Sequence record: OP114733
Direction: 5' to 3' (one strand)
DNA from: Escherichia phage vB_EcoM-pEB20
Length of the DNA: 64,000 bases
Shown here: positions 1 to 64,000 of the stretch, one piece after another
How positions within the stretch are numbered: position 1 is the first letter of the stretch
Layout: each line of letters opens with the position of its first letter
Position numbers and translations under genes: made by a program
The notes under the pieces: model-generated
Databases searched by the model: none
What the model was told of the DNA's origin: nothing
Seen by the model: only the letters and a program-made list of their open reading frames with translations

Positions 1-69
1 TACTCGTCGGGTTTCTGCTCCTAAACATGTGAACGGTGGTTTTTACGACTTACTTAAGAAGGGTTAATT

Positions 70-495
70 ATGGCTTTTAAAGGTTTTGAAGTTGGTAAGA
101 AATATCGTATTATCAAAGGTCAAGAAGATAATTTCTTGAGAATTCTTAATACGACTGGTAAACGTCTTAATACTAATCTGCATACTACTTTATTGTCCAA
201 AGATTTTATTGTGGAAGAGATGATTGGTTACGGTGTTTCGGTTATTGCTGTAGAAGCCGTAGGCGATTATGGCCGAACTATTCATAGTATGCAAGGTGAT
301 ATTCTGCTTTATGGTGCAGAATTTAAATTCTTTGAAGAAGTTCCGGAACCAGATACAGCTGTCGATTTCAAAAAAGGCTCTATAGAATTTGTTGATGGTT
401 CGGTGATCGTATCAGGCGATGTGGTCATTACAGTTAAAAGTGAACAAGGGCGTTTGGCTGCAATTGATGCACTTCAGAAAATTAAATTTAAATAA
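70..495 (+). CDS. small early protein (141 aa) directly upstream of gene 39; goF/39.x position of T4
   Basis: ORF with AAGAAGGG ribosome-binding site upstream; followed by GGGCTTCGGCCC hairpin plus T-run; assignment by position and length only. Confidence 0.55.
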   Translation: MAFKGFEVGKKYRIIKGQEDNFLRILNTTGKRLNTNLHTTLLSKDFIVEEMIGYGVSVIAVEAVGDYGRTIHSMQGDILLYGAEFKFFEEVPEPDTAVDFKKGSIEFVDGSVIVSGDVVITVKSEQGRLAAIDALQKIKFK

Positions 496-512
496 GGGCT
501 TCGGCCCTTTTT
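496..512 (+). terminator. intrinsic terminator GGGCTTCGGCCC + T-run
   Basis: GC stem with UUCG tetraloop followed by TTTTT. Confidence 0.7.
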
Positions 513-536
513 GCTTTAGATTTCGGATGATAGAAT
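509..536 (+). promoter_or_regulatory. middle-type promoter for gene 39 (MotA box TTTGCTTTA + -10 TAGAAT)
   Basis: MotA-box consensus (a/t)(a/t)TGCTT(t/c)A at 509-518, 12-bp spacer, TAGAAT at 531-536. Confidence 0.55.
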
Positions 537-558
537 ACCTTCATAACGAGGAGACAAC

Positions 559-2376
559 ATGATTAAAAATGAAATTAAGGTATTGTCAGATGTAGAACAT
601 ATTAAGAAACGTAGTGGTATGTATATTGGTTCTTCGGCTAAAGAAGCCCACGAGCGTTTTTTGTTTGGTAAATATCAACAAGTTGAATATGTTCCTGGTC
701 TGGTTAAATTAATCGATGAGATTATTGACAACTCGGTTGATGAAGCTATTCGTACATCATTTAAGTTTGCAAATAAAATTGATGTGCAAATTAAAAATAA
801 TCAAGTTTCGGTGGAAGATAACGGACGTGGTATTCCTCAAGGTTTAGTTACTGACCAAACAGGTGAACAAATTCCTGGGCCTGTAGCAGCCTGGACTATT
901 CCAAAGGCCGGTGGTAACTTTGGTGATGACTCTGAACGCAAGACTGGTGGTATGAACGGCGTCGGGAGTAGTTTAACTAATATCTTCTCTACGTTGTTTA
1001 CAGGCATCACGTCAGATGGCGAAAACGAAATCACTGTTAACTGTTCAAACGGAATGGAAAACAAATCATGGTCTTCTAAGAAATCTAAAGGTAAAGGCAC
1101 TAAAGTAATCTTCACTCCTGATTTCTCTTCATTTGAAGAGCATAATTTATCTCAAATTTATTTAGATATTACTTTAGACAGACTTCAAACATTGGCAGTC
1201 GTTTATCCTGATATCAAGTTCACATTTAATGGTAAAAAGGTTGATGGTAATTTTAAACGATTTGCTAAACAATTTGGTGAAGATAACATCATTCAAGAAA
1301 ATGATAAAGTCTCTATAGCATTCACAACATCACCAGATGGCTTCCGTCATTTAACTTATGTGAATAACATCCATACTAAAAATGGTGGTCATCATGTTGA
1401 ATGTGTGATGGATGATATCTGCGAACATCTTTTGCCCGGTATTAAAAAGAAATATAAGGGTATTGAAGTCACTAAAGCTCGTGTTAAAGAATGCCTCACA
1501 ATGTTGATGTTTATTAGAGACATGAGCAACATGCGTTTTGATTCTCAGACTAAAGAACGTTTAACGTCAACGTATGGTGATATTCGTAATCATATCCAAT
1601 TAGATGCTAAGAAAATTGCTCAGGCGCTTCTTAAAAACGAAGCCTTGATTATGCCTATTGTTGAAGCAGCATTAGCTCGTAAATTGGCAGCAGAAAAGGC
1701 TGCAGAAACTAAAGCAGCTAAAAAGGCAACTAAAGCTAAGGTTCATAAGCATATTAAAGCTAACCAATGTGGTAAAGATGCAGATACGACATTGTTTTTA
1801 ACAGAAGGTGATTCGGCAATTGGTTATCTCATTGATGTTCGTGACCGTGAACTACACGGCGGATTCCCACTACGTGGTAAGGTGATGAATAGCTGGGGTA
1901 TGTCATATGCTGATATGATGAAGAACAAAGAGCTCTTCGATATCTGTGCTATCACAGGTCTTATTCTTGGTGAAAAGGCAGAGAATACGAACTATCGTAA
2001 TATTGCAATTATGACTGATGCAGATCACGACGGCCTTGGAAGTATTTATCCGGCTTTGCTTGCTTTCTTTAGTAATTGGCCTGAATTGTTTGAACAAGGA
2101 CGTATTCGCTTTGTTAAAACGCCTGTAATTATTGCACAAATTGGCAAAACTCAAAAATGGTTTTATACTGTAGCTGAGTATGAAGAAGTTAAAGATACAC
2201 TGCCTAAGCATAGTATTAGATACATCAAGGGATTAGGCTCCCTTGAAAAGTCAGAGTATCGTGAAATGATTCAGAACCCTGTGTACGACGTAGTTAAACT
2301 TCCTGAAAATTGGAAAGAACTCTTTGAAATGTTGTTGGGTGATGATTCAGAACTTCGTAAAGAATGGATGTCCTAA
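559..2376 (+). CDS. 39: DNA topoisomerase II large subunit (GyrB-like), uninterrupted 605-aa form
   Basis: GAGGAG RBS before ATG; Toprim EGDSA motif (LFLTEGDSAIGYL); position upstream of rIIA as in T-even phages. Confidence 0.9.
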   Translation: MIKNEIKVLSDVEHIKKRSGMYIGSSAKEAHERFLFGKYQQVEYVPGLVKLIDEIIDNSVDEAIRTSFKFANKIDVQIKNNQVSVEDNGRGIPQGLVTDQTGEQIPGPVAAWTIPKAGGNFGDDSERKTGGMNGVGSSLTNIFSTLFTGITSDGENEITVNCSNGMENKSWSSKKSKGKGTKVIFTPDFSSFEEHNLSQIYLDITLDRLQTLAVVYPDIKFTFNGKKVDGNFKRFAKQFGEDNIIQENDKVSIAFTTSPDGFRHLTYVNNIHTKNGGHHVECVMDDICEHLLPGIKKKYKGIEVTKARVKECLTMLMFIRDMSNMRFDSQTKERLTSTYGDIRNHIQLDAKKIAQALLKNEALIMPIVEAALARKLAAEKAAETKAAKKATKAKVHKHIKANQCGKDADTTLFLTEGDSAIGYLIDVRDRELHGGFPLRGKVMNSWGMSYADMMKNKELFDICAITGLILGEKAENTNYRNIAIMTDADHDGLGSIYPALLAFFSNWPELFEQGRIRFVKTPVIIAQIGKTQKWFYTVAEYEEVKDTLPKHSIRYIKGLGSLEKSEYREMIQNPVYDVVKLPENWKELFEMLLGDDSELRKEWMS

Positions 2377-2399
2377 GCTCCTTCGGGAGCTTCATTTTA
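2377..2399 (+). terminator. hairpin GCTCCTTCGGGAGC after gene 39 (weak T-tract)
   Basis: UUCG-loop hairpin; downstream TTCATTTTA is not a clean T-run. Confidence 0.4.
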
Positions 2400-2418
2400 A
2401 TTTTAATAAGGCTTAATT

Positions 2419-3519
2419 ATGAAAGTTATGTTTATCCCATCTCGCGCAGTCCCATTTAACCCAGAACGTGTACAAGGTGGTCTTGAAGCAGTACATTTAA
2501 ATGTGTTGAAATATCTTGTGTCCATCGGTGCTGATATTGATTATATCGGCTTTGATAATGACACGTTTGGTGACTGGAAGGTTAATCATCATCCTGTTGG
2601 TCATCTGACTAAATTCAGTCTAGGTATGAGTTATACTATGGCTCGTAAGATTGTTGAACTAGCCGGCATTAATGAGTACGATTTCGTTGTTACAATGGAA
2701 CCGACCAAACTAACCGTTCAGGCAATTAAAGACGCGGGTCTCTCTAAAGTTCATAAGAATTTTATGGCAACACCATTTGAACCGGTATCTCGTGGCATTG
2801 TTCAAATTTGGGACCAGACTATTCAAATTCATAAGAACGGTGGTAAGAGTTATGCTCCTACTAAAGCCTTCCGTGAATTTGAACGCAAATATTGTTATAT
2901 GACTTCAGGTCTGACTGACAAAATTGATTATGATTATTGGCGAGCAAATCCGTTGTTTGAAGCCGAAGATTATCCGGTTATTTGTTTGAATGATAAACCT
3001 GAAGTTCTTCCGGCGACTGATCTGATTATTAGTGCACAACGTTATGACACTAAAATGCGTCGTACTGATGTTGCTCTTGAAGCGATTAAAGCACTAGGCG
3101 AAAATGGTGTAGGATACTGTCCTAGTAAATGGGCACCACCGGCTAAGTATCCTGTTATTATTGATGCTCCACACAGTGAAATCATGGAACGTCTTAAAAC
3201 AGCTAAAGCACTTATCAATACGTGTCCTGACACGGGTACGGTAGAGAATAGTTCTATTGAAGCCATCTCTAAAGGTGTCCCTGTGATTCAGTTAGTTTTT
3301 AAGGATTATCCTCATGCGACATTCGAATACGACCCAGATACTATGCGTGTAGAAATTGATTCCTCTACTCCTAAGAAAGAAGTAGTTGCGCTTTACACAA
3401 AAGCTGTATTAGAATTCACTGACACATACGAAGCTCGAGTTAAACGTGCTGAAGCAGTATGGAAGAAGTATAACCGAGATGCAGTTGTTGGGATGTGGGA
3501 TAAAATCTTCACAGCGTAA
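2419..3519 (+). CDS. GT-B-like glycosyltransferase candidate (possible hmC-DNA sugar transferase)
   Basis: 366-aa ORF; MKVMFIPS N-terminus and C-terminal TVENSSIEAISKGVPVIQ resembling the nucleotide-sugar-binding motif of GT4-type enzymes; sits where T4 has gene 60/mobA; fold assignment is by eye. Confidence 0.5.
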   Translation: MKVMFIPSRAVPFNPERVQGGLEAVHLNVLKYLVSIGADIDYIGFDNDTFGDWKVNHHPVGHLTKFSLGMSYTMARKIVELAGINEYDFVVTMEPTKLTVQAIKDAGLSKVHKNFMATPFEPVSRGIVQIWDQTIQIHKNGGKSYAPTKAFREFERKYCYMTSGLTDKIDYDYWRANPLFEAEDYPVICLNDKPEVLPATDLIISAQRYDTKMRRTDVALEAIKALGENGVGYCPSKWAPPAKYPVIIDAPHSEIMERLKTAKALINTCPDTGTVENSSIEAISKGVPVIQLVFKDYPHATFEYDPDTMRVEIDSSTPKKEVVALYTKAVLEFTDTYEARVKRAEAVWKKYNRDAVVGMWDKIFTA

Positions 3520-3611
3520 ATCCTGAATCGCCTGAGGCACTATTACACATAAGATGATAGATTATATGGTCTTTAGTAATAGTGCCCTAGGAATCTACTG
3601 AAGAGAATATT

Positions 3612-3812
3612 ATGAGAACATATAACGTGGACTTGGAACTTTTTGATAAAGCAGTGCTCCGGGAATTCCGGCTTATCCAAAGATTTTTTGATATCGAGTC
3701 AGCAGAGTCCTTTAAAGAACGCTTTAAAGAAATTCGATATAAAATACAAACCGATACAGCTACTAAAGAAGAACTTCTTGAAGTAGCAGAAATTTTTAAA
3801 CGTAACTTGTGA
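3612..3812 (+). CDS. small protein at the rIIA.1 position
   Basis: 66-aa ORF ending 12 nt before rIIA start. Confidence 0.5.
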   Translation: MRTYNVDLELFDKAVLREFRLIQRFFDIESAESFKERFKEIRYKIQTDTATKEELLEVAEIFKRNL

Positions 3813-3824
3813 TGAGAGAAAAAT

Positions 3825-6038
3825 ATGATTATTGAAACGGCTAAAGAAACGATTATTGGTTCTGGTGGTAAAAGCACAGCATTTACTATTCAAGGCAATA
3901 GCAAAGTTTATAAGATTTTGTCTAATGACCTTTATACAAACAAAGAATTGGCTTGTGTACGTGAATTAATCACAAACTGTATCGATGGACAAATTCTTAA
4001 TGGTTGCACTGATAAGTTTATTGTTCAGGCACCAGGTCGTTTAGACCCACGTTTTGTAGTTCGAGACTTTGGTCCTGGTATGAGTGATTTCACCATTCGA
4101 GGTAATGATGAAGAGCCAGGAATCTATAACTCATATTTTGCTTCAACTAAAACATCGAGTAACGATTTCATTGGTGGATTCGGACTCGGTTCTAAAGCTC
4201 CACTAGCATATACCGATACGTTTAACCTTACGTCTTATCACAACGGTGAAGTTCGTGGTTACGTAATCTACCAAGATGACACAGGTCCACAGATTAAGCC
4301 AACCTTCGTAGATAAGATGGGTCCTGATGACCGGACCGGCGTTGAAGTAGTTGTGCCTGTTAACCCAGAGGATTTTGAAAAGTTCGCATCCGAAATTGCT
4401 TATGTTATGCGTCCTCTAGGTGATATTGCAGAAGTTCGTGGTGTTAAAGATATCAAATACTTCCCGGAATTCGATGATGTTTATTTAGCCAAGGAAGCTC
4501 CATGGGGTGAACGTGGTAATATCATGGCTGTTTATGGTGGTATTGTATATCCAATTGGAAGTGTTATTAAAGAACAAACATGGATGATGACGCGATGCAC
4601 TACAGCTTATATTAAATTCCCTATGGGTGAACTAGATGTAGCCCCGTCTCGTGAAGCATTATCATTTGATAAACGTACAGTAGCAAATATCCATAAACGT
4701 GTTGCAGAAATCGATGCTAAATTGTTCGCTGAAGATTCTAAGAAATGGATTGATTGTAAATACCCGCGTCATGTGTTCCGTGAAATTGATTCTCTTGGCT
4801 ATACCGCTCGTAAATACATGGAAAAGGCTGGGTCTAATATTGAATCACTGAAATATTCTAAAGAACAACTAACTTATTCTGAGTTGTACAAACGTTTTAA
4901 AATGGGACCTGAATGGTGTAATCTTGGCATCGTATACGATATCGTTGAATCCCCTCGTCTTCGTCGTATTCGTGAAAGCGGTAGCTCAACGGCAACCATT
5001 TCAATTAACAGTCTGATTGGCATTAACATTAAAAATGTTGAAATTGTTATTGACGACGTTAAGGGACGCGTTCCATTAATGCGAGCTCTTAATTCAATTG
5101 AAATGTCTAAAGACGAGGTTAAATTAACTGGTAAAGTTCCACGCGGTTTTGGTAAAAGTGTACTATTCGTTGACCCTACAGACGAAGATGCAATGAAACT
5201 TCTGGAACGCCTTAAAGTTATCTTTGATGGCGACAACATTAACATGTACAAGACTTCAGAGCTTTTACAAATCGTTAAGCCATGGATTGAAGTCAGGAAA
5301 CGGACTAATGAGCCTCGTCCTAAATCGCCAAGTGCTCATCGATTCTTTAAGAATGAAAATGACGTTTGGGTATCAGAAGACCTCTTTATTCCGGCAAGTG
5401 AAGCAGATGAAATCCAAGGTTATGCTATAGTTCGTAATCGTTCTAATGCTGAATGTCTTGACTCAGATAAAGGTTGGTTGAACTATGACTCCAATTTCTT
5501 GACCCGTATTGCTGATTTGTCAGGTATTAAAGAGTTCACTGTAGTTCGTCCACAGATTGCTAAGAAAGTTCGTAAACTTGGTGAAGTAGAATGCTTGTTC
5601 GAAAAATCAATTAACGACTATATTACGCTAATCGATAAAGTGGATTATGATGAGTATGTATCACCAAGTCGTAGAGCACAGCCTTATTTGAATCATATTA
5701 CTCGTAATGAAGAGCTTAACTTCCTTAGTAAGTATTTTAGCTCTAAGAACAAAGAAATCAGTAAAGACTTTGCAAAACTCTCAACAGTAAATAATCGTTG
5801 GGGATGGAATCGATTCGCAGGTGCTACTAATACAGACCTGAATAAGAAGTTAGAATTGTGTGCTAAAATTTTCGATAAGCTTAAAGATAATGCTTACGAT
5901 AATGATGATAAAATGGTTATTGAATTTGAAACCAATTATCATATTGTGTCAGAATACATGGGACGACGTGGTACTCTTTCCAAAGAACAGGTCGCTCAAA
6001 TCGTTAAATTCATGAAGGCCGTGGAAGCGGCCAAATAA
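3825..6038 (+). CDS. rIIA: rIIA membrane-associated protein
   Basis: 737-aa ORF; N-terminus MIIETAKETIIGSGGKS matches recalled T4 rIIA; followed directly by rIIB. Confidence 0.92.
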   Translation: MIIETAKETIIGSGGKSTAFTIQGNSKVYKILSNDLYTNKELACVRELITNCIDGQILNGCTDKFIVQAPGRLDPRFVVRDFGPGMSDFTIRGNDEEPGIYNSYFASTKTSSNDFIGGFGLGSKAPLAYTDTFNLTSYHNGEVRGYVIYQDDTGPQIKPTFVDKMGPDDRTGVEVVVPVNPEDFEKFASEIAYVMRPLGDIAEVRGVKDIKYFPEFDDVYLAKEAPWGERGNIMAVYGGIVYPIGSVIKEQTWMMTRCTTAYIKFPMGELDVAPSREALSFDKRTVANIHKRVAEIDAKLFAEDSKKWIDCKYPRHVFREIDSLGYTARKYMEKAGSNIESLKYSKEQLTYSELYKRFKMGPEWCNLGIVYDIVESPRLRRIRESGSSTATISINSLIGINIKNVEIVIDDVKGRVPLMRALNSIEMSKDEVKLTGKVPRGFGKSVLFVDPTDEDAMKLLERLKVIFDGDNINMYKTSELLQIVKPWIEVRKRTNEPRPKSPSAHRFFKNENDVWVSEDLFIPASEADEIQGYAIVRNRSNAECLDSDKGWLNYDSNFLTRIADLSGIKEFTVVRPQIAKKVRKLGEVECLFEKSINDYITLIDKVDYDEYVSPSRRAQPYLNHITRNEELNFLSKYFSSKNKEISKDFAKLSTVNNRWGWNRFAGATNTDLNKKLELCAKIFDKLKDNAYDNDDKMVIEFETNYHIVSEYMGRRGTLSKEQVAQIVKFMKAVEAAK

Positions 6039-6047
6039 GGAAACATT

Positions 6048-6983
6048 ATGTACAATATCAAATGCTTGTCCCAAGAAGAACAGTTAGAAGCTTACGATCT
6101 GGTTGAATCAGGCAAATGGACTCGTAAAGAAATTGCCGATTACTTCGACATTTCAACAGATACTCTTCGTAAGATTGTTAAGAATTTTAAAGCTGAAGAG
6201 AAAGCAGCTGAATTTGAAGACGAAGAACAAGTCCCAGAAAATAATGAACCTATTATTACCGGTCATCGCCCAGAAATCGTATGGAACGCGTCATCTAAAT
6301 TTATTTCAATCATTGAAGGACGCGTAGCATACAATGCGACCCCATCAAGTCATGCAAATTTTGAAGAAATTAAAGCTAATTTGGTCGCAGGAAACCTTAG
6401 TAAAGCTGTCGAACTTATTAACATCAAGAAAGCTATTACTAAGTTTGTTGACGGTAATGTTACTATTGAAGGTGGTAGTTTATTTTATCAAGGTATAGAA
6501 ATTCGTTCAGGACTGGTTAATCGTATTATTGATTCCATGGAAAAAGGCGAAGACTTTAAATTCTATCTGCCGTTCCTTGAAAACCTGTTAGAAAACCCAA
6601 GCGAAAAAGCTGTACAACGTTTATTCGACTTCTTGGTTGCAAACGATATTGAAATCACTGAAGACGGGCATTTCTATGCGTGGAAAGTAGTTCGTAAAGA
6701 CTATTTAGATTGCTATAGCGGCACATTTGATAACTCGCCTGGTAAAGTTGTTTCAATGCCTCGTACTCGTGTTAACGATGATGATACACAAACTTGTTCC
6801 CGTGGTCTACATGTTTGTGCTAAATCATATATTCGTTACTTTGGTTCTAGCTCAGATAAAGTTGTTAAGGTTAAAGTTCATCCACGTGATGTTGTATCCA
6901 TCCCGGTTGACTATGGCGATGCTAAGATGCGTACTTGTCGTTATGAAGTAATTTCAGACGTTACTGAATTATTTGTAGAATAA
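6048..6983 (+). CDS. rIIB: rIIB protein
   Basis: 311-aa ORF immediately after rIIA; followed by GGGGACTTCGGTCCCC-T5 terminator. Confidence 0.85.
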   Translation: MYNIKCLSQEEQLEAYDLVESGKWTRKEIADYFDISTDTLRKIVKNFKAEEKAAEFEDEEQVPENNEPIITGHRPEIVWNASSKFISIIEGRVAYNATPSSHANFEEIKANLVAGNLSKAVELINIKKAITKFVDGNVTIEGGSLFYQGIEIRSGLVNRIIDSMEKGEDFKFYLPFLENLLENPSEKAVQRLFDFLVANDIEITEDGHFYAWKVVRKDYLDCYSGTFDNSPGKVVSMPRTRVNDDDTQTCSRGLHVCAKSYIRYFGSSSDKVVKVKVHPRDVVSIPVDYGDAKMRTCRYEVISDVTELFVE

Positions 6984-6988
6984 TAATT

Positions 6989-7009
6989 GGGGACTTCGGT
7001 CCCCTTTTT
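6989..7009 (+). terminator. intrinsic terminator GGGGACTTCGGTCCCC + T5 after rIIB
   Basis: perfect 6-bp GC stem, UUCG loop, T-run. Confidence 0.8.
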
Positions 7010-7023
7010 CTTTAGGGGTAATT

Positions 7024-7311
7024 ATGATTCATCCATTTGACGTATCAGAATCCAAAATTGCTAATCTTCGTGGTCATCATAAGTGTAAATCAGTTTATTG
7101 TGTTAAATTGGTAAAACATCCTGGCGATGCACACTACGGCTGGTTAGAATGTGACGAAGTTGTTATTGAAATCCCACCGGTGGATGCAGAATATCTTGAA
7201 GAAGGTGACCGCATTTATTTTGGCGAACTACACATCAGAGGTATCTATGGTAAAGACGAACTTGGGACTGTTGAGGCTGAAGAGTCTTCCGACATTTATC
7301 CTGTCGAATGA
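7024..7311 (+). CDS. hypothetical protein (95 aa) between rIIB and denB
   Basis: ORF-track ORF; overlaps the preferred denB start by 65 nt. Confidence 0.45.
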   Translation: MIHPFDVSESKIANLRGHHKCKSVYCVKLVKHPGDAHYGWLECDEVVIEIPPVDAEYLEEGDRIYFGELHIRGIYGKDELGTVEAEESSDIYPVE

Positions 7312-7804
7312 GTTTTTGACTAGCGAAATGAAGGTTAAGATCGCTGATACTGCTCGGTACTCGTTGAAACAAGATCCAGGTCAAATAAAAGAAGACGTTG
7401 TTCGACGTTGTAAGGTCGCAGTCTTTGCAGAGTATGTAGTAGCAAATTGGCTAGACGGATATGTTAATAAAGGTAATGAAGACGTAGAAGACCCGTACAC
7501 GTATGCATGGGACGTTTTAGCTCATCCTAAGTACTGTGGTCTACGCGTAGAAGTAAAGACCCATCAGATGGATTCGAAATGGATTTCGGTTACCACAGGA
7601 TACGGTGGTGATTATCCGGGTGGTAATGGAATCAATATAGGGCCCTTCTTGAATCATCGAGTCGCAGATTGCATTATTATATTAGATGTCAAAGAAACCT
7701 CACCTGACGTCTTCTCTTATTCTATAAAGTTCGTGGGAGATCATGAAGACCTAAAGAAAATCGTCCGCAAGAGCAACTACAACGGGTGGTATCTTCATCT
7801 TTAA
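7247..7804 (+). CDS. denB: endonuclease IV (denB)
   Basis: Conserved core EMKVKIADTARYSLKQDPGQIKEDVVRRC...NYNGWYLHL matches recalled T4 EndoIV; start placed at ATG 7247 (AGAGG RBS 5 nt upstream) giving 185 aa, the T4 length; ORF track begins at 7151. Confidence 0.75.
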   Translation: MVKTNLGLLRLKSLPTFILSNEFLTSEMKVKIADTARYSLKQDPGQIKEDVVRRCKVAVFAEYVVANWLDGYVNKGNEDVEDPYTYAWDVLAHPKYCGLRVEVKTHQMDSKWISVTTGYGGDYPGGNGINIGPFLNHRVADCIIILDVKETSPDVFSYSIKFVGDHEDLKKIVRKSNYNGWYLHL

Positions 7805-7816
7805 TTTCATAAAAGT

Positions 7817-7846
7817 GTTTACAACTAAGTAGGACTATGATATAGT
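7817..7846 (+). promoter_or_regulatory. early sigma70-type promoter (GTTTAC-N18-TATAGT)
   Basis: T4 early promoter consensus; 7-bp inverted repeat AGGACTA/TAGTCCT (7831-7837 / 7846-7852) brackets the -10. Confidence 0.6.
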
Positions 7847-7872
7847 AGTCCTATCTAAAAGAGGATAACATC

Positions 7873-8136
7873 ATGAAATTTAAATTTTTCTACGCAAAAC
7901 ATAAAGTAACAGGCGAATTTGTTTCAATGTACAACACCGCAGATGACGAAGGGATGATTTATACCCATTTGGGACTATCTCATTGGGACTCAGACGTGCC
8001 TTATATGTCATCTGAAGCCGAAATAACTCGTTTAGTTAATGGACATATGAACGACCATTTTGGTGTTATTCTTTCTAAAGACCTTAAAGAGGTTATCAAC
8101 AAAGGATATATGGAACTCGCGGAAGTTGAGATATGA
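7873..8136 (+). CDS. hypothetical protein (87 aa)
   Basis: ORF with AGAGGA RBS, preceded by early promoter at 7817-7846. Confidence 0.55.
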   Translation: MKFKFFYAKHKVTGEFVSMYNTADDEGMIYTHLGLSHWDSDVPYMSSEAEITRLVNGHMNDHFGVILSKDLKEVINKGYMELAEVEI

Positions 8137-8219
8137 GCTCTAAAATGTGGATAGGAATATGGTTGCTTAGTATCCCAATGATTTGTATAATATTTTCAAT
8201 TGTGTTGAGGTACTTATGA
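8133..8219 (+). CDS. small hydrophobic peptide (28 aa)
   Basis: ATGA overlap with upstream stop; MSSKMWIGIWLLSIPMICIIFSIVLRYL is a single predicted TM helix; below ORF-track size cutoff. Confidence 0.3.
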   Translation: MSSKMWIGIWLLSIPMICIIFSIVLRYL

Positions 8220-8326
8220 AAAATGCACTTCTTATTGTACTAAGAACAATTTGTGATACGGGTTTTTACATTGCATGTTCGTTCACTGGAACATGGTTGG
8301 CTTTAACATATTTTAATGTAATTTAA
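8216..8326 (+). CDS. small hydrophobic peptide (36 aa)
   Basis: ATGA overlap with previous small ORF; hydrophobic sequence MKNALLIVLRTICDTGFYIACSFTGTWLALTYFNVI. Confidence 0.3.
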   Translation: MKNALLIVLRTICDTGFYIACSFTGTWLALTYFNVI

Positions 8327-8328
8327 TT

Positions 8329-8358
8329 GTTTACATCACGGTAGGATTATGGTATAGT
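8329..8358 (+). promoter_or_regulatory. early promoter (GTTTAC-N18-TATAGT)
   Basis: consensus match; inverted repeat GTAGGA/TCCTAC flanks the -10. Confidence 0.6.
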
Positions 8359-8386
8359 AGTCCTACTGAAACATGAGGAACACAAA

Positions 8387-8587
8387 ATGGCTAAGCTTTT
8401 TAAAGATGTTGAAATTGGTGAAAAATTTGTTCTGAATAATGGTCAGCAGCTTATTCGTGTAGCTTCTATAGCCGGACAAACTCATAACTGTATCGCCCCA
8501 ACGTGTTGGACTCGATTCTTTATTGAAGATGACACTGAATGTTTAACTGTTGAAGAGCTTTTTGAACGTTCTGATATGGCCGAATAA
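8387..8587 (+). CDS. hypothetical protein (66 aa)
   Basis: ORF with GAGGAA RBS; preceded by early promoter 8329-8358. Confidence 0.5.
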   Translation: MAKLFKDVEIGEKFVLNNGQQLIRVASIAGQTHNCIAPTCWTRFFIEDDTECLTVEELFERSDMAE

Positions 8588-8589
8588 AA

Positions 8590-8619
8590 TTGTACAAACT
8601 CTTGAGAGCAGAGTATAAT
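8590..8619 (+). promoter_or_regulatory. early promoter upstream of ndd (TTGTAC-N18-TATAAT)
   Basis: consensus match; 8-bp inverted repeat TGAGAGCA/TGCTCTCA (8603-8610 / 8620-8627) brackets the -10. Confidence 0.6.
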
Positions 8620-8663
8620 GCTCTCATGGATTACAAAAACATTAATCAATTGAGGAAATTAGC

Positions 8664-9110
8664 ATGTCCAAATATTTAACTCGTAAAGACCTTCTGGCAG
8701 TTGGTGGTGAAGTTGTTGCAGTAGTTCGTAATGGCGAATACGGTTCCGAAGTTTCTAAAGAGTTTCGTTCTCGTGAAGGTTTTTACTTCTTTGTTAAAGG
8801 TTCATCTGATTGGCGACAAGTAGCAGCACGGTTCTTTGTAGGACGTCAACGTTCTAAACAAGGGTTGGATGCAATTCTTTCTCACATTCGTCAAGGCCGT
8901 TCGCAACTAGCCCGTACCATGGGCACTAACAATATTGAATATGATGTAATCTTTGTTGCAGCTAAGAACATGAAACCACTGACCACTGGTTATGGTAAAG
9001 GTCAATTGGCTCTAGCATTCACTCGCAACCATACATCAGAATATCAAACACTCACTGAAATGAACCGTCTTCTGGCTGATAATTTCAAATTCATTCTGCA
9101 GAGTTACTAA
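8664..9110 (+). CDS. ndd: nucleoid disruption protein Ndd
   Basis: 148-aa ORF; [46 protein letters not shown]...[12 protein letters not shown] matches recalled T4 Ndd. Confidence 0.85.
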
Positions 9111-9162
9111 TTTATACAGGCCTATTAAGTTAGGCCTTTAATTTATTTTTGAGGTAATTAAA

Positions 9163-9309
9163 ATGATAGCATGGATTATTGCATTGCTGTGTTGGACATT
9201 TTTATTCGTTAGCACTTTAGTTACAGGCGAAACAACAGTATTTCAACAGGCCATATCACAAGGCACCTTAGCGGTCTTAGCTCTTCTTAACGTGTTAAAA
9301 GGCGAGTAA
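9163..9309 (+). CDS. small membrane protein (48 aa), ac/stp locus position
   Basis: Hydrophobic ORF MIAWIIALLCWTFLFVSTLV...; lies between ndd and gene 52. Confidence 0.35.
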   Translation: MIAWIIALLCWTFLFVSTLVTGETTVFQQAISQGTLAVLALLNVLKGE

Positions 9310-9449
9310 TGATTAAGAAAATCTTAGCAGGAGCCTTCGGGCTCTTGTTGTTGCTTACGGTTCTGTACTACGGTGTGATGTTTGGACTAATCCAAGTAGT
9401 GCTTTTCATTTCAGATGTTATAATGGATATTCGTTCATTAATATGGTGA
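9309..9449 (+). CDS. small membrane protein (46 aa)
   Basis: Start overlaps previous stop; hydrophobic GAFGLLLLLTVLYYGVMFGLIQVVLFI. Confidence 0.35.
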   Translation: MIKKILAGAFGLLLLLTVLYYGVMFGLIQVVLFISDVIMDIRSLIW

Positions 9450-9453
9450 AAAT

Positions 9454-10779
9454 ATGCAATTGAATTCTCGTAATCTAAAAAGTATTATTGATAACGAAGC
9501 CTTAGCATATGCGATGTACACCGTTGAAAACCGTGCAATCCCAAACATGATTGATGGATTTAAGCCGGTTCAACGTTTTGTGGTCCATCGTGCGTTAGAT
9601 TTGGCTCGTGGTAATAAAGAAAAATTTCATAAACTTGCGTCAATTGCAGGCGGTGTTGCAGATTTAGGTTATCACCATGGTGAATCTTCTGCACAAGATG
9701 CAGGTGCATTGATGGCTAACACATGGAACAACAACTATCCACTGTTAGATGGCCAAGGCAACTTTGGTTCTAGAACAGTCCAAAAAGCTGCAGCATCTCG
9801 TTATATTTTTGCTCGTGTAAGTAAAAATTTCTATAACGTATATAAAGATACTGAATATGCTCCAGCTCATGAAGATAAAGAACACGTTCCGCCAAAATTC
9901 TATCTTCCTATTATTCCGACAGTTCTTTTGAATGGCGTCTCTGGTATTGCAACCGGTTACGCAACAAATATTCTGCCTCATAGTTTTAAATCAGTCAAAA
10001 AGGCTGTATTACAAGCTCTTCAAGGTAAAAATGTCACTAAGCCAAAAGTTGAATTCCCAGAATTCCGTGGTGAAGTACATGAAGTTGATGGGCGTTATGA
10101 GATTCACGGAACATATAAGTTCACATCTCGCACTCAAATGCAGATAACTGAAATCCCATATAAATTCGACCGTGAAACGTATGTGAGTAAGGTTCTTGAC
10201 CCGTTGGAAGACAAAGGTCTAATCTCATGGGAAGATGATTGCGGTGAACACGGCTTTGGGTTTAAGGTGAAGTTCCGTAAAGAGTACTCGCTTCCTGATG
10301 ATGAAGAGCTACGTCATGAAAAAATCATGAAAGATTTTAGTCTCATCGAACGTCGTTCACAAAACATCACAGTGATTAATGAAACGGGTAAATTAGCGGT
10401 CTATGATAACGTAGTGGACTTAATCAAAGATTTTGTTGAAGTCCGTAAGACTTACGTTCAGAAACGTATTGACAACAAAATCCTTGAATCTGAAAAAGCA
10501 TTTAAACTGGCTTTTGCTAAGGCACACTTCATCAAAAAAGTTATCAACGGTGAAATTGTGATTCAGGGCAAGACTCGTAAAGCTTTGACTGAAGAGCTAG
10601 CACAAATCGAAATGTATAAAGAACATGTCGATAAACTGGTAGGTCTTAACATCTTCCATATCACTTCCGACGAAGCACGTAAACTAGCAGAAGAAGCTAA
10701 AGCTAAGAAAGAAGAAAATGAGTATTGGAAGTCTACTGATGTTGTGACAGAGTACACTAAAGACTTGGAGGCACTTTGA
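9454..10779 (+). CDS. 52: DNA topoisomerase II medium subunit (GyrA-like)
   Basis: 441-aa ORF; N-terminal region MQLNSRNLKSIIDNEALAYAMYTVENRAIPNMIDGFKPVQR matches recalled T4 gp52. Confidence 0.9.
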   Translation: MQLNSRNLKSIIDNEALAYAMYTVENRAIPNMIDGFKPVQRFVVHRALDLARGNKEKFHKLASIAGGVADLGYHHGESSAQDAGALMANTWNNNYPLLDGQGNFGSRTVQKAAASRYIFARVSKNFYNVYKDTEYAPAHEDKEHVPPKFYLPIIPTVLLNGVSGIATGYATNILPHSFKSVKKAVLQALQGKNVTKPKVEFPEFRGEVHEVDGRYEIHGTYKFTSRTQMQITEIPYKFDRETYVSKVLDPLEDKGLISWEDDCGEHGFGFKVKFRKEYSLPDDEELRHEKIMKDFSLIERRSQNITVINETGKLAVYDNVVDLIKDFVEVRKTYVQKRIDNKILESEKAFKLAFAKAHFIKKVINGEIVIQGKTRKALTEELAQIEMYKEHVDKLVGLNIFHITSDEARKLAEEAKAKKEENEYWKSTDVVTEYTKDLEAL

Positions 10780-10855
10780 GTGCCCTAGCCTTAGGATTTC
10801 TCGGTGCAATAGCTGCACTAGTGATTTGGCTGTATTTGTTGGACAAACATGATTA

Positions 10856-10875
10856 GGGAGCTTCGGCTCCCTTTT
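10856..10875 (+). terminator. intrinsic terminator GGGAGCTTCGGCTCCC + T4 after gene 52
   Basis: GC stem, UUCG loop, T-run. Confidence 0.75.
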
Positions 10876-10896
10876 GTGCATTTTTCTCACAAAACA

Positions 10897-10925
10897 GTTT
10901 ACATGTGCTTCAAACATGATATTAT
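10897..10925 (+). promoter_or_regulatory. early/middle promoter (GTTTAC-N17-TATTAT with embedded TGCTTCA MotA-like box)
   Basis: consensus match; near-identical copy at 11219-11247. Confidence 0.6.
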
Positions 10926-10970
10926 AGACCTATCAAAACAAAACAACCAAATTGGAGAAATAAAATGTCT
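10897..10970 (+). repeat. promoter/leader cassette, copy 1 of 2
   Basis: about 90 percent identical to 11219-11290 including TGCTTCAAACATGATATTATAGACCTATCAAAACAAA and GGAGAAATAAAATGTCTAAA. Confidence 0.8.
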
Positions 10971-11180
10971 AAAATGAAATTAACCCAAAACACAACTACT
11001 CGTTTCGGTAAAGTTAAACCTGGTATGAATGCTCCCCGTAAAGCACTTGTTGAAGAATTAAATTTCTTAGAAGTTGAAATCAATTCTTTAGTGGTTCGCG
11101 GTTCAAATGGTCATCATTTAGAAAAGCTTCGTTCTAAAAAGGCAAAACTTATTGGCCTTATTAAAGAAATGAGTTTGTAA
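10965..11180 (+). CDS. hypothetical basic protein (71 aa), stand-alone module
   Basis: ORF with its own promoter/leader (10897-10964) that duplicates the motA promoter/leader; GGAGAAATAAA-ATG RBS. Confidence 0.55.
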   Translation: MSKMKLTQNTTTRFGKVKPGMNAPRKALVEELNFLEVEINSLVVRGSNGHHLEKLRSKKAKLIGLIKEMSL

Positions 11181-11218
11181 ATTTTACCAGGGCTTTTGGA
11201 AAAAGAGCCCAAAATAAA

Positions 11219-11247
11219 GTTTACTTTTGCTTCAAACATGATATTAT
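11219..11247 (+). promoter_or_regulatory. early/middle promoter of motA (GTTTAC-N17-TATTAT with TGCTTCA box)
   Basis: consensus match; duplicate of 10897-10925. Confidence 0.6.
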
Positions 11248-11290
11248 AGACCTATCAAAACAAATACTAATTTGGAGAAATAAAATGTCT
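11219..11290 (+). repeat. promoter/leader cassette, copy 2 of 2 (motA)
   Basis: see 10897-10970. Confidence 0.8.
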
Positions 11291-11917
11291 AAAGTTACTT
11301 ACATCATCAAAGCTTCCGAAAACGTTCTGAATGAAAAAACTGCTGCAATAATGGTTTATATCATTAAGAACAACTTCACCACTGCTGCCAATGTCCGTGA
11401 AGCTCTGGAAGCAGAATACAATGCATCGGTTGTTAACTCTAACATTGGTGTATTGATTAAGAAAGGTTTAGTCGAAAAATCCGGTGATGGACTTGTAGCA
11501 ACAGGTGAAGCAATGGATATTATCCAAAAAGCTGCAGACCTCTTTGCCCAAGAAAATGCTCCAGAACTTCTTCAGAAACGTAACACCAGAAAAGCACGTG
11601 GAGTTACTCCTGAAATGCATGAATTAGCAAACTTTGTTTTTGAAAATATTAAAGATAAAGTTGAAGTTAAAGAAATTGGTGAAAACCGTAGTAACTTAGA
11701 AGTTCGATTTGCAAAACGAGTTCTAGGTATTCGTCAGATCGAAATTCGTCGAGATGGTTCTCTTAGAATCTTTGCATACAACATGTCAGAAACTGAATCA
11801 AAGCTGTTTACTTCTCTTGAAAATGATGTTAAGATTAAGATCGGTGGTAAATATACTTATATTGACTTCCCTAATGTGTCCAAAGAAATCATTACCCTTG
11901 TAACTAACGTACTGTGA
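11285..11917 (+). CDS. motA: middle-transcription activator MotA
   Basis: 210-aa ORF; MSKVTYIIKAS...NSNIGVLIKKGLVEKSGDGL matches recalled T4 MotA. Confidence 0.9.
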   Translation: MSKVTYIIKASENVLNEKTAAIMVYIIKNNFTTAANVREALEAEYNASVVNSNIGVLIKKGLVEKSGDGLVATGEAMDIIQKAADLFAQENAPELLQKRNTRKARGVTPEMHELANFVFENIKDKVEVKEIGENRSNLEVRFAKRVLGIRQIEIRRDGSLRIFAYNMSETESKLFTSLENDVKIKIGGKYTYIDFPNVSKEIITLVTNVL

Positions 11918-11927
11918 GGAATACATA

Positions 11928-12257
11928 ATGAATAAGCTGAATATTATTAACGAACTTCGTAAATGTGCAGAACCTACTCAGGAAGGATGGGATATTTGGT
12001 ACCACGGGGCTTATTTAGGGACAATTGTAAAGATTAAAGCAGGCCAATATACGGTTATTCGTGAAAATAATGACGCGCCATTTGGCCTTCGTAAAAACTA
12101 CATGGCAGCGATCAGTTCGTTTGTTGATACAGCTTACGAAATCTATAAAGAAGATTATAAAGAATATCAGCAGTCACAACCGGTTATTCGTTCGATTGGT
12201 GTAAATAAACAAGCACAAAAATCTATTTGGCAGCGTATTAAAGGATGGTTTAAATGA
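11928..12257 (+). CDS. hypothetical protein (109 aa)
   Basis: ORF-track ORF in the motA-asiA interval. Confidence 0.5.
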
Positions 12258-12715
12258 AAACTTTTAAAGAACGTTTAGCTCTGTTAGATAAAGCTTTGTC
12301 GCGTGAGACTCCGGAAAGTCTGGCTGCTAAATTAGCTTCTTACGGTGGTGAATATACAGAACAAAATGTTTTAGATGAAGTTCCTGAAATCTGTTGGCAG
12401 ACTCTGTATTGGGATGAAAACCAAAAGTATCAACGACGAATTGTCTGCGCAGCCAACCGTTTTAAATTAAAAGATGGACGAACTCTTATTATTCCAGGTG
12501 CTCGTCATTATTCTAAAGATATGGCAGAAGTTTTAGATGTAGTTAAACCTCAATTAGTTACTCAACAAGTTTGTGATGATGACCAAGGGTTTATTGACCA
12601 ATATAGTAATTATTGGACACGTGAAGAAGCAATGATTATTGCAACTTACGCTGGACAAGTACGTATTGAACGTGGTGGTAATGAAAAAGAACTTTACTCT
12701 GAGGACCTTTACTAA
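12254..12715 (+). CDS. hypothetical protein (153 aa)
   Basis: ATGA-coupled to upstream ORF. Confidence 0.5.
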
Positions 12716-12996
12716 TGAATCTTAAACAACTCCAGATTGATGCTATTGAAGCCCACATTAATCATATCAAACGCCTGAATGCTATGATGGAAGAAAATTA
12801 TGGTATGTATGCTAATCAGCCCGGTTGGGATGCTTTAGACCATCCTTATTTGGTTAATTTATGTAAAGGTGATACGTTAGCAATTATTCGTGATGGGTTA
12901 AAACCTTTCTTGCGCGACATGTATATTAAAATGAACGAAGAAATTATTGGCTCGTTGCAATATCAATTAAGGAAATTAGATGATGAGAATAATTGA
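12715..12996 (+). CDS. hypothetical protein (93 aa); occupies the arn (anti-restriction) position of T4
   Basis: TAATG-coupled ORF; size and position resemble T4 Arn (about 92 aa) but sequence identity not verified. Confidence 0.45.
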   Translation: MNLKQLQIDAIEAHINHIKRLNAMMEENYGMYANQPGWDALDHPYLVNLCKGDTLAIIRDGLKPFLRDMYIKMNEEIIGSLQYQLRKLDDENN

Positions 12997-13198
12997 TTCT
13001 AAAGCAGATTATTTTAATTCTGTTAATGATAAGAATAAAGCTTTAATTCGTCACTTTATTACTGAGATGGGATATACTGTCTCTAAAGATTTGAAAGAGC
13101 ACATTATAGAATGTTCTGTGGCTAAAAAGTTTTCTTTCACAGACAAATGTTTAAACGAGGTTATAAATCATTATGAACAATCTTGTAGCAAAACATGA
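12980..13198 (+). CDS. hypothetical protein (72 aa)
   Basis: ORF-track ORF. Confidence 0.4.
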   Translation: MMRIIDSKADYFNSVNDKNKALIRHFITEMGYTVSKDLKEHIIECSVAKKFSFTDKCLNEVINHYEQSCSKT

Positions 13199-13281
13199 TT
13201 TCAATAAGGCTTCCGTCCATAAGGACAAAAAGAAATCAGAACTTCAATCTAAACGTAAACAAAAACATAAGGGTAAAGACT

Positions 13282-13581
13282 ATGCTTACTAAAATCAAAG
13301 AAAATCCTGCCACTGAACTTGTTATTCGTTGTGAAGAACTTGCAGAGCTTTATCAGGTTAACCGAGAAGTGTATCGTAGTGTTGTTGTAGATATGGCAGA
13401 CGAAGTATGTTCTCGTATTCCTTTTAGTGTCGATTTCAATGACATGAAGCCTGGTGAAATCACTATCGTCTTTGGTTCCGACTATACTGAAGAACGGGCT
13501 CTTAATGTCCTAGAATATGAAATGTCATTCTTTGACATACAGGACTACATTGATAGTTATAAGGAACAATATGAGTCATAA
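13282..13581 (+). CDS. hypothetical acidic protein (about 99 aa)
   Basis: ATG at 13282 preceded by TAAGGG RBS; ORF track extends to an ATGA-coupled start at 13195. Confidence 0.45.
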   Translation: MLTKIKENPATELVIRCEELAELYQVNREVYRSVVVDMADEVCSRIPFSVDFNDMKPGEITIVFGSDYTEERALNVLEYEMSFFDIQDYIDSYKEQYES

Positions 13582-13732
13582 TCTTCAGAACGTAGTAGAG
13601 GCCGAACGGGAGCGTGAGGCTTTAGTCTATAATGAACTATTAGCTTTGTTCTTAGCCTTAAACTCGTACGAACAGGAAGACTACATCAATTACGTTAAAA
13701 GCGTAGAAAAAGCCATTTACAATCAACACTGA
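13571..13732 (+). CDS. hypothetical protein (53 aa)
   Basis: ATGAGTCATAA overlap with upstream stop. Confidence 0.35.
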   Translation: MSHNLQNVVEAEREREALVYNELLALFLALNSYEQEDYINYVKSVEKAIYNQH

Positions 13733-13744
13733 TAATGGTACTAT
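13716..13744 (+). promoter_or_regulatory. early promoter of asiA (TTTACA-N17-TACTAT)
   Basis: consensus match about 35 nt upstream of asiA ATG. Confidence 0.55.
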
Positions 13745-13778
13745 ATCCATATCAACTAAGTGGAATGAATAAAACGTT

Positions 13779-14051
13779 ATGAATAAAGACATTGAAATCG
13801 TACGTGAAATTATTACTATTGCTTCTATTTTGATTAAATTCTCTAGGGAAGATATTGTTGAAGACCGAGCAAGTTTCATCGGATTCTTGAATGAGATTGG
13901 AATTAAAAAAGATGGTCGGCAGCTAAATCAGAATTCGTTCAGAAAACTAATTACAAATTTAACTGCCGAAGAAAAGAAAACACTGATTAGTGAATTCAAT
14001 GAAGGTTTTGAAAATATTTATCGTCATTTAGCGATGTATTCTAACAACTAA
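13779..14051 (+). CDS. asiA: anti-sigma-70 factor AsiA
   Basis: 90-aa ORF; MNKDIEIVREIITIASILIKFSREDIVEDRASFIGFLNEIG... matches recalled T4 AsiA. Confidence 0.93.
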   Translation: MNKDIEIVREIITIASILIKFSREDIVEDRASFIGFLNEIGIKKDGRQLNQNSFRKLITNLTAEEKKTLISEFNEGFENIYRHLAMYSNN

Positions 14052-14711
14052 TTATTTAGCCCTTCCTAGTATTCGGATCGCTTGGTTGCATATAGCCGCT
14101 AAGCGATCTTCCTCAAGTATATTACTCCCCTTATACCAATACATCGTCACAGTTCCAGCGTAGATGTTATCCAAATTAAAGTATGGACAACTATACATAT
14201 AAGAAAGTTCGGCAGTCTTAGATTTTGTAGGCAAAAATGCAAATTCTGATTTAGATGAGAAATGACGGCCACTTAAATGAATTATATATTCATTGGCCGT
14301 TTTATCCACCGGGAATCCGCCAAGGGACTTTTCAGAAATTGTGCTAGGTAGTTTGCCTTCATAAGCTATAAGGTCGACGAAATAATTTAAGTTTTTAGGT
14401 CTGAAAGAATACACAGCACTAAAATCTGCACCAGATGAGATATGAACTATTTGCAGTTGTTCTAGAGCCGCAGATTCAAAACGTAAAGCTCGTTCTTTTT
14501 GGATTATTTCAGTATAAGTATCATACTTAGCTCTTACATAATAATCCAGCAAAATACTTCCTTTGTACCATATTAGTGCCATTAGGAACAAAAGAATAAT
14601 TACCGCTACTCGGGACATTAAAACCTTTCCAGTAGCGTTATCTTTGAAAATACGATCTAGCAACCCAAATAGAATATCACTAGGTGAAAATGACACTTTT
14701 GGTGTTGCCAT
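14052..14711 (-). CDS. t: holin T
   Basis: 219-aa ORF; SFSPSDILFG...NATGKVL...FRPKNLNYFVD...YMYSCPYFNLDNIYAG matches recalled T4 holin. Confidence 0.93.
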   Translation of the reverse strand: MATPKVSFSPSDILFGLLDRIFKDNATGKVLMSRVAVIILLFLMALIWYKGSILLDYYVRAKYDTYTEIIQKERALRFESAALEQLQIVHISSGADFSAVYSFRPKNLNYFVDLIAYEGKLPSTISEKSLGGFPVDKTANEYIIHLSGRHFSSKSEFAFLPTKSKTAELSYMYSCPYFNLDNIYAGTVTMYWYKGSNILEEDRLAAICNQAIRILGRAK

Positions 14712-14720
14712 AATACCTCC

Positions 14721-15272
14721 TTACTTAAAGATATTTATAATCGCTTTGAAAATAGATTTGTTTTCAAGGTCAGGGAATTTAGGGAATTCGCCGCCAAGAT
14801 GTTCATGTTTTTCTAAAAGGGCAAAGAATTTTTTGAGCTCTTTAAATTTTCGTTTTTCTTCTCTATTAGCAACCTCTGCGTCAATAAGAGAACTTAAAAC
14901 ACCGAATAATTTATAGAGTTCATGAATTTTCTTGTCACGTTGAACTACGCGTTTATATGCTTCATCTTCCTTCCACCCGTCACCGGACCAAATGTCAAAT
15001 TCACCAGGTTCTTCTGTAGTAACATTTTGAAGAGTACCTGGAGTGTCAATAACAATTTTTTGCTTATCATAAGTCCATACTGTTTTTCCACGATGGTCTT
15101 CGACATATACCCATTCTTGTTCGCGTTCATCAAATACAACAGCATAGCCTTCTTTAGGGTCTAAAGGTTTTTTTGGTGTCGAATGAGCCGGAAATCCTAC
15201 GCCTTTTAATGGTTTATAATTTTCTTCTTTGTAAAATTCTTTAGTGTCAAAATAATAGTGATAGAGTTTCAT
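14721..15272 (-). CDS. 38: gp38 tail-fibre assembly chaperone (T4 type)
   Basis: 183-aa ORF; M.LYHYYFDTKEFYKEENYKP...ALLEKHEHLGGEFP matches recalled T4 gp38. Confidence 0.92.
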   Translation of the reverse strand: MKLYHYYFDTKEFYKEENYKPLKGVGFPAHSTPKKPLDPKEGYAVVFDEREQEWVYVEDHRGKTVWTYDKQKIVIDTPGTLQNVTTEEPGEFDIWSGDGWKEDEAYKRVVQRDKKIHELYKLFGVLSSLIDAEVANREEKRKFKELKKFFALLEKHEHLGGEFPKFPDLENKSIFKAIINIFK

Positions 15273-15274
15273 AT

Positions 15275-15296
15275 TATAAAAAGGGACCGAAGTCCC
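15275..15296 (-). terminator. hairpin GGGACTTCGGTCCC + T-run (minus strand) between genes 37 and 38
   Basis: UUCG-loop hairpin with T5 on the minus strand. Confidence 0.6.
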
Positions 15297-15302
15297 TTCT
15301 CC

Positions 15303-18300
15303 TTATGCTAAACGAACGATATAGTTAAAAGCAACGTTTTTAACTGTGTTTTCTGTATTTCCTGTGGCATTTACAGTTATTGTATGTCCATGGGAACCAA
15401 TTGCAACAGTATGAGAATGAGCACCAATACCCACAGTATGCGTATGAGCACCAATACCCACAGTATGAGCATGGTTACCCGTAGCGCTAGTAGTTCCTGA
15501 CCAACTATGAGTGTGGGCACCATCTGAAGAAGTTTTGGCTATATTCGACTCTGCAGTAGCACCATTCACGGTTCCAGTGAATTTAGCGTTGGCGTTTGCA
15601 CCTACACTATTATATCCGTCATAGAATATGTTATTGGGTATGCCGGCTTGTATCTGAGGGCCTGAACGCGCGTGTTGGTGCGCACCGGCGGAACTAGTAT
15701 TACCGCTCACTGTATGGTTATGGTTACCAGTGGTATTACTGGTCTTAGTACCATAATCAAAGCTTGAAGTCGTTTTGCTACCGTAATCAAAACTAGAAGT
15801 GGTCTTAGTACCCAAATCCGTGTTTGATGCACTTGCACTATGGCTATGTGACTTAACACCGTCTGCTTCTGTACTTAATACAGCACGCCCAGATGGTTTA
15901 CCCTTGATAGTTTGACCACGCATATCAGGCAGAGCGCCGGAAGGATACACCGCAGCTAACTTAGGATACAAGTCAGTATCAAACGTCTGGCCTTCCATGA
16001 CGGCATAACCTTCAGGAGGTGTATCAGTAGGCCAAGGAATCGGAGCACCAATTGGATAACTCGACACAATATCTATCTTAAGGTTATTTATTGTGGTATT
16101 CAAGTTAGCAAAATTACCAGAACCACCAGTAATATTACCGTCAGTACCAATACGAACATTACCAGCGCCTAATTTACCAGGAGAATAAAAATCACCGTTT
16201 TTATTAAATTCCCATCCAAGATCCTTTATAACAGCACCAGTAGAAACGCCGTCACCACCTTCGTGATAATGAACTCTAAAGTTACCACCATTAATTAAAG
16301 TACCAATAGAATAGCAACTATTATTTTGAACGTATCTTTGTTTCACAATAGGAACATAAGTGCTTGTATCTGTTCTATCAATATTCATATAGAACGGAGC
16401 ACGAACGTTTTCATTATTTTGTGAAGCAAAAGAACCGGCTCCAGCAGGTCGTGCAGTATCAGTACATTCAGCGTCGATATATGCCGATTGTCCTAATTGC
16501 ATACGGTAATTAGGAGAAATGCGACTATGACTAGTTATAACAACAAGTTTACTATCATTATCAACGGTCACCATATTACCGCCTGCACCGTCATCACCTA
16601 ACGTGACGGAATGACGCATTTGAACCATACCGTTATGAAGTGCGATGCTCAATGGACGAAGATTACCTATTTCACCATTTTCTCCTTGGTCTTTAAGAGT
16701 AGGAATAATGTGCAATGCCGTTTCTGAACGACGGAAAATTGCGCCATATTCGGCGTTCCAAATTCTCAATGCATTTGCTGTTCCACCAAATTTAGCTTGT
16801 CCGTTTACAGATAATCCATTATTTGCAACTAAACTTGATTCACTAACAATAGAACCGGCCGATATAATACCACCACCCACACGTAAAGCGCCAGAAATTC
16901 TAAATTGAAGAGAACCCACAGTTTCAGAACCCGTTGGAGCTAAACGTTGAGAATAAAAATGATAGCCCTGACCGTCATACAATTCAAATACGGTTTCACG
17001 ATTACCGGCAGTAGGGTCGAATGCATTACCCCAAGCTTTCATAGTTAGATAACTTTTATTTTGTCCTGCACGGGTCCCGGCGTTCCATTGGATAGTTCTC
17101 GAGCCATCAACTTTGCTAGGGGCACCAAATTTAAGGCCTTCGGTATTATTAGAACTATTTAAAAATAATTCGTTGTCTAATTTAACAGGTTGGATAGAGG
17201 AAATAGTGCCGTCAGCATAAAACTGTACATTATTAGAGCCAGTTACCAATTTCAAAATACCGGGGTTAACTTCCATGCCTTCTTGGGTATTAATGTTAGT
17301 TTTGCCTTTACCACGGAAATAGTGGTTCATTTTACCGCCTGAGTTATAGCCAATATGTGTCTGGCCGTCTCCAGCAGTGTTTTCATCAGCTTGTGTTTGA
17401 ACCGATAAAAACGCGGCGTTGTTTCCAGGCATGTTCCATGTAGCACCTTGGTCTTCTGAGCGACCAAATATACCTTTACGAGTACTACGGAAACTATCTG
17501 GAGTAACAGATGCAACGGAATAACCTCCACCAACTAAATCATAAACACCTTGCTTAATATATTTCAGACCGGTTACAGTGTCACCGAGAACAAGATACTT
17601 ATCGCCCATTACACCGACGTTACCATAATCACTAGACGGGAAACCCGTAGTGAATGTACCTAATGCAAGGCTATTACGGCCTGCCATTCGTCCGTCATTA
17701 CGAATGCCATATTGTTTAGATGATGGAGTATTACCTGTCCACCAAGACATTTCATCAGCCTGGCCAGTCTGAGCAGTACAAAGCTCATGCCACATAGTGC
17801 CACCTGATTTAGCTCGAACTTTACGAAGATAGTTTACTCCGTTAGTTTCACCAGTTCCAGGATAAACATACTGAACTAATGATTGCGAATCGTATTGTCC
17901 AAAGGCTTTATAATCATGATTAATTAAATTAACACTAATAGTTGGTGTACTAATAGAAGTTAAAGCAGTTAATTTGCGTGCCTGGAAGATACCGCCATCA
18001 GTAGAAATGAAATGAAATTCTGAATTTTGAGCCCCTGCTGCGGTTCCTTGACGAACGCGCATTGTAATTACGCCTTCATTTTCAGACTGCGGTTTTGAAT
18101 ATAAAACACCTCTCTCTGATCCATTTGTATTTTCAAACCAAAGATGGGCATTGGAAGTATCATTTGTTGCTCTTGCGTAAAATGACCCTCGCATAGATCT
18201 AAAAACTAAGGCGGATACGCCTTCAGTAGAACCAATAGGTCCATTTACGGTCATTCCACCTGTTTGTACATAATCGCCGTTTAATTTCAAAAGACCATTG

Positions 18301-18491
18301 ATAGTTACATTTCCATCAACTTGCCCGCCTTTAGTAAAACCCAGATCAATGATATTTCCTGAATCGTCTTTAGTAAAAATTGTTCTATCTTTTAAGTTTA
18401 TAGCCAATTCACCTTCGGCTAATACTGAAGCAGCAGGACGTGCACCTGCGGTTTTGCTTCTTTTAAATTGTATTTGTTTTAAAGTAGCCAT
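15303..18491 (-). CDS. 37: long tail fibre distal subunit gp37
   Basis: 1062-aa ORF; N-terminus [21 protein letters not shown]...; C-terminal His-x-His array and ...[16 protein letters not shown] as in T4 gp37. Confidence 0.93.
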
Positions 18492-18499
18492 AAGTCCTC

Positions 18500-19159
18500 T
18501 TAATAATAGCCGAAATCTTGAACAGAATCCTTAATTACGATTTGGTCAAATCGTGGAACATGATTAGCCTCAGATGCCGGATTCTGTGAGAAAAAGTTTG
18601 GTGCTGTTAAAGTACCGGTCATGGTATCGCCAGAACGCAATACACGGGAATTTGCGTTATCCGTAACAATATTTATTCGTCCATCAACATAATCTTTTCT
18701 TGTGAGATCATTTGCTGCAATGGGCGCTGCGGCTTCGGCTCGCACCTGACGCTGTGAATTTATATTACCACGGGCCGAAATTTCACCGTCACGAACGTTA
18801 AAAACAATTGTCCTGGGTCCTGTTCCTTGAGATGATTTAAATCCGATACCATACCAAGATACTATATCAAGGTTAACCTTATCATAAGTTGCTCCATCAC
18901 CTGGCCCAACAAACACCCCGGTCAGACCATTGCCAGCTGCCGGGACTTGAATACCCTTGTTAAAGATAACTCGGCCTAGATAAGTACCGCCATTAGCTTT
19001 AGAAACGAAATCGTTATCAGCCGCTTGTGGTTTATTATATTCCGAATAGAGTTTAAACGTTTTATACAGGACGTCATCACCTGCTGGCATTAAAGGGAAA
19101 TTACCTTGGTGCCATATAACGGCACCGCCAGTTGTACTACCAGCTTTTAAATCGGCCAT
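18500..19159 (-). CDS. 36: long tail fibre distal connector gp36
   Basis: 219-aa ORF between genes 35 and 37. Confidence 0.85.
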
Positions 19160-19183
19160 AGTTGTCTCCTTATATGTATACCA

Positions 19184-19191
19184 TATTTATA
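19184..19191 (-). promoter_or_regulatory. late promoter TATAAATA for gene 36 (minus strand)
   Basis: octamer on minus strand about 25 nt upstream of gene 36 start. Confidence 0.5.
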
Positions 19192-19216
19192 CAAAAATGG
19201 GAGACCGAAGTCTCCC
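19191..19216 (-). terminator. hairpin GGGAGACTTCGGTCTCCC + T-run (minus strand) after gene 35
   Basis: 8-bp stem, UUCG loop, followed on minus strand by ATTTTTG. Confidence 0.65.
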
Positions 19217-19221
19217 AAAAT

Positions 19222-20349
19222 TTATTCTGATGCTTCTTTAAATTCTTGTCCAAATACCTTACCGGTATCAGTTGAAGATTGAGTAGGTAATGTCATTATG
19301 TCTGGGGCACTTAAAGATTCTGAAACATAATTTACACGAATACCATTTATACCAAACTCGGCAGGTTTTGAAACGCTTCCATTACATGATACTTCAGTGA
19401 ATATAACGTTTCTTAATCCACCTTGCCCGACTGGAGCTGTACGATAACAATAAATCGTGAACCCGTCAGCACCAGCAGGAATTTCTATGTAGTCTTCATA
19501 TATCTTCCATTCACCTGCAGCCCCATCAAAGTTTGTATCCTTAAATGAAATAGGTGAAGTAGAAGGAGATTTAAAGAAACGAATAGAAAGTCGTGTCGTC
19601 CCTTGTGCTAACAAATCAGCATCGGCCATTAGTTGGAATTTCATATAAAGGAAATCTCCAGCCTTCAATTTATACCCAGCGAGAGGTGTAATAAGGGACG
19701 TTGTAGGCATCCTTTTAATTTCATTATTAGTACCTCCAACAGCAGATAAAAATGTGTCTGATGATTCGTACGTACGACTAGGGAAGCCGGTAGCACCAAT
19801 ATCATCAATCGTGTCGTACACAACATCAAGTGGTGTACTATAGTCGGTTGAAGTTTTCTTATTACTATACTTAATATGTTCTAGTGCTATAGCATTCTTA
19901 CCAGAAATATAAAACGCCGAATAAGAAATGTCCACTATATTTAAAACTTGTTGAGCTAATGGAATAGCAGAACTCCCAGCTTTAGTAAACCATGCAAGAA
20001 CTTCGGGTGGAAAGTTTGTTTTAGCATTAGTAACAAGAGCAAATATAAAATTAGAAGCATATGTGTCCATGTAAGTAACAAATGCACTTGACGTGGCGTC
20101 GTTTTCAGTAGAGAAATTATATGACTTAGATTCAACTACCGCACCTGTTGTAGGATTTATTACACGAATGTTTAATCCAACGGAAAAAACCTGGGACCCG
20201 AGTGGATTATCTTGGAACTTAATATAAGCAGGAGATGTTGATAACGGACAAGAGCCCGCTATGCTTAATTTAAATCGTACTGAATTGCTTTCCGATAAAA
20301 ATGGCGTTTGGACGTATCCTTGTCCAAACTTAGCCATAAATTTTTCCAT
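19222..20349 (-). CDS. 35: long tail fibre hinge protein gp35
   Basis: 375-aa ORF between genes 34 and 36. Confidence 0.85.
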   Translation of the reverse strand: MEKFMAKFGQGYVQTPFLSESNSVRFKLSIAGSCPLSTSPAYIKFQDNPLGSQVFSVGLNIRVINPTTGAVVESKSYNFSTENDATSSAFVTYMDTYASNFIFALVTNAKTNFPPEVLAWFTKAGSSAIPLAQQVLNIVDISYSAFYISGKNAIALEHIKYSNKKTSTDYSTPLDVVYDTIDDIGATGFPSRTYESSDTFLSAVGGTNNEIKRMPTTSLITPLAGYKLKAGDFLYMKFQLMADADLLAQGTTRLSIRFFKSPSTSPISFKDTNFDGAAGEWKIYEDYIEIPAGADGFTIYCYRTAPVGQGGLRNVIFTEVSCNGSVSKPAEFGINGIRVNYVSESLSAPDIMTLPTQSSTDTGKVFGQEFKEASE

Positions 20350-20357
20350 AATACCTC

Positions 20358-23300
20358 TTATTCAATCCACTCGAATTTAACAGATTTATTCACAGGGTCT
20401 GGAATAATGCGGACATTACCAATCCTTAAGAAATCCCTTATTGTCAAGTTTCCGATTGTTGCATTATCAGAAGGTAAAGCACCAATATCAGATGGCTGAG
20501 GAGGGTTTCCACCATCAAATACCTGAACAAAACTTGACCAAGAATTTTTAGTTTTCTGCCATGTACGTGTCCAACGGGTTGTACGTGCTTCTGGAGTTGT
20601 TGGATAAGTAATCCAATCTTGGTAAAGCGAATCAAGTGTGTTACCAAACTGAGTCAATGTACCAGGAGATTTAACTTCTTCACCACGTTCTAAGTATGGA
20701 AGCCCAGTCACTTCATTAGTTTTTTCAACCATTTTAAAATAACCCGGGAACTGGTTATAAGTGGCTGAATCGTTAATATCGATTGACCAGAATCCTACGG
20801 TATCAGATGTTGGTGCACGGGTATATAAGTCAGCAGTTTTAGAACCTTGTGAACGAATTCCTGGATAAACCGTTAAACCACCTGAATTTATAGTAACACC
20901 TTTGGCAATAACAAGCCCTTCGGCAATTGTAACCTGACCGGATGTATTATTAATAGCTAAAGGACGTAATCCATTAAAACCACCAGTCTGATCACCTGCT
21001 GCAGTGAGCAAAAAATAGGTATTAGTGCCATCATTACGAATAAAGAATCCGTAATCACCACTAATTGCTCTGAAAGCATTTGCAGACTTGCTGATGAATT
21101 CACCATTAGCAGTAACTGAACTACCAAATGTTGCAACGCCGTTCGCGTTCAAAGAACCCGAAGCATTAACGTTTATTGGCATTACAGTACCATTGATACT
21201 AAACGTTATATTCCCAGCTTTATTGCGTTGAGAATAAAAGTGATTAGACGTTTCATCGCCAACTTCAAATATCGTAGAACGACTTGTATCAGAACCACCA
21301 GCGAATTGGTTACCCCATACTCGGATATTCATGGTTTGAAACGGGTTATTTCCAGTTTGTGGTCCTTTTTCAAATATCAAACGAGTTGAAGCACCTGTAT
21401 TACGAATAGTAAATGTGCTATTAGCAGCTAAAGAACCACCAAATTCACCAGTACTAGATGATACAAGAGGGGCACTCAGATTCGTTTGTTGGGTTAATGT
21501 TAGTGAACCATTAACCGTCTGTGCAATGTCCCTACGAATGAACTGAGATGAATCTAGACCATCCAATAAATTCGTGTCAGCAGCTTTTGCTTTTAATGGC
21601 AAATAATTTGCTAATACACGGTTTAATTCATATGGTGATACTGCATAGCTATTTTTCTCGTATAGCTCTAAGTTCTGTGTAGAACCGACTGTATCATTAC
21701 CAACGAATGTAATTGAACCGGATGAAGTTTTAACAAAACCTCTTATCGCCGTAGTAGCAGCCCATGTTGGTTCACTCTGGACAATCCATTTTAAATTCTT
21801 AGGAGATACAGCAGTATTAGCAGAAGTTCCTGTTACAGTTTCAGCCTGAGTAGCAACTTTAATTACGCCTTCAGACGTTTCAGTGGACTTAGTCCCTAAA
21901 AGCTTTTTAGGAGTAATAAGAACATCATCTAAAGTTCCTGCATTAGATTCTGCCTGGGTCGCTACGCGAAGTGTACCACGTTGTGTTTCATTTGCTTTAG
22001 AAATATCAAGAGTATAATGGTTCCACAAGGTTCCTTCTTCAATAAGTCCGGAATCAGAATTAACACTGGTACGGTCAGAAGAATCAAAATGAGTTTTAAT
22101 TTTCAGTGGAGTTGAGATACGAGTATCATCAGTTCCAGTATCAAATTCAACTTGCGTAGCAATTTCGGCTATGCCGGATAATCCTTCTGTCGCTCTCCTA
22201 TCATTTAACGTCTTAGGCGTTACTGCACGTGTATAATCAGCCCCAGCATTAGTTTCTGCTTGCGTAGCAATTTCAATTAAACCAATACGTCCATCAGTAG
22301 AAGTTTTCTTATGTAGTGTTTCAGGAGTTACTACAGCGTGAGAATAACCTGCTTGTGATTGACCAGCAATTACTTCACTATCAATAGCTAAAATTACTGC
22401 GCCTTGTTGAGCATAAGTTGCTTTATATTGGTCAAGGGCTTTAGGAGAAATAGTTAAATTATTTACGGTTTTATTATAAACGTTAGTGCCTGCAGCCCCA
22501 CGAGTTTCAGCAGGAGTAGCAGAAGTAGTCGATACATATTTAACTATACCAGACAGCGTTTCAGAGCCCTGACGTGCCTGCAATTTCTTAGGCGTAATAA
22601 TCGTTGTGTCATCAAGACCAGCATCGGTTTCAGCCTGAGTAGCAATTTCAGCAAGACCGCGACGAGTTTCAGTTGCTGTACGCTCATTTAGTTTTTTAGG
22701 CGTAACAATAGTATCGTCCACAAATGATGCTGTGGAATTCTGGTTAACTTGTGCTGTTGTAGCAATTTTAGCGATACCACGTCGAGCTTCAGTTGCTGTA
22801 CGATTTGCCAACGTTTCAGGAGTAATAGCCACTTCTTTAGCTGGAGTATTCTCTAAATCAACATTTGCTTGCGCTTGAGTAGCAAGAGCAATAACACCTA
22901 AACGAGCTCGTGTAGCATCAGATCCAGCATCAACACGTTCTACCGTAGGGACGTTTTGTTGAACAACCCAATAACGTGTACCAGCAACGGTGTCTTCGAT
23001 ATACGATAATTCTAATACAGGAACATATGAAGTAGTGCCATTGAATTCTAGTTCAGTAACAGAGACCCATTGAGCACCAGGTGGATATTCAGAACGTTTA
23101 GGGAACTGAAGCAACGCAACAGAAGAAGCAATTGTATCACCTTCGGCCGCTTTAATTTTTACTGTTTGGCCTTTACGCATGTAGTTCATTGAAATTTTAA
23201 CAGTGTCACCACTCAAAATTCCGGTAGGCAGCGTAAGATTGATAGTTCCGGTTGTAGCATTATTTGTGCCAAAAATAAGAACTTCTTCATTTGGACGAAT

Positions 23301-24233
23301 ATTTGAATCCGCACGGATAATACGAAGACGCGATTTCTGGTCGCCTTCCCATATACGCCATAAACTATTTGCAGCATCAAAAACAAAAAACGCGTCGGAG
23401 TCATTTCTGCCTTCGGCAGTATGAGTCCCGACTTCACCAATAGACGTTGTATCATCAAATGTTTTAACAATTGTATGATACAGTGGGTTTAATCTATCTA
23501 AATCGACTAGGCTGATTATATCACCATTGTTAGCATTACGTGGAAGTGTAATGTTGATTGGTGCTGCACTAGTAAAACGACGAACGATAAAATCATTTGC
23601 TTGTGCTTGATATGGTGTCGCAGGTGTAACAGTGATTGATTCTTTACCGTAATCAATGATATACATCTGCCACAAACGATTGCTAAACACAAACACTAGT
23701 TGTGAACGTGGTCGTGTCATTAAAACTGTACGAACTTGTTCACCTCTAAAGTTTAAAATACTCTGCACAGACGCGTTAATCTGTACTTTAACTGTCCCGG
23801 TTCTTCCACCAATATCAGCCAAAACAACAGTATCACCATCAACCGGCGCATTTGGCAACGTGAAAACCATATCATTGCCGGCACCAGTGTTAACCGAAAT
23901 CGATTCACCTGAAGAAAGTTGATAAGTCCCAGAAGCGACAGTTATCCATTGTGCATCGGTACGAACTGTACGCCATTGTAAAAGGTTAAATGCCCCGGAA
24001 GGAGACACGATATCATTTATTGCTTGATATAAACGGTTGTCATAAAGAACAACAAATCCTTTGTTATATCCACGCGTAGAATCATATACTTGAACGGTGT
24101 TTTCTTGTACCAGGAAGTCAACGTTTACGCCATCAGTACCTACTGTACGGTCGGCTAATGCTACGTTAACAATCTTGTCGCCACCGGCGTCCAGACCGTC
24201 TTCGGCTCTGAACTTACGTTTGATGTCGGCCAT
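20358..24233 (-). CDS. 34: long tail fibre proximal subunit gp34
   Basis: 1291-aa ORF; N-terminus MADIKRKFRAEDGLDAGGDKIVNVALADRTVGTDGVNVDFL matches recalled T4 gp34. Confidence 0.93.
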   Translation of the reverse strand: MADIKRKFRAEDGLDAGGDKIVNVALADRTVGTDGVNVDFLVQENTVQVYDSTRGYNKGFVVLYDNRLYQAINDIVSPSGAFNLLQWRTVRTDAQWITVASGTYQLSSGESISVNTGAGNDMVFTLPNAPVDGDTVVLADIGGRTGTVKVQINASVQSILNFRGEQVRTVLMTRPRSQLVFVFSNRLWQMYIIDYGKESITVTPATPYQAQANDFIVRRFTSAAPINITLPRNANNGDIISLVDLDRLNPLYHTIVKTFDDTTSIGEVGTHTAEGRNDSDAFFVFDAANSLWRIWEGDQKSRLRIIRADSNIRPNEEVLIFGTNNATTGTINLTLPTGILSGDTVKISMNYMRKGQTVKIKAAEGDTIASSVALLQFPKRSEYPPGAQWVSVTELEFNGTTSYVPVLELSYIEDTVAGTRYWVVQQNVPTVERVDAGSDATRARLGVIALATQAQANVDLENTPAKEVAITPETLANRTATEARRGIAKIATTAQVNQNSTASFVDDTIVTPKKLNERTATETRRGLAEIATQAETDAGLDDTTIITPKKLQARQGSETLSGIVKYVSTTSATPAETRGAAGTNVYNKTVNNLTISPKALDQYKATYAQQGAVILAIDSEVIAGQSQAGYSHAVVTPETLHKKTSTDGRIGLIEIATQAETNAGADYTRAVTPKTLNDRRATEGLSGIAEIATQVEFDTGTDDTRISTPLKIKTHFDSSDRTSVNSDSGLIEEGTLWNHYTLDISKANETQRGTLRVATQAESNAGTLDDVLITPKKLLGTKSTETSEGVIKVATQAETVTGTSANTAVSPKNLKWIVQSEPTWAATTAIRGFVKTSSGSITFVGNDTVGSTQNLELYEKNSYAVSPYELNRVLANYLPLKAKAADTNLLDGLDSSQFIRRDIAQTVNGSLTLTQQTNLSAPLVSSSTGEFGGSLAANSTFTIRNTGASTRLIFEKGPQTGNNPFQTMNIRVWGNQFAGGSDTSRSTIFEVGDETSNHFYSQRNKAGNITFSINGTVMPINVNASGSLNANGVATFGSSVTANGEFISKSANAFRAISGDYGFFIRNDGTNTYFLLTAAGDQTGGFNGLRPLAINNTSGQVTIAEGLVIAKGVTINSGGLTVYPGIRSQGSKTADLYTRAPTSDTVGFWSIDINDSATYNQFPGYFKMVEKTNEVTGLPYLERGEEVKSPGTLTQFGNTLDSLYQDWITYPTTPEARTTRWTRTWQKTKNSWSSFVQVFDGGNPPQPSDIGALPSDNATIGNLTIRDFLRIGNVRIIPDPVNKSVKFEWIE

Positions 24234-24263
24234 TCGTTTTTCCTTTATTGTTTCAATAATACT

Positions 24264-24271
24264 TATTTATA
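24264..24271 (-). promoter_or_regulatory. late promoter TATAAATA for gene 34 (minus strand)
   Basis: octamer on minus strand about 30 nt upstream of gene 34 start. Confidence 0.55.
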
Positions 24272-24274
24272 CCA

Positions 24275-24304
24275 GTTTACGCTTTCAAATGAGTATGTTA
24301 CTAT
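24275..24304 (+). promoter_or_regulatory. early promoter of rnh (GTTTAC-N18-TACTAT)
   Basis: consensus match in the 34/rnh divergent intergenic region. Confidence 0.55.
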
Positions 24305-24336
24305 AGACAAGTTGACTAACTGAACAAGAGGTTCAT

Positions 24337-25254
24337 ATGGATTTAGAAATGATGTTGGATGAAGATTACAAAGAAGGTATTGCACTTGCCGACTTTAGTA
24401 ACATTGCATTGGCAGCCGCATTAAACAACTTTGAAGACGGCGATAAAATTACTGTTCCGATGGTTCGTCATGTAATCTTGAATTCAATTCGTAAAAACGT
24501 AGTGATGTTCCGTAAGCAAGGCTATACAAAATTTGTATTGTGTATGGATAATGCTACTTCAGGTTATTGGCGTCGTGACTTTGCTTACTACTACAAGAAA
24601 AATCGTAAAACCGATCGTGAAGCTTCAAAGTGGGATTGGGAAGGATATTTTACTGCGCTCCGTCAAGTTGTTGATGAGATTAAGAAATACATGCCATACG
24701 TTGTAATGGATATTGACAAGTATGAAGCGGATGACCATATCGGTGTATTAACTAAATATTTGTCATTAGCTGGACATAAGGTATGTATTGTTGCATCAGA
24801 TGGTGACTTTACACAATTACACAAATATCCTAACGTTAAACAGTGGTCACCACCACAGAAAAAATGGGTTAAAATTAAGAACGGTTCTGCTGAAATTGAT
24901 TGCATGACTAAAATTCTTAAAGGTGACCGTAAAGACGGCGTTGCATCTGTTCGAGTTCGTGGCGACTTCTGGTTTACCAGAGTTGATGGTGAACGAACTC
25001 CGAGCATGAAAACAACGATTATTGAAGCAATTGCCAATGACCGTTCTCAAGCTGAAGTATTATTAAGTGCAGAAGAATATAAACGGTATCAAGAAAATTT
25101 GGTTCTCATTGATTTTGATTATATCCCTGATAATATTGCTTCAACCATTATAGAGTATTATAACTCATATAAACCACAACCTAAAGGCAAGATTTATTCA
25201 TACTTTGTAAAATCTGGTCTTTCTAAATTAACAAGTGTAATTAATGAATTCTGA
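24337..25254 (+). CDS. rnh: RNase H (5'-3' exonuclease)
   Basis: 305-aa ORF; MDLEMMLDEDYKEGI...YWRRDFAYYYKKNR...KYEADDHIGVL matches recalled T4 RNase H. Confidence 0.93.
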   Translation: MDLEMMLDEDYKEGIALADFSNIALAAALNNFEDGDKITVPMVRHVILNSIRKNVVMFRKQGYTKFVLCMDNATSGYWRRDFAYYYKKNRKTDREASKWDWEGYFTALRQVVDEIKKYMPYVVMDIDKYEADDHIGVLTKYLSLAGHKVCIVASDGDFTQLHKYPNVKQWSPPQKKWVKIKNGSAEIDCMTKILKGDRKDGVASVRVRGDFWFTRVDGERTPSMKTTIIEAIANDRSQAEVLLSAEEYKRYQENLVLIDFDYIPDNIASTIIEYYNSYKPQPKGKIYSYFVKSGLSKLTSVINEF

Positions 25255-25261
25255 GGTAAAC

Positions 25262-25531
25262 ATGGCTAAGAAAGAAGCAGTTGAATTTAATCAAGATGTG
25301 CATGGTGAAGAACTGGCTAAACTAGTCAAGGAAGCTTCCGATAACAAACTTAAAATTTCTGGTTATAATGAACTGATTAAAGACATTCGTACTCGTGCTA
25401 AAGAAGAACTTGGCGTCGATGGAAAAATGTTTAATCGTTTGTTAGCTCTTTATCATAAAGACGCTCGTGACCAATTTGAAGCTGAAAACGAAGAGGTAGT
25501 CGAGCTTTATGACACAGTTTTCACTAAGTGA
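25262..25531 (+). CDS. dsbA: dsDNA-binding late transcription enhancer DsbA
   Basis: 89 aa from ATG 25262 (GAGGTAA RBS); position rnh-dsbA-33 as in T4. Confidence 0.75.
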   Translation: MAKKEAVEFNQDVHGEELAKLVKEASDNKLKISGYNELIKDIRTRAKEELGVDGKMFNRLLALYHKDARDQFEAENEEVVELYDTVFTK

Positions 25532-25847
25532 TATTAAACCGGTAGATGAGGCCGGTTTATCTGAACAAGAATTAGCAGTAAAACACGATAAAGATGATAT
25601 CGCTAAATTGCTTGACCGACAAGAAAACGGATTCATTATCGAATCCATGGTTGAACAATTTGGTATGTCTTATTTAGAAGCAACAACTGCTTTCTTGGAA
25701 GAAAATTCTATTCCAGAAACACAATTTGCTAAATTTATTCCTACAGGAATTGTTGAAAAAATTACAAGCGAAGCAATTGACGAAAACATGCTTCGCCCAT
25801 CAGTTGCTCGTGGTGAAAAAACTAATACGTTAGATTTCTTATTATGA
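25509..25847 (+). CDS. 33: late transcription accessory protein gp33
   Basis: 112-aa ORF (T4 length) between dsbA and 59. Confidence 0.75.
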   Translation: MTQFSLSDIKPVDEAGLSEQELAVKHDKDDIAKLLDRQENGFIIESMVEQFGMSYLEATTAFLEENSIPETQFAKFIPTGIVEKITSEAIDENMLRPSVARGEKTNTLDFLL

Positions 25848-26497
25848 TTAAAATACGCATGCCTCCTGACGGAGAACGTTATATTAACGGAAAATCGGTA
25901 TACAAACTATACTTGATGTGCAAACAACATTTTAATGGTCGGTATGACGTAATCAAATATAACTGGTGCATGCGTGTTTCGGATAATGCGTATCAAAAAC
26001 GCCGAGATAAATATTTCTTTGAAAAACTAGCAGAGAAATATAAATTGAAGGAACTCACCTTGATATTCATAAGCAACTTAGTTGCTAACCAAGACGCATG
26101 GATTGGTGAGATATCAGACGCTGATGCATTAGTTTTCTATAGGGAATATATTGGACGTCTCAAACAAGCCAAGGAGACGTTTGCTGAAGATGTACGTAAC
26201 ATCTACTATTTCAGTAAGAAAGTTGAAGTTAGTGCGCTTCAAGAGATATTTGATTATAATAACAACGTTCAGTCGAGCTACATATTCAAATTGCTACAAA
26301 GCAATATAATTTCATTTGAGACTTTCTTATTGTTGGACTCATTTTTGAATATTATAGATAAGCACGACGAACTCACCGATAACTTAGTCTGGCAAAATTA
26401 TTCTACCAAATTAAAGGCATATCGAAAAATACTTCAAATCGATGGAAATGCTGCTAAGAAATTGTTCATAGAAACAATCAAATCATGTAAGTATTAA
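25844..26497 (+). CDS. 59: helicase loader gp59
   Basis: 217-aa ORF (T4 length) immediately upstream of gene 32. Confidence 0.8.
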   Translation: MIKIRMPPDGERYINGKSVYKLYLMCKQHFNGRYDVIKYNWCMRVSDNAYQKRRDKYFFEKLAEKYKLKELTLIFISNLVANQDAWIGEISDADALVFYREYIGRLKQAKETFAEDVRNIYYFSKKVEVSALQEIFDYNNNVQSSYIFKLLQSNIISFETFLLLDSFLNIIDKHDELTDNLVWQNYSTKLKAYRKILQIDGNAAKKLFIETIKSCKY

Positions 26498-26526
26498 GCT
26501 TTATTTTATCTGTGTTAGAATTACCG

Positions 26527-26534
26527 TATAAATA
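26527..26534 (+). promoter_or_regulatory. late promoter TATAAATA upstream of gene 32
   Basis: exact T4 late-promoter octamer. Confidence 0.5.
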
Positions 26535-26544
26535 AAACATACCA

Positions 26545-26611
26545 GCTACGAGGTATAAGTGTCGTAGCAACCAACTGTAAAATTTAATTAATCTAAATAA
26601 AGGCAAATAAA
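26545..26611 (+). promoter_or_regulatory. gene 32 translational operator: leader hairpin followed by unstructured A/U-rich region
   Basis: hairpin GCTACGA-N10-TCGTAGC at 26545-26568 (about -67 to -44 from AUG) then AU-rich tract with repeated UAAA; matches the known architecture of the T4 gene 32 autoregulatory leader. Confidence 0.6.
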
Positions 26612-27511
26612 ATGTTTAAACGTAAAAGTACCGCAGACCTCGCAGCTCAGATGGCTAAACTGAATGGTAACAAAGGTTTCTCTTCAGAAGATAAAGGTGA
26701 ATGGAAGCTGAAACTCGATGCATCCGGTAATGGTCAAGCGGTAATTCGTTTCCTGCCGGCAAAAACAGATGACGCACTTCCATTTGCAATTCTTGTTAAC
26801 CACGGGTTCAAGAAAAATGGTAAATGGTATATTGAAACCTGTTCATCTACACATGGTGATTATGACTCTTGTCCGGTATGTCAGTACATTAGTAAAAATG
26901 ACCTGTACAATACAAACAAAACAGAATATTCTCAACTGAAACGTAAAACTTCTTATTGGGCTAATATCCTGGTTGTTAAAGACCCACAAGCTCCAGATAA
27001 TGAAGGTAAAGTATTCAAATACCGTTTTGGTAAAAAGATTTGGGACAAAATTAATGCAATGATTGCAGTCGATACTGAAATGGGTGAAACTCCTGTTGAT
27101 GTAACTTGCCCATGGGAAGGTGCTAACTTTGTGCTGAAAGTTAAACAGGTTTCTGGTTTCAGTAACTACGACGAATCTAAATTCCTGAATCAATCTGCGA
27201 TTCCAAACATTGATGATGAATCTTTCCAGAAAGAATTGTTCGAACAAATGGTTGACCTTTCTGAAATGACTTCTAAAGATAAGTTCAAATCGTTTGAAGA
27301 ATTGAATACTAAATTTACTCAAGTTCTTGGTACTGCCGCTCTTGGTGGTGCAGCAGCTGCCGCAGCTTCTGTTGCAGATAAAGTTGCTTCTGACCTCGAC
27401 GATTTTGATAAAGACATGGAAGCCTTTAGTTCTGCAAAAACTGAAGATGACTTCATGAGTTCCTCGTCTTCTGACGATGGCGACCTCGATGACCTGTTAG
27501 CTGGTCTATAA
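26612..27511 (+). CDS. 32: ssDNA-binding protein gp32
   Basis: 299-aa ORF; [36 protein letters not shown]...; acidic C-terminus; matches recalled T4 gp32. Confidence 0.93.
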
Positions 27512-27517
27512 TAAAAC

Positions 27518-27539
27518 GGGAGACTTCGGTCTCCCTTTT
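27518..27539 (+). terminator. intrinsic terminator GGGAGACTTCGGTCTCCC + T4 after gene 32
   Basis: 7-bp stem, UUCG loop, T-run. Confidence 0.8.
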
Positions 27540-27565
27540 GAGTATCTGTAAATTGCCAAAAAGTT

Positions 27566-27594
27566 GTTTACTTCTTCCCTAGATGTGATATTAT
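27566..27594 (+). promoter_or_regulatory. early promoter (GTTTAC-N17-TATTAT)
   Basis: consensus match; leader ATCAACAACATGAGGAAA shared with promoter at 49708. Confidence 0.6.
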
Positions 27595-27624
27595 AGTTCC
27601 TATCAACAACATGAGGAAATCAAA

Positions 27625-28017
27625 ATGGAAATCGGAAAATCTTATATCATTAACCCTTTATTTAAAGACGACTTTGTTCAAGAAGCACCACATAATAACG
27701 CTAAGATGTTAAAATTGATTGAACTCCATGGGCCTAGTTTTGTTGTAAACGGAATGGAACCTGATTATGATGACGATACGCCAAACGTAGTAAGTGTAAC
27801 TATGGAAGACGGTACTGTATGTTCTGCCGGTGGTGAAATTGAAACTTATTTTGAGATTTATCCTGACGAGTTCAAATACTTTACTGAGGTAGATTTAGTA
27901 AAGCCTCAATCTACTAACAAAGGTATAGCTTTAGGTGTAACAAAAATCCATTGTATCGTAGATGAAACCAACGTCGACGAAATCATCAAACTTTTGCAAA
28001 AAACTTTTAAAAAGTAG
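27625..28017 (+). CDS. hypothetical protein (130 aa), frd.x position
   Basis: ORF with GAGGAAA RBS and its own early promoter. Confidence 0.55.
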   Translation: MEIGKSYIINPLFKDDFVQEAPHNNAKMLKLIELHGPSFVVNGMEPDYDDDTPNVVSVTMEDGTVCSAGGEIETYFEIYPDEFKYFTEVDLVKPQSTNKGIALGVTKIHCIVDETNVDEIIKLLQKTFKK

Positions 28018-28045
28018 TTTATAACAAGATAGGGCTACTATAACA
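28017..28045 (+). promoter_or_regulatory. early promoter (GTTTAT-N16/17-TATAAC)
   Basis: consensus-like; perfect 10-bp inverted repeat GATAGGGCTA/TAGCCCTATC (28028-28037 / 28046-28055) brackets the -10. Confidence 0.5.
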
Positions 28046-28078
28046 TAGCCCTATCAAATAAAAGTGAAGGAGAATAAA

Positions 28079-29774
<1,696 letters not shown>

Positions 29775-30029
29775 ATGATTTTACGTTTTATTAATTCATA
29801 TGGCACCACAATTTTTGAAATGAAAAATCCTACCGAACTAGATATCCCTTCACCAAATAGTGAAATCACAGTTAAAGGTGAACGATTCATTTGTTATTCA
29901 CATGAACGAATTTATGAATATCGTGAATTCTGTGGTGGATTCGGTGTGGAAAAAGAGCCTCTGGTTTATTTCGATATCACAGTCTTGACTCCTAAAGAAT
30001 ATGAAGAAATTATTGCTGAGGATAATTAA
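29775..30029 (+). CDS. hypothetical protein (84 aa)
   Basis: ATG abuts td stop. Confidence 0.5.
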   Translation: MILRFINSYGTTIFEMKNPTELDIPSPNSEITVKGERFICYSHERIYEYREFCGGFGVEKEPLVYFDITVLTPKEYEEIIAEDN

Positions 30030-30116
30030 CGCTTCAGTTTAAAAGTGTATAATAAATTAACGGGATAAATACTATCCCGTTTGGAGTAATGTCTATCAAC
30101 CTATACTGAGGAATAT

Positions 30117-32372
30117 ATGCAAGTAACTAAGAGCAGTGGTGTATCCCAAAATTTTGATGCACAGAAAATTATTCAAGTCTTAACTTGGCAATGTGAAGGA
30201 ACACAAATTGACCCATATGAATTGTACGAAGAAATTAAGACCCATCTTGTCGACGGGATGAGCACCAAAGATATCCAGAAGATTTGTATTAAAGTTGCAG
30301 CTAACTCGATTTCTGTCGAAGAACCTGATTATCAGTATGTCGCCGCTAAAGGGCTAATGTTTGCACTTCGTAAAGATGTATATGGGCAGTTTGAACCGCC
30401 TGCTTTTATCGACCATATTTCTTACTGTGTTAATGAAGGCAAATACGACCCTGAGCTGTTGTCTCAATATTCAGCAGAAGAAATCATTTATCTCGATTCA
30501 CAGATTAAACATGAACGAGACTTTGACCTGACTTATGCTGGTGCTATGCAGCTTAAAGAAAAATACTTGGTTAAAGATAAAACAACTGGGAAGATTTATG
30601 AAACTCCACAGTTTGCTATCATGGCTATTGGCATGGCCTTACACCAAGACGAAACTCATGACCGTTTGAAACATATTATTCGTTTTTATGATGCCGTTTC
30701 TACTCATCAAGTTTCATTGCCAACCCCAATTATGGCAGGTGCTCGTACTCCAACTCGCCAGTTCTCTAGTTGTGTAGTTATTGAAGCCGGTGATTCGTTA
30801 AAATCTATTAACAAAACTTCAGCATCAATTATTGAATATATTTCTAAACGAGCTGGTATCGGTATCAACGTTGGTATGCTTCGTGCAGAAGGTTCTAAGA
30901 TCGGTATGGGTGAAGTTCGACATACAGGTGTTATTCCATTCTGGAAACATTTCCAAACTGCAGTAAAATCTTGTTCTCAAGGTGGTATTCGTGGCGGTGC
31001 TGCTACAGCGTATTATCCGATGTGGCACTTAGAAGTAGAGAACCTATTAGTTCTGAAAAATAACAAAGGTGTGGATGAAAACCGTATTCGACATATGGAC
31101 TACGGAATTCAGATTAATGACCTCATGATGGAACGCCTTGGTAAAAATGATTATATTACTTTATTTAGCCCTCACGAAATGTCAGGCGAACTATACTACT
31201 CGTTCTTTGAAGATCAAGATAAATTCCGTGAGCTTTATGAGAAAGCTGAAAAAGACCCAACAATCAGAAAGAAAAGAATCAAAGCACTAGAACTCTTTGA
31301 ATTGTTCATGACTGAACGTTCTGGCACTGCTCGAATTTATCCACAGTTTGTTGATAATACGAATAACTACACTCCCTTTATTCGTGAAAAAGCTCCAATT
31401 CGTCAGAGTAACTTATGTTGTGAAATCGCTATTCCAACTAATGATGTGAATGGTCCTGATGCTGAAATTGGTTTATGCACATTATCTGCTTTTGTATTAG
31501 ATAAATTTGATTGGCAAGACCAAGATAAAATTAATGAACTTGCTGAAGTACAAGTACGTGCACTTGATAACCTGTTAGACTATCAAGATTATCCGGTTCC
31601 AGAAGCTTTAAAAGCTAAAAAGCGTCGAAATCTCGGTGTTGGTGTGACGAACTATGCTGCATGGTTAGCTTCTAACTTTGCTTCATATGAAGACGCTAAC
31701 GATTTGACTCATGAATTGTTTGAGAGATTGCAATATGGCCTTATCAAAGCTTCAATCAAACTCGCCAAAGAAAAAGGATGTTGCGAGTATTATTCAGACA
31801 CTAAATGGTCTAGAGGCGAATTACCTATCGACTGGTACAATAAAAAGATTGACCAAATCGCAGCCCCGAACTACGTATGTGATTGGGAAGAACTTCGAGC
31901 TGAACTCAAAGAACATGGAATTCGTAACTCAACGTTGTCTGCACTCATGCCTTGTGAGTCAAGCAGTCAAGTATCAAACTCTACAAACGGGATTGAACCG
32001 CCGCGTGGTCCAGTGAGTATTAAAGAATCTAAAGAAGGCAACTTCCGTCAGGTTGTTCCTAATATAGAACATAACATGGGTCTTTACGACTACGCGTGGA
32101 AACTTGCTAAGAAAGGTAATAAACCTTATTTGACCCAAGTTGCTATCATGTTGAAATGGGTGTGCCAATCTGCTTCTGCTAATACTTACTATGACCCTGC
32201 AGTATTTGAGAAAGGTAAAGTGCCAATGTCAGTAATGCTTGACGATCTGCTTTACTTCTGGTACTTTGGCGGAAAAAACCTCTACTATCATAACACTCGT
32301 GATGGGTCAGGTACAGATGACTATGAATTAGAAACACCTAAAGCTGAAGATTGTTCTGCTTGTAAGCTTTAA
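30117..32372 (+). CDS. nrdA: ribonucleotide reductase large subunit (class Ia)
   Basis: 751-aa ORF; active-site NLCCEI; C-terminal CSACKL cysteine pair. Confidence 0.92.
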   Translation: MQVTKSSGVSQNFDAQKIIQVLTWQCEGTQIDPYELYEEIKTHLVDGMSTKDIQKICIKVAANSISVEEPDYQYVAAKGLMFALRKDVYGQFEPPAFIDHISYCVNEGKYDPELLSQYSAEEIIYLDSQIKHERDFDLTYAGAMQLKEKYLVKDKTTGKIYETPQFAIMAIGMALHQDETHDRLKHIIRFYDAVSTHQVSLPTPIMAGARTPTRQFSSCVVIEAGDSLKSINKTSASIIEYISKRAGIGINVGMLRAEGSKIGMGEVRHTGVIPFWKHFQTAVKSCSQGGIRGGAATAYYPMWHLEVENLLVLKNNKGVDENRIRHMDYGIQINDLMMERLGKNDYITLFSPHEMSGELYYSFFEDQDKFRELYEKAEKDPTIRKKRIKALELFELFMTERSGTARIYPQFVDNTNNYTPFIREKAPIRQSNLCCEIAIPTNDVNGPDAEIGLCTLSAFVLDKFDWQDQDKINELAEVQVRALDNLLDYQDYPVPEALKAKKRRNLGVGVTNYAAWLASNFASYEDANDLTHELFERLQYGLIKASIKLAKEKGCCEYYSDTKWSRGELPIDWYNKKIDQIAAPNYVCDWEELRAELKEHGIRNSTLSALMPCESSSQVSNSTNGIEPPRGPVSIKESKEGNFRQVVPNIEHNMGLYDYAWKLAKKGNKPYLTQVAIMLKWVCQSASANTYYDPAVFEKGKVPMSVMLDDLLYFWYFGGKNLYYHNTRDGSGTDDYELETPKAEDCSACKL

Positions 32373-32427
32373 GACTTTTGATTATAATTTACTCATGGAT
32401 GAGTTAATAACTAAGTGAGAAAATATA

Positions 32428-33606
32428 ATGAGTACAGTTTTTAACACGCAACAAGTCGATGTTTTGAATGAACCGATGTTCTTTGGTTCTGGTCTTGGCC
32501 TCGCACGGTATGATATTCAGCGTCATAAAGTTTTTGAAGAACTTATTGAAAAGCAATTGTCGTTTTTCTGGCGCCCAGAAGAGGTAAACTTGATGTTGGA
32601 CTCTGCGCAGTTCAATAAGCTTCCTCAGTTCCAACAGGACATCTTTACAAACAATCTTAAGTATCAATCATTATTAGATTCTATCCAAGGCAGGGCCCCA
32701 TCTGCGGTACTTATGGCACTGATTTCTGACCCTTCATTAGATACGTGGGTTGCAACATGGACATTCAGTGAAACTATTCACTCTCGTTCGTATACTCATA
32801 TTATGCGAAATCTTTATACCGATCCATCTAAGGTATTTGATGAGATTGTATTAGACGAAGCTATTATGAAACGCGCTGAATCCATTGGACGTTATTATGA
32901 TGACGTTCTGATTAAAACCCGTGAATGGGAAAATGCTAAAGAAATTTTTAAGTGTTTTTCCGAAAATGAATATGATTTAGATGCATATTCAAATAGTCTT
33001 ATGCACATGGAAGAATGTAAACATGACCTAATGAAGTCTCTTTATCTCTGTTTGCATGTTATCAACGCCTTAGAAGCTATTCGTTTTTACGTATCATTTG
33101 CATGTACTTTCAACTTCCATAAAAATATGGAAATTATGGAAGGCAATGCAAAGATTATGAAGTTCATTGCTCGTGACGAACAACTCCACCTCAAGGGTAC
33201 TCAGTACATTATCCGTCAACTTCAATCTGGTACTGATGGTGATGAGTGGGTTCAAATTGCTAAAGAATGTGAACAAGAAGCAGTTGACATTTTTATGGAA
33301 GTAAATAGTCAAGAGAAGGAATGGGCTGCACACCTCTTTAAAGACGGTACATGTCCAGGTATCAATACGCAGAGTATGTGTGCTTTTGTTGATTACTTGA
33401 CTGTGTCTCGTATGAAACAGTGCGGGTTACCATGCCCAATCACTGATGCTCCGACCAAGCATCCGTATCCTTGGATTCGTGAATATCTGAACTCTGATTT
33501 AGTTCAAGCAGCTCCTCAGGAAGTTGAAATCAGTTCTTATCTTGTCGCACAAATTGATAATGATGTAGACCAAAATGTAATCAATTCATACAAAAAATAT
33601 TTCTAA
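32428..33606 (+). CDS. nrdB: ribonucleotide reductase small subunit, intron-free
   Basis: 392-aa uninterrupted ORF directly after nrdA; followed by GGGACTTCGGTCCC hairpin. Confidence 0.88.
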   Translation: MSTVFNTQQVDVLNEPMFFGSGLGLARYDIQRHKVFEELIEKQLSFFWRPEEVNLMLDSAQFNKLPQFQQDIFTNNLKYQSLLDSIQGRAPSAVLMALISDPSLDTWVATWTFSETIHSRSYTHIMRNLYTDPSKVFDEIVLDEAIMKRAESIGRYYDDVLIKTREWENAKEIFKCFSENEYDLDAYSNSLMHMEECKHDLMKSLYLCLHVINALEAIRFYVSFACTFNFHKNMEIMEGNAKIMKFIARDEQLHLKGTQYIIRQLQSGTDGDEWVQIAKECEQEAVDIFMEVNSQEKEWAAHLFKDGTCPGINTQSMCAFVDYLTVSRMKQCGLPCPITDAPTKHPYPWIREYLNSDLVQAAPQEVEISSYLVAQIDNDVDQNVINSYKKYF

Positions 33607-33610
33607 GGAC

Positions 33611-33630
33611 GGGACTTCGGTCCCACTTTA
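33611..33630 (+). terminator. hairpin GGGACTTCGGTCCC after nrdB
   Basis: UUCG-loop hairpin; weak T-tract. Confidence 0.5.
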
Positions 33631-33632
33631 TT

Positions 33633-34043
33633 ATGAAAGATATCGCCGCCGAATATTCCTTTATTAAATATACAGAATTGGAGCTATTAGAAGATGCAAC
33701 AATTAAAACAGTTGATGTCCCTAATAAGAAAAATGTCATATATGCTATTGCTATAGATGACGAACTTGTGTATATTGGTAAAACCAAGAATTTAAAGAAA
33801 CGCATTAACTATTATCGAACAGCCATAAATCGAAAAGACCAGACTTCAGATTCAAGAAAATCACTTATGATTTTGGATGCCTTAATGCAAGGCAAAAAGG
33901 TTGAATTCTGGGCCCGCCAATGTTTTGACCTTTCAGTCACCAACGAACTCGGTTCAATGACCATCGCAACAATGGACCTTGAAGAACCACTTTTTATCAA
34001 AAAGTTCAACCCGCCTTGGAATATCCAACATAAGAAAAAGTAG
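33633..34043 (+). CDS. denA: endonuclease II (GIY-YIG family)
   Basis: 136-aa ORF; IYAIAIDDELVYIGKTKNLKKRINYYR matches recalled T4 EndoII. Confidence 0.9.
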   Translation: MKDIAAEYSFIKYTELELLEDATIKTVDVPNKKNVIYAIAIDDELVYIGKTKNLKKRINYYRTAINRKDQTSDSRKSLMILDALMQGKKVEFWARQCFDLSVTNELGSMTIATMDLEEPLFIKKFNPPWNIQHKKK

Positions 34044-34072
34044 TTTACATACCACAAGGATTGTGGTACAAT
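34043..34072 (+). promoter_or_regulatory. early promoter of rnlA (GTTTAC-N18-TACAAT)
   Basis: consensus match; 7-bp inverted repeat ACCACAA/TTGTGGT inside spacer. Confidence 0.55.
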
Positions 34073-34089
34073 TTAAAAAAATTAACTGA

Positions 34090-35223
<1,134 letters not shown>

Positions 35224-35225
35224 TG

Positions 35226-35255
35226 GTTTACAAACACCAAGGAAGGTGTTACTAT
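35226..35255 (+). promoter_or_regulatory. early promoter of alc (GTTTAC-N18-TACTAT)
   Basis: consensus match; inverted repeat AACACC/GGTGTT inside spacer. Confidence 0.55.
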
Positions 35256-35285
35256 GGCTTTTATCAACAACACGAGGAGAAAATT

Positions 35286-35786
35286 ATGAATATGCAATTG
35301 ATTACTAACGATATGGTCGTAAACGCTTTTGGAGACACAACTGACGGAATCCGGGTCTTTAAGAAAGGACGTCCAGTTGGTTATCTTACTGACCTACGTG
35401 TTACACTGGCCAAAAATCTTAAAAAGAAAGTAAAACAAAAAGAGTATTCAACCCGATACGCTGAAGAGAAACGCGAAGCGATGCCAGAAGCAGTTAATGC
35501 TATGGTAGAATTTCTTCAAAACAATTTGACTAAATATGACGCTAATGTGTTCATTAATATTAGTCAACCAAACGTACATATCGCAGGTATCAAATTCTAT
35601 ATTATTTGCGACCCTCTTACCGACAAATTCAACCGTCTCGGAATCTCAAGCCCATATCATACAGCAGAAGAGTTGTGTGTATTGTTTGAATCATACAAAA
35701 TCCAAACTGACGGGCCTAAAACAGTTCTTATCAATGGATTATCCCGAGATGAAATCATTGAGATTATTAAAACATGCTTAAAGTAA
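35286..35786 (+). CDS. alc: Alc host-transcription inhibitor (position and length based)
   Basis: 166 aa from ATG 35286 after GAGGAGA RBS; early promoter at 35226-35255; between rnlA and pseT as in T4; ORF-track start 35223 lies inside the promoter. Confidence 0.65.
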   Translation: MNMQLITNDMVVNAFGDTTDGIRVFKKGRPVGYLTDLRVTLAKNLKKKVKQKEYSTRYAEEKREAMPEAVNAMVEFLQNNLTKYDANVFINISQPNVHIAGIKFYIICDPLTDKFNRLGISSPYHTAEELCVLFESYKIQTDGPKTVLINGLSRDEIIEIIKTCLK

Positions 35787-36130
35787 ATCCTATTTACGCT
35801 ATAGTAGCAGCTTTTGCTCTAGTTTCTACGGTAACAATAGTTGTCTTAAACAACAAAGTTGATTCGTTGAATACTGAATTAGCTTCTGTCAAAGAGGCCG
35901 CTAAAAACAATGCTAAAGTATTAGACGACTTCAAGGTTCAGTATCAGTCTATAGAAGAAATGACATATAAGAATCGTGTTTTAGTTGACCAACTTAAGGC
36001 CGAAAATGAAAAGCTCCGTAAGGATTCGAAGAAGAAGAACGTGGTGGCAAGTAAGCCAGGATTGGTCGAAAAACAAATCAACAGGTCCTTCGATTCCTTT
36101 GCAGAAGACCTCAGGAAGCTCTCAGAATGA
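35774..36130 (+). CDS. i-spanin (inner-membrane spanin subunit)
   Basis: 118 aa; N-terminal TM helix IYAIVAAFALVSTVTIVVL then coiled-coil-like segment; gene pair architecture as T4 pseT.3/pseT.2. Confidence 0.7.
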   Translation: MLKVNPIYAIVAAFALVSTVTIVVLNNKVDSLNTELASVKEAAKNNAKVLDDFKVQYQSIEEMTYKNRVLVDQLKAENEKLRKDSKKKNVVASKPGLVEKQINRSFDSFAEDLRKLSE

Positions 36131-36417
36131 TTAAATTAACCGCAGTTGTATTATCTATTGGTCTCCTAGTTGGATGTACTCAGGATGTGCTAGTAAGCCC
36201 TAAAGAAACTTTACATCCTTCATGGCCTACGCCTATTTCCGAATACAACCAGAAATGGCAAGTAAAGGTTATCAACGGTAATCCATGGGTTGGAATGCCA
36301 TTTGAAGACTCTCAAGAATTTCGTATCTGGTTAAACGACGTAAAAAGATATGTACATGACCAGAAGACTATGTTATGTTATTATCGTAGTGGTTTAAAAG
36401 AGGAAAAATGTCAATGA
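36127..36417 (+). CDS. o-spanin (outer-membrane lipoprotein spanin subunit)
   Basis: 96 aa; signal peptide with lipobox LVGC; ATGA-coupled to i-spanin. Confidence 0.7.
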   Translation: MIKLTAVVLSIGLLVGCTQDVLVSPKETLHPSWPTPISEYNQKWQVKVINGNPWVGMPFEDSQEFRIWLNDVKRYVHDQKTMLCYYRSGLKEEKCQ

Positions 36418-36632
36418 CTAAAGAACAGCATGAATACATTAAAGGGCTTATCTATGAATCTGAAATGGCGGCTATGATTTATGGACGCCAGATTCAACGA
36501 TTAGAATCTTTGCCTCCGACTAATGACCGTCTACTAGTTCAGTCTCGTGCTAATCTGAAAAATGAATACCAAAACAAGTGGGCAGTGGCGACTAAAGCTC
36601 TTCATGAGTATATCGAATCTTTAGTAAAATAG
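36408..36632 (+). CDS. hypothetical protein (74 aa)
   Basis: ORF overlapping o-spanin end. Confidence 0.5.
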   Translation: MSMTKEQHEYIKGLIYESEMAAMIYGRQIQRLESLPPTNDRLLVQSRANLKNEYQNKWAVATKALHEYIESLVK

Positions 36633-36662
36633 TTTACAAACTCTCGGGAGCAGAGTATAATG
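36633..36662 (+). promoter_or_regulatory. early promoter (GTTTAC-N18-TATAAT)
   Basis: consensus match; homologous to promoter at 8590 with compensatory change in stem. Confidence 0.6.
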
Positions 36663-36694
36663 CTCCTATGGATAATAAAATTGAGGAAATCTAA

Positions 36695-36993
36695 ATGAAA
36701 ACATTGTTAGAGAATTACATCAAACTATCTGATAAGTATTCTGAAATGCTCCATGCGGAAGACCGAGAAGAATATGATATGGATTTGGCTAAAGAATTGG
36801 ATGCCGCTGGTAAAGCTCTTCGTAAAGCTGCCAAAGAAAAGGGAATGGATATTCCGCAGCTAAAAAGTCATCTGTATAAATTTAACTCTTCAAATATTAG
36901 CAGATATTCTAATAACAAATCATATGCAGAACAATGTAAAGGACGGCGAGAGCATAACATTCGTATTCTTGAAACTTTCTTAGGAATAAAATA

Positions 36994-36994
<1 letters not shown>
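36695..36994 (+). CDS. hypothetical protein (99 aa)
   Basis: ORF with GAGGAAA RBS and its own early promoter. Confidence 0.55.
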
Positions 36995-38081
<1,087 letters not shown>

Positions 38082-38273
38082 ATGAAACGATTATATGAAG
38101 TGATTGAGGCCATCGAACAGCATAAAGAATATTTGTTTGTAGTATGGCCTTTAGTAAATGGACAGTTCGGTATTGATGTGCTGGACTATGAACATGAAGA
38201 ATGGTTGGACGGCGGTATATTTGATAACGTCGACCAGGCAATTGAATGGTTAAATGAAAACTATGTACGATAA
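38082..38273 (+). CDS. hypothetical protein (63 aa)
   Basis: ATG abuts pseT stop. Confidence 0.45.
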   Translation: MKRLYEVIEAIEQHKEYLFVVWPLVNGQFGIDVLDYEHEEWLDGGIFDNVDQAIEWLNENYVR

Positions 38274-38478
38274 ACATCATGAAATCGAAGATGAAGCATA
38301 CAAAATGCTTCGTAAACTAGTGGGACTTAATATGAGTCCTACATTAATCAACAAACTCGCAGGAATTCGTAATGATCTGAATACTCGTTACAAAGGTGAA
38401 TATCATGTAGAGTTTGTTCCTGTAGGTGAACCAACCGAGCGATTTGTTGTTCGAGTTAAAGTAAATACTGTGCACTGA
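38254..38478 (+). CDS. hypothetical protein (74 aa)
   Basis: ORF-track ORF. Confidence 0.45.
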   Translation: MKTMYDKHHEIEDEAYKMLRKLVGLNMSPTLINKLAGIRNDLNTRYKGEYHVEFVPVGEPTERFVVRVKVNTVH

Positions 38479-38485
38479 GGTAATT

Positions 38486-38761
38486 ATGTTCCCAACTTAT
38501 TCTGAAATTGTAAAGGTAGTCTTCAGTCAGATTATTGCTAATAATATGTTTGAAGTGCTTGATAATGCAGCCGAACTCAGAGTTCATGCTCAACTAACTC
38601 ATGTACTCAATGCTTTGCTCCCAGACCAAGTAGATTCTATTGCTATTACTCTTCTCCCTGGGTCTGCACACGTCATAGTGGTATTTGATCTTGACGGCGA
38701 TTTAGTTATCCAATGTGATATCAATTTCGGTACACAAAAAATTGAATGCAAAGCAATTTAA
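38486..38761 (+). CDS. hypothetical protein (91 aa)
   Basis: ORF-track ORF. Confidence 0.45.
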   Translation: MFPTYSEIVKVVFSQIIANNMFEVLDNAAELRVHAQLTHVLNALLPDQVDSIAITLLPGSAHVIVVFDLDGDLVIQCDINFGTQKIECKAI

Positions 38762-38763
38762 TG

Positions 38764-38793
38764 GTTTACAACATGGTGGAGTTGTGATACTAT
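38764..38793 (+). promoter_or_regulatory. early promoter (GTTTAC-N18-TACTAT)
   Basis: consensus match; inverted repeat GGTGGAGTT/AACTCTACC brackets the -10. Confidence 0.55.
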
Positions 38794-38821
38794 AACTCTA
38801 CCAACAAATGAGGAAATAGAA

Positions 38822-39058
38822 ATGCTAAGTGAAAACCCAATTACAGTACACGAATTTCAGATTAAAGTAAAAGAATTTGCTCAAGCACTCATCAATAAAG
38901 TGTCTGAACGTTTCCAAGATGCAACATTACGAGTTATTCAAGAATCTCCACGTTCTTTTCTCATAATCGTTAATCCTAAAGATGGTGACCAAATTACTAA
39001 TCTTAAATTAGGCAGTGATGGTCTTGTTGAAGCAACTCGAGTATATGGAACACTATAA
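38822..39058 (+). CDS. hypothetical protein (78 aa)
   Basis: ORF with GAGGAAA RBS and its own early promoter. Confidence 0.5.
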   Translation: MLSENPITVHEFQIKVKEFAQALINKVSERFQDATLRVIQESPRSFLIIVNPKDGDQITNLKLGSDGLVEATRVYGTL

Positions 39059-39178
39059 TGAGAGCTATCTCATTACTATCGAGAATGGTCATAAATCTGA
39101 GCACTACCAACTTAGCCTGTCTAATCCGGTTAAAGGTATTGTTGAATCAGAATCTGTTTATATCTCCTAAGGATTGTT

Positions 39179-40171
39179 ATGTTACCTGTCGTCGGAAAAC
39201 TTATTTCTCCAAAAGAACTGGCTGAGATTATTCCTTTGTCGGAAGCTTACGCATCACAAGTGGCTTCTCATCGCGAACAAGTTAATTCGATTATGAATGG
39301 TGAAGACCCACGCAAACTTATTGTTGTAGGTCCTTGTTCAATTCATGACCCTATTGCTGCTGTTGAATACGGCAAACGTCTGGCTGAACTTCAAACTCGT
39401 CTTCCTAATGTTCTGTTAGTGATGCGCGTTTATTTTGAAAAGCCTCGAACTACCGTAGGTTGGAAAGGTCTTGTAAATGATCCATATCTTGACGGAAGTT
39501 TTGATATGAACCACGGTCTTATAGTTGCACGAACATTGTGTCGTAAACTTCTACGTATGGGACTTCCATTAGCAACTGAAGTATTAGACCCATTCACGAT
39601 TAAGTATCTTTCTGGTATTTTCTCATGGGTTGCTATTGGCGCCCGTACGACTGAAAGTCAGACACATCGTGAAATTGCTTCAGGTCTACCGATGTGCGTA
39701 GGCTTCAAGAACGCAACCAATGGTTCTATTAAAGTAGCTACAGACGCGATGTATAGTGCCGCCTGGCCTCATCGGTATATGGGTATGGACGTCGATGGTA
39801 CTGTAGGCATTGTTGAAGCTGAAGGTAATCAGAATACGCATATCGTATTGCGTGGCGGGACCAACGGCCCGAACTATCATTCTTCTGATATTCAAGAAGC
39901 TTCTAACAAAGCAAGGGCAGTAGGTCTGAATCATTATGTAATGGTTGACTGTAGCCATGCAAACGCTGCCGGGCATTATAGCAATCAAATTGGTATTGGT
40001 AAAAATTTAGCAGCTAATGATTTGGTCAAAGGAATTATGATAGAATCATTCCTACATGAAGGAAATCAAAAAATTTCTGATAATATGTCCTATGGCGTTT
40101 CCGTTACCGATGCGTGCATCAGTTGGGAACAAACTAAAGAGCTGTTAACTTATATTAATAAGGTTCAATAA
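39179..40171 (+). CDS. 3-deoxy-D-arabino-heptulosonate 7-phosphate (DAHP) synthase, AroG-like
   Basis: 330-aa ORF; LIVVGPCSIHDP and RVYFEKPRTTVGWKGLVNDP motifs, IGARTTESQTHRE, HEGNQ, DACISWE all align with recalled E. coli AroG; TAATG-coupled to cd. Confidence 0.88.
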   Translation: MLPVVGKLISPKELAEIIPLSEAYASQVASHREQVNSIMNGEDPRKLIVVGPCSIHDPIAAVEYGKRLAELQTRLPNVLLVMRVYFEKPRTTVGWKGLVNDPYLDGSFDMNHGLIVARTLCRKLLRMGLPLATEVLDPFTIKYLSGIFSWVAIGARTTESQTHREIASGLPMCVGFKNATNGSIKVATDAMYSAAWPHRYMGMDVDGTVGIVEAEGNQNTHIVLRGGTNGPNYHSSDIQEASNKARAVGLNHYVMVDCSHANAAGHYSNQIGIGKNLAANDLVKGIMIESFLHEGNQKISDNMSYGVSVTDACISWEQTKELLTYINKVQ

Positions 40172-40752
40172 TGAAAGCTAGCACATACCTTCAGATTGCA
40201 TATCTGATTTCTCAAGAATCAAAATGTTGTTCATGGAAAGTTGGCGCAGTCATTGAAAAAGATGGACGCATTATTTCTACAGGTTATAATGGCTCTCCTT
40301 CAGGTGGTACAAACTGTTGCGAACATGCATCCGAAAACGGTTGGTTGAAGAATAAACCAAGCCCGGTCATCGTTGCTGGTCATAAAGAAGGTACTACAGC
40401 ATTTGGACGGGTGGATAATTTTGTTTTGGCTAAAGAACATCGAGCGGCTCATAGTGCATGGTCTGCTAATAATGAAATCCATGCTGAACTGAATGCAATT
40501 TTATTTGCAGCTCGTAAAGGTAATTCTATTGAAGGTGCTACGTTGTATACGACGCTTTCTCCATGTCCTGATTGCACTAAAGCTATTACACAGTCAGGTA
40601 TTAAAAAGGTTGTATACGCAGAATTATATGACAGATCTCCTGAAAATTGGGCAGACATTCTAAAACAAGCCGGTATTGAAGTAATTCAGTACTCTCGTAA
40701 TAATCTTCGTTCTCTGAATTGGGAACAAATCCGAAACTTTTGTGGTGAATAA
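40171..40752 (+). CDS. cd: dCMP deaminase
   Basis: 193-aa ORF; MKASTYLQIAYLISQESKCCSWKVGAVIEK...SPCPDC zinc-binding motif; matches recalled T4 Cd. Confidence 0.93.
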   Translation: MKASTYLQIAYLISQESKCCSWKVGAVIEKDGRIISTGYNGSPSGGTNCCEHASENGWLKNKPSPVIVAGHKEGTTAFGRVDNFVLAKEHRAAHSAWSANNEIHAELNAILFAARKGNSIEGATLYTTLSPCPDCTKAITQSGIKKVVYAELYDRSPENWADILKQAGIEVIQYSRNNLRSLNWEQIRNFCGE

Positions 40753-40753
40753 T

Positions 40754-41050
40754 ATGATTTTAACTGAACAAGAAACTATGGTTCTTCGTGAACGTATTAA
40801 AACTATTCTGTCTGTAGGCGTTCATTGTGTTGTATTTGAAAAGGCTAACGGTGAGGTACGCACTATGTTTGCTTCGCGCGATGAACTTGAAGTCAAATAT
40901 GAAAATAACAATCCGGCAACAGAAGTTCGTTCTGAACCTCGTGAATCAGTTCGAGCATTCGATACCAAGTTAGGTCAGTGGCGTTCTTTCCGCCTTGATA
41001 AAGTAATTTCGGTTGATGGTACTCCGGTAGAACGTTTGCTTCTTATGTAA
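40754..41050 (+). CDS. hypothetical protein (98 aa)
   Basis: ATG 40754 one nt after cd stop; ORF track begins at GTG 40742. Confidence 0.5.
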   Translation: MILTEQETMVLRERIKTILSVGVHCVVFEKANGEVRTMFASRDELEVKYENNNPATEVRSEPRESVRAFDTKLGQWRSFRLDKVISVDGTPVERLLLM

Positions 41051-41107
41051 TATGCTTTACGAATAGTATGGTATTATTAATCTATCGTCAAACAACAAGG
41101 AAATAAG

Positions 41108-41440
41108 ATGTCTGAAGTACAACTCCCAATTCGTGCTGTTGGTGAATACGTCATTCTGGTTTCTGAACCCGCTCAAGCAGGTGATGAAGAAGTTACCGAA
41201 TCAGGACTTGTGATTGGTAAACGTGTTCAAGGTGAAGTTCCTGAACTATGTGTAGTTCATTCTGTAGGTCCTGATGTTCCTAAAGGTTTTGTTGAAGTCG
41301 GTGATTTGACTCCACTACCAGTTGGACAAATTCGAAATGTTCCACATCCATTTGTGGCTTTGGGACTTAAACAACCTAAAGAAATTAAACAGAAATTCGT
41401 AACATGCCACTATAAAGCTATTCCGTGTCTTTATAAGTGA
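41108..41440 (+). CDS. 31: co-chaperonin gp31 (GroES-like)
   Basis: 110-aa ORF; [34 protein letters not shown]...[10 protein letters not shown] matches recalled T4 gp31. Confidence 0.95.
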
Positions 41441-41448
41441 TATAAATA
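41441..41448 (+). promoter_or_regulatory. late promoter TATAAATA upstream of rIII
   Basis: exact octamer immediately after gene 31 stop. Confidence 0.5.
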
Positions 41449-41564
41449 ACTATATGAAGAGAACACTCTTCTAAGCGGTAGCCTACAACTGAGAGACTTG
41501 TCGAAAGAAGGTGAAATTCAGACGAACGTGGCTACTAAATATTATCTCGAATTGAGAATTTAAA

Positions 41565-41813
41565 ATGATTAAACAATTACAACACGCTCTTGAACTGCAA
41601 CGAAACGCATGGAATAATGGTCACGAAAACTACGGCGCGTCGATTGATGTTGAAGCCGAAGCACTGGAAATCTTGCGTTATTTCAAACATCTGAACCCGG
41701 TACAGGCAGCTTTGGCCTCTGAACTGGAAGCAAAAGATGAACTGAAATATGCTAAGCCTTTGGCTTCTGCAGCTCGTAAAGCAGTACGTCATTTTGTTAT
41801 TACCCTTAAATAA
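41565..41813 (+). CDS. rIII: lysis-inhibition accessory protein rIII
   Basis: 82-aa ORF following gp31 and a TATAAATA late promoter. Confidence 0.8.
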   Translation: MIKQLQHALELQRNAWNNGHENYGASIDVEAEALEILRYFKHLNPVQAALASELEAKDELKYAKPLASAARKAVRHFVITLK

Positions 41814-42107
41814 GTTTTAGGTGATTCGCTACCTTAGTGCGGCTAGAAAATCGAGGAGCCGTCGAACTGTCTGATTAATGATTTGCGAATCATTATAGTT
41901 TTAAGACCCCGACAGTTTTACGGTGTACCTCTTGAATGTATTTTATACTATCACGCGTCAGAAAAAGGTTATCTGTCTAAGTCGTGGTTGGTATGATGAC
42001 GGGTTTATGGTTATCCTGTCGTTAAATATCCAAAACCTATGTTCCCCTTGAGGGCTTGCGCAGGCAATGTCAATAAGTCCTGCATTTTCATTTAAAGAGA
42101 ATTTATA

Positions 42108-42287
42108 ATGGCAAAACAAGCTAAAGCAAAGAAAGCAGTTGAAAAGAAAGTTGATGGTACCTCTAAACGCGCTGGATACAAGCGTGGGTCGAACTCTCGT
42201 ATTAATCAAACAGTTGAGAAGATCATGCGCAGAGCACGTGCAGTTCTTCGAGATGATGCTTCTCGTTTTGGAAAGGTTGTTGCATAA
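42108..42287 (+). CDS. small basic protein (59 aa)
   Basis: MAKQAKAKKAVEKKVDGTSKRAGYKRGSNSR...; followed by GGGAGACTTCGGTCTCCC-T4 terminator; below ORF-track cutoff. Confidence 0.45.
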   Translation: MAKQAKAKKAVEKKVDGTSKRAGYKRGSNSRINQTVEKIMRRARAVLRDDASRFGKVVA

Positions 42288-42292
42288 TTTTA

Positions 42293-42314
42293 GGGAGACT
42301 TCGGTCTCCCTTTT
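42293..42314 (+). terminator. intrinsic terminator GGGAGACTTCGGTCTCCC + T4 (identical to 27518-27539)
   Basis: identical hairpin/T-run sequence reused. Confidence 0.8.
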
Positions 42315-42346
42315 GTGCGTTTAGGGCAGAAAAAGTTTAAAAAGAT

Positions 42347-42375
42347 GTTTACTCTCCTGTAGGATGTGTTACTAT
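42347..42375 (+). promoter_or_regulatory. early promoter (GTTTAC-N17-TACTAT)
   Basis: consensus match; homologous to promoter at 42791. Confidence 0.55.
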
Positions 42376-42417
42376 AGACTTGTACCACCTAATCAATAAA
42401 ACAACCTGGAGAACAAA

Positions 42418-42786
42418 ATGAAAATCAATCTGAACTCATACATCAAATGTAAAGACCACGATGGTTATAAAGCTATCGAAATTAAAGAATTCCAGTGGAT
42501 GTTATACAAAGAGCAATTTGAGTTCGTAGGTTGTATGACCCCTGAAGGTCCTTCTGATGATTTCTCTTGGAAAATTGTGTTAGCAAACTTTTTCACAGGT
42601 GACACATACGAATTAAAAACTATTATTACCGGTAAAATTCGTTCAGAAACATATGTTGACGAAGAAACTGGTTACTCTGAAGATGTTACATGGTATCAAA
42701 ATGGGCGCATTACAGCAGATAACCTGATCGAAAAAATGAAAGCCAAAGGTGTTTTAAATTTAGACAATTGGATTAAAGTTGCATAA
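42418..42786 (+). CDS. hypothetical protein (122 aa)
   Basis: ORF with GGAGAA RBS and its own early promoter. Confidence 0.55.
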   Translation: MKINLNSYIKCKDHDGYKAIEIKEFQWMLYKEQFEFVGCMTPEGPSDDFSWKIVLANFFTGDTYELKTIITGKIRSETYVDEETGYSEDVTWYQNGRITADNLIEKMKAKGVLNLDNWIKVA

Positions 42787-42790
42787 AACA

Positions 42791-42819
42791 GTTTACTTTG
42801 GTACAGGTTATGTTATTAT
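42791..42819 (+). promoter_or_regulatory. early promoter (GTTTAC-N17-TATTAT)
   Basis: consensus match; 9-bp inverted repeat GGTACAGGT/ACCTGTACC (42800-42808 / 42822-42830). Confidence 0.6.
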
Positions 42820-42860
42820 AGACCTGTACCAACAAACAACTTAAACATCTGGAGAATAAA

Positions 42861-43226
42861 ATGAACTACACCAACTTCGAACGTAAATATGTTTCTAACG
42901 GTATTGCTGGTTCTTCTGAAGTTATTTGCTTATGGAAACACGAAAACGGTACAGTTTGTGAAATCGAACAGTGCATGACTCCTAATTACGTTTATATGCG
43001 ATTTGAAAATGGTATCACGGTTTCAATCACGATGGAAGGTTCAAATTTTAAAATTGCATTAGATGATGATTTCCGTCAGCGTGATTTAGGTACTCATCCT
43101 TGCTGGAATGGTGTTAATCGTAAACTTCTGGTTAAAACTTGGATTCGTCATATCCTGAGTAACCGAGCTAAACCTGAACATCTCGAAGCAATCTTTGATG
43201 TAGTTCTTAACGAATTTGATATCTAA
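42861..43226 (+). CDS. hypothetical protein (121 aa)
   Basis: ORF with GGAGAA RBS and its own early promoter. Confidence 0.55.
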   Translation: MNYTNFERKYVSNGIAGSSEVICLWKHENGTVCEIEQCMTPNYVYMRFENGITVSITMEGSNFKIALDDDFRQRDLGTHPCWNGVNRKLLVKTWIRHILSNRAKPEHLEAIFDVVLNEFDI

Positions 43227-43233
43227 ATTAATT

Positions 43234-43249
43234 GGGAGCTTCGGCTCCC
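43234..43249 (+). terminator. hairpin GGGAGCTTCGGCTCCC (no T-run; identical stem-loop to 10856-10871)
   Basis: UUCG-loop hairpin directly before RBS of next ORF; may be an RNA stability or processing element rather than a terminator. Confidence 0.4.
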
Positions 43250-43261
43250 ACTGAGGAAATT

Positions 43262-43876
43262 ATGTTTAAAGTTAATACTTTTTATAAAATGAATTTTAAA
43301 AATGGGGATATTACTCCACGCCTTAAAAACATGTTCTCATATGACCTTATTGAGCCTTTTGAAGTTTTAGAAGTTACTGATGCCGGCTCAGTTTGTGAAA
43401 TTAGAACTTCTGAAGGTAAAATTTATCAGGCCGGTGTTGGTAAATTCAGTAATTGTTTTACTTTAATATTCTCGACCGATTTAGATGAGCATTTTATTGA
43501 ATGTCCTAACCCTAAGGTCTATGAAGTTCCACATCAAGAAACTAAGAAAAATGGACCGCACGAATATACGAAGGTTGAAACTCCTCACGGCGTGATGTGG
43601 CGACATAACTCTCCTTTTGGAAGTAAAGGAACATTTGCTCAACTGGCTAAGCCCTACGACGATGAAAAATATGTAGTAGTCCTTTTATCTGAACAGGGTA
43701 CTCAAGACCGTGGATGCCAGCGTTCCGGTTTATTGAGTGAACTCGAAGCTCATAACCTAGCACGTGAATTCGTTGAGAAAAATCCTGGTTCTGAAGCTCT
43801 AGTCATGAAAGCAATTACTCAATATATCACTGCTCAACCTGTTGTTCATCCGGTAGAAATTAATTTCATTAAGTAG
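43262..43876 (+). CDS. hypothetical protein (about 204 aa)
   Basis: ATG 43262 follows hairpin and GAGGAAA RBS; ORF-track start 43232 lies inside the hairpin. Confidence 0.55.
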   Translation: MFKVNTFYKMNFKNGDITPRLKNMFSYDLIEPFEVLEVTDAGSVCEIRTSEGKIYQAGVGKFSNCFTLIFSTDLDEHFIECPNPKVYEVPHQETKKNGPHEYTKVETPHGVMWRHNSPFGSKGTFAQLAKPYDDEKYVVVLLSEQGTQDRGCQRSGLLSELEAHNLAREFVEKNPGSEALVMKAITQYITAQPVVHPVEINFIK

Positions 43877-43930
43877 TGTACATCCAAGGACGGATTAGAG
43901 TATAATGATTTCTTTAGTAAGTGGAAAAAT

Positions 43931-44128
43931 ATGAAATTTTTAATAGCACAAACAGTCCAATTAAAAGGTGTTGGAATCCCTGGGATGATTTTTAAAGTTC
44001 TCAACGAATTTAAAACTGCCGCTGGAATTATCAATGAAGCGTATGCTGTTCAATGGGTTGATGGGACTTCTGACATACGTATGGGTAAAGAGTTATCTCC
44101 TATTAAAGGGTTGAAACATGTTGAATAA
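43931..44128 (+). CDS. hypothetical protein (65 aa)
   Basis: ORF-track ORF. Confidence 0.45.
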   Translation: MKFLIAQTVQLKGVGIPGMIFKVLNEFKTAAGIINEAYAVQWVDGTSDIRMGKELSPIKGLKHVE

Positions 44129-44336
44129 ATTAATCCAGAAATTGTTTGGTACGGAAATGATTGAAGTTACTTATCGTGTAACCGACGTTTTTCCATATTA
44201 CGCGGAAAACCGTTTAGAACCATACGTTACGTCAATTAAAATGCCTAAAAATGACAGAAATTTATCTATCGAAGACCGTATACCTGGATACGGACATTGG
44301 GCTGATGTTGAAATTATAAGTGTTAAAGATGTCTGA
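44118..44336 (+). CDS. hypothetical protein (72 aa)
   Basis: ORF-track ORF. Confidence 0.45.
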   Translation: MLNKLIQKLFGTEMIEVTYRVTDVFPYYAENRLEPYVTSIKMPKNDRNLSIEDRIPGYGHWADVEIISVKDV

Positions 44337-44787
44337 ATTAGAAATAAGAAGTAATTTCAAATGGCCGTCATGTGCATTAAGTAACTTTGCTCAATGGCCT
44401 TTTGTTATGGATGGTATTCAATTCGGAGGTCTTGAAGGATTTCTCCAAGGATGTAAGGTGAAAAATGTTGAACAACAAAGACGTATATTTGGGTTGTCTG
44501 GATTGGCTGCACAGCAAGCTGGAAGGTCTTACGCAAGAGCTCAGGACCGTGGGACTCTCTTCTGGTTAGGAGTTCCATTTTCAAGATACTCTGAAGCGTG
44601 GAAAGAATTATACACAAATGCATATTTTGAAGCCGCGATCCAAAACAAGGGGTTTCGTGATGCCTTACAAGCCTCTAAAGGAAAAATTTTGAAGCACAGC
44701 ATGGCCAGCCACCTAACAAAAGATGATACAATACTAACTGAAGCTGAATTTATTGATGTGTTAAACCTATTAAGAGACTCTTTATGA
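44329..44787 (+). CDS. NADAR-domain protein (YbiA/DUF1768-like), candidate ADP-ribose-processing enzyme
   Basis: SNFAQWPFVMDGIQFGGLEGFLQGCK aligns with E. coli YbiA SNFAAWPIKVDGKTWPTSEHYFQAQK; start taken at ATG 44329 (ORF track begins at GTG 44320). Confidence 0.65.
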   Translation: MSELEIRSNFKWPSCALSNFAQWPFVMDGIQFGGLEGFLQGCKVKNVEQQRRIFGLSGLAAQQAGRSYARAQDRGTLFWLGVPFSRYSEAWKELYTNAYFEAAIQNKGFRDALQASKGKILKHSMASHLTKDDTILTEAEFIDVLNLLRDSL

Positions 44788-45608
44788 AGCCTACTATTTT
44801 GACTGATATTGATGGTGTATGTTTAAGCTGGCAATCTGGACTTCCTTATTTTGCCCAAAAATATAATCTTCCATTAGAACATATTTTAAAAATGATTCAG
44901 GACGAAAAATTTATTTCTCCTGGTAAACTATTCAATACCGACGATAACCTCGGTAAACAATTAATAGAAAAATATAATCGCTCTGATTTTATTCGTTACT
45001 TAGCGCCTTATTCGGATGCTCTTCGAGTTATCAATAAACTAAAAGAAGACTATAATTTTGTAGCCGTGACGGCGCTAGGTGATTCAATTGATGCTCGATT
45101 GAATAGACAATTTAATTTGAATGCTTTGTTCCCAGGCGCTTTCTCTGAAGTAATGATGTGTGGTCATGATTCTTCAAAGGAACAATTATTTGAACTAGCT
45201 AAAACAAAATATAACGTGATTTGTTACGTTGACGATTTAGCTCATCACTGTGACCATGCGGCAGAAATTCTTAATGTACCGATTTATTGGTTGGCTCGTG
45301 GTGAGCGTGATGCCATTCCTCGTACTGCACAACGTGTACACACGTGGGATGATATTGAATCTCGTTTGGTTCTGCCTAAGAATAATTCAGATTCAGATCG
45401 TGAAGACCTTTTAAAACGATTGGCGGATTTGCTTAAAGAATCTGGTGCAACAAGTCCAGGTGCATGGCCTAATCAAATTGGTGGCCCCTCGACAACACGT
45501 ACTCCATATACCTGGCGAACCCCAGGACCAACTGATATGCAGCCGTGGTGGACGATTCAAAACTTTCCTTTAGATTCGTCTAAATGGACTTGGTCTATAA
45601 ATTGTTAA
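44784..45608 (+). CDS. HAD-superfamily hydrolase-like protein with Pro/Trp/Thr-rich C-terminal tail
   Basis: 274-aa ORF; N-terminal ILTDIDGV (DxDG motif I); ATGA-coupled to NADAR ORF. Confidence 0.55.
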   Translation: MKPTILTDIDGVCLSWQSGLPYFAQKYNLPLEHILKMIQDEKFISPGKLFNTDDNLGKQLIEKYNRSDFIRYLAPYSDALRVINKLKEDYNFVAVTALGDSIDARLNRQFNLNALFPGAFSEVMMCGHDSSKEQLFELAKTKYNVICYVDDLAHHCDHAAEILNVPIYWLARGERDAIPRTAQRVHTWDDIESRLVLPKNNSDSDREDLLKRLADLLKESGATSPGAWPNQIGGPSTTRTPYTWRTPGPTDMQPWWTIQNFPLDSSKWTWSINC

Positions 45609-45617
45609 GGGATAATT

Positions 45618-45887
45618 ATGTTTGTAGTTCATGATATTACAGATGGCAAAAACACAACGCGTGACTACGGTCACGTTAACATGTTCTTTCGAGACTGGCC
45701 ATTGTTTCGTTCAGTAAAAGACGCAGAAATATTTAAAGAGTGTGTTGAACAAGGGTTCATCTACATTTCAGAATATTATGTTGAAGGACTCGGTAAATGG
45801 ATTACCACTTATCAGAAAACGCTGAAATCGCTTCTAGATGAAGTGGCTTATAATAGAACCGTAACCAAAATTGAGGACATCAAATGA
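45618..45887 (+). CDS. hypothetical protein (89 aa)
   Basis: ORF-track ORF overlapping ligase start. Confidence 0.5.
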   Translation: MFVVHDITDGKNTTRDYGHVNMFFRDWPLFRSVKDAEIFKECVEQGFIYISEYYVEGLGKWITTYQKTLKSLLDEVAYNRTVTKIEDIK

Positions 45888-47377
45888 TTTTAGATATTTT
45901 AAACCAAATAGCTGCGATCGGTTCTACTAAAACAAAACAAGAAATCCTTAAGAAAAATAAGGACAACAAATTACTTGAACGTGTGTATCGTTTAACATAT
46001 GCACGTGGTATCCAGTATTATATTAAGAAATGGCCAGGACCAGGTGAAAGGTCCCAAGCATATGGTCTTCTTGAATTAGATGACATGTTGGATTTTATTG
46101 AGTTCACATTAGCCACTCGTAAACTCACTGGTAATGCTGCAATTAAAGAGCTCATGGGTTATATCGCTGACGGTAAACCTGATGATGTAGAAGTCCTTCG
46201 TCGTGTAATGATGCGCGACCTTGAAGTAGGTGCTTCAGTGTCTATCGCGAATAAGGTGTGGCCTGGACTTATTCAATTGCAACCACAGATGTTAGCATCT
46301 GCATATGACGAGAAATTGATTACTAAAAATATTAAATGGCCTGCATTTGCTCAATTAAAAGCCGATGGTGCTCGTTGTTTCGCTGAAGTTCGCGATGATG
46401 GTGTTCAATTCTTTTCTCGTGCCGGTAATGAATACCATGGTCTTACTCTATTAGCGGATGAACTAATGGAAATGACTAAAGAAGCTCGTGAAAGACACCC
46501 TAATGGGGTTTTAATCGACGGTGAATTAGTTTATCATTCATTCGATATTAAAAAGGCTGTGAGCTCAGGAAATGACCTGTCGTTCTTATTTGGTGATAAT
46601 GAAGAATCCGAAGAAGTACAGGTTGCAGACCGTAGCACTTCAAATGGTTTAGCAAATAAATCTCTTCAAGGGACTATTTCTCCTAAAGAAGCGGAAGGTA
46701 TGGTTCTTCAAGCCTGGGACTATGTTCCTTTAGATGAAGTCTATTCTGACGGCAAAATTAAAGGTCAGAAATACGATGTTCGTTTTGCTGCTCTTGAAAA
46801 TATGGCTGAAGGCTTTAAACGAATTGAGCCAATTGAAAATCAGTTAGTTCGTAATCTTGACGAAGCTAAAGTGGTTTATAAAAAATATGTTGACCAAGGT
46901 CTTGAAGGTATTATCCTTAAAAACCGTGATTCATATTGGGAAAACAAACGTTCTAAGAACCTAATTAAATTTAAAGAAGTTATTGATATCGCTTTAGAAG
47001 TTGTAGGATACTATGAACACTCTAAAGACCCTAACAAATTAGGTGGTGTCGAACTCGTATCACGTTGTCGTCGTATTACAACCGACTGTGGTTCAGGGTT
47101 TAAAGATACAACTCATAAAACAGTTGACGGTGTAAAGGTTCTTATTCCTTTAGACGAGCGTCATGATTTAGACCGTGAACGATTAATGACCGAAGCTCGT
47201 GAAGGTAAATTAATTGGACGTATCGCTGATTGTGAATGTAATGGTTGGGTTCATTCTAAAGGCCGTGAAGGTACTGTAGGTATTTTCCTTCCAATTATTA
47301 AAGGGTTCCGTTTTGATAAAACAGAAGCGGATTCATTTGAAGACGTATTTGGACCGTGGTCCCAGACAGGTTTATAA
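45884..47377 (+). CDS. 30: ATP-dependent DNA ligase
   Basis: 497-aa ORF; adenylation motif KADGARC; position upstream of alt. Confidence 0.9.
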   Translation: MILDILNQIAAIGSTKTKQEILKKNKDNKLLERVYRLTYARGIQYYIKKWPGPGERSQAYGLLELDDMLDFIEFTLATRKLTGNAAIKELMGYIADGKPDDVEVLRRVMMRDLEVGASVSIANKVWPGLIQLQPQMLASAYDEKLITKNIKWPAFAQLKADGARCFAEVRDDGVQFFSRAGNEYHGLTLLADELMEMTKEARERHPNGVLIDGELVYHSFDIKKAVSSGNDLSFLFGDNEESEEVQVADRSTSNGLANKSLQGTISPKEAEGMVLQAWDYVPLDEVYSDGKIKGQKYDVRFAALENMAEGFKRIEPIENQLVRNLDEAKVVYKKYVDQGLEGIILKNRDSYWENKRSKNLIKFKEVIDIALEVVGYYEHSKDPNKLGGVELVSRCRRITTDCGSGFKDTTHKTVDGVKVLIPLDERHDLDRERLMTEAREGKLIGRIADCECNGWVHSKGREGTVGIFLPIIKGFRFDKTEADSFEDVFGPWSQTGL

Positions 47378-47565
47378 TGAAAGCTTATTTAGAAACAGTA
47401 ATTGTCGCTAATAAAGATGGTGGCGATGTTTCCACCTCTTGTTCCCAAATTGTATTAGATTTTCCTAATAACGATTCCTATCATATTTTTATGGACAATT
47501 TTGATAAGTACGAAAAAGGCCCTAATTTTGAAGTTTATCGTACTTTGCTCCCGATTGTGGATTAA
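47377..47565 (+). CDS. hypothetical protein (62 aa)
   Basis: TAATG-coupled to ligase stop; followed by AGAGCCTTCGGGCTCT-T4 terminator. Confidence 0.45.
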   Translation: MKAYLETVIVANKDGGDVSTSCSQIVLDFPNNDSYHIFMDNFDKYEKGPNFEVYRTLLPIVD

Positions 47566-47584
47566 GAGCCTTCGGGCTCTTTTT
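47565..47584 (+). terminator. intrinsic terminator AGAGCCTTCGGGCTCT + T4 before alt
   Basis: GC stem, UUCG loop, T-run. Confidence 0.7.
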
Positions 47585-47620
47585 GGCATAAATATAAATT
47601 ATTACTAAAAGGAAAACACT

Positions 47621-49708
47621 ATGTCTGAACAATTAAATGAAGTGTTTGAATCTGAAGGCAGTCTTCCTGTCGTCAATTTGAACCCTAAAGCTAAAGTTCC
47701 ACAAGTCTGGAAAATTGGTGATATCGATACAAATATTGTAGTTCGTTTATTCTCTTACCTTTCCGAAGGCGATGCTGTAAAACAAGTTAAACTCGGCGAC
47801 AAATACGCTCATGTTGTTATTATGAGTCTGTCTGAAAAGGGTAATCTCGCTGAATTGAAAAATGGCCTTGGTCCTGCTCCTATTGATGCAATCAACACCA
47901 TTTTCAATACAGTATATGAACAAGTTAAAGCTCTTCGTATGGATGCAGTTCTGTTCCGATTCCCTACCAAGAAATTGAAAGGACGTGGACAACAGCTTCA
48001 AACTCTTCTTGCTCGTTTAGTTTCTACTAAAACTGGTGGTCGTTTTAAAGTATTGTCGGCAATGTATCAATTCACAGGTAAACACACCTATGTGATGATG
48101 GTTCGTAAAAATGCCAACATTGAAGATATTAAAGGCATCCCTAACATTAACACAGAGTTGTACACGAAAGTAGATTCTGATGTTGGCGAAGTTTATGTGA
48201 GTAAAAAGACCGGCGAAACGGTCACCAAAGAAACGGCTATCGCTGGTTCTATTGCTGCTGTAGAAGAAAAACGTAAAGATAAGCCTGTTATTGCTCGTAC
48301 TAAAATTTCTCGTCGTGCTATTGCAGCAAGTCAATCTTTAGAAGCTGACCGACAAGAAGGTGAGTTATTCCAGAAATACGAAAATTCTGCTAAAGAAGTT
48401 AGTGGCCCAGCTACAGCCGAATTACTTCCTGAAGCATATGAAATCGTACTAGCCCAAGCATCATCCACAGCAAAAGGCACTTTAGTTGCTGATATCGAAA
48501 ATAAGATTTATAATCGTATTGATGAATCCTTTAGATTTGCTGATGAAGTTTCTTATGGTAGTGTTATTAAACCAACTTTAGAAAAGTTTGCTAAGAAAAT
48601 TAAAACTGAAAAAACAACATCTGTTAAAGCATTAGCTGCTTTTGTTGAAGCTGCAAATGAAATTGCAGACTCTATTAAAGACGAATGGTTTGAAGATTTT
48701 AGACGTGATAATTTCCAACTGGCCGACGATGTTTTAGCTGAAGTATCTGAAAAAACTTGGAAACAACGTAAATCAGCGTTCTTGTCTAATGTGATGTATA
48801 CTTATGCACGAGAATCGGCTAGAGGCACCTTTAATATAACAATGAATCGGGTCCCTCAACAATACTCTGTTGCTGAAAAACGAGCTATTCGTGAATATGC
48901 CTCTTCTGCGTATACCGATATCAATAATATGTTGTTAGGTCGTTATAAACCAGATTTTTACGATGTTGCAGATGAAGATGAAGTTAAACGCGCTATCGAT
49001 GGTCTTGATTCGGCGTTTTTAAATGGAGACCGTTTACCTGAAGGACTAACGTTATATAGAGCTCAGTCTATCAGAATGCCTATTTACGAAGCAATGGTTA
49101 AAAATAAGGTATTCTACTTCAGAAACTATGTTTCCACTTCACTAGCTCCTATTATTTTCGGTGGGTTTAAAGAGAACGTTGCCCTTGGACTTGCTCCTGA
49201 AGAAGTTCGCAAAGAGCTTAACATTGACAATAATGATGAAGGTGTTACTATTTCTCCTAGCCTGGTGCGTACCGCTATGCATGCGCCAGAACAAATTCGT
49301 GTTAATGTTGGATGGGCTATTGATGGCGCCCATAAAGTTAACGTGATTTATCCGGGACAGTTGAGTAATCACCCTAATGAGCAAGAAATTATTTTGCCTA
49401 GAGGCATTCTCTTGCAGATAAATAAAATTACAGATGCGTCATCTGACACTGGTGCAGGTTTAGAATCCAACCTTAAATTTATTCAAGCTGAAGTCATGTC
49501 CTCGGACCAGTTGGATGAAGCCGTCATTTACGATGGTGATGTTCTCATGGAAACAGGCGAGGTGGTTGCTATGACGGGTGAAATCGAATCAGATGAGCCG
49601 GTATCTTTTGCCTCATTTGTAGAAAAAACTAGTGCACCTAAAGGTTTGAAATTGTTAGCATCTTTAATGGATTTAGAATCAGTTCCGTTTAAATTTGTCC
49701 AAGGATAG
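47621..49708 (+). CDS. alt: Alt-like ADP-ribosyltransferase (packaged head protein)
   Basis: 695-aa ORF at the alt position downstream of ligase; size close to T4 Alt; sequence identity not verified. Confidence 0.7.
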   Translation: MSEQLNEVFESEGSLPVVNLNPKAKVPQVWKIGDIDTNIVVRLFSYLSEGDAVKQVKLGDKYAHVVIMSLSEKGNLAELKNGLGPAPIDAINTIFNTVYEQVKALRMDAVLFRFPTKKLKGRGQQLQTLLARLVSTKTGGRFKVLSAMYQFTGKHTYVMMVRKNANIEDIKGIPNINTELYTKVDSDVGEVYVSKKTGETVTKETAIAGSIAAVEEKRKDKPVIARTKISRRAIAASQSLEADRQEGELFQKYENSAKEVSGPATAELLPEAYEIVLAQASSTAKGTLVADIENKIYNRIDESFRFADEVSYGSVIKPTLEKFAKKIKTEKTTSVKALAAFVEAANEIADSIKDEWFEDFRRDNFQLADDVLAEVSEKTWKQRKSAFLSNVMYTYARESARGTFNITMNRVPQQYSVAEKRAIREYASSAYTDINNMLLGRYKPDFYDVADEDEVKRAIDGLDSAFLNGDRLPEGLTLYRAQSIRMPIYEAMVKNKVFYFRNYVSTSLAPIIFGGFKENVALGLAPEEVRKELNIDNNDEGVTISPSLVRTAMHAPEQIRVNVGWAIDGAHKVNVIYPGQLSNHPNEQEIILPRGILLQINKITDASSDTGAGLESNLKFIQAEVMSSDQLDEAVIYDGDVLMETGEVVAMTGEIESDEPVSFASFVEKTSAPKGLKLLASLMDLESVPFKFVQG

Positions 49709-49737
49709 TTTACAAACACATGGATGTGTGATACTAT
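49708..49737 (+). promoter_or_regulatory. early promoter (GTTTAC-N18-TACTAT)
   Basis: consensus match; leader shared with 27566 promoter. Confidence 0.55.
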
Positions 49738-49766
49738 CATCCCATCAACAACATGAGGAAAACGTT

Positions 49767-50060
49767 ATGAAATCTATGCTTCGCTTTAATGGTCAAGAAC
49801 TAGTAGTTGAAGATGCTATCCCAGCGGATGATGTTTTTAACGAAGCTGTGATTGACGAATTGAATCGAGTATTCCCAGGTGCATTCCATATTGCTATGGA
49901 ACCTCTTAAAAACTTTCGTGACCCTGAGCACACTGATCAAATTTTTATCGGTGTGGTGACAGGTCATTTAGAAACAGAGGTACCAATGGTCGTATTAGTT
50001 AAATACTCTAAAGATGATACTCCATTCCGAGCACCAGCATTCCTTTCATTCCGTAAATAA
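49767..50060 (+). CDS. hypothetical protein (97 aa)
   Basis: ATG 49767 after GAGGAAA RBS and early promoter; ORF-track start 49695 lies upstream of the promoter. Confidence 0.5.
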   Translation: MKSMLRFNGQELVVEDAIPADDVFNEAVIDELNRVFPGAFHIAMEPLKNFRDPEHTDQIFIGVVTGHLETEVPMVVLVKYSKDDTPFRAPAFLSFRK

Positions 50061-50069
50061 ACCCCTAAA

Positions 50070-50091
50070 GGGAGACGTTGTCTCCCTTTTT
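50070..50091. terminator. bidirectional hairpin GGGAGACGTTGTCTCCC + T5 between convergent + strand ORF and gene 54
   Basis: stem-loop with T-run on + strand; lies between convergent transcription units. Confidence 0.6.
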
Positions 50092-50092
50092 C

Positions 50093-51055
50093 TTATAGTC
50101 CTAAAACTCTTGACGCAGAATTCACAACACCTGTCAATGTGTTTATATTAGACACACCACCAGCAGTCCCACCTAATCTAGAAAGTCTTGATACTGCACT
50201 TCCTAGGCCAGAATCATTCTGATTATTTCCAAACATTCCTGAAACACTACTAATAAGTCCTGATTCCAGCCATTCTAAAGCAGCCTGTCTATTTACAGCA
50301 CCTGATTGCATAACGCGATAAGCAAATGTTACATCAAAAACTGTTATCTGATTATCACCATCATACGTTAACTCAGGAGAAGAGACACTAACAGGAATAC
50401 ATCCGGTGAACATGACAGCGGTATGTGGTAAACCATTTCGCGCATGTAAATTAACCTGAATATCTGCTTCGACGTCTTGTGGTAAAGCGCGAAGACCCGT
50501 TACAGGGTCTTGGACCGAGTTTACCCAGTCTTGCATTGCTCTAAAGTTAGATGCTTCAGAATCCATTCTAAAGCTTATTACTAACGGGTCCATTTCACGG
50601 CCGGTAATTCGGATGTTCGGGGAGTTATAGTTGAAATCCGTTTCGTAAGATAATCGGTTCTCAGGCATTTTTACAGAATAAATCATTAAACCTGTATTAT
50701 TATATGCCATATTGAAGAAGTCTATCAGATAAGCTCCTACTGTGAACTCACCTAACAAGCTTTGTACCGTACGTTGACTCATTGCTCCAATCAGATATTT
50801 ACTTATACCTGATTTTCGAATTAATTTCTGTGTTCCTGCTGTAATCAGGGTTGTTACGCCCTGATTGATATCACCTTGAGTCAATCCTAGCCAATCGGAA
50901 TCCAACCCTAAGTTATTATAAGCAAAACTACCAATTGACGAAATTAGTGAAGACGATTTGGTTGATGGCGTAGTAGCAAATACACAACTAAACATATTGT
51001 TTCGTTGGAAATCCGCATTTATAGCTTGGTTATTAAATTCTTCTAAAGAGTACAT
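50093..51055 (-). CDS. 54: baseplate-tail tube junction protein gp54
   Basis: 320-aa ORF (T4 length), position next to gene 48. Confidence 0.8.
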   Translation of the reverse strand: MYSLEEFNNQAINADFQRNNMFSCVFATTPSTKSSSLISSIGSFAYNNLGLDSDWLGLTQGDINQGVTTLITAGTQKLIRKSGISKYLIGAMSQRTVQSLLGEFTVGAYLIDFFNMAYNNTGLMIYSVKMPENRLSYETDFNYNSPNIRITGREMDPLVISFRMDSEASNFRAMQDWVNSVQDPVTGLRALPQDVEADIQVNLHARNGLPHTAVMFTGCIPVSVSSPELTYDGDNQITVFDVTFAYRVMQSGAVNRQAALEWLESGLISSVSGMFGNNQNDSGLGSAVSRLSRLGGTAGGVSNINTLTGVVNSASRVLGL

Positions 51056-52164
51056 TAGAAAGTCCCCGCATAAAGTGAAGAACGGTTTAATGTAATAATT
51101 TCTCGCATTGTTATCTCTAACGTAAATGTTGATGGTAAGTTAGGAGCAACAGCGAGACCATTAAATTGTCCATTTGGAGTTTTATCAAAACGTACGCTTT
51201 GAATTTGACATGGGCCAAATACATCAGTTAACCCGTCAAATTTAGACGTGTGTCCAAAGTTTTTAACCATCCAAATTGTAGGGTTGCTTACAACTAATAC
51301 ATTTGTTAATGACGCAGTAATCTTTTCAAACAATGTCTTATTTTTTACTGCATCGTCTGGTGTCATAGGCTCAATAAACGTTGAACGGTACCATTCGTCT
51401 AAATAACTTTTAATCTCTTGGGCGTACTGTGATTTACCGGTCTCACCATAAGAGAAATAGTTAAAATACTGGTAAATGTTTATAATAGCCATAAGGTCTT
51501 CAGTTGAACGCGGAGTTAAATCCCATGTAAAGACTTTAGTACGGTTCTCAGCACCGCCGTACATACTACGAGAAGTCGTATAAATCTGCTCGTTATTATC
51601 AGCCATAAGCCCTTGAGTAATAGAATCTAATGCACCAAAAACTGCAGTAGAAGCAATGTTACTTAAAACACCCGTAGCAGTACCTCCACCTTTAGTAATA
51701 AGGCTATCACCGATATCGTTAAAACGATGTGAAGTTGTATCAACGTCGGATTTGGAACGTGGCAAAAGTATATTAGCAACAGGAGTTTTGTTTATAGTAG
51801 ACTTATTAGCTCCGGCAGGAAGCAATCCATTTGAGAATTTAGTCACTGCATCTTTCACATTATCAGTTAAATCTGATATGATACCATTAGATGAAGTACC
51901 GGCATACGCCGGACGTAAATTCCTGAGGGATCCTGAATCGCGTGCAGACATATTGTACGCGGTAAATAATAATCCATTCTTATAAAGGTCTGTTACCTGG
52001 AAGTCTCCTGTGGAGTCATTTCCGGCTGCTCTTCCTGTAGGAAATTGAGCAACATAAGTTTTAGTAGTTGTTTCGGTTTTAGTGCTTTGCCCGGCACTTT
52101 CTGAGACTGGGATTGCTTTATTTAAATCCTTTGCATCTACTACTATTTCTTTTACACTAATCAT
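51055..52164 (-). CDS. 48: baseplate-tail tube junction protein gp48
   Basis: 369-aa ORF between genes 29 and 54. Confidence 0.8.
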   Translation of the reverse strand: MISVKEIVVDAKDLNKAIPVSESAGQSTKTETTTKTYVAQFPTGRAAGNDSTGDFQVTDLYKNGLLFTAYNMSARDSGSLRNLRPAYAGTSSNGIISDLTDNVKDAVTKFSNGLLPAGANKSTINKTPVANILLPRSKSDVDTTSHRFNDIGDSLITKGGGTATGVLSNIASTAVFGALDSITQGLMADNNEQIYTTSRSMYGGAENRTKVFTWDLTPRSTEDLMAIINIYQYFNYFSYGETGKSQYAQEIKSYLDEWYRSTFIEPMTPDDAVKNKTLFEKITASLTNVLVVSNPTIWMVKNFGHTSKFDGLTDVFGPCQIQSVRFDKTPNGQFNGLAVAPNLPSTFTLEITMREIITLNRSSLYAGTF

Positions 52165-52172
52165 AATAATCC

Positions 52173-53945
52173 TTAATTAACACCGGTGGCATGGAAAATT
52201 CCAGGAGCCGTTGTACTTGTTACAGGGGTCATATTCTGGACTACGGTATTCTTTTTGACGACATTATTTGTGTTACTAATCGCCGCTACCGGTTGCTGTT
52301 GTTTAGATTCAGAAGCACGTCCTTTCTCTATTGACTGAACTTGTTTTGCTTCCGGAGATTTAGACGAAGATTCAGGCTTAACTGTTGTCTGAGCCTTTTT
52401 GGCTTCAGCCATTTTATTATTTAGCTTTTCAAATCTAGCATCTAATTCCTTTTTAACAACAGGAGTTTTATTAAGTTCAGGGTCTTTAATAAGTTTACTT
52501 AAATCAGCATAAGACTTCTCGACGTTTTTAGCATTTTCCGGATTAGTCATATCGATTTTATCGATATAATCCTCAAATCTAACCAGTGCCGCACGAGTTT
52601 CATTAGCTTTTATATACGCCTCTTTACGCTCCTCTTCAGGTAACTCTTTTAATTTTGCTGATTCCGCAGCACGCTCATCGCTTGTACTAAACTCTTCTTT
52701 ATTGTCATTACCACGAACCCAGTTAGTAACGAATGTTTTGCCGCGTTGTAACATATCAAGACCTTTAGAAACGGTTCCTAATTCCCCATCGTCACGCTTC
52801 ATTTGATATTTAGCGACTTTCTCTTGGTCTTCTTTCTTTAATTTGTTCCCAGTAGTTTCTTGGAATCCTTCCAAAGCACGTCCTTCTATTTCGTCCGCGG
52901 TATCACCAAAACCTATAGCACGCAATATAGACGCAGAGAGTTTAGCCATTCCTAATTGAATTAGTTCACCTAAGTTCATTAATGCTGTTCCTACACCTTT
53001 GACAATAGCAACGGTTAAACCACCCCAGTCTCCAGCTTCCCACAATTGTTTTATAGAGTCAATAGAAGTGAATATATCACTTAAGAATTTACCCCACTCT
53101 TTAGCTTCATCGGAGAATTTAGTAAAGTTTTCATCAAATAAATCCCAGGCAGAAGTGAACTTGTCTGTCCAATATTTGAAATGGACTATCAATAAATCAA
53201 TACCGATAACAATACCAAGAATAAGTGCGGCCATTTTTGCTGCTTCAATAGCAGCCGTTATAGTGTATTTGAAAAGCATTCCAGCAATTCTGTCTGAAAT
53301 TGATATTGATTTATTAAACCCGGTTTGAACTGTTTTGGTGAGCATTGCAATTTTATCGCTCAATTTAAAGCTAATCCCGCCTTTAGAATCGGAAGTAGAA
53401 TTAGCACTTTCTTGAACCGGCGCTGGGAAGAAATCTTCGTCTGGCTTATTATCAATCTTTTCAGGTGTAGGGAATGCTTTAAACAGCTCATCAGAAGTTT
53501 CATTCTCAACCACTTTAACAGGTATTGCGTTCTCAATTACTTCAAGAGAGGTGCCTCCTGTATTTTGAATAGCGGTAGATGTTTGTAATTTTTGCTCTAA
53601 TAATGTAGCTAATCGGTCTAACTTAGAGCTTATTGCACTAGAAACTTCGTTTATACTTTTAGTGACTTCAGTTTGTTTTTCAATAACTTCTGCGATAAGC
53701 TCTGTGCCTTCAGCAGTATTATCTGTCGAATTCTTTAAGTCTCCAATTGATTCAATAATTCCATTGCCTTTATCTTCTACACTTTGTGATGTGAGTTCAG
53801 ACGCGGCTTGGACATCGTCTAGTTTTGATGAAATGTTATTCAATGCTTCTAATGAATCGGTAGCTGCATCAGCAGCTACTTTTTGTGGTTTATTATCGGC
53901 AATGACCTTATTTCTACGCATGGATTTCATTTCTTCAGGTTTCAT
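52173..53945 (-). CDS. 29: baseplate hub / tail length determining protein gp29
   Basis: 590-aa ORF (T4 length); N-terminus [17 protein letters not shown] resembles recalled T4 gp29. Confidence 0.85.
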   Translation of the reverse strand: MKPEEMKSMRRNKVIADNKPQKVAADAATDSLEALNNISSKLDDVQAASELTSQSVEDKGNGIIESIGDLKNSTDNTAEGTELIAEVIEKQTEVTKSINEVSSAISSKLDRLATLLEQKLQTSTAIQNTGGTSLEVIENAIPVKVVENETSDELFKAFPTPEKIDNKPDEDFFPAPVQESANSTSDSKGGISFKLSDKIAMLTKTVQTGFNKSISISDRIAGMLFKYTITAAIEAAKMAALILGIVIGIDLLIVHFKYWTDKFTSAWDLFDENFTKFSDEAKEWGKFLSDIFTSIDSIKQLWEAGDWGGLTVAIVKGVGTALMNLGELIQLGMAKLSASILRAIGFGDTADEIEGRALEGFQETTGNKLKKEDQEKVAKYQMKRDDGELGTVSKGLDMLQRGKTFVTNWVRGNDNKEEFSTSDERAAESAKLKELPEEERKEAYIKANETRAALVRFEDYIDKIDMTNPENAKNVEKSYADLSKLIKDPELNKTPVVKKELDARFEKLNNKMAEAKKAQTTVKPESSSKSPEAKQVQSIEKGRASESKQQQPVAAISNTNNVVKKNTVVQNMTPVTSTTAPGIFHATGVN

Positions 53946-54475
53946 TCAAGCAATCCAATAATTTCTGCTATACCCTTAATAGGACCATTAGGGCCTGGAA
54001 TAGCAATAGTTGTCGAAAGGTCTTCTGCCCATTTGATTACAAAAGCAGGCATCTCAAGGAAAGAAATTTCTTTCTCTTCGTCATTAACTTTTATTAAGCA
54101 ATTTGATAGCATTTCACTGATTGTAGCGAATTGTTCAAATTTGCCTGGGGGTCTAAAATAAAAAGTATTACCTTGAAATTGGAATTCTGTTCGTTGGCAT
54201 ACATAGACGTCATCTAGTTTATAAGTGAATCCATCTTTTTCAACTTCGGACTTAAGTTTGTTATTAAATTCCAATATGTGTAGACATGCAAAATCAAAAT
54301 CTGCGGGACTCATATTTTTACAAATAGAATCAGCTAAGATTTTCATGTTTTCGTCAGGACCTTTAACGTCCTTTAAAAGATTATAATGTTTGAGCCCTAA
54401 TTTAGGAATCATTACCTTTTTATTAGACTGTGGTAGAATTATTTTCTTTAGAGGTAGAATCAGATTTAAGTTCAT
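53942..54475 (-). CDS. 28: baseplate hub distal subunit gp28
   Basis: 177-aa ORF (T4 length). Confidence 0.75.
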
Positions 54476-55595
54476 TTTTAACCTTAACTGGGTTAACAGG
54501 TTCTAACACCATTGAGTTGGTAAACATGTACAGATGAGTTTGTGAGTTGTTATTTGATAACTCATGAATAACTTCATCTACGTAAAATTCGGATTTGAAT
54601 TGGTTCTTTTGGTCAACAAATATAATTTTAGTAGCAGGCGTTATGTTAAAATTACCTGTAGTAGTGCATTTAGCATATCCGTCATATTGAGCCATTGTCT
54701 GAAGACGACTTGCTTCTTCAAATCCATTACGATAGGTCATTTCAGAATATCCGCCGGATCTTGACACAAGAATAGCATTATCACCATCGCCTGTAACAAT
54801 AACCGGAATAGATGTATCTAAAAATGAATGGGCGAATATTGTGGCGTTTTTAATAGGGTCTCTTGTAAATTGGTTGGCTTTAGTCATCCAGGTGAAATCC
54901 CATACTAATGGATACTCAAGCTCTTGAATATACTGACCTACGGTATTTGGCTCACCTACAATCATCTTAATGCCTTCCTGACCAATAAGAGTATCGTAGT
55001 CAATCATGTTTACGCCTAAAATATCTTGCCATACGAATACGAACTTATCACTCGCTGTAGCAAGTCCTAATTCTCTGACATATGCCAAATAATCATCAAA
55101 TGTGCTTGTCCAAGGGATATCAGGAACATAAGCATTAATAGTGTTTATTGGCGGAGTAATTAACGCACGGTCTTTGTATATGACACCTAACATTTCACGT
55201 ATAGATTCGCCTGCGTCCGGGAAGAATGGACGCCCAAATTTAAGGTTCTCTATAGAATGTATTGTTCCAAGCTCAATTGCAATAATATTGTCACCTTTTG
55301 AGTCCACAGACACAGAATAATGTCTACATCCATAAATTCGAGTTCTAACTTGGAGAGGTGTGTTTGAATTTGAAACAGAGATTTGAACTATCTGTCTACC
55401 GTCCATTTTAGTGTGGATGTTTTTAGTGTCATAAAATTGAAGAATCCCTTCATTTCTTCCATATAGCGAATCTCGCATGGTTAAAGTTGTTATTGTTGCC
55501 GCGAGTTCAACGTATCTATTTTCTTGCCAAGCCGAATAATCTTGGTATAATTTAACGCTTAAGTTAGGATATCCTGGACGTTGGAATACTTTCAT
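54423..55595 (-). CDS. 27: baseplate hub subunit gp27
   Basis: 390-aa ORF (T4 391 aa). Confidence 0.8.
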
Positions 55596-56344
55596 TTTTT
55601 ATGGTCCTTTTCTACTAATGTTAAAGCAATACCACGTTCAACAGGAATCATTTGCATAATAGAATCCAATGTGTATTGACTCTTTACCAGTGAATGGTTT
55701 ATCTGATAGAATGTAAAAATCTCATCAGGGTTAACTAACAATTTAAAAACCTCTAAGATATCAGTATATGTTTTAACATGACGTTCACAACAGCCTAATC
55801 TAAGGGTCAAATTAATAGGGTTCATAGAAGCAATAACCTTCTCGAGCGAGTCAATGTCTATTGCTTCTATTACTTGGATTTGGTTCTCTTCAGTCAAATC
55901 ATTCCATGGGTACCATTCATCATTATAATATATTTCTTTTATGTTTTCACTTATCATTAATGCCTTGTTGTCATAAAACTTTTCAGGGAAAGAAAAACGT
56001 ATTTTTATACCAGCAACATCAAGTTCAGGTTCGACTAGTTCTTTTTGATATATCTCAAATGGTGCAGTTTTTTCTTTAGAGCATTTAGGGCAAGTGAAAA
56101 TAACGGGAACTTTTGTTTTGCCTATAGAGCCTGCAAAAACTTGCAGGAATATAAATGGTTGCCATGTTTTAGGGTACTCGCCAAAATAATCATCAATCAG
56201 ATCGGCAATTATTTCTTTTTGTTCTTGCGGCGAACGATGTTCGATATCATTTCTAACTAGTAAAAAGTCTCTATAATCCGCTACGGTGAACGGCTTAAAA
56301 CGATGAACACCATCCGGTAATTTACAACGAATTATATTAGCCAT
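55592..56344 (-). CDS. 51: baseplate hub assembly protein gp51
   Basis: 250-aa ORF (T4 249 aa), divergent from gene 26. Confidence 0.75.
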
Positions 56345-56361
56345 AATTACTCCTTTTCTAT

Positions 56362-56373
56362 TATTTATAAATA
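56362..56373. promoter_or_regulatory. overlapping divergent late promoters (TATTTATAAATA) for genes 51 (minus) and 26 (plus)
   Basis: TATAAATA present on both strands within a 12-bp near-palindrome between divergent baseplate genes. Confidence 0.5.
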
Positions 56374-56391
56374 CACAATAAAGGAGTTAAC

Positions 56392-57018
56392 ATGTACAAA
56401 TATACGTTTACAGTACGTTTAGGCGATAAAGAAGTGAATTGTAGAGCCTTTACTTTAAAAGAATATTTAGGACTCATAGGTGCGCGGGCTACCGGTACTA
56501 TTGAATCCGCAGTGAACAATATTATCACTAATTGCTCTAATGCTAAAAACTTGACTAAACAAGAAGCCGAGTTATTGTTGGTAAATCTGTGGGCACATTC
56601 ATTAGGTGAAGTGAATCAAGAACACACCTGGAATTGTTCCTGTGGGCATTCATTTCAAGTCTATATGAATTTATTGCACACTCAATTAGATGAACAGGCC
56701 GATCCCTGGTATTCGTTCAGCGGTATTAAAATTAAGTTCCGTCAACCTAAATTATTTGACGATAAAAATATCGCATTAATGATTGCTTCATGTATTGAGG
56801 CCGTTTTTGTCAATGGAGAGTCCATCCCTGTTGAAGATTTAACTGAAGCAGAAATAAACGACCTTTACGGCCTTATAACGGAAGATGACATGATCAATAT
56901 TAAAAATCTTTTAGTGTCGCCATCAATTTATCTGGCAACCCCTATTAAATGTCCCAAATGTGGGGCATCACACGTTCACACAATACGAGGCCTCAAAGAA
57001 TTCTTTGAGTTACTATAA
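56392..57018 (+). CDS. 26: baseplate hub subunit gp26
   Basis: 208-aa ORF (T4 length) after TATAAATA late promoter. Confidence 0.8.
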   Translation: MYKYTFTVRLGDKEVNCRAFTLKEYLGLIGARATGTIESAVNNIITNCSNAKNLTKQEAELLLVNLWAHSLGEVNQEHTWNCSCGHSFQVYMNLLHTQLDEQADPWYSFSGIKIKFRQPKLFDDKNIALMIASCIEAVFVNGESIPVEDLTEAEINDLYGLITEDDMINIKNLLVSPSIYLATPIKCPKCGASHVHTIRGLKEFFELL

Positions 57019-57416
57019 TGTCTAATATCAATAAACTTTATTCAGATATCGACCCAGAAATGCGTATGGATTGGAACAAGGACGTTGCTCGTTCTGTAGG
57101 ACTTCGTTCTATTAAAAATAGTCTTCTTGGTATAGTGACAACTAGAAAAGGCTCACGCCCCTTCGACCCTGAATTTGGATGCGATTTGGTTGATGAACTT
57201 TTCGAGAACATGACACCACTTACAGCCGATACGATTGAGCGTAATATCCAGGCAGCTGTTCGTAACTATGAGCCACGCATCGACAAACTTTCTGTAAGTG
57301 TAACGCCAGTATATGATGACTATACGGTTATAGTAGAGATTAGATTTTCGGTCGTAGACAACCCTGACGATATTGAACAAATTAAACTTCAGTTAGCGTC
57401 AAGCAATAGAGTGTAA
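57018..57416 (+). CDS. 25: baseplate wedge / sheath initiator gp25
   Basis: 132-aa ORF (T4 length), TAATG-coupled to gene 26. Confidence 0.8.
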   Translation: MSNINKLYSDIDPEMRMDWNKDVARSVGLRSIKNSLLGIVTTRKGSRPFDPEFGCDLVDELFENMTPLTADTIERNIQAAVRNYEPRIDKLSVSVTPVYDDYTVIVEIRFSVVDNPDDIEQIKLQLASSNRV

Positions 57417-57441
57417 TGCTTCAAGGCAACCTATGTATAAT
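57415..57441 (+). promoter_or_regulatory. MotA-dependent middle promoter of uvsY (AATGCTTCA box + TATAAT)
   Basis: MotA-box consensus at 57415-57423, 12-bp spacer, TATAAT at 57436-57441. Confidence 0.65.
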
Positions 57442-57495
57442 GGTTTTAGGTCCTTCCGATACAGCCGGGAGATTATTAGTTAAAGAGAGAATATT

Positions 57496-57909
57496 ATGAA
57501 GCTGGAAGATTTACAGGAAGAGTTAGACGCAGACTTAGCTATTGATATGACAAAGTTGCAATATGAGACGGCGAATAATGTTAAGTTATACAGCAAATGG
57601 CTACGTAAGCACTCATTTATTCGTAAAGAAATGTTGCGTATAGAGACTCAGAAGAAAACTGCTCTAAAAGCAAGATTAGACTACTACTCGGGACGAGGTG
57701 ACGGTGATGAATTCAGTATGGACCGATACGAGAAATCTGAAATGAAAACTGTCCTGGCTGCAGATAAAGATGTGCTTAAAATAGAGACTACTTTACAATA
57801 CTGGGGAATTTTACTTGAGTTCTGTAGTGGTGCACTTGACGCAGTTAAGTCTCGTAGTTTTGCACTTAAACATATCCAAGATATGCGAGAATTTGAAGCG
57901 GGGCAATAA
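57496..57909 (+). CDS. uvsY: recombination mediator UvsY
   Basis: 137-aa ORF (T4 length) preceded by MotA-box middle promoter. Confidence 0.8.
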   Translation: MKLEDLQEELDADLAIDMTKLQYETANNVKLYSKWLRKHSFIRKEMLRIETQKKTALKARLDYYSGRGDGDEFSMDRYEKSEMKTVLAADKDVLKIETTLQYWGILLEFCSGALDAVKSRSFALKHIQDMREFEAGQ

Positions 57910-58133
57910 TGCGTTATTCAATTGAAGATGCCTTTAATAATGACGAAGAATTTGAAACTGAAATTAAATTCTTAATGGAAAAGTATCGTCTACGTCGTCA
58001 GGATATTCGTATCCTGGCAGACCACCCGTGTGGTGAAGACGTCCTTTATATTAAAGGAAAATTTGCCGGATATCTTGATGAATATTTTTATTCTAAAGAT
58101 ATGGGCATTGATATGCATATGAGAGTTGTATAA
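57909..58133 (+). CDS. hypothetical protein (74 aa), uvsY.-1 position
   Basis: TAATG-coupled to uvsY. Confidence 0.5.
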   Translation: MRYSIEDAFNNDEEFETEIKFLMEKYRLRRQDIRILADHPCGEDVLYIKGKFAGYLDEYFYSKDMGIDMHMRVV

Positions 58134-58165
58134 ATAGATATGTAATTTCAACTTAGGAGGCAATC

Positions 58166-58333
58166 ATGTCAGATAAGATTTGTGTTGTCTGTAAAACTCC
58201 AATCGATTCTGCATTGGTTGTTGAAACAGACAAAGGTCCAGCACATCCTGGTCCTTGTTATAATTATGTCCAACAATTACCGGTTTCAGAAAGTTCAGAA
58301 GAGCAATTGAACGAAACCCAACTTTTACTATAG
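58166..58333 (+). CDS. small Cys-containing protein (55 aa), uvsY.-2 position
   Basis: AGGAGG RBS; CVVC...PC pattern suggests a small zinc-binding protein; below ORF-track cutoff. Confidence 0.45.
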   Translation: MSDKICVVCKTPIDSALVVETDKGPAHPGPCYNYVQQLPVSESSEEQLNETQLLL

Positions 58334-58393
58334 TGTTACCTTTTTTTGCCTATGGTTTTTGGCCCTTCCAAAAAAGGTCGGGCCTTTTTTTAA

Positions 58394-58624
58394 TTAGAAG
58401 TCTTCTTCCACATCCTCATCATCGCCTTCAAGTTCGGCACGCTTACCTGCTAAGGCATCCCTGACAGAAATATCATCTGTATCTTTTAATTCCGTTTCTT
58501 TTATACGTTTCTTATAATAAGCTTCCAATTCTTCAAGCCCTTCTAGGGTATGACAACTAGCAATTTTACCCATGAATTCGTCAATAGATGCTTCGTATAA
58601 AAATTGTTTAAATTCAAGTACCAT
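58394..58624 (-). CDS. uvsW.1: UvsW.1 small acidic protein
   Basis: 76-aa ORF downstream of uvsW, separated from it by a hairpin and AGGAG RBS. Confidence 0.7.
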   Translation of the reverse strand: MVLEFKQFLYEASIDEFMGKIASCHTLEGLEELEAYYKKRIKETELKDTDDISVRDALAGKRAELEGDDEDVEEDF

Positions 58625-58649
58625 TTTTATCTCCTAAGGGCCGAAGCCC

Positions 58650-60164
58650 TTATAAATTAATTGTTTTCATTACATAGTTAAATTTCTCATCAGCGTAACG
58701 TTGGATACGATCAATACCGTGTTTTAACAAGTAATTAAGATGAGTATACTTCTTTTTAGTATTTAATGATTTAGGTTTTACACCTGCGTCATCTATGAGA
58801 TCCCAAACTGTAGCAACAGATTTAGAACCATGCTTGCGAAGCACACGACCTACGGTTTGAAGTACGATAATTTTTGATTTAACACCATGGGCAAAAATAA
58901 CATGATGAAGATTCTTGACTGAAATACCAGTAGAGAATACTCCATATGATGCGACAATAATAATGCCTTTACCATTTTCTGCCATGACTTTAAGCGCATT
59001 ACGTGTTTCAGTATCAACTTCACCTGATACGTAATAAACTTTTTCGTATCCAAGCTCTTTAATAGCTTCAAATATTTCTTTACCGTGTGTAACGTGTTTA
59101 AACATTACAAAGGCGTTCTCGTCTTTCTTAGCCAATTTTACTGAAAGTTGAGCAATCCACTTTGTACGTCGTTTTAGTCCTGTAATAATTTTAACTTCTT
59201 CTTGGTATGTTTTACCTTTTAATTTGGTGGCGAATTCGTCTGGATAACGAAGGAAAATACTATTAATCTTAAGCTCAGTTACCTGTCCATCTTCCATTAA
59301 TTTAGACGTGCTAACAGGACGGAAGATTTCGCCGAACATACCTACGTACTGCATTACATTGGCTTTTCCGTCTCTTAATGAGCCAGATAAACCGAATTTA
59401 AACATACAATTATTTAATCCTGCGATGATTGAAGAAATACTTTTGCCTGTTGCTAAGTGGCATTCATCGTTCATCATCATACCGAACTGAGAGAACCATT
59501 CTTTAGGCTGCTTAACTACCGTTTGCCATGTGCCAACAATAATTGGAGCGTCGTTTTTAGCTCTGTCTGCTTTATCAGCGCCACCGCCAATTTTCTTAAT
59601 CATCGAATGACTAAACAAGCGATAATCAACAAAATCGTTAGCCATTTGGGTTGTCAATGCTGTTGTAGGGACGATAATGAGAATTTTACCTTCATAGTTC
59701 TCTAGATAATACCGAGCTAAAAGTGCTTGGATTAGTGATTTACCTGCTGATGTCGGAAGGTTTAAAATTCGACGACGATTAACTAGTCCTTCATATACCG
59801 CGTCTTTTTGATACCAATGTGGTTCGATTTTGGCATTGCCAGAATAAATTTCTTGTTTAGAAAGCCATGCGTCAAAATCTTCCCTGGTAAGGTCTTCGGT
59901 CTCAAAGATTTTAGGGTCAATCCATACAGAATAACTCATATTGTTACAGAACTTTTTTATTTGTCCTACAAGTCCATATGGTAACAAACGGTTGTAATCT
60001 AAAAGTCGAATTCTACCATCCCATTGCCCGTAGCGATATTTTGGGTTAAATTTATACCCGTCAGCTTCAAAGCTAAAAAAGTCACGAAGTTCGTAAAACG
60101 TACTTTCGTCGCATTCAATGCGCACGTGACTAAAATCATAAAAATGTACTTTAATGTCAGTCAT
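58650..60164 (-). CDS. uvsW: UvsW SF2 DNA/RNA helicase
   Basis: 504-aa ORF; Walker A TSAGKS and DECH box (MMNDECHLATG). Confidence 0.9.
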   Translation of the reverse strand: MTDIKVHFYDFSHVRIECDESTFYELRDFFSFEADGYKFNPKYRYGQWDGRIRLLDYNRLLPYGLVGQIKKFCNNMSYSVWIDPKIFETEDLTREDFDAWLSKQEIYSGNAKIEPHWYQKDAVYEGLVNRRRILNLPTSAGKSLIQALLARYYLENYEGKILIIVPTTALTTQMANDFVDYRLFSHSMIKKIGGGADKADRAKNDAPIIVGTWQTVVKQPKEWFSQFGMMMNDECHLATGKSISSIIAGLNNCMFKFGLSGSLRDGKANVMQYVGMFGEIFRPVSTSKLMEDGQVTELKINSIFLRYPDEFATKLKGKTYQEEVKIITGLKRRTKWIAQLSVKLAKKDENAFVMFKHVTHGKEIFEAIKELGYEKVYYVSGEVDTETRNALKVMAENGKGIIIVASYGVFSTGISVKNLHHVIFAHGVKSKIIVLQTVGRVLRKHGSKSVATVWDLIDDAGVKPKSLNTKKKYTHLNYLLKHGIDRIQRYADEKFNYVMKTINL

Positions 60165-60214
60165 GTCAAATTACCATGTAATAAATATAGTTATATTTAT
60201 AATGAGGAAATACC

Positions 60215-60883
60215 ATGATCGATAAAGACTATATTGAAGAGTTACGTGCTCTTTCTGATAAAAAGGAAGCCAAAGCTAAACTGTTCGAATATGCGGAACA
60301 ATTTGGCATTAGTGTTAAGAAAACAAAATCATTCGATAATATTGTTATTGATATCGAAGAAGCTCTTAACGCACTGGCTGATGAACCATTACCTGAAACT
60401 GATGGATTATCTATCACCGATTTAATTACTGCCGCAGATGATGTGGACGGTGTTAATTTCACTAATGAAGAAGTTAAAGAAGAAGCTATTCTGTTGTTTG
60501 ATTCTCCAACAGAACAAGTTGAAGTATTAGAAGTTGTCGAACAAGAAAAAGAATTCGACCATGATAAATTCGAAGAAGCAATTACTCAGGTTGTTGAATC
60601 TGAAAAAGAGCCTGAGCCAGAGGTAAATAAAGAAGTAAAATTTGTTCTGCCTGAAAATTTTAGTCCTACACTCATTAAATTAGGCAAAGGCCCAGGATAT
60701 GTTACTGTTCCTTGGTGGATTTATCAATGGATAGCCGAAACCCCGGATTGGAAATCTCGTCCAACCAGTTTTGTGCACGCTTCTGCTCACCAAACATTAT
60801 TTAGCTTAATTTATTATATTAATCGCGATGGATCAGTTCTAATTCGTGAAACTCGTAATTCTTCTTTCGTAACATTAAAATAA
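60215..60883 (+). CDS. inh: prohead protease inhibitor Inh
   Basis: 222-aa acidic ORF directly upstream of hoc; position and size as T4 inh. Confidence 0.7.
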   Translation: MIDKDYIEELRALSDKKEAKAKLFEYAEQFGISVKKTKSFDNIVIDIEEALNALADEPLPETDGLSITDLITAADDVDGVNFTNEEVKEEAILLFDSPTEQVEVLEVVEQEKEFDHDKFEEAITQVVESEKEPEPEVNKEVKFVLPENFSPTLIKLGKGPGYVTVPWWIYQWIAETPDWKSRPTSFVHASAHQTLFSLIYYINRDGSVLIRETRNSSFVTLK

Positions 60884-60892
60884 GGATAACTT

Positions 60893-62311
60893 ATGGCTTT
60901 TACAGTTGATATAACTCCTAAAACACCTACTGGAGTTATAGATCAGACTCAGCAGTTTACTGCTACTCCCAGTGGTGAAACTGGAGGTGGAACTATTACC
61001 TATGCATGGAGTGTAGACGATGCTCCTCAAGTAGGATCGGCAGAAACTTTTGATTATGTGTTAAAAGGACCCGCTGGAACAAAAACAATTAAAGTTGTTG
61101 CAACAAATACACTTTCTGAAGGAGGCCCGGAAACGGCTGAAGCGACAACAACTATCACAATTCAAAATAAAACTCAGACAACTACGTTGGCAGTAACTCC
61201 TAATAGCCCTGACGCTGGAGTAATTGGAACAGCTATTGAATTTACTGCCGCTTTAGCTTCGCAGCCATCGGGCGCAAACGCTACTTATCAATGGTATGTA
61301 GATGATTCACAGGTTGGTGGAGAAACTAACTCTACATTCAATTACACTCCTGCCGAAAGCGGGGTAAAAAGAATTAAGTGTGTGGCCCAAGTAACCGCAA
61401 CAGATTATGACGCACTAAGCGTTACTTCTAATGAAGTGTCACTGACTGTTAATAAAAAGACACAGACAACTACGTTGGCTGTAACTCCGGCTTCTCCGGC
61501 GGCAGTAGAAATTGGAACAGCAACAACATTCACTGCTAATGTAAGCAATCAACCTGCTAGTGCCGTTATTGCTTATACATGGAAAGTTGATGGTTCTACT
61601 ATTAGTGGTCAAACGCAATCAACCTTTAAATATATACCAACATCTGAAGGAACTAAGTCTATAACTTGTTCTGTCACGGTGACTGCAACCAATTATGATG
61701 ATAAAACAGTAGAATCGTCACCGGTGTCTTTGACCGTAAATAAGAAGACAATGAATCCACAGGTTACGTTGACCCCTCCTTCTATTAATGTTCAGCAAGA
61801 CGCTTCAGCCACATTTACTGCTAATGTCACTGATGCACCACCAGAAGCACAAATTACTTATTCATGGAAGAAAGATTCTTCTCCTGTAGAAGGATCAACT
61901 AACGTGTATACTGTCGATACCTCATCTATCGGAAGTCAAACTATTGAAGTTACTGCAACTGTTACCGCTACTGATTATGATAGCAAAACTATTACAGCAG
62001 AAGGTCAAGTTCAGGTAACCGATAAAGTTGCTCCAAAACCAGAAGGTGAACTACCTTATGTTCATCCTCTTCCGCACCGTACTTCAGCTTATATCTGGTG
62101 TGGTTGGTGGGTTATGGATGAAATCCAAAAAATGACTGAAGAAGGTAAAGATTGGAAAACTGACGACCCGGATAGTAAGTACTACTTGCATCGTTACACG
62201 CTTCAGAAGATGTTGAAAGACTATCCAGAAGTTGATGTTCAAGAATCACGTAACGGATACATCATCCATAAAACTGCTTTGGAAACTGGTATCATCTATA
62301 CATATCCATAA
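60893..62311 (+). CDS. hoc: highly immunogenic outer capsid protein Hoc with four Ig-like domains
   Basis: 472-aa ORF; N-terminus and C-terminal capsid-binding region ...LPYVHPLPHRTSAYIWCGWWVMDEIQKMTEEGKDWKTDDPDSKYYLHRYTLQKM match recalled T4 Hoc; contains a tandem duplicated Ig-like unit. Confidence 0.93.
   Translation: MAFTVDITPKTPTGVIDQTQQFTATPSGETGGGTITYAWSVDDAPQVGSAETFDYVLKGPAGTKTIKVVATNTLSEGGPETAEATTTITIQNKTQTTTLAVTPNSPDAGVIGTAIEFTAALASQPSGANATYQWYVDDSQVGGETNSTFNYTPAESGVKRIKCVAQVTATDYDALSVTSNEVSLTVNKKTQTTTLAVTPASPAAVEIGTATTFTANVSNQPASAVIAYTWKVDGSTISGQTQSTFKYIPTSEGTKSITCSVTVTATNYDDKTVESSPVSLTVNKKTMNPQVTLTPPSINVQQDASATFTANVTDAPPEAQITYSWKKDSSPVEGSTNVYTVDTSSIGSQTIEVTATVTATDYDSKTITAEGQVQVTDKVAPKPEGELPYVHPLPHRTSAYIWCGWWVMDEIQKMTEEGKDWKTDDPDSKYYLHRYTLQKMLKDYPEVDVQESRNGYIIHKTALETGIIYTYP
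61172..61747 (+). repeat. tandem duplication of an Ig-like domain coding unit within hoc (2 x 288 bp, diverged)
   Basis: protein units aa 94-189 and 190-285 both run TQTTTLAVTP...VSLTVNKK with matching internal landmarks. Confidence 0.8.
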
Positions 62312-62317
62312 TCGTAA

Positions 62318-62340
62318 GGGGCCGAAGCCCCTTTCTTCGT
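62318..62340 (+). terminator. hairpin GGGGCCGAAGCCCC + T-rich tract after hoc
   Basis: GC stem with GAAG loop followed by TTTCTTCGTTTTT. Confidence 0.6.
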
Positions 62341-62407
62341 TTTTAAAGCATACAAAACACAACTTGAGATTGATGTATATAATGGCACAAACCAAATAAT
62401 ATGGGAA

Positions 62408-62608
62408 TTGATTATGAGAGCTGAAGTTGAAGTTTATACATTACATGAGGCGGGATTTTCATTCGTAGAAATTGCTCAAAAAATTGGTTTACAACCTAAA
62501 GAAGTTGGATTACTATGGACTAAAGCCGAGACAGCTCGGTCAAAGTTTAAAGCAAAAGAAAAAGTTGTATACCGTAAACGTTTGATTAACAAAAAGGTGA
62601 AGAAATGA
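62408..62608 (+). CDS. hypothetical protein (66 aa)
   Basis: ORF-track ORF. Confidence 0.5.
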   Translation: MIMRAEVEVYTLHEAGFSFVEIAQKIGLQPKEVGLLWTKAETARSKFKAKEKVVYRKRLINKKVKK

Positions 62609-62856
62609 GTTTTGCGCAGGAATTAAGAGAAAGGGCTCTGGCCACTAAAGCCAATTTGTTGAGTGATTTTATTACTAACTTCTCTGTGATGGCAGAGAAA
62701 GCCGCTGACAAAGGCCAGACACAATTCACGTACTATCCATCAAAGAATGATTTAACTATCACCGAACAAGTCGGGCAGTGGTTACGTGATAATGGCTTTC
62801 AGTATAAAATTAATCACGACCAGCGTGATGGACACTGGATAGAAATCAAGTTCTAG
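62605..62856 (+). CDS. hypothetical protein (83 aa)
   Basis: ATGA-coupled ORF. Confidence 0.5.
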   Translation: MSFAQELRERALATKANLLSDFITNFSVMAEKAADKGQTQFTYYPSKNDLTITEQVGQWLRDNGFQYKINHDQRDGHWIEIKF

Positions 62857-62975
62857 TATGCTTTACATTTTTTGATGGTATAATGAATCTAGGTTCTATC
62901 CATTCAAATTAAACATCTGGTCAGAGACAGAGTCTCTGCTAATTATTTTGATATTATTATTTATAATGGTGATTT

Positions 62976-63974
62976 ATGTTTAAGAAATACAGCAGTCTTG
63001 AAAACCACTACAACTCTAAGTTTATTGAAAAACTCTACACTAATGGTTTGACTACTGGTGTTTGGGTAGCACGTGAGAAAATCCATGGGACCAACTTCTC
63101 GTTAATAATTGAACGTGACAACGTCACATGCGCCAAGCGCACAGGCCCTATTCTTCCAGCAGAAGATTTTTATGGTTATGAAATCGTACTCAAGAAGTAT
63201 GATAAAGCTATTAAAGCCGTTCAGGAATTCATGTACACAGCTCGAGCCGTATCATATCAAGTCTTTGGTGAATTCGCTGGTGGTGGAATCCAGAAAGGTG
63301 TTGACTACGGTGAAAAAGATTTTTATGTGTTCGATATCCTTATCAATACAGAAAGTGGTGATAATACGTATTTGACCGATTACGAAATGCAAGATTTCTG
63401 TAATGAATTCGGTTTTAAAATGGCACCAATGCTTGGACGTGGCACATTTGATGCTCTTATCATGATTCCAAACGACCTTGATTCTGTCTTAGCCGCTTAT
63501 AATGCTACTGCGTCAGAAGACCTTGTCGAAGCAAATAATTGCGTATTTGACGCTAATGTTATTGGCGATAATACGGCAGAAGGTTATGTTCTGAAGCCTT
63601 GTTTCCCTAAATGGCTGCCAAACGGTACTCGTGTAGCTATTAAGTGCAAGAACTCTAAATTCAGTGAAAAGAAAAAGTCTGATAAGCCTATTAAAACTCA
63701 GGTTCCATTAACCGAAATTGACAAAAACTTGCTTGATGTTCTAGCTTGTTATGTTACATTAAACCGTGTTAATAATGTGATTTCTAAGATTGGGACTGTA
63801 ACGCCAAAAGATTTTGGCAAAGTGATGGGATTGACTGTTCAAGATATTCTGGAAGAAACTTCTCGTGAAGGTATTGTATTAACATCATCTGATAATCCGA
63901 ATCTTGTTAAGAAAGAATTAGTCCGAATGGTGCAAGATGTTCTGCGTCCTGCATGGATTGAATTAGTATCATAA
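62976..63974 (+). CDS. rnlB: RNA ligase 2
   Basis: 332-aa ORF; [21 protein letters not shown]...[18 protein letters not shown] (ligase KxHG motif) matches recalled T4 Rnl2. Confidence 0.95.
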
Positions 63975-63982
63975 CGAAAAAA

Positions 63983-63998
63983 GGGACCTTACGGTCCC
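63983..63998 (+). terminator. hairpin GGGACCTTACGGTCCC after rnlB (window ends before any T-run)
   Basis: GC stem with UUACG loop; truncated by window end. Confidence 0.45.
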
Positions 63999-64000
63999 TT

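Follow-up and report, generated by a model that had tools for sequence, protein, structure and literature searches.

Background

Promoter-early stem-loops (PeSLs) are the closest described counterparts of the elements analysed here and were reported from the T4-type systems RB49/phi1 (Arbiol et al. 2010, PMC2839356) and T4/PST and KVP40/nt-1 (Comeau et al. 2014, PMC4122927). The stem-loop of a PeSL lies most often between the -35 and -10 elements or over the -10, and mini-circles between PeSLs were demonstrated in RB49/phi1 (Arbiol et al. 2010, PMC2839356). When one RB49-type stem-loop was assayed, lacZ expression was cut about as strongly as by rrnB T1 (PMC2839356). PeSLs have been put forward as drivers of gene shuffling in T4-type phages, with a preference for hyperplastic regions, ORFans, and indels between close relatives. 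Knowledge of how PeSL stem-loops act has so far come from this one reporter assay.

Hairpins in comparable positions are known from other systems. REP-type intercistronic hairpins stabilise mRNA in E. coli operons as 3' barriers to exonucleases; they stand between the cistrons of polycistronic RNA, after a stop codon and without a U-tract. In T4, hairpins with an internal promoter hide the ribosome-binding sites of e, soc, 49, and I-TevI (PMC3014915); the promoter's own transcripts lack the 5' arm, and the read-through transcripts fold.

The DNA examined here, referred to as the window, is a stretch of 64,000 nucleotides that belongs to an RB69-like (Mosigvirus), T4-type phage genome, and its early strand is the + strand. 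All features described below are on that strand unless stated otherwise.

Results and discussion

Anatomy of the hairpin cassettes

Seven inverted repeats bracketing early-promoter -10 elements were all present, each within 2 nt of where the initial annotation had placed it. The GTTTAC-N17 spacing given there was amended to GTTTAC-N18-TAnnnT, which is equivalent to TTTACA-N17; six of the seven sites carry TTTACN or TGTACA, N16-17, and TAnnnT, mostly with TGn. The 5' arm always falls within the promoter spacer, the loop holds the TGn/-10 region, and the 3' arm occupies the segment from the -10 to about +1. Stems are 7-12 bp long and loops are 8-13 nt, A/T-rich, and contain the -10. On RNA folding, dG values lay between -12.2 and -17.9 kcal/mol and z-scores between -2.3 and -7.8, and for six of the seven hairpins none of 200 shuffles folded as well as the native sequence. 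The intergenic gaps are 60-76 nt, the upstream stop codon lies 0-14 nt 5' of the -35, and a Shine-Dalgarno sequence and an ATG follow each cassette.

The cassette between denB and an RB69ORF270c-like gene (7818-7854) has its -35 TTTACA at 7818-7823 and its -10 TATAGT at 7841-7846. Its hairpin (7829-7854) pairs GTAGGACTA with TAGTCCTAT over 9 bp, with one G.U and a perfect 8-bp core TAGGACTA/TAGTCCTA, around an 8-nt loop (dG -13.2, z -3.6). The cassette lies between an upstream stop codon ending at 7804 and a downstream ATG at 7873, and RB69 and PhAPEC2 carry identical copies. A paralogue upstream of ndd.1 (8330-8366; -35 TTTACA 8330-8335, -10 TATAGT 8353-8358) forms a 9-bp hairpin with one U.G at 8341-8366 (GTAGGATTA/TAGTCCTAC; dG -16.1, z -5.0), and in PhAPEC2 this stem has decayed to 5 bp. 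Between ndd.1 and ndd (8591-8626; -35 TGTACA 8591-8596, -10 TATAAT 8614-8619) the hairpin at 8603-8626 is a perfect 8 bp (TGAGAGCA/TGCTCTCA; dG -13.9, z -3.8). The paralogue of this cassette, between pseT.1 and an RB69ORF231c-like gene (36633-36667; -35 TTTACA 36633-36638, -10 TATAAT 36656-36661), has a 7-bp hairpin with a terminal G.U at 36646-36667 (GGGAGCA/TGCTCCT; dG -12.2, z -2.3).

The cd.3/cd.2 cassette (38765-38803; -35 TTTACA 38765-38770, -10 TACTAT 38788-38793) contains a 10-bp hairpin with one G.U at 38774-38803 (TGGTGGAGTT/AACTCTACCA; dG -16.9, z -5.8). It is the orthologue of the T4 early promoter Pe133295, which has arms GGTAGAG/CTCTACC and the same -10. The longest stem, 12 bp with one U.G, is found at 42798-42832 (TTGGTACAGGTT/GACCTGTACCAA; dG -17.9, z -4.5) in the 30.8/30.7 cassette (42792-42832; -35 TTTACT 42792-42797, -10 TATTAT 42814-42819).

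The frd.2/frd.1 cassette (28017-28055), which had been listed among the early promoters, proved degenerate. The frd.2 stop codon TAG (28015-28017) overlaps GTTTAT (28017-28022), the -10 position (28041-28046) reads TAACAT, and TGn is missing. The degeneracy arises because the loop is inverted relative to related phages: the 8-nt loop CTATAACA (28038-28045), when reverse-complemented, matches the PhAPEC2 loop TGTTATAG exactly. The hairpin itself (28028-28055) is a perfect 10 bp (GATAGGGCTA/TAGCCCTATC; dG -16.4, z -7.8).

The initial statement that the arms differ at every site did not hold for two pairs of hairpins, 7829/8341 and 8603/36646, which have arms in common and belong to paralogous cassettes; the second pair shows one compensatory change, A-T to G-C. 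Most stems are mutually unrelated, the paralogous cassette pairs being 7818/8330, 8591/36633, 10898/11220, and 42348/42792.

Enrichment over chance

Nineteen T4-type sites, chosen by motif and gene context, formed the early-promoter set. Bracketing stems of 7 bp or more were found at 7 of these 19 early-promoter-like sites vs 0.73 expected from flank shuffles, and none of 5000 shuffles reached seven sites; for stems of at least 9 bp the corresponding numbers were 5 of 19 and 0.06. Among other -10-like hexamers on the same strand (n=353), 5.4% had stems reaching 7 bp and 0% had stems reaching 9 bp. No bracketing stem was detected at the late-promoter boxes (TATAAATA, n=10), nor any hairpin at promoter 24276, which lies downstream of opposite-strand tail-fibre genes. 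Rfam returned zero matches at the gathering threshold across the 64-kb window. A generic sigma-70 scan showed no enrichment (58 hits vs 52 in shuffles) and was therefore uninformative on T4-type promoters. A promoter-pattern scan of IMG/VR was dropped as a negative control because the nucleotide-similarity classifier put many obvious T4-type cassettes in 'other'.

Relationship to PeSLs

The resemblance to PeSLs that had been pointed out at the start was confirmed: the promoter and stem-loop parts agree with the published cassettes, and the cassettes are therefore a known type of element and not a new kind. Like PeSLs, they combine an A/T-rich upstream region, a sigma-70-type early promoter, a stem-loop in or beside the promoter, a Shine-Dalgarno sequence, and a start codon; they are intergenic and lie immediately 3' of the upstream stop. 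Multiple copies occur per genome, some of them paralogous, although most stems are unrelated to one another and those of an RB49-like genome are uniform. A further PeSL feature was found in cassette contexts such as aaaaagtaGTTTAT and gtaatttaattGTTTAC. PeSL subclasses are distinguished by whether the stem-loop lies between the boxes, over the -35 or the -10, upstream, or downstream; the seven hairpins overlap the -10, and the window promoters 34044 and 35227 are of the spacer type. The former is the denA/rnlA cassette (34044-34072, dG -8.2), and related CCACAAGGAnGTGG-type spacers are present at 35227 and 49709.

Differences were also apparent. The stems of an RB49-like genome lie inside the spacer and consist of almost identical G/C runs, AGGGGATC/GATCCCCT, whereas the window arms are mostly site-specific and span the -10. 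Promoter and terminator activities of the window cassettes are putative. The literature searched contained no description of PeSLs in RB69, and the term "RB69" has 0 occurrences in Arbiol et al. 2010 (PMC2839356).

Orthologous hairpins

Orthologues of the frd.2/frd.1 cassette were tested sequence by sequence, without a single RNAalifold or covariance model, because their stems occupy different registers; a single consensus structure was rejected for the same reason. A hairpin with a stem of 7-12 bp was found in 19 of 19 orthologues across genera, and each one exceeded its shuffled versions (P<=0.02). The arms of these stems represent no fewer than six unrelated sequences. Loops range from 4 to 16 nt, and in a gapless alignment anchored on the -35 the centre of symmetry moves by as many as 7 positions (i+j from 45 to 52). 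The proposal that selection acts on structure and not on a shared protein-binding sequence was thus supported by the 19 stems and the variety of their arms. On this comparative evidence, the turnover of the arms together with the shifted register points to selection on pairing and not on a protein site.

Terminators and upstream ORFs

Brackets, defined as bracketing stems of 7 bp or more, were scored together with upstream hairpins that resemble terminators. Among 170 unique T4-type cassettes, a set that is phylogenetically non-independent and into which some unrelated phages entered through chance pattern matches, none had both, 55 had a bracket only, 34 had a terminator only, and 81 had neither (Fisher p=3e-7). 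After clustering at 75% identity the counts were 0, 32, 20, and 65 in the same order (p=0.0016). Gap length alone could partly account for this exclusivity. A co-directional ORF ends within 20 nt of the -35 in 89% of bracket cassettes (median 3 nt) and abuts 42% of the hairpin-less ones (34/80); the hairpin is therefore not obligatory where an ORF abuts.

No U-tract was found 3' of the seven hairpins on the + strand, where the flanking sequences are atctaaaa, tgaaacat, tggattac, aaataaaa, atggataa, acaaatga, and caaacaac. None of the seven is therefore a canonical intrinsic terminator. A terminator scan likewise raised no + strand flag on them, and flagged only the minus strand of 28028-28055.

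Contrast cassettes in the window carry their hairpin 5' of the promoter. In the 30.9/30.8 cassette (42292-42375), a UUCG-tetraloop terminator and its U-tract occupy 42292-42311, and the promoter comes after them at 42348-42375; this promoter has the 3' motif TACTATAGACTTGTACC in common with the 42792 cassette and a spacer without the complementary arm. The 32/frd.2 cassette (27518-27594) has the terminator GGGAGACttcgGTCTCCC followed by TTTT at 27518-27535, then a promoter TTTACT-N16-TATTAT at 27567-27594 without an embedded hairpin. Two paralogous cassettes at 10855-11247 have promoters at 10898-10925 and 11220-11247 preceded by hairpins at 10855-10872, with a U-tract, and at 11190-11210, without one. 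The window promoters of this upstream-hairpin type are thus 10898, 11220, 27567, and 42348. Paralogous cassettes that share the 3' motif TAYTATAGACYTGTACCA act as a natural experiment: the complementary spacer is missing in the copies behind a terminator and present, in two different arm solutions, in the copies abutting an ORF.

The intrinsic terminators of the window, which include UUCG-tetraloop terminators (for example 27518-27535 and 42292-42311), are likewise stable hairpins directly after a stop codon, and they occupy the same genomic niche before early promoters as the embedded hairpins, the two being mutually exclusive there. Unlike the terminators, the embedded hairpins lack a U-tract, have loops of 8-13 nt vs 4 nt, and bear the -10 in the loop.

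A proposed end-signal within the next promoter

The initial annotation had left it between a role in DNA and a role in read-through RNA. The evidence favours read-through RNA, because of the terminator exclusivity, the adjacency to stop codons, and the drifting register, and it disfavours a DNA cruciform. With about even confidence, we infer that these PeSL-type cassettes use 40-45 bp to encode both the end-signal of the upstream early unit, acting in RNA, and the start of the next unit.

At the DNA level, the sigma-70 early promoter would be read as an A/T-rich upstream region, GTTTAC, TGn, and then TAnnnT, and the hairpin arms would use the two parts of it that are free of sequence constraint, namely the spacer and the segment from the -10 to +1. 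If transcription starts at the usual 7-nt distance from the -10, the cassette promoter's own RNA would begin in the final bases of the 3' arm, which bears out the earlier observation that the repeat lies upstream of the expected start; the whole hairpin would then exist only in sense read-through RNA. There it would stand 0-15 nt 3' of the upstream stop codon, as a 3' element of the upstream cistron that may serve as an attenuator or pause and/or may block 3'-to-5' exonucleases once the RNA has been cleaved further downstream. The overlap with the -10 would be due to compaction, the gaps being just 60-76 nt. The ribosome-binding sites of frd.1 and 30.7 are GGAGAATAAAA, matching the strong RegB cleavage consensus GG*AGRAYARAA (PMC3014915).

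Strand-specific folding was compared. Of 30 strong hairpins, 25 had a sense fold more than 1 kcal/mol stabler than its antisense counterpart, vs one in which the antisense fold was favoured, and the same margin was seen at 6 of the 7 window sites; this asymmetry is inflated by inner pairs from the conserved TGn/-10 bases. Wobble asymmetry was rejected as a discriminator between RNA and DNA: the first tally of 13 wobbles vs 0 A.C failed under stricter criteria, which gave 4 wobble, 0 A.C, and 3 other. Counting the arms only, G.T occurred 3 times and A.C once, and one relative has two C.A mismatches. The asymmetry of G.U over A.C in favour of RNA is suggestive only.

The proposed end-signal resembles the REP-type hairpins of E. 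coli in its position between cistrons and after a stop codon, and in the lack of a U-tract. REPs are a conserved sequence family, whereas the cassette hairpins conserve pairing only, and a stabilising effect is putative here. No 5'- or 3'-end mapping for T4-like phages was found in the literature searched, and a review of T4 transcription makes no mention of inverted repeats around the -10. Regarded as the RNA 3' signal of the upstream gene, the hairpin offers a testable alternative to the gene-shuffling view of PeSLs. If this were confirmed, two overlapping codes would lie within about 45 bp, and promoter editing would also alter the fate of the upstream mRNA, which would be useful to phage annotation and engineering.

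Alternative explanations

The cassettes might instead be DNA recombination modules, kept as portable homology or structure for the excision, insertion, or swapping of ORFans, as had been suggested from the PeSL literature. Such a role is unlikely, although several observations are in its favour. Matching cassettes lie at distant loci (8591 and 36633 are 28 kb apart and have about 75 nt in common), and 7818 and 8330 also match. The ORF at 10965-11180 is missing from mogra and RB69 and is flanked by paralogous promoter cassettes; the alignment of the window to the subject is interrupted at 10973/11210, where 85 nt of the subject overlap. The extra ORF245c of RB69 joins at promoter 27567, PeSLs of RB49/phi1 form mini-circles (PMC2839356), and the inverted loop at 28038-28045 is compatible with intrastrand pairing or template switching in DNA, a putative mechanism. 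The two indels observed are, however, bounded by promoter cassettes without an embedded hairpin, and none of the seven sites coincides with an indel boundary relative to mogra, RB69, or PhAPEC2. The anticipated enrichment at synteny breakpoints was not seen: gene-content breakpoints relative to T4 occur at 3 of the 7 bracket sites and at 28 of all 59 junctions, so that no support for modular shuffling was obtained at the seven sites. Sites 7818, 8330, and 36633 border genes missing from T4. A mosaic boundary at 36633 was considered and rejected, the divergent patch at 36720-36960 being within a gene and away from the cassette. Most arms also differ between cassettes, in contrast to the uniform GGGGATC/GATCCCC of the RB49-like genome, and the hairpin lowers homology between cassettes here. 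Finally, a recombination module does not predict exclusivity with upstream terminators.

Control of the promoter at the DNA level, in which supercoiled or partly melted DNA would extrude a cruciform or hairpin at the -10 and so tune opening, has precedents in cruciform-regulated synthetic promoters and the hairpin promoters of phage N4. It would fit the constant centring of the repeat on the easily melted TGn/-10 and its specificity for early promoters, the late ones having none. Also in its favour, the determinants of the Alt-dependent stimulation of some T4 early promoters are not known (PMC2988021). We nevertheless consider it quite improbable. A symmetry centre that moves by up to 7 positions from orthologue to orthologue, with loops of 4 to 16 nt, fits poorly with a fixed geometry of RNA polymerase, and cruciforms are disfavoured by loops of 8-13 nt and by G.T wobbles, which become A.C on the opposite strand. 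The frd.2/frd.1 site keeps its 10-bp stem despite a flipped -10 and a degraded promoter. Neither the terminator exclusivity nor the dependence on an abutting upstream ORF is explained by promoter control.

A non-adaptive origin was also considered, with chance quasi-palindromes in A/T-rich flanks being perfected by template-switch mutation and having no function. Quasi-palindrome template switching is well known in T4, and the inversion of the 28038-28045 loop is the expected sort of product. The T4 RefSeq record notes that the 14-nt Pe133295 loop was once reported inverted, and one arm templating the other can also yield compensatory changes mechanically. This explanation is nonetheless very unlikely given the roughly ten-fold enrichment over both shuffles and other -10-like hexamers, the retention of a hairpin with different arms in 19 of 19 orthologues across genera, and the strong dependence on context (upstream ORFs and terminators). 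Flips are, moreover, rare: two other sites gave none, in 241 and 154 records.

It is highly improbable that the hairpins in read-through RNA control translation of the downstream gene in the manner of T4 e, soc, 49, and I-TevI. The T4 hairpins have the same nested promoter, and related pairings exist at other T4 early promoters: at those of alc and alt.-3 the spacer arm CCTCGTGTTGTGT pairs with ACATAACATGAGG over the Shine-Dalgarno sequence, and at 30.8 TCCTTTG pairs with CAAAGGA. Unlike the e/soc-type hairpins, however, the window 3' arms end near +1 and exclude the Shine-Dalgarno sequence and AUG, the seven stems stopping at least about 10 nt 5' of the former. Modelled accessibility of the initiation region was 0.45-0.60 for the wild type vs 0.42-0.64 after shuffling of the 5' arm, and translational control was rejected on this absence of a consistent effect. 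Repressor operators typically have dyad symmetry overlapping the -10, but a palindromic operator at which a dimeric regulator would shut early promoters off is already contradicted, and hence extremely improbable, by the lack of a common half-site (arms are unlike except in two paralogous pairs and are fully replaced between orthologues) and by an inter-arm spacing that varies from 4 to 16 nt.

Inversion of the frd.1 loop

In related phages the frd.1 loop and the following T read TGnTATAGT or TGnTATAAT at the correct spacing. The flip at 28038-28045, around which the 10-bp arms are unchanged, moves TGnTATAGT from the sense to the antisense strand, where it is directed into frd.2. The same flip is present in phage moha (100% over 60 nt). 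In total, 2-3 of about 145 related genomes carry it, and it is missing from about 140 other full-length matches. Synthetic flipped-loop queries for the cassettes at 38765 and 7818 found 0 flipped variants in 241 and 154 phage records, respectively, and a pattern scan of IMG/VR with fixed arms found 2 loci only; loop flipping as a general phenomenon was accordingly rejected.

Since the -10 is located in the loop of an inverted repeat, a loop flip mediated by the hairpin could switch the promoter. That it serves as a heritable off-switch or direction switch is a long shot. If flips did recur appreciably in populations, T4-type phages would be able to vary early-gene expression without a recombinase. 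Flips of the spacer between short inverted repeats have been described in chloroplast genomes, where the spacer is likewise reversed with the arms intact; unlike in those cases, the spacer flipped here bears a promoter -10, so that the promoter is degraded. A comparable entry exists in the T4 RefSeq record, in which the 14-nt loop of Pe133295 had earlier been reported as its inverted complement.

Promoter cassettes and embedded hairpins

The window belongs to a Mosigvirus, an RB69-group myovirus of the T4 type, whose closest matches are phages phi25-307, SF, moha and mogra at ~97% identity, and its early genes lie on the + strand. The seven early-promoter cassettes for which the initial annotation had proposed inverted repeats around the -10 box occupy, by gene names taken from annotated relatives, the junctions denB/ORF270c (cassette starting at 7818), small ORF/ndd.1 (8330), ndd.1/ndd (8591), frd.2/frd.1 (28017-28055), pseT.1/ORF231c (36633), cd.3/cd.2 (38765) and 30.8/30.7 (42792), with gaps of 60-76 nt and the upstream stop codon 0-14 nt ahead of the -35 element. 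All seven repeats were confirmed, with stems of 7-12 bp; the promoter spacer provides the 5' arm, the TGn/-10 region the loop, and the segment from -10 to ~+1 the 3' arm. RNA folding gave dG values of -12.2 to -17.9 kcal/mol (z -2.3 to -7.8), and none of the seven hairpins is followed by a U-tract. The promoter spacing, first described as GTTTAC-N17, was corrected to GTTTAC-N18, which is equivalent to TTTACA-N17. The arms, which had been said to differ at every site, are mostly dissimilar but are common to the members of two paralogous pairs (hairpins 7829/8341 and 8603/36646), the second of which shows one compensatory A-T to G-C change.

Enrichment was assessed at 19 T4-type early-promoter-like sites in the window, chosen by motif and gene context. 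Bracketing stems of at least 7 bp were present at 7 of these, against 0.73 expected from shuffled flanks (0/5000 shuffles), and stems of at least 9 bp at 5, against 0.06. Among other same-strand -10-like hexamers (n=353), stems of at least 7 bp occurred in 5.4% and of 9 bp in none, and no bracketing stem was found at 10 late-promoter boxes. Enrichment and conservation make a pure mutational by-product unlikely.

Conservation of pairing at frd.2|frd.1

Nineteen orthologous cassettes were compared, from the window, mogra, RB69, PhAPEC2, T4 and 14 distinct IMG/VR sequences (downstream protein 47-88% identical). Every one has a stem of 7-12 bp around the -10 box (each P<=0.02, own-flank shuffles), built from at least six unrelated arm sequences (GATAGGGCTA, AGGGTA, AAGGCTAT, GGAGCTAT, GGTGTAAGAT and ATGGGGC), and in a gapless alignment anchored on -35 the symmetry centre shifts by up to 7 positions; because of these register shifts, no single consensus structure was imposed. 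The proposed selection on structure is thus supported, and as judged from the sequences the conserved property is pairing. Arm turnover and the moving centre rule out a shared protein half-site and argue against mechanisms tied to fixed RNA polymerase geometry. A palindromic repressor operator is excluded by arm diversity.

Association with terminators and upstream genes

Promoters 10898, 27567 and 42348 each have a separate UUCG-tetraloop terminator with U-tract ~40 nt upstream, and none of the three carries an embedded hairpin; promoter 24276, downstream of opposite-strand genes, is also without one. For a wider comparison, every T4-type cassette was pooled from the window, the IMG/VR loci and 50 kb each from mogra, RB69, T4 and PhAPEC2, which gave 170 unique cassettes. 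An embedded stem of at least 7 bp alone was present in 55, an upstream terminator-like hairpin alone in 34, neither in 81 and both in none (Fisher 3e-7); after collapse to 75%-identity clusters the exclusivity persisted (both 0, embedded only 32, terminator only 20, neither 65; p=0.0016). A co-directional ORF (at least 50 codons) ends within 20 nt of -35 in 89% of embedded-hairpin cassettes vs 42% of hairpin-less ones, the median distance in the former being 3 nt. A natural experiment is provided by the 3' motif TAYTATAGACYTGTACCA, common to the 30.9|30.8 and 30.8|30.7 cassettes: in every lineage the spacer has no complementary arm in the copy that follows a terminator, and the copy adjoining an ORF has one, in two arm solutions, TTGGTACAGGT or TTGGGTGGT.

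A family of very regular, G+C-rich hairpins is also present in the window, almost all of them capped by a UUCG tetraloop (cgaa if read from the opposite strand), at 2375-2392, 10855-10872, 27518-27535, 42292-42311, 47564-47581, 50067-50089 and 63981-64000 on the + strand and at 15281-15298, 19198-19217, 58635-58652 and 62316-62333 on the - strand; they are read as mostly putative canonical intrinsic terminators.

Proposed role in read-through RNA

From the usual 7-nt distance between -10 and start, transcripts would begin at the final bases of the 3' arm, so that the hairpin would form only in read-through transcripts coming from the gene upstream. Given this start position and the terminator and ORF associations, the best reading, at about even odds, is that the embedded hairpin is a 3' RNA element belonging to the upstream cistron. 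There it may attenuate or pause transcription, or block 3' exonucleases, and it may be housed in the next promoter's two free segments because so short a gap leaves no room for a separate element. At frd.1 (28065-28078) and 30.7 (42847-42860) the ribosome-binding site reads GGAGAATAAAA, an exact match to the strong RegB endoribonuclease consensus GG*AGRAYARAA (PMC3014915), and RegB cutting at these positions would place the hairpin close to a newly made 3' end. Most of the other five cassettes have GAGG-type ribosome-binding sites that lack the consensus, so this step cannot be general. The literature searched yielded no maps of transcript ends in these phages.

The hairpins had been suggested to act either in DNA or in read-through RNA, and the latter is the better supported. 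The sense fold is more stable than the antisense in 25/30 hairpins, and arm-only mismatches number three G.T vs one A.C; this asymmetry is only suggestive of RNA action, and is weakened because the conserved TGn/-10 bases add to sense-fold stability.

The motif YATCAACAA(C/A) recurs ~7-12 nt past many early -10 boxes (e.g. 10929-10940, 27599-27610, 38800-38808 and 49740-49750), at the predicted transcription start and independently of hairpins; at hairpin-less promoters it provides the weak 5-bp TGATA...TATCA pairing.

Alternative explanations

Translational control of the downstream gene is a design present in the paralogous T4 early promoters alc and alt.-3 (early strand), where an arm in the spacer, CCTCGTGTTGTGT, pairs with a segment covering the Shine-Dalgarno sequence, ACATAACATGAGG, so that the ribosome-binding site would be free only in promoter-proximal transcripts; a comparable pairing is seen at T4 30.8 (TCCTTTG with CAAAGGA). 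At the seven sites, however, the stems stop short of the Shine-Dalgarno sequence, and in modelling the hairpin had no consistent effect.

The modular shuffling role proposed initially is not supported for the seven sites, although two indels in the window's lineage are bounded by promoter cassettes and some cassettes are present twice, at distant loci. An ORF at 10965-11180 (71 aa), found in the window and PhAPEC2 and not in mogra or RB69, lies between the near-identical promoter cassettes 10898 and 11220, both with a hairpin ahead of them (whole region 10855-11247), and looks like an excision or insertion between tandem cassettes. The extra small gene of RB69, ORF245c (frd.3-like), joins at 27602-27627, just downstream of promoter 27567, and the alignment break there has the same 26 nt at each of its edges. 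Against this, gene-content breakpoints relative to T4 fall at 3/7 embedded-hairpin sites vs 28/59 junctions, which is no enrichment, and none of the seven is an indel boundary relative to three close relatives. The divergent patch near 36633 is restricted to the middle of a gene (36720-36960 within 36695-36994; 50-70% identity amid 95-100% vs mogra, RB69 and PhAPEC2), suggesting gene conversion or mosaicism over a short tract. The arms here are also mostly unlike one another, whereas stems in an RB49-like genome are uniformly GGGGATC/GATCCCC.

Control of the promoter at the DNA level is disfavoured by register drift, long loops, wobble pairs and context dependence.

Loop inversion at the flagged site

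The frd.2|frd.1 cassette of RB69, mogra and PhAPEC2 is GTTTAT-N18-TATAGT or TATAAT with TGn, its loop flanked by the same 10-bp arms as in the window hairpin (28028-28055), GATAGGGCTA and TAGCCCTATC. When reverse-complemented, the 8-nt window loop (28038-28045, CTATAACA) matches the PhAPEC2 loop TGTTATAG exactly; as a result, TAACAT stands at the -10 position and TGn is lost, TGnTATAGT now lying on the antisense strand, so the site flagged as an early promoter is a poor one. The same flipped loop is found unchanged in phage moha, and among ~145 phage-collection matches of full length only 2-3 can have it; in many other genomes the hairpin match is on the opposite strand, as expected of an unflipped loop. 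In the T4 record NC_000866, a note at 133300-133313 reads 'inverted complement of previously reported sequence; corrects the early promoter Pe133295'; this interval is exactly the 14-nt loop between GGTAGAG and CTCTACC in the orthologue of cassette 38765. Synthetic flipped-loop queries returned no flipped variants at 38765 (0/241 records) or 7818 (0/154), so flips occur, yet rarely. The flip at 28038-28045 is treated as a derived mutation and not a programmed switch.

Relation to known PeSLs and other observations

The cassettes fit the compositional definition of promoter-early stem-loops (PeSLs), as initially suggested, and that definition explicitly covers stem-loops overlapping -10 (Arbiol et al. 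2010, PMC2839356; Comeau et al. 2014, PMC4122927). The feature is real, non-random, conserved and of an already known kind. Arbiol et al. expected PeSLs in all T4-like phages (PMC2839356); RB69 is not mentioned there, and no description of RB69 PeSLs was found in the literature searched. The same definition ascribes to the stem-loop a role as terminator or attenuator, based on one reporter assay (Arbiol 2010, PMC2839356; Comeau 2014, PMC4122927), and the comparative patterns sharpen the likely purpose of these hairpins. No Rfam matches were found in the 64-kb window.

A second class of promoter hairpin lies inside the spacer (34050-34066, 35233-35250 and 49715-49728), with the common motif (A)CCACAAGGAnGTGG(T), also present in several IMG/VR T4-like contigs, and a 3' arm extending into TGn. 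The gene at 39179-40171 (330 aa), whose annotation in relatives is phospho-2-dehydro-3-deoxyheptonate aldolase (DAHP synthase), may be an auxiliary metabolic gene; the window shares it with mogra and PhAPEC2, and RB69 lacks it (alignment gap 39073-40168).

What the first reader, a model, noticed from the sequence alone, without database searches (positions are those of the whole stretch)
39179..40171. Phage-encoded AroG-like DAHP synthase translationally coupled to dCMP deaminase
The sequence shows a 330-aa ORF with unmistakable type I-alpha DAHP synthase motifs (GPCSIHDP, RVYFEKPRTTVGWKGL.NDP, IGARTTESQ.HRE, HEGNQ). It is inserted between the small ORFs downstream of pseT and cd, and its stop overlaps the cd start (TAATG). 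T4 has only small cd.x ORFs here. DAHP synthase is the committed, feedback-inhibited first step of the shikimate pathway; chorismate feeds aromatic amino acids and, via pABA, folate. The neighbours frd, td and cd are nucleotide/folate-metabolism genes, so a deregulated entry enzyme could raise folate or aromatic precursor supply during infection. The N-terminal segment before the GPCSIHDP motif appears about 8 residues shorter than my recollection of E. coli AroG; the N-terminus contributes to the allosteric site, so feedback insensitivity is plausible but unproven. Whether it is functionally linked to the glycosyltransferase at 2419 is open.
Basis: partly seen in the sequence, partly recalled or inferred. 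Interest (0 to 1): 0.7.

Follow-up and report, generated by a model that had tools for sequence, protein, structure and literature searches.

The report
Phage DAHP synthase, likely feedback-insensitive
This T4-like coliphage carries an intact copy of the enzyme that opens the aromatic amino-acid (shikimate) pathway; the gene is already annotated in over 200 phage genomes, but its regulatory pocket is rebuilt in a way that probably lets it ignore the host's feedback brake.

Summary
Window 39179-40171 (+) encodes a 330-aa type I-alpha DAHP synthase whose stop overlaps the dCMP deaminase start (TAATG). All metal, PEP and E4P residues are intact, the AF2 model matches solved DAH7PS structures (TM 0.94) and dN/dS is 0.15-0.2.

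It is not new. An identical protein is annotated in GenBank, 212 phage records carry it, and PHROGs lists it as an auxiliary metabolic gene. It sits at the same pseT-cd locus in at least six T4-like genera and forms one clade (bootstrap 200/200).

The added finding concerns regulation. The only seven positions that are conserved in bacteria but differently fixed in the phage clade all line the amino-acid inhibitor pocket (AroG P150I, Q151K, D155G, L156I, S180P, F209Y, T223A). The N-terminal inhibitor-contacting residues are also deleted. An independent Aeromonas-phage lineage changed the same positions. A constitutively active, early-expressed entry enzyme is therefore the best reading, but it is unproven.

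The gene is dispensable: RB69 and about five other Mosigviruses lack exactly this 1.1-kb cassette. No obligate link to cd, folate genes or the arabinosyl-DNA module was found.

The parts
39179..40171 (+). CDS, 330-aa type I-alpha DAHP (3-deoxy-7-phosphoheptulonate) synthase, AroF-like lineage
39599..39604 (+). codons I141-K142 (= AroG P150, Q151): inhibitor-pocket replacements fixed in the phage clade. K142 mimics the yeast feedback-resistant ARO4-Q166K allele
39614..39619 (+). codons G146-I147 (= AroG D155, L156): loss of the Asp that the review describes as salt-bridging and stabilising the inhibitor-site helix
39689..39691 (+). codon P171 (= AroG S180 / AroF S181, which contacts the inhibitor main chain; S180F is feedback-resistant)
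   Evidence: the same S->P change in the Aeromonas phage HJ05 lineage
39776..39820 (+). regulatory beta6a/beta6b hairpin codons Y200 to A214 (= AroG F209 to T223). The hairpin is retained but F209Y and T223A are fixed
39169..39173 (+). Shine-Dalgarno AAGGA, 5 nt before the ATG
40169..40173 (+). TAATG stop/start overlap with cd
40171..40752 (+). cd, dCMP deaminase (downstream neighbour, not shown to be functionally linked)
38765..38793 (+). sigma-70-type promoter (TTTACA-17-TACTAT, TG-extended), sequence homologue of the T4 early promoter Pe133295 between cd.3 and cd.2. Probable source of the early transcript covering cd.2, the synthase and cd
39045..39170 (+). 41-aa ORF (phrog_15876, unknown function) that belongs to the same indel cassette
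39055..39067 (+). left copy of the 13-nt direct repeat ATAATGAGAGCTA bounding the 1113-bp cassette that RB69 lacks
40168..40180 (+). right copy of the direct repeat ATAATGAAAGCTA (12/13 identical)

Best explanation
The ORF encodes a catalytically competent type I-alpha DAHP synthase (PEP + erythrose-4-phosphate -> DAHP + Pi) of AroF-like descent. An ancestor of several T4-like genera acquired it long ago, and it has been inherited at the cd.2/cd.1 position ever since. It is transcribed with the pre-replicative pseT-cd gene block, probably from the homologue of T4 early promoter Pe133295, and has its own Shine-Dalgarno sequence. Its amino-acid inhibitor pocket and N-terminus have been rebuilt, so that Tyr, Phe and Trp most probably no longer inhibit it. 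After infection it would therefore add constitutive entry flux into the host shikimate pathway. Host AroB through AroC must finish the pathway, because no other aro gene is evident in the window annotation. This flux would be independent of host feedback inhibition and of TyrR/TrpR repression. The most likely benefit is to sustain Phe/Tyr/Trp and other chorismate-derived products for virion production under some growth conditions. The gene is accessory, not essential. Shown: gene, family, intact active site, fold, purifying selection, vertical inheritance, pocket remodelling, natural gene-less relatives. Inferred: feedback insensitivity, early expression, physiological benefit.
For: Family and active site. 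All metal (C61, H268, E302, D326), PEP (R92, K97, A164, R165, K186, R234) and KPRT residues are invariant in 24/24 phage-clade representatives. Fold: AF2 pLDDT 91, TM 0.93-0.95 to solved DAH7PS. Selection: dN/dS 0.15-0.22 between genera. Old resident: GC3 is 29.6 % like the flanking phage genes, against 50-57 % for E. coli aroF/aroG. The locus is the same in Mosig-, Marfa-, Braga-, Winkler-, Kanagawa- and Kagamiyamavirus, and the clade is monophyletic in 200/200 NJ bootstraps. Deregulation: an unbiased scan for columns conserved in bacteria but differently fixed in phages returned only seven columns: P150I, Q151K, D155G, L156I, S180P, F209Y and T223A. Five (P150, Q151, D155, S180, F209) are named as inhibitor-site residues in the papers read here; L156 and T223 I assign to the site from adjacency and recalled structure. 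P150L, S180F and F209A/S are known feedback-resistant AroG mutants, and Q151/Q152 and S180/S181 contact the inhibitor (PMC9529685). Gln->Lys at this site corresponds to yeast ARO4-Q166K. The N-terminus is 48-52 residues in all 24 phage sequences against at least 58 in all 95 bacterial ones, which removes AroG D6/D7 = AroF N7/N8. Convergence: the independent Aeromonas phage HJ05 lineage has an intact active site and changes at P150, Q151, D155, L156, S180 (again to Pro) and F209. Four of those positions (P150, L156, S180, F209) are among its own 21 discriminating columns, an overlap of 4 of 7 with P = 3.8e-4, and it is not sister to this clade. Expression: promoter homology and no + strand terminator before cd.
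Against: No enzyme assay, transcript or metabolite data exist for any phage homologue in the literature I could search. The remodelled pocket is more conserved than the rest of the protein (15/18 positions against 134/330; P = 1.8e-4). That fits a locked active conformation, but equally a pocket that still binds some ligand. D146 and L179 are retained, and the Tyr-type Gly at AroG position 211 is present, so residual Tyr binding is not excluded. RB69 and about five other Mosigvirus isolates lack the gene and are viable, so any benefit is conditional. T4, on the same hosts, does without it. Why unregulated flux should help when host enzymes could simply be released from inhibition is not explained by the sequence.
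Confidence: 0.6

Rival explanations
1. It is an ordinary feedback-regulated isozyme (Tyr-sensitive, as many GenBank records label it) that simply raises DAHP synthase dosage during infection.
For: Closest solved relative is AroF. Gly at the AroG-211 position as in Tyr-regulated enzymes, D146 and L179 retained, regulatory hairpin present. GenBank labels say 'aroF, Tyr-sensitive', but these are transferred by homology.
Against: Three residues reported to contact the inhibitor or to give resistance when mutated are replaced in 23-24 of 24 phage sequences. The N-terminal contact residues are deleted. None of the 95 nearest bacterial homologues shows this combination.
Confidence: 0.12
2. The allosteric pocket has been repurposed: it binds a different effector (for example a nucleotide or a phage-specific metabolite), so that shikimate entry is tied to the phage's own metabolic state.
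For: Pocket positions are significantly more conserved within the phage clade than the protein average (15/18 against 41 %). This shows selection on the new residues rather than decay.
Against: The independent HJ05 lineage changed the same positions to different residues (A, H/S, P, F, P, V against I, K, G, I, P, Y). That argues for disabling the site rather than for a common new ligand. No candidate ligand follows from the sequence. Conservation can also reflect packing needed for a stable active state.
Confidence: 0.12
3. The enzyme serves the arabinosyl-5-hydroxycytosine DNA modification, or pentose-phosphate rerouting. It would act as an E4P/PEP sink, or would compensate for competition by arabinose-5-phosphate, rather than supply aromatic compounds.
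For: The window phage belongs to a genus with arabinosylated DNA made from ribulose-5-P (PMC13326640). It carries the arabinosyltransferase (2419-3519), and its closest relative carries the isomerase. Several genera have both genes.
Against: RB69, the reference arabinosylating phage, lacks the synthase. 57 Acinetobacter and 6 Yersinia phage records have the isomerase, and no genuine Acinetobacter phage synthase was found: the two of the four 'Acinetobacter phage' hit records inspected are bacterial contigs. 25 Klebsiella and 7 Proteus phage records have the synthase, yet neither genus appears among the listed or sampled isomerase or transferase hits. None of three papers on the pathway mentions the gene.
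Confidence: 0.07
4. It has a shifted substrate specificity (for example arabinose-5-P + PEP, KDO8P-like chemistry) or another non-shikimate product.
For: Pfam PF00793 also covers KDO8P synthases. From my own knowledge, E. coli DAHP synthase accepts five-carbon sugar phosphates poorly.
Against: The best NCBIfam models are all DAHP synthase models. The KPRT motif and every active-site residue are unchanged, and no phage-specific substitution lies in the active site.
Confidence: 0.03
5. It is a decaying or selfish passenger gene without function.
For: It is dispensable in RB69 and a few other isolates, and the cassette is flanked by short direct repeats.
Against: dN/dS is 0.15-0.22 over synonymous distances up to saturation. 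The catalytic residues are invariant. The gene is retained in roughly 90 % of related coliphage records and in at least six genera. Its composition is fully ameliorated.
Confidence: 0.03

Closest known systems
E. coli AroF (Tyr-sensitive DAHP synthase; PDB 6AGM/6AGL) and AroG (PDB 1KFL, 1QR7)
   Same: 51 % / 47 % identity over the full length. Same fold (TM about 0.94). Identical metal, PEP and E4P residues. N-terminal extension and beta6a/6b hairpin present.
   Different: 8-9 residues shorter at the N-terminus. The inhibitor pocket carries I, K, G, I, P, Y, A in place of P, Q, D, L, S, F, T. It scores below the NCBIfam cut-offs of the AroG- and AroH-specific models.
Engineered or selected feedback-resistant alleles: AroG P150L, S180F, F209A/S; yeast ARO4-Q166K
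   Same: Substitutions at the same positions. Gln->Lys is the very change of ARO4-Q166K.
   Different: Here several such changes plus an N-terminal truncation are combined, are natural, and are fixed across a whole phage clade. Their effect is predicted, not measured.
PHROG phrog_5045 and the GenBank annotations in Mosigvirus and related phages (e.g. vB_EcoM-172859UKE1 QZI80077.1, Shf125875 'AroG', phiC120 ORF64)
   Same: Same gene. 100 % identical protein in MZ234025 and PP400782. E 5.9e-182 to the PHROG.
   Different: None. This is the family it belongs to. No functional study of it was found.
Aeromonas phage HJ05 DAHP synthase (H10PHJ05_6)
   Same: Phage-borne, with an intact active site and non-canonical residues at the same pocket positions, including S180P.
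   Different: Only 38 % identical. It is a separate acquisition (sister grouping 19/200), has a long instead of a short N-terminus, and lies in a 79-kb non-T4-like phage.
Cyanophage pentose-phosphate and carbon auxiliary metabolic genes (e.g. talC); comparison from my own knowledge
   Same: A virulent T4-like phage carries a single host-derived central-metabolism enzyme that relies on the rest of the host pathway.
   Different: Different pathway and different hosts. The claim here is loss of allosteric control rather than a kinetic variant.

Membership tests
Type I-alpha DAHP synthase (AroF/G/H; TIGR00034, PF00793) | Scores above the curated HMM cut-offs | tested here: met
   TIGR00034 427.5 bits (cut-off 173.2); NF009395 455.2 (343); PF00793 252.1 (25.5)
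Type I-alpha DAHP synthase (AroF/G/H; TIGR00034, PF00793) | Metal ligands Cys61, His268, Glu302, Asp326 (AroG numbering; residue roles from my own knowledge of the 1QR7/1KFL structures) | tested here: met
   C53, H260, E289, D311; invariant in 24/24 phage and 95/95 bacterial sequences
Type I-alpha DAHP synthase (AroF/G/H; TIGR00034, PF00793) | PEP-binding Arg92, Lys97, Ala164, Arg165, Lys186, Arg234 and the KPRT motif for E4P | tested here: met
   All identical
Type I-alpha DAHP synthase (AroF/G/H; TIGR00034, PF00793) | (beta/alpha)8 barrel with N-terminal extension and beta6a/6b hairpin | tested here: met
   AF2 pLDDT 91.2, pTM 0.91; strands 198-203 and 209-214; TM 0.93-0.95 to 4HSO, 3TQK, 1KFL
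Type I-alpha DAHP synthase (AroF/G/H; TIGR00034, PF00793) | Canonical aromatic-amino-acid inhibitor pocket (P150, Q151, S180, F209 and others, plus N-terminal D6/D7 or N7/N8) | tested here: not met
   I141, K142, P171 and Y200 replace them, and the N-terminal residues are absent. This is a regulatory feature, not a catalytic one.
Type I-alpha DAHP synthase (AroF/G/H; TIGR00034, PF00793) | DAHP synthase activity in vitro or complementation of an aroFGH mutant | not testable with these tools
   No experimental report was found
AroG-specific / AroH-specific equivalogs | Score above the isozyme-specific NCBIfam cut-off | tested here: not met
   AroG NF006723 364.1 < 568; AroH NF009396 385.7 < 463
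Tyr-regulated (AroF / Aro4-like) subtype | Gly at the Ser/Gly specificity position (AroG S211 / AroF G212; role from my own knowledge, cf. the N. meningitidis S213G variant listed) | tested here: met
   G202, as in all 95 nearest bacterial homologues. This shows descent from the Tyr-type lineage, not that Tyr still binds.
PHROG phrog_5045 (phage phospho-2-dehydro-3-deoxyheptonate aldolase, AMG category) | Full-length HMM match | tested here: met
   E 5.9e-182, residues 1-330 on profile 8-337/341
KDO8P synthase (KdsA) | Best match to KdsA models, and an A5P-type motif instead of KPRT (motif from my own knowledge) | tested here: not met
   Only DAHP synthase models match; KPRT is retained
Arabinosyl-5-hydroxycytosine DNA modification module (Afh-type genes, arabinose-5-P isomerase, arabinosyltransferase) | Co-occurrence with, or location in, the module | tested here: not met
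   In the closest relative (MZ234025) the synthase lies about 63 kb from the isomerase gene and, in the window, about 36 kb from the arabinosyltransferase. The distributions differ in both directions, and RB69 lacks it.

The most novel reading that the evidence does not exclude
The remodelled but strongly conserved pocket is not merely dead. It would be a new allosteric site that lets a phage- or infection-specific metabolite control carbon entry into the shikimate pathway. Independent phage lineages would have converged on capturing and rewiring this host control point.
Probability: 0.12. Interest if true: 0.65.

Novelty: already known. Interest (0 to 1): 0.33.

Why it matters
The gene itself is catalogued, so its presence is not a discovery. 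If the predicted feedback insensitivity holds, two things would be worth having. First, it would be a clear case of a virulent enterobacterial phage overriding a classic host allosteric control point in amino-acid biosynthesis, apparently evolved twice. Natural gene-plus and gene-minus phages of the same species (172859UKE1 against mar005P1) are available to test the benefit. Second, it would be a naturally optimised, multiply substituted feedback-resistant type I-alpha DAHP synthase, of possible use for producing aromatic compounds.

Tried and rejected
(1) Link to arabinosyl-5-hydroxycytosine DNA modification. I compared the distributions of the synthase, the arabinose-5-P isomerase (E. coli KdsD and phage queries) and the arabinosyltransferase. 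They are decoupled, and RB69 lacks the synthase.

(2) A chorismate- or prephenate-derived cofactor for the cytosine 5-hydroxylase. Rejected, because that enzyme uses a flavin and O2 (PMC13326640).

(3) The folate-demand argument. It is weakened because these phages make 5-hydroxy-dCMP with a flavin enzyme rather than hydroxymethyl-dCMP with folate, and frd/td are about 10 kb away.

(4) The 'Acinetobacter phage MD-2021a' aroF hits. The two records inspected are bacterial contigs carrying cob, clpA and argC genes, not phage DNA.

(5) Pseudogene or decay. Rejected by dN/dS and invariant catalytic residues.

(6) A MotA-type middle promoter or a terminator directly flanking the gene. None was found; the nearest MotA box is at 41051, before gene 31.

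(7) A close bacterial donor. None was found. The best non-phage homologues are 50-55 % identical and come from many phyla.

(8) Ten literature searches for a functional study of a phage DAHP synthase. They found only a passing domain mention for phiC120.

Full report
OBSERVATION. The window carries an ATG-initiated ORF at 39179-40171 (+) of 330 codons. It cannot be extended upstream in frame. An AAGGA Shine-Dalgarno sequence lies 5 nt before the ATG. The TAA stop (40169-40171) shares its last base with the ATG of the next ORF. That next ORF is a dCMP deaminase, and pseT lies upstream (Pfam). The ORFs between pseT and the synthase are homologues of T4 cd.4, cd.3 and cd.2. T4 itself has cd.5 to cd.1 and no synthase at this locus.

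WHAT IT IS. The protein matches Pfam DAHP_synth_1 at 5.7e-75. It matches the NCBIfam aroFGH equivalog TIGR00034 at 427.5 bits (cut-off 173.2) but falls below the AroG- and AroH-specific cut-offs. Its closest solved relatives are E. coli AroF (E 1e-104), N. meningitidis DAH7PS and E. coli AroG. Identity to AroF, AroG and AroH is 51, 47 and 44 %.

I aligned it with the three E. coli isozymes and 119 cluster representatives (A1). All metal ligands (AroG C61, H268, E302, D326), all PEP ligands (R92, K97, A164, R165, K186, R234) and the KPRT motif are identical in the window protein and in all 24 phage-clade representatives. The roles of these residues are from my own knowledge of the AroG structures. 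An AlphaFold2 model (pLDDT 91.2, pTM 0.91) superposes on type I-alpha DAH7PS crystal structures with TM 0.93-0.95 and retains the regulatory beta-hairpin. It is a DAHP synthase in every feature that sequence can test.

IT IS ALREADY KNOWN AS A GENE. tblastn finds it in 212 phage records. The protein is 100 % identical in Escherichia phage vB_EcoM-172859UKE1 (Mosigvirus) and in FL31. Annotations include 'AroG', 'aroF Tyr-sensitive', 'DAHP synthetase' and 'putative aldolase'. PHROGs lists the family (phrog_5045) under auxiliary metabolic genes. The phiC120 genome paper mentions the domain in passing (PMC8022965). Ten full-text searches found no functional study.

EVOLUTIONARY CONTEXT. The gene sits at the same place, between pseT/cd.2 and cd, in six genera:
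- Mosigvirus
- Marfavirus (Klebsiella)
- Bragavirus (Proteus)
- Winklervirus (Serratia, Erwinia)
- Kanagawavirus (Edwardsiella, Enterobacter)
- Kagamiyamavirus (EcS1)

Amino-acid identity to the window protein across these genera is 58-77 %. In three of the genera, cd.1 homologues lie between the synthase and cd. The ancestral order was therefore cd.2 - synthase - cd.1 - cd, and the direct abutment to cd is a secondary Mosigvirus, Marfavirus and Kanagawavirus state.

The phage sequences form one clade (NJ bootstrap 200/200). The nearest non-phage proteins are only 50-55 % identical and come from many phyla, so no donor can be named. GC3 is 29.6 %, like pseT (32.0) and cd (23.7) and unlike E. 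coli aroF/aroG (50-57), so the gene is fully ameliorated. dN/dS between genera is 0.15-0.22. This is an old, vertically inherited gene under purifying selection.

IT IS ACCESSORY. RB69, a Mosigvirus 96-97 % identical on both flanks, lacks window 39068-40167. In RB69 the cd.2 stop overlaps the cd start with the same TAATG. The missing 1113 bp comprise a 41-aa ORF plus the synthase. They are bounded in the window by the 13-nt direct repeat ATAATGA(G/A)AGCTA (39055-39067 and 40168-40180). Loss by recombination between these repeats is the simplest history.

A junction probe finds the gene-less allele in 11 records. These are RB69 x2, vB_Eco_mar005P1 x5, JK42, JK36, moha and ECO111 5-P, that is, about six isolates. 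They include the exemplar of the species to which the window's closest relative belongs. The TAATG overlap is therefore a property of the cd start, not evidence of a special synthase-cd coupling.

THE REGULATORY SITE. I scanned A1 without prior choice of positions. I asked for columns at least 85 % conserved in the 98 non-phage sequences and at least 85 % conserved as a different residue in the 24 phage sequences. Only seven columns qualified: AroG P150->I, Q151->K, D155->G, L156->I, S180->P, F209->Y and T223->A.

All seven belong to the amino-acid inhibitor site. According to PMC9529685:
- P150L, S180F and F209A/S give feedback-resistant AroG.
- Q151/Q152 and S180/S181 contact the inhibitor's main chain in AroG and AroF.
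- D155 forms a salt bridge that stabilises this region.

In yeast Aro3, Q159 (= AroG Q151) is one of two key inhibitor-binding residues (PMC10349828). By the +7 numbering offset between Aro3 and Aro4, this residue is Aro4 Q166. Its Gln->Lys allele is used as a deregulated enzyme (PMC6512747). That Q166K is feedback-resistant is my own knowledge. No phage-specific change lies in the active site.

In addition, every phage sequence has 48-52 residues before the catalytic Cys, against at least 58 in all 95 bacterial ones. This deletes AroG D6/D7 = AroF N7/N8. From my own knowledge, these residues contact the inhibitor across the dimer, and AroF N8K and N-terminal truncations are Tyr-insensitive.

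The new pocket is not drifting. 15 of 18 pocket positions are at least 95 % conserved in the phage clade, against 134 of 330 overall (P = 1.8e-4). That fits a locked active conformation or, less likely, a new ligand.

CONVERGENCE. Aeromonas phage HJ05 (79 kb, not T4-like) and three metagenomic relatives carry a DAHP synthase that is only 38 % identical. It is not sister to the window protein (19/200 bootstraps; 9/200 without pocket columns). It keeps all catalytic residues but has P150A, Q151H/S, D155P, L156F, S180P and F209V. Four of the seven Straboviridae-specific columns are among its 21 discriminating columns (P = 3.8e-4). Two phage lineages have therefore altered the same regulatory positions. 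This is the strongest indirect argument that escape from feedback is what phages select for. An unverified faecal 'bacteriophage' scaffold shows a similar pattern but was not pursued.

EXPRESSION. The intergenic sequence between cd.3 and cd.2 (38764-38793, TTTACA-17-TG-TACTAT) is a close homologue of the region that the T4 record marks as early promoter Pe133295. No + strand terminator-like site lies between it and cd. No MotA box or late promoter precedes the gene; the nearest are at 41051 and 41441. Early, pre-replicative expression in a cd.2-synthase-cd transcript is inferred, not shown.

WHAT IT IS NOT LINKED TO. This genus makes arabinosylated 5-hydroxycytosine DNA from ribulose-5-P (PMC6024577, PMC13326640). 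The window also carries the RB69 ORF003c-type arabinosyltransferase (2419-3519). I therefore tested a connection, and the evidence is against one:
- The arabinose-5-P isomerase occurs in 275 records, including Acinetobacter 57 and Yersinia 6, with no Klebsiella or Proteus among the listed counts or the 60 evenly spaced rows.
- The transferase occurs in 211 records, Escherichia/Shigella plus Acinetobacter.
- The synthase occurs in 212 records, including Klebsiella 25 and Proteus 7.
- No genuine Acinetobacter phage synthase was found. The two 'Acinetobacter phage' hit records I inspected are bacterial contigs.
- RB69, moha and mar005P1 have the modification genes but not the synthase.
- The cytosine hydroxylase uses flavin and O2, not a chorismate-derived or folate cofactor.
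- frd and td lie about 10 kb upstream.

An obligate link to DNA modification, to folate genes or to cd is not supported.

MECHANISM AND CONFIDENCE. The most likely account has these steps. An early-expressed, constitutively active DAHP synthase adds unregulated entry flux into the host shikimate pathway once host transcription is shut off. Host AroB to AroC complete the route. The benefit is conditional, probably supply of Phe/Tyr/Trp and other chorismate products when host DAHP synthases are repressed or inhibited.

My confidence by step:
- DAHP synthase identity: about 0.97.
- Loss of canonical feedback inhibition: about 0.7.
- The stated physiological benefit: about 0.4.
- The composite explanation: 0.6.

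The rivals are a normally regulated extra isozyme, a repurposed effector site, a pentose-phosphate or arabinose-related role, altered substrate, and a non-functional passenger. They are weighed in the Rival explanations section.

VERDICT. This is a real, intact, correctly identified gene that is already annotated and catalogued. The proposed ties to cd, folate and the glycosyltransferase are not supported. Interest is moderate to low: the biology is testable and neat, but it is not a new kind of system.

Noticed in passing
window 39055-39067 and 40168-40180; L014 (RB69) junction at NC_004928 ~134251: A 13-nt imperfect direct repeat (ATAATGA[G/A]AGCTA, which includes the TAATG and the first codons of cd) bounds the 1113-bp cassette. 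RB69, mar005P1, JK36, JK42, moha and ECO111 5-P lack that cassette. This gives presence/absence polymorphism even within one Mosigvirus species.
   Followed up: yes
window 39045-39170: A 41-aa ORF (phrog_15876, unknown function) is conserved in HY126, ST0 and phi25-307. It is part of the same indel and overlaps the end of cd.2. It was not seen in the other genera.
   Followed up: partly
window 37182-38081: The full pseT ORF starts at GTG 37182 and contains the kinase P-loop (GCPGSGKST). The GenBank record of the closest phage (MZ234025) annotates a shorter 777-nt CDS that would lack it, whereas RB69 annotates 900 nt. This is probably a start-codon mis-annotation.
   Followed up: partly
window 2419-3519: A 366-aa ORF with no Pfam hit is the RB69 ORF003c-type DNA arabinosyltransferase (labelled 'putative hmC-arabinosyltransferase' in a BASEL phage). 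Acinetobacter phages carry two copies per genome at about 42 % identity.
   Followed up: partly
L019 4899-6062 (Aeromonas phage HJ05): An independent phage DAHP synthase has a 79-residue, His-rich N-terminal extension (MDNHHNKHHAEG...), an intact active site and a non-canonical inhibitor pocket. In GenBank it is annotated only as a hypothetical protein.
   Followed up: partly
L021, L022 (CAKLQH020000056.1, CAKLQH020000043.1): Contigs filed as 'Acinetobacter phage MD-2021a' in the phage collection carry cobalamin, clpA/clpS, argC and fadH genes. They are bacterial chromosome, so their aroF hits are not phage genes.
   Followed up: yes
L020 4782-5771 (MT837410.1, unverified faecal 'Bacteriophage sp.'): Another DAHP synthase homologue (36 % identity) has a short N-terminus and pocket changes D146Y, P150W, Q151G and S180D. 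Whether the scaffold is viral was not checked.
   Followed up: no
window 41051-41077 and 41441-41448: A strict MotA-box middle-promoter match (TATGCTTTA-N12-TATTAT) lies just upstream of gene 31 (41108). A late-promoter TATAAATA lies upstream of rIII (41565). Seven strict MotA-box matches occur in the whole window.
   Followed up: no
L008 2606-3322 (Proteus phage PM2): A homing endonuclease gene is inserted between pseT and the DAHP synthase in Bragavirus, so this locus is a hot spot for insertions.
   Followed up: no
GenBank annotations under hits H7-H9, H79, L011: The neighbouring cd gene is variously mislabelled 'ribD riboflavin biosynthesis protein', 'tadA' or 'tRNA-specific adenosine deaminase'. 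The synthase is labelled 'Tyr-sensitive' without evidence.
   Followed up: no
window ~2400-39200 versus MZ234025.1: The offset between window and record coordinates differs by 151 nt between the arabinosyltransferase (2419 vs 51446) and the synthase (39179 vs 88055). The window is therefore not identical to that record and contains at least one indel relative to it.
   Followed up: no

Follow-up and report, generated by a model that had tools for sequence, protein, structure and literature searches.

The 294 nt between rIII and gene 30.9 of this T4-type phage are, as judged from comparison with related genomes, a string of independent RNA modules that have been shuffled, lost and gained among relatives and not one large fold. 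One of these modules (A) is shown by alignment and covariance search to be homologous to a single 36-nt unit of ToxI, and another (D) is, according to base-pair covariation in both helices, a previously undescribed H-type pseudoknot outside the Rfam families. In type III ToxIN abortive infection, an antitoxin RNA (ToxI) restrains the endoribonuclease ToxN; systems of this kind reside on small plasmids of E. coli, Salmonella, Klebsiella and Pectobacterium. By analogy, module A probably disarms this suicide defence of the host.

The analysed window, i.e., the whole stretch of 64,000 nt, stems from an RB69/ATK47-like T4-type phage (Mosigvirus). With the rIII stop at 41813 and the start of gene 30.9 at 42108, the spacer covers 41814-42107 (+ strand), which is exactly the 294-bp gap described in the initial annotation; it holds a non-coding mosaic of the RNA modules A-B-C-D-E. 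Its upstream flank is rIII (41565-41813, +; 82 aa, phrog_1457, lysis inhibition accessory protein), on whose upstream side a late promoter motif TATAAATA is located at 41441-41448. The downstream flank is gene 30.9 (42108-42287, +; 59 aa, very basic, function unknown, phrog_1427), followed on its 3' side by a hairpin resembling an intrinsic terminator (42293-42314). The 30.9 product has no Pfam family, its PDB matches are at chance level only, and its PHROG is without known function; a known RNA-binding or ribosomal protein was therefore set aside. Sequence similarity to the phage protein TifA is absent as well, so 30.9 is no TifA relative, and it is no ToxN homologue, so the spacer plus 30.9 does not represent a toxIN locus (repeats, terminator, toxN/abiQ).

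Within the spacer, a promoter/terminator scan reported no site, and visual inspection for promoter motifs of the T4 late (TATAAATA), middle (MotA box) and early classes gave no convincing one. None of the Rfam 15 covariance models matched the spacer up to an E-value of 10. Among the relatives there was no Rfam match at the gathering score, and the spacer containing an additional module F (see below) stayed without a match even at E up to 10. In the literature, we found no account of the spacer, of a T4 small RNA at this place or of ToxI-like sequences in T4-like phages. RIII is synthesized from about 5 min into late infection (PMC9409239), such that RNA downstream of rIII should persist throughout.

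With regard to coding potential, the earlier statement that no + strand ORF exceeds about 20 codons holds for ATG starts but not for alternative ones, i.e., there are ORFs of 37 codons (TTG start) and 42 codons (GTG start). The longest spacer ORFs of the relatives differ in frame, start codon and extent because of indels of 1 nt and 50 nt, and module D falls in different reading frames in different phages. Since neither frame nor start is conserved, we reject the spacer as a protein-coding gene; that is, relatives share no ORF here. Some database records put 'hypothetical protein' features on the spacer. When folded as a whole, the + strand of the interval is not better than its shuffles (z -1.2), so that a single global fold was rejected, and the - strand reaches z -2.7. 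Despite the latter value, we favour the + strand for two reasons: the flanking genes lie on it, and the G·U pairs in modules B and D are compatible with RNA of this strand. Among the compensatory changes are G·U wobbles that make sense on one strand only, and therefore a folded RNA fits better than a duplex-DNA site. The folding energies of modules A, C and E are no better than those of shuffled sequences.

All T4-like relatives examined have the rIII-30.9 gap, with lengths from 120 to 416 nt. In relatives with gene 30.9, the spacers are assembled from common modules in varying order and number; for instance, the 137-nt module F occupies the position of module C. The region is conserved, and in comparison with T4 modules B and D+E even exceed the flanking genes: identity is 96.7% for B and 95% for D+E, compared to 85.9% for rIII, 88.1% for gp31 and 90.6% for 30.9. 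In one relative (L027), the body of 30.9 is swapped for another ORF and the leader plus the first codons are kept.

Module A (41819-41852, +; AGGUGAUUCGCUACCUUAGUGCGGCUAGAAAAUC) is a single ToxI-like (pseudo-ToxI) unit with its core hairpin at 41827-41841. A covariance model built from plasmid ToxI repeats alone matches it over positions 1-35 of 35 with 48 bits (E 1.3e-7), and this is the sole strong match of that model within the 64 kb. A second, weak match at 19479-19516 (-) is judged to be chance since it lies inside a 375-aa ORF and has no hairpin. The module can be aligned with the ToxI units of pECA1039 and of the E. coli IncX4 plasmid pU90-1, a second natural ToxI variant. For pECA1039, we checked in the plasmid record that the repeat is directly upstream of the ToxN/AbiQ toxin gene, and arrays identical to it were found among 75 matching plasmid records. 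In blastn comparisons with plasmids and E. coli genomes, the whole interval matches solely via bases 1-43 and solely to ToxI arrays adjoining toxN; chromosomal matches in the E. coli genomes are absent.

The core pairs 9-25, 10-24 and 11-23 of ToxI are present in module A. All five predicted pairs are kept in 10/10 phage copies, and two of them (9-25 and 10-24) covary with compensatory changes. Furthermore, the stretch ...GCGG-C-U-AGAAAA aligns with G26, C27, U28 and A29 of ToxI, that is, C27 and U28, the bases in contact with ToxN, are kept, and a change of either abolishes antitoxicity (PMC3475682). Module A differs from ToxI by a compensated U9C/A25G exchange, which has been described as a compensatory pair in ToxI (PMC3475682), by a loop shortened at U16-U18 and by an extra 3' A. 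These main differences sit in or beside classes reported as tolerated in the ToxI mutational map (PMC3475682), with the loop being 2 nt shorter than in ToxI, i.e., one nt beyond the tested UUU-to-UU change. The 5' tail reads UUUU vs. AUUC in ToxI, a change outside the tested mutation classes. ToxN cleaves at the motif AA^AU. A motif of this type is found at the 3' end of A (GAAAAUC, as in the pU90-1 units), and the 5' side (UAAGUUUU) is without AAAU. No tandem repetition of A was found, neither as a second strong match in the 64 kb nor as a direct repeat in the region; natural antitoxins comprise 1.9-5.6 repeats (PMC3401426).

The plasmid-only model also matches the spacers of 10 other T4-like loci. 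Overall, 200 phage records belonging to several unrelated families contain ToxI-like units, e.g., a T5-like tRNA array in which two of them follow tRNA-Ile at a distance of 3 nt, and one locus (L180) has both an A-like unit and module D. Their presence in unrelated phages suggests repeated independent capture. As to phenotypes, ToxIN exerts strong restriction on T4, T2 and T6 (PMC9391042). The T4 copy of A has diverged and is below detection by the ToxI model. RB69 is less restricted, yet it is without module A, and we thus reject the idea that A makes RB69 less sensitive to ToxIN. Judged by both phenotypes and the A content, partial resistance does not require the module, and its presence is not obviously enough for it.

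Directly downstream, module B (41853-41931, +) forms a long bipartite hairpin. Its outer stem is GAGG.GCCGU.GAACUGUC / GACAGUUU.ACGGU...CCUC, and its inner hairpin (41876-41895) has two 8-bp arms at 41876-41883 and 41888-41895 (TAATGATT/AATCATTA) around the loop TGCG. The latter had been noted as AATGATT-TGCG-AATCATT; it exists, but about 4 nt further upstream than given and with the longer arms just mentioned. Module B folds with -26.5 kcal/mol (z -3.53; 1/200 shuffles). Its consensus comprises 25 pairs, five of which show compensatory changes, and includes conserved G·U pairs. A GGAG at 41855-41858 is buried in its basal stem.

The initial annotation had also proposed two distal pairings. 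The complementary segments TGATTCGC (41822-41829) and GCGAATCA (41885-41892) are present as stated, and so are CGACAG and CTGTCG, although at 41910-41915 and 42016-42021 instead of about 41905 and 42029. Neither pairing is conserved, and all segments covary with partners close by: CGACAG pairs inside hairpin B, and CTGTCG provides the 3' strand for stem S1 of the pseudoknot. In RB69, the TGATTCGC segment is wholly absent and GCGAATCA is kept.

Module D (41994-42043, +) is the pseudoknot, with stem S1 formed by 41998-42003/42015-42020 and stem S2 by 42006-42010/42036-42040. S2 is weak in the window phage, i.e., GG/CC plus UA/UA around a bulged U, and a conserved A-rich loop 3 (GUUAAAUAUCCAAAA) spans 42021-42035. 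We compared the alignment support of the pairs with that obtained when the pairing partners are slid. The fraction of paired cells is 81-86.5% vs. 25-49% for slid partners, the covariation score 0.46-0.58 vs. 0.19 or less, and the number of double-change cells 65 vs. 4-18. Both helices contribute alike with four covarying pairs each. Structure prediction with covariation from relatives, which had been proposed as a check, thus finds covarying helices in B as well as D. The S1 hairpin of D also folds better than its shuffles (z -2.2, 5/200).

The covariance model of module D (R1) finds one copy in the window with 63 bits (E 1e-13). D is the one element common to all T4-like spacers with 30.9, and further copies are located inside or beside tRNA genes in the tRNA arrays of unrelated phages (L045, L137/L151, L155, L215/L188). 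A bacterial counterpart, e.g., a TenpI-type antitoxin, surfaced neither in genome nor in plasmid nor in blastn searches. A scan of 185,579 species genomes with the D pattern gave single, non-pairing matches only, and the D model found nothing in toxIN plasmids and in the first 50 kb of p153kb, a Yersinia plasmid reported to harbour tenpIN. This extends to B, C and E: when the interval was compared by blastn with plasmids and E. coli genomes, module A alone was matched.

The remaining modules are less pronounced. Module C (41952-41986, +) is a hairpin CACG...CGUG around the small hairpin CAGA-AAAAGGUUA-UCUG (41959-41975). It is absent from T4 and its energy is unexceptional (z -1.4); by eye only, its CAGA/UCUG corresponds to CAGC/GCUG in relatives. 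Module E1 (42041-42058, +) is a short G+C hairpin GUUCCCCUUGAGGGCUUG with the consensus GUWCCC..GGGCUUG. The motif is unique in the window and recurs at shifting positions in relatives, though not in all of them (L039 has none); the shuffle comparison gives its structure no statistical support. The G+C-rich segment that had been pointed out earlier is found at 42044-42065. Module E2 (42060-42083, +) is, based on per-sequence folds, a hairpin GCAGG(C)...(GU)CCUGC followed by the U-rich AUUUUCAUUU. All relatives have a hairpin of differing sequence at this position. The E2 stem has 5-6 bp and the loop 11-14 nt, its tail AUUUUCAUUU is interrupted, and its energy is unexceptional compared to shuffles. 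A scan for intrinsic terminators within 41000-43000 made no call, E2 included; since it also missed the obvious hairpin after 30.9, this negative is weak evidence with regard to E2. Finally, single-sequence folds show a possible pairing of AUUUUC with the 30.9 Shine-Dalgarno GAGAAU (42084-42102, +), which reads UCUCC...GGAAGA in relatives. RNAalifold on 18 leaders returned no consensus pairs sequestering the Shine-Dalgarno, and thus this pairing stays unsupported.

The idea of a structured non-coding RNA put forward in the initial annotation is therefore borne out by a non-coding spacer with a covarying long hairpin, a covarying H-type pseudoknot and a ToxI-homologous unit. The spacer may also hold an RNA processing site, as that annotation had suggested. 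As to its role, we put the chances at about even that the spacer encodes decoy or small RNAs that are transcribed together, i.e., an RNA counter-defence or small-RNA cassette, in which A would be an anti-ToxN mimic. The spacer would be transcribed on the + strand with rIII and 30.9 as independently folding small RNA modules. Upon shutoff of host transcription by the phage, the labile host ToxI would decay and ToxN would be freed. The phage ToxI-like RNA, present from early to late in the rIII transcript, could then bind ToxN in ToxI's stead such that the abortive response is blunted, as is the case with the pseudo-ToxI repeats of the Pectobacterium phage ΦTE. Module D may act as an autonomous small-RNA module that binds some host or phage RNA-binding factor, and its copies in tRNA arrays might be released through tRNA processing. 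The hairpins B, C and E may serve the transcript as structural spacers or as stabilisers, and they might modulate 30.9 translation. Beyond module A, it is association only that points to decoys. More speculative, and in our judgement rather doubtful, is the extension that the T-even rIII-30.9 spacer and the tRNA-array spacers of T5-like and other phages together are an RNA counter-defence island. If true, each decoy RNA would neutralise a different RNA-binding host immune effector with A being the recognisable member, and D as well as the relatives' 137-nt multi-helix RNA F would found new anti-defence RNA classes.

A cis-acting role is a possible but rather unlikely alternative. Here, the spacer would be a leader or intercistronic element that shields the 3' end of the rIII mRNA from exonucleases, sets the stability of the downstream message and sequesters the Shine-Dalgarno of 30.9, a mechanism of translational control known for the T4 genes e, soc, 49 and I-TevI. 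The invariable position directly upstream of 30.9 is in accordance with this, as is the fact that the Shine-Dalgarno is always preceded by a hairpin whose sequence varies (E2) and by a pyrimidine-rich 'UCUCC'/'UUUUC'. Likewise, L027 retains leader and first codons though the 30.9 body is replaced, and the GGAG buried in the B stem is a RegB motif, a type of site that structure is known to protect (PMC3014915). On the other hand, RNAalifold found no consensus sequestering structure and the E region is no better than shuffles; tRNA arrays, which offer no mRNA as a target of regulation, contain D and ToxI-like units as well; and the free variation of module order and presence is easier to reconcile with autonomous modules than with an integrated regulatory fold. 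The homology to ToxI would be left unexplained. A related regulatory reading, for which we see very little probability, takes module D (with or without E1) as a ligand-sensing riboswitch aptamer and E2 as the expression platform for 30.9. Short loop 1, A-rich loop 3, invariant loop nucleotides and a topology as in preQ1-I/SAM-II resemble an aptamer, and a hairpin with U-rich tract does follow D ahead of the 30.9 ribosome-binding site. Still, no Rfam riboswitch family matches (E up to 10), variable modules intervene between D and the ribosome-binding site, an alternative D-E2 pairing is not seen, and copies of D between tRNA genes have nothing to switch.

It is improbable that module A merely marks a past recombination event with a toxIN plasmid, as an inert scar, and that the remaining spacer is tolerated, functionless filler. 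The region is a rearrangement hot spot with shuffled modules, insertions and partial duplicates (e.g., GTCGTGGTTGG beside D), wild-type ΦTE likewise has a non-functional 1.5-repeat remnant (PMC3475682), and RB69 and others thrive without A. This is opposed by compensatory substitutions that preserve pairs in A, B and D across genera, by the conservation of B and D+E above adjoining coding sequence, by the retention of D in all T4-like spacers with 30.9 and in unrelated phages, and by the recurrence of ToxI-like units in several phage families. Hardly any probability remains for an unannotated small protein or a DNA-level site for replication, packaging or recombination. The former could point to the TTG (37 codons) and GTG (42 codons) ORFs and the 'hypothetical protein' features of some records, but indels of 1, 2 and about 50 nt break the frame through the most conserved module. 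For the latter, a replication/packaging cis element had been among the initial suggestions; it is hinted at only by the annotation of a 10-bp 'ori type 2 repeat' near the 3' end in ATK47, while the G·U wobbles among the compensatory changes are meaningful on one strand only and we found no literature evidence for an origin at the spacer. Nothing else speaks in its favour.

The reading as a set of decoy or small RNAs bears on well-studied ground. T4-like phages are the best-studied lytic phages, and the conflict between T4 and ToxIN has been dissected with only the protein inhibitor TifA being described; a ToxI homologue in many T4-like genomes would be a testable second, RNA-based escape from type III toxin-antitoxin defence. 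Antitoxin mimicry is known experimentally from ΦTE alone, and the 200 phage records, including tRNA arrays, point to a wide spread at the level of sequence. As new structured RNA motifs, D and F are well supported and suitable for Rfam, and their natural variants number in the hundreds. Together, this suggests that phage tRNA arrays and the spacer carry purposeful small non-tRNA RNAs, in a region that annotation pipelines leave blank or fill with spurious 'hypothetical protein' ORFs.

Compared to plasmid ToxI, the whole 36-nt unit aligns with module A, whose 5' half is identical to pU90-1 and whose 3' part reads GCUAGAAA as in pECA1039. In contrast to the plasmid loci, A is an orphan viral unit without tandem array, adjoining toxN or upstream ToxN cleavage motif. 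The closest counterpart is pseudo-ToxI of the Pectobacterium phage ΦTE, likewise a phage-encoded, non-coding intergenic homologue of ToxI repeats (PMC3475682). Both share the compensated U9C/A25G, the shortened U16-U18 loop and the extra 3' A, and for both the proposed mode is an RNA mimic that would hold ToxN inhibited. They differ in their genomes (ΦTE is an rV5-like phage, the host genome of module A that of a T4-type phage), in C27 and U28, which are kept in A unlike in the ΦTE copy, and in the embedding of A in a multi-module structured mRNA spacer. The repeat number differs as well, i.e., one unit for A, 1.5 for wild-type ΦTE and 4.5-5.5 for ΦTE escape mutants; the 1.5 repeats of the wild type are not protective and the expansion to 4.5-5.5 was needed (PMC3475682).

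T-even phages already have a protein inhibitor of ToxN, namely TifA encoded by T4 gene 61.4 (PMC9391042, PMC10853763). It shares with module A the presumed target and the purpose in T-even phages. TifA is, however, a protein encoded elsewhere in the genome, while module A would be an RNA route to ToxN. With regard to T4 RNAs, a 2010 review of post-transcriptional control listed no functionally characterised riboswitch or trans-acting small RNA from T4 (PMC3014915). The position of rnaC/rnaD within the tRNA cluster resembles that of D and the ToxI-like units in the tRNA arrays of other phages. These two RNAs (species 1 and 2) of T4 are small, structured, and co-transcribed and processed with tRNAs. 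We rejected the modules as their relatives: by eye there is no obvious sequence similarity, and the D model matches nothing in the T4 tRNA region. Moreover, in T4-like phages D is part of an mRNA spacer and not of a tRNA cluster, unlike rnaC/rnaD. In topology, D corresponds to the T4 gene 32 mRNA operator and to preQ1-I/SAM-II, i.e., S1, short loop 1, S2 (bases of the S1 loop paired with bases further downstream) and an A-rich loop 3. It differs from these classical H-type pseudoknots in that it has no Rfam sequence or model match and is not located at a ribosome-binding site, and it is set apart by its highly conserved 15-16-nt loop 3 and a 4-nt loop at the helix junction.

The 294-nt gap (41814-42107, +) between rIII (41565-41813, +) and gene 30.9 (42108-42287, +), pointed out in the initial annotation, is real and is a non-coding, structured RNA region. 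The phage is T4-type (genus Mosigvirus), and its interval is 99.7% identical to that of phage ATK47. On the + strand, the order is cd, 31.1, gp31, rIII, the gap, 30.9, a terminator-like hairpin (42293-42314, +), an early-promoter-like sequence, 30.8 and 30.7; a late-promoter motif (TATAAATA, 41441-41448) lies upstream of rIII. Since scanning the gap revealed neither promoter nor terminator, it should share a transcript with rIII and 30.9. RIII is synthesized from about 5 min to late infection (PMC9409239).

We compared the interval with 40 loci collected from IMG/VR by an rIII protein query and with further loci found by a 30.9 protein query. In all relatives that have a 30.9 gene, a spacer of 120-416 nt is present, and side-by-side reading shows these spacers to be mosaics of about six short modules that vary in order and presence. 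In the window, the order is A (41819-41852), B (41853-41931), C (41952-41986), D (41994-42043) and E (E1, 42041-42058; E2, 42060-42083; all +). T4 has no C, while locus L003, whose rIII is identical to the window's, has neither A nor B. RB69 (NC_004928, 6344-6606, -), the type Mosigvirus, has no A, i.e., module B directly follows the rIII stop codon; A is therefore polymorphic within Mosigvirus. Other genera show the order E1-D-A-E2 or a 137-nt module F in place of C.

Regarding coding potential, the earlier claim that no + strand ORF exceeds about 20 codons is not literally correct, as a 37-codon (TTG) and a 42-codon (GTG) ORF are present, but neither is conserved. Their nucleotides are read in differing frames across the 40 related loci because of indels of 1, 2 and about 50 nt, even within the most conserved segment, and no conserved coding ORF was seen among these loci. 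The region itself is conserved, i.e., B is 96.7% and D+E are 95% identical to T4, compared to 86-91% for the flanks rIII, gp31 and 30.9. The folding energy of the whole interval is not better than that of shuffles (z -1.2), nor is that of the C and E regions, while hairpin B (z -3.5) and the first helix of D (z -2.2) fold better. The suggested local hairpin exists, with several of the coordinates first given being 4-13 nt off; the two long-range complementarities are not conserved, and every segment involved has a local partner. A structured non-coding RNA, one of the options initially raised, is borne out by the modular anatomy, the covariation in B and D and the homology of A to ToxI, the RNA antitoxin of ToxN in type III ToxIN systems.

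The lead to ToxI was the pseudo-ToxI of Pectobacterium phage ΦTE (PMC3475682); module A resembles the ToxI repeat, and we checked this resemblance against sequence data. In the record of plasmid pECA1039, the ToxI repeat lies immediately upstream of a ToxN/AbiQ toxin gene. Arrays identical to that of pECA1039 are present among 75 plasmid records that matched, most of which are small mobilisable plasmids from E. coli, Salmonella and Klebsiella. When the entire interval was compared by blastn with 72,556 plasmids and with 5,426 complete genomes of E. coli, it gave matches via interval bases 1-43 only, all on plasmids, at several places per record and within ToxI arrays. The best of these blastn matches led to a second natural ToxI variant on the IncX4 plasmid pU90-1, whose unit has the complete 5' half and the AAAAUC end in common with A. 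For a covariance model built from bacterial ToxI units alone, 41819-41852 is the sole strong match that the 64-kb window contains (full length, at 48 bits and E 1.3e-7); the model also matches spacers of 10 other T4-like loci, but neither T4 (diverged copy) nor RB69.

In published numbering, A differs from ToxI by the compensated pair U9C/A25G, a loop shortened around U16-U18 (1 nt shorter than the published UUU-to-UU variant), an extra 3' A, and a 5' tail UUUU for AUUC, the last being outside published tests. Antitoxic activity is reported to be unaffected by the paired U9C/A25G change, the UUU-to-UU shortening and an extra 3' A, while mutation of C27 or U28 abolishes it (PMC3475682). Module A retains both C27 and U28, and pairs 9-25 and 10-24 covary among its phage copies. 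Judged from these sequence comparisons, A is almost certainly a ToxI homologue. It fits the class in part: it has the homology, the core pairs and the contact bases, while A is a single unit without tandem repetition, has no adjacent toxN and lacks a cleavage motif on its 5' side, which argues against simple ToxI-class membership.

Module D is the only element found in every T4-like spacer with a 30.9 gene. Its topology was recognized by eye and then assessed by explicit pair counting. D is an H-type pseudoknot with both helices covarying. S1 comprises 6-7 bp with a central irregularity, S2 pairs the S1 loop with the bases just after loop 3 (5 bp), loop 3 is conserved and A-rich (GUWAAAY...RAAAC), and a GUU is invariant. 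Among 28 sequences, 81% of cells are paired, compared to 25-47% when the 3' partners are slid (covariation score 0.46 vs. at most 0.16); for 23 more diverse sequences, the values are 86.5% vs. 29-49% (0.58 vs. at most 0.19). Both sets show four covarying pairs per helix. The window holds one copy (63 bits), in which S2 is weak (GG/CC and UA/UA around a bulged U). No counterpart was found in bacterial genomes or plasmids.

Module B folds into an irregular hairpin (about 80 nt, -26.5 kcal/mol) whose 25 consensus pairs include 5 with compensatory changes; the G·U pairs conserved in it are compatible with the + strand only, and its base encloses a GGAG (RegB motif). C is a small hairpin with an apparent compensatory change (by eye only), E1 a short G+C hairpin, and E2 a hairpin in every relative with unrelated sequences. 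At 41978-41990, the 3' end of C (GUCGUGGUUGGUA) repeats the 5' half of the D variant of other genera (GUCGUGGUUGGUAG...), adjoining 41994-42010, a pattern that resembles the trace of recombination between D alleles. Module F (e.g., locus L004, 2372-2508, at the position of C; also L013, L015, L019, L021, L023-L026 and L028-L036) is found once per genome in 404 records of Klebsiella, Escherichia, Enterobacter, Yersinia and Erwinia T4-like phages, in none of which it is annotated. In the RNAalifold prediction, 19 of 40 pairs carry compensatory changes, and a GAAA-capped hairpin is among the predicted structures; further pseudoknot pairings (GAUGG/CCAUC) were seen by eye. F makes a strong candidate for a new class of structured RNA.

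Scanning IMG/VR and metagenomes by pattern, with S1/S2 complementarity as the score, turned up D-type pseudoknots in which S2 shows new compensatory variants (CUAUG/CAUAG, UUUUGG/CCAAAA, UUAUGG/CCAUAA). Several copies lie inside tRNA arrays of non-T4-like phages: between tRNA-Asp and tRNA-Pro (L045, 6797-6847, -, a contig with terminase, portal and HNH genes), abutting a tRNA 5' end (L155, 432-481, -), 6 nt upstream of tRNA-Met (L215, 2544-2593, -; likewise L188) and 12 nt after tRNA-Met (L137, 834-884, +; likewise L151). Further contigs with tRNA-associated D-type pseudoknots are L172, L223, L211, L180 and L156, with L180 also bearing an A-like unit. AUGUUUG is conserved upstream of the array copies, and tRNA processing would free D as an RNA of about 55 nt. 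About 2 kb from its array, L045 encodes a 472-aa protein (8936-10357, -; PHROG 850, annotated 'RNA-binding protein') that might serve as a small-RNA partner. A bacterial ToxI query retrieved 200 phage records from several families, including a ΦTE-like Pectobacterium phage, 76-kb Escherichia phages (Bas88, XT32), a 90-kb Salmonella phage, and T5-like Klebsiella and Vibrio phages. Of these 200, 163 are Klebsiella phage records, all of those listed being T4-like. A 17-tRNA array of the T5-like Klebsiella phage pzk-kv7 (Demerecviridae) contains, 3 nt past its tRNA-Ile, a pair of ToxI-like units (2998-3070). Since A and D recur in tRNA arrays or the T-even rIII-30.9 spacer, they behave as autonomous small-RNA modules.

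Some observations concern 30.9 and the arrangement of the locus. In an old T4 record (X54536, 1554-1772), gene 31.-2 (30.9) is 72 aa long because it is started from an in-frame ATG further upstream; this ATG sits in E2 and is not conserved, and the frame is broken in the window. The conserved start is the one giving 58-59 aa. In a Yersinia phage TG1-like locus (L027, 2249-3033), the leader E1-D-A-E2 is kept together with roughly 15 initial codons of 30.9, now fused to an unrelated 214-aa ORF, i.e., leader and start region seem to travel as one unit. In contigs L041 and L042 (1923-1974), a D pseudoknot lies upstream of a truncated rIII (match to residues 45-82 only), which points to a locus that is arranged differently. 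Just upstream of 30.9, at the equivalent of about 42088-42097 of the window, the record of ATK47 bears the annotation 'ori type 2 repeat' (10 bp, 41135-41144); our search for support of an origin there found none.

Overall, we give an even chance to the spacer being a decoy or small-RNA cassette. Its RNA would be made throughout infection within the rIII transcript; once host ToxI decays after transcription shutoff, A could bind ToxN, as the expanded pseudo-ToxI does in ΦTE, while D might bind some other factor. ΦTE needs 4.5-5.5 repeats (PMC3475682), and by analogy a single unit of A may be insufficient. ToxIN imposes a strong restriction on T2, T4 and T6 (PMC9391042), of which T4 has only a diverged A copy. 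RB69, without A, is less restricted, a difference attributed to TifA, the T4 protein inhibitor of ToxN (PMC9391042). These points are all serious caveats to the decoy reading.

Among the alternatives, a cis-acting leader controlling stability or translation of 30.9 is conceivable, if doubtful: a U-rich or UCUCC segment could, by prediction, pair with the 30.9 Shine-Dalgarno, but RNAalifold found no consensus structure in that pairing region. We regard an inert recombination scar as improbable; the spacers are mosaics, but the helices of B and D covary. A riboswitch is very unlikely, with D copies recurring beside tRNAs, and slightly less credit still goes to a small protein or a DNA-level element, given the unconserved 37- and 42-codon ORFs and the strand-specific G·U pairs of B.

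In T4-vs-ToxIN papers and type III system reviews, we came across nothing on ToxI-like sequences from T4-like phages, and D and F have no match in Rfam. D is a well-supported new pseudoknot motif. Module A, by its sequence, would be a hitherto unrecognised representative of a known class, a phage antitoxin mimic, for which the ΦTE pseudo-ToxI is the closest known system and which it would resemble in its proposed working.

Follow-up and report, generated by a model that had tools for sequence, protein, structure and literature searches.

The locus raises the question of whether a NADAR-domain gene and the HAD-like hydrolase gene that overlaps its 3' end form a two-enzyme module directed against host defence, as a sequence-only reading had proposed, or whether they are two independent genes of the same operon. 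The window, i.e. the whole stretch of 64,000 nucleotides of Escherichia phage vB_EcoM-pEB20 (OP114733) that was analysed, comes from an RB69-like T-even phage. Over the 10 kb surrounding the locus, its identity to phages including vB_Eco_F31 and JK45 is 98-99%, and the operon is collinear with those of T4 and RB69 (30.9-30.8-30.7-...-30.4-30.3-30.2-30.1-30(ligase)-alt.1-alt), with all genes discussed here on the plus strand. The 152-aa ORF corresponds to T4 gene 30.3, or adfN (44329..44787; PF08010), and the 274-aa ORF to gene 30.2 (44784-45608; HAD motifs and fold). Upstream lies the gene of gp30.4 (72 aa, 44118..44336; phrog_2042, E 2.4e-35), and downstream follow gp30.1 (DUF3045, 45618..45887; Pfam PF11243, E 1.4e-26), the ATP-dependent DNA ligase of gene 30 (45884..47377; NCBIfam ligase families and synteny with T4 and RB69) and alt, which encodes the packaged ADP-ribosyltransferase (47621..49708; Pfam PF03496, ADPrib_exo_Tox, E 2e-28) and equals the RB69 alt in length and position. 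The pair is therefore located upstream of the DNA ligase and Alt, just as had been described.

An ATGA overlap between the adfN stop and the 30.2 start, also claimed in that reading, is indeed present (44784..44787, read from the sequence). The 30.4 stop likewise overlaps the adfN start (ATGTCTGA), and stop/start overlaps are found at the 30.5/30.4, 30.4/30.3 and 30.1/30 junctions. Because overlapping junctions are routine throughout the 30.x cluster, the ATGA overlap is no evidence for functional pairing: it is ordinary operon compaction. A scan for a promoter or terminator that would separate adfN from 30.2 yielded consensus matches at background level only. No DarT toxin gene is found beside the NADAR gene of the window, which is flanked by 30.4 and 30.2, and PADLOC returned no match for the four proteins neighbouring adfN. 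adfN is thus an orphan NADAR, as published, and not a member of a DarTG1 toxin-antitoxin pair.

The identity of the upstream gene is clear. The 152-aa ORF begins at an ATG and carries SNFAQWPFVMDG and GLEGFLQGCK, the stretches in which a YbiA/NADAR-type motif had been recognised, and the assignment holds: the protein matches the Pfam family Phage_30_3 (PF08010) with an E-value of 1.8e-69 (232.3 bits, for a gathering score of 36) over profile positions 1-138 of 138, as well as phrog_420 (E 4.6e-78), and NADAR structures head its Foldseek matches. Its AF2 model (mean pLDDT 93.7, pTM 0.89) adopts the NADAR alpha+beta fold, and its top three matches in the PDB are YbiA (2b3w), PnNADAR of Phytophthora (8bau) and the Geobacter lovleyi NADAR (8bat), all remaining PDB matches having E > 3. 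Direct sequence searches with the protein gave no match in the PDB, nor in PADLOC and NCBIfam. E36, K43 and H123 are all present, and all are invariant in an alignment of 47 diverse homologues. The codons of the catalytic E36 (44434-44436) and K43 (44455-44457) span 44434..44457, as read from the sequence; that of H123 (44695..44697), the residue that stands in for the catalytic Glu/Asp of the last strand and is the hallmark of the gp30.3 subfamily, was placed by the homologue alignment and the published description (PMC11125620). The C-terminal helix (about aa 138-152, 44737..44787) is intact in DNA and protein alignments, and the AF2 model has a helix at 138-151. Altogether, these results show that ORF 44329-44787 is an intact copy of AdfN/gp30.3. 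Proteins identical to it are already in GenBank. An overlapping T4 ORF, 30.3', was considered as a cause of the high adfN conservation and rejected, given an in-frame stop in the window.

The anti-DarT role predicted for the NADAR protein was correct, and it had already been published for T4 gp30.3 (PMC11825919, PMC11125620), so that neither the identity of AdfN nor its anti-DarT activity is new: work of 2024-2025 had established it as a guanine-specific DNA ADP-ribosylglycohydrolase that counters DarTG1. gp30.3 is a named phage NADAR subfamily in which the last-strand Glu/Asp is replaced by His (PMC11125620), and in vitro the T4 protein hydrolyses guanine-ADP-ribose but not thymine-ADP-ribose (PMC11125620). 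It has since been renamed AdfN, for anti-DarT factor NADAR (Johannesman et al. 2025, PMC11825919). T4 and T2 phages without AdfN no longer form plaques on DarTG1, and the purified protein frees DarT1-modified DNA of its ADP-ribose; AdfN is guanine-specific and without effect on DarTG2 (PMC11825919). E36A and K43A weaken the function of AdfN-T4, and full activity needs the C-terminal helix; RB69 is DarTG1-sensitive because a T insertion at nucleotide 411 of the gene cuts 15 residues off its AdfN (PMC11825919). In uninfected E. coli, AdfN-T4 does not rescue cells from DarT1 toxicity, and phages T5 and Bas25 were helped only slightly. As the protein does work in RB69, the authors infer that a further T-even factor is required for the full activity of AdfN-T4 (PMC11825919).

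The AdfN of the window is 97% identical to T4 gp30.3 in protein alignment, with five amino-acid differences. It shares with the T4 and T2 proteins the operon position, the length of 152 aa, E36/K43/H123 and the intact C-terminal helix. The phage itself is RB69-like and not a Tequatrovirus; the DNA alignment shows that the inactivating T insertion at gene nucleotide 411 of the RB69 allele is absent from its adfN. Beyond these points it does not differ from the T4 case. Transferred from the 97%-identical T4 protein, guanine-ADP-ribose hydrolysis and protection against DarTG1 would be expected of the window protein as well, and the allele is predicted to be functional. In this scheme, the host DarT1 would ADP-ribosylate guanine in the phage DNA, AdfN would cut the N-glycosidic bond that joins ADP-ribose to guanine in the modified DNA, and the replicable template restored in this way would allow phage growth on DarTG1 hosts. 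Because the allele is full-length and keeps its catalytic residues, unlike that of RB69, we predict from the sequence that vB_EcoM-pEB20 is DarTG1-resistant, unlike RB69 again. Such a prediction would have a small but real practical value for choosing phages against DarTG1-carrying strains.

Two characterised NADAR proteins help to place AdfN. DarG1, the NADAR antitoxin of DarTG1 (G. lovleyi NADAR, PDB 8bat; Schuller et al. 2023, PMC11543638), shares its fold by Foldseek and also its chemistry, de-ADP-ribosylation of guanine in DNA. However, AdfN is an orphan without an adjacent DarT, it lacks the N-terminal extension of DarG1 and its last strand has His where DarG1 has the catalytic Asp; moreover, T4 AdfN, unlike DarG1, shows no antitoxin activity in E. 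coli cells that are not infected. Structurally, E. coli YbiA (PDB 2b3w) matches best (E 1.6e-4, TMq 0.67); it has 18% identity and a Glu in its last strand. In contrast to AdfN, YbiA is a housekeeping NADAR/riboflavin-intermediate N-glycosidase and not an anti-defence protein.

The genes that matter on a DarTG1 host can be read from a published transposon screen of T4 (HIDEN-SEQ, bioRxiv 10.1101/2025.11.20.689424, Extended Data Table 6, sheet S6), in which the DarTG1 data come from one DarTG1 system in one host. Genome-wide, two genes only were significant: 30.3, with a log2FC of -7.25 (padj 0), and 30.4, with a log2FC of -1.79 (padj 0.014). That 30.4 alone was significantly depleted besides 30.3 suggests that gp30.4 (44118-44336) could be the partner of AdfN, that is, the T-even-specific factor that potentiates it. 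Insertions in 30.1 are tolerated (21/21) despite a like overlap with the essential ligase start, therefore polar effects in the 30.x operon are not generally strong. In addition, all T-even loci with a T4-type AdfN contain gp30.4, and it was detected nowhere else, a distribution that fits the activity of AdfN-T4 in RB69 and its poor activity in T5, Bas25 and uninfected cells. Nevertheless, the transposon has stops in all frames and would break the translational coupling of 30.4 to 30.3, and a partial polar effect is for this reason the simpler reading of the 30.4 signal. Identity of gp30.4 between the window and T4-type phages is also only 51-56% (about 54% to T4), against 97% for AdfN, unlike what is expected of a tightly co-evolving pair, and the authors of the screen do not present 30.4 as a hit. 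We therefore regard a partnership with gp30.4 as possible but unlikely; the identity of the potentiating factor could nonetheless matter to specialists.

The product of the overlapping ORF is of another kind. The HAD motif I that the sequence-only reading had recognised in the 274-aa ORF is confirmed: ILTDIDGV lies near the N-terminus of gp30.2, and all four HAD motifs are present in its catalytic core (aa 1-195, 44784..45368), with motif I at D8-x-D10 (44805-44813), motif II at T96, motif III at K132 and motif IV at D150-D151. Across 44 homologues, D8, D10 and K132 are invariant, while conservation of T96, D150 and D151 reaches 90% or more. That motif I has a second Asp indicates a phosphatase and not a dehalogenase. 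The predicted structure is a Rossmannoid HAD fold with a cap, here a C1 helical cap. At the sequence level, the match to Pfam HAD_2 is below threshold (15.5 bits for a gathering score of 23.8, E 0.02), and membership of the HAD superfamily rests on fold and motifs because the family is too divergent for sequence models. The fold itself was assigned from AF2 models, the comparison of gp30.2 with PDB sequences giving only noise-level E-values of 0.4-1. A profile of the gp30.2 family retrieved spurious matches only among PDB sequences, PADLOC and NCBIfam gave no match to gp30.2, and a literature search found no published function for it. From motifs and model together, ORF 44784-45608 encodes gp30.2, which is best described as a C1-capped HAD phosphatase with a predicted dependence on Mg.

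Among characterised proteins, the 5'(3')-deoxyribonucleotidases come closest to gp30.2. In Foldseek, the gp30.2 model aligns with the lowest rmsd to cdN/mdN (about 4.5-4.9 A, TMt 0.60-0.64), with which it shares the HAD core, the four-helix C1 cap, the DxDGV motif and an aromatic residue six residues later (NT5C; PDB 2jao, 1mh9, 2i7d). The resemblance is distant: identity is 13-18%, phmmer connects gp30.2 to 2jao only weakly (E 0.5), and gp30.2 is below the Pfam thresholds of both NT5C and HAD_2, the window protein giving no match at all to NT5C (PF06941). Unlike cdN/mdN, it also has an extra 80 aa made of a helix and a disordered Trp/Pro-rich tail. Seven of the 44 close homologues match NT5C weakly. 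Further links are transitive, through the family profile: searched against 1.84 billion representative proteins, it retrieved 1043 related clusters, most of which represent stand-alone proteins ~200 aa long, and among 83 of the more distant relatives NT5C is the commonest Pfam family (35/83; best E 4e-10), one of them passing the gathering score. The contig of one NT5C-type distant relative, examined for gene context, has a length of 789 bp. Finally, W16, F43 and Y64 of gp30.2, all invariant, align in HMMER to a Phe, a Phe and a Tyr of mouse cdN which we take to form its base-binding pocket. Because gp30.2 has a C1 cap and is akin to these deoxyribonucleotidases, it would be expected to act on a small phosphomonoester, probably a (deoxy)nucleoside monophosphate, and would then serve the management of the phage nucleotide pool. 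As gp30.2 is a near-universal phosphatase of T4-like phages, its substrate could interest specialists.

The position of 30.2 next to the ligase gene suggests a different substrate, namely DNA ends: gp30.2 might be an end-healing 3'-phosphatase that assists the neighbouring ligase, like the HAD phosphatase domain of T4 polynucleotide kinase. The ligase gene lies immediately 3' of 30.2, with or without 30.1 in between, in 68 of 73 very divergent T4-like loci, and one distant relative of gp30.2 weakly matches Pfam HAD_PNKP. However, gene order is conserved across T4-like genomes, which makes adjacency weak evidence, and T-even phages have a Pnk of their own already. HADs with macromolecular substrates usually lack a cap, and gp30.2 carries a large C1 cap; nucleotidases also fit it better than Pnk does. 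A role as a ligase helper is therefore improbable, and a nucleotidase-like phosphatase remains our reading of gp30.2.

This leaves the pairing itself, in which the HAD protein would potentiate AdfN or clear phosphorylated products as the second enzyme of an anti-defence or ADP-ribose-processing module. In its favour are the translational coupling of adfN and 30.2 through the ATGA, their adjacency in T-even phages and in some T4-like phages of Acinetobacter and Aeromonas (36/73 loci), and the requirement of AdfN-T4 for a further T-even factor. Critically, insertions in T4 30.2 were neutral on DarTG1 in the HIDEN-SEQ data (log2FC -0.12, p 0.61, 71 sites), so that 30.2 is not among the two genes significant genome-wide and the proposal is largely refuted there; they were neutral elsewhere too (DarTG2, 0.00; M9 vs LB, -0.10). 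The comparison of genomes points the same way. Of 80 viral loci with an AdfN-like NADAR, 24 have a 30.2 homologue within 4 kb, adjacency being absent in the other 56, and in PG7-type phages the two genes are ~58 kb apart. Most distant T4-like phages have lost the adjacency to the NADAR gene, 30.2 keeping its place beside the ligase gene. When the loci are instead centred on 30.2, the ligase is downstream in 68/73 and a NADAR upstream in 36/73. No NADAR-HAD fusion occurs among 107 + 98 homologues, the sole fusion seen being 30.2-30.1 in one database protein (P0016), and the overlapping junction is generic in the 30.x operon. A joint module is thus highly improbable, and gp30.2 as the AdfN-potentiating factor was rejected on the transposon data and synteny. 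We conclude, with a probability of about 0.85, that adfN and 30.2 are two independent early genes, AdfN acting in counter-defence and gp30.2 as a separate HAD phosphatase. The T4 screen leaves room for a helper role of gp30.2, which may act under other conditions or be redundant with a host phosphatase. Of the original interpretation, the NADAR, anti-DarT and HAD assignments stand; the module idea and the link to alt do not.

As for alt, the notion that AdfN acts chiefly on soluble signals derived from ADP-ribose, or undoes the ADP-ribosylation made by the phage's own Alt/Mod enzymes, and is for that reason encoded near alt, was proposed for phage NADARs on contextual grounds (PMC9503650) and draws on the presence of adfN and alt in one genome region, but it is exceedingly improbable in view of the direct evidence for hydrolysis of guanine-ADPr in DNA and the DarTG1-specific phenotype, the neutrality of alt insertions on DarTG1 (log2FC -0.01, not significant, HIDEN-SEQ) and the location of the NADAR gene elsewhere in the genome in many T4-like phages. 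The proximity that had seemed suggestive in the sequence-only reading, and that had been remarked on earlier by Iyer et al. (PMC9503650), belongs to the gene order conserved among T-even phages.

The last feature of the locus is the C-terminal extension of gp30.2 (aa 196-274, 45369..45608), at the end of which the Pro/Trp/Thr-rich tail is found as it had been quoted. It consists of a helix (~203-221) followed by the Trp/Pro/Thr-rich tail with a TWRTPG motif; residues 228-274 have a pLDDT < 50 and are predicted to be disordered. The tail has strongly diverged from that of T4, only TWRTPG and scattered Trp and Pro residues being kept, and it is absent or different in the T4-like phages of Acinetobacter, Aeromonas and Vibrio, whose proteins have 196-220 aa. 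Many enterobacterial lineages keep an open frame here, in which a P..W.xPG-like motif recurs, and for this reason we consider the tail to be coding and lineage-specific. That gp30.2 would help, through this tail, against some other ADP-ribosylating or nucleotide-based defence is a weaker possibility than the partnership with gp30.4; the disordered tail is probably a lineage-specific docking segment.

Alignment to T4 revealed two islands of high nucleotide identity (86-92%) in the 30.x operon, one at 44321-44920, spanning adfN (the T4 30.3 homologue) and the first ~140 nt of 30.2, and the other at 42861-43226, corresponding to 30.7. Synonymous divergence from T4 is low in both (dS 0.59-0.70), whereas the genes that flank them are only 57-65% identical to T4 at the nucleotide level and are saturated at synonymous sites (dS 1.6 to >3). 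Because islands of high identity and low dS lie amid saturated flanks, the pattern suggests a mosaic ancestry, in which the adfN block would have been exchanged laterally between T-even lineages and protein-level constraint would not be the sole cause of its conservation. Elsewhere in this operon, a 204-aa ORF (43262-43876, + strand) without any Pfam match and assigned to phrog_17531, a family annotated as of unknown function, fills the slot where T4 carries the 96-aa gene 30.6. The interval shows essentially zero alignment to T4 and is a variable cassette within an otherwise conserved operon.

The adfN gene itself appears to have been lost or damaged repeatedly, judging from the database alleles. 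Many are either truncated, to 126, 109 or 89-91 aa, or chimeras with 30.7/30.8-family sequence (truncated and chimeric set: proteins P0102-P0105, P0111-P0116, P0149 and P0200; loci L017, L054, L075 and L082). The version found in PG7-type phages is 136 aa long and stops just short of the C-terminal helix, much as the defective copy of RB69 does. T4 is also annotated with ORF 30.3', described as 'internal translation in a different frame'. This ORF is not conserved: the equivalent frame of the window (44465-44695, +1 frame inside adfN) meets a stop after 34 codons, which argues that 30.3' is probably not a real gene.

Immediately upstream lies gp30.4 (44118-44336, + strand), whose stop codon overlaps the start of adfN (ATGTCTGA). 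A published transposon screen of T4 (HIDEN-SEQ, bioRxiv 10.1101/2025.11.20.689424) showed 30.4 to be the only gene besides 30.3/adfN that is significantly depleted on DarTG1 hosts (log2FC -1.79, padj 0.014), a depletion that the text of that study does not discuss. Either this signal is a polar effect, or gp30.4 is a candidate for the T-even factor that AdfN is reported to require.

A 302-aa metagenomic protein (P0016) carries a gp30.2 HAD core and a gp30.1 (DUF3045) domain in one polypeptide. If the fusion is genuine, it would hint at a functional link between 30.2 and 30.1; the joining could also reflect read-through or an assembly error on the 1.4-kb contig. Across the 30.2-homologue loci (L083-L160), which come from very divergent T4-like phages, the HAD gene 30.2 is almost always followed directly by the DNA ligase gene (68 of 73); gp30.1 intervenes in 23 of 73, all from enterobacterial lineages.
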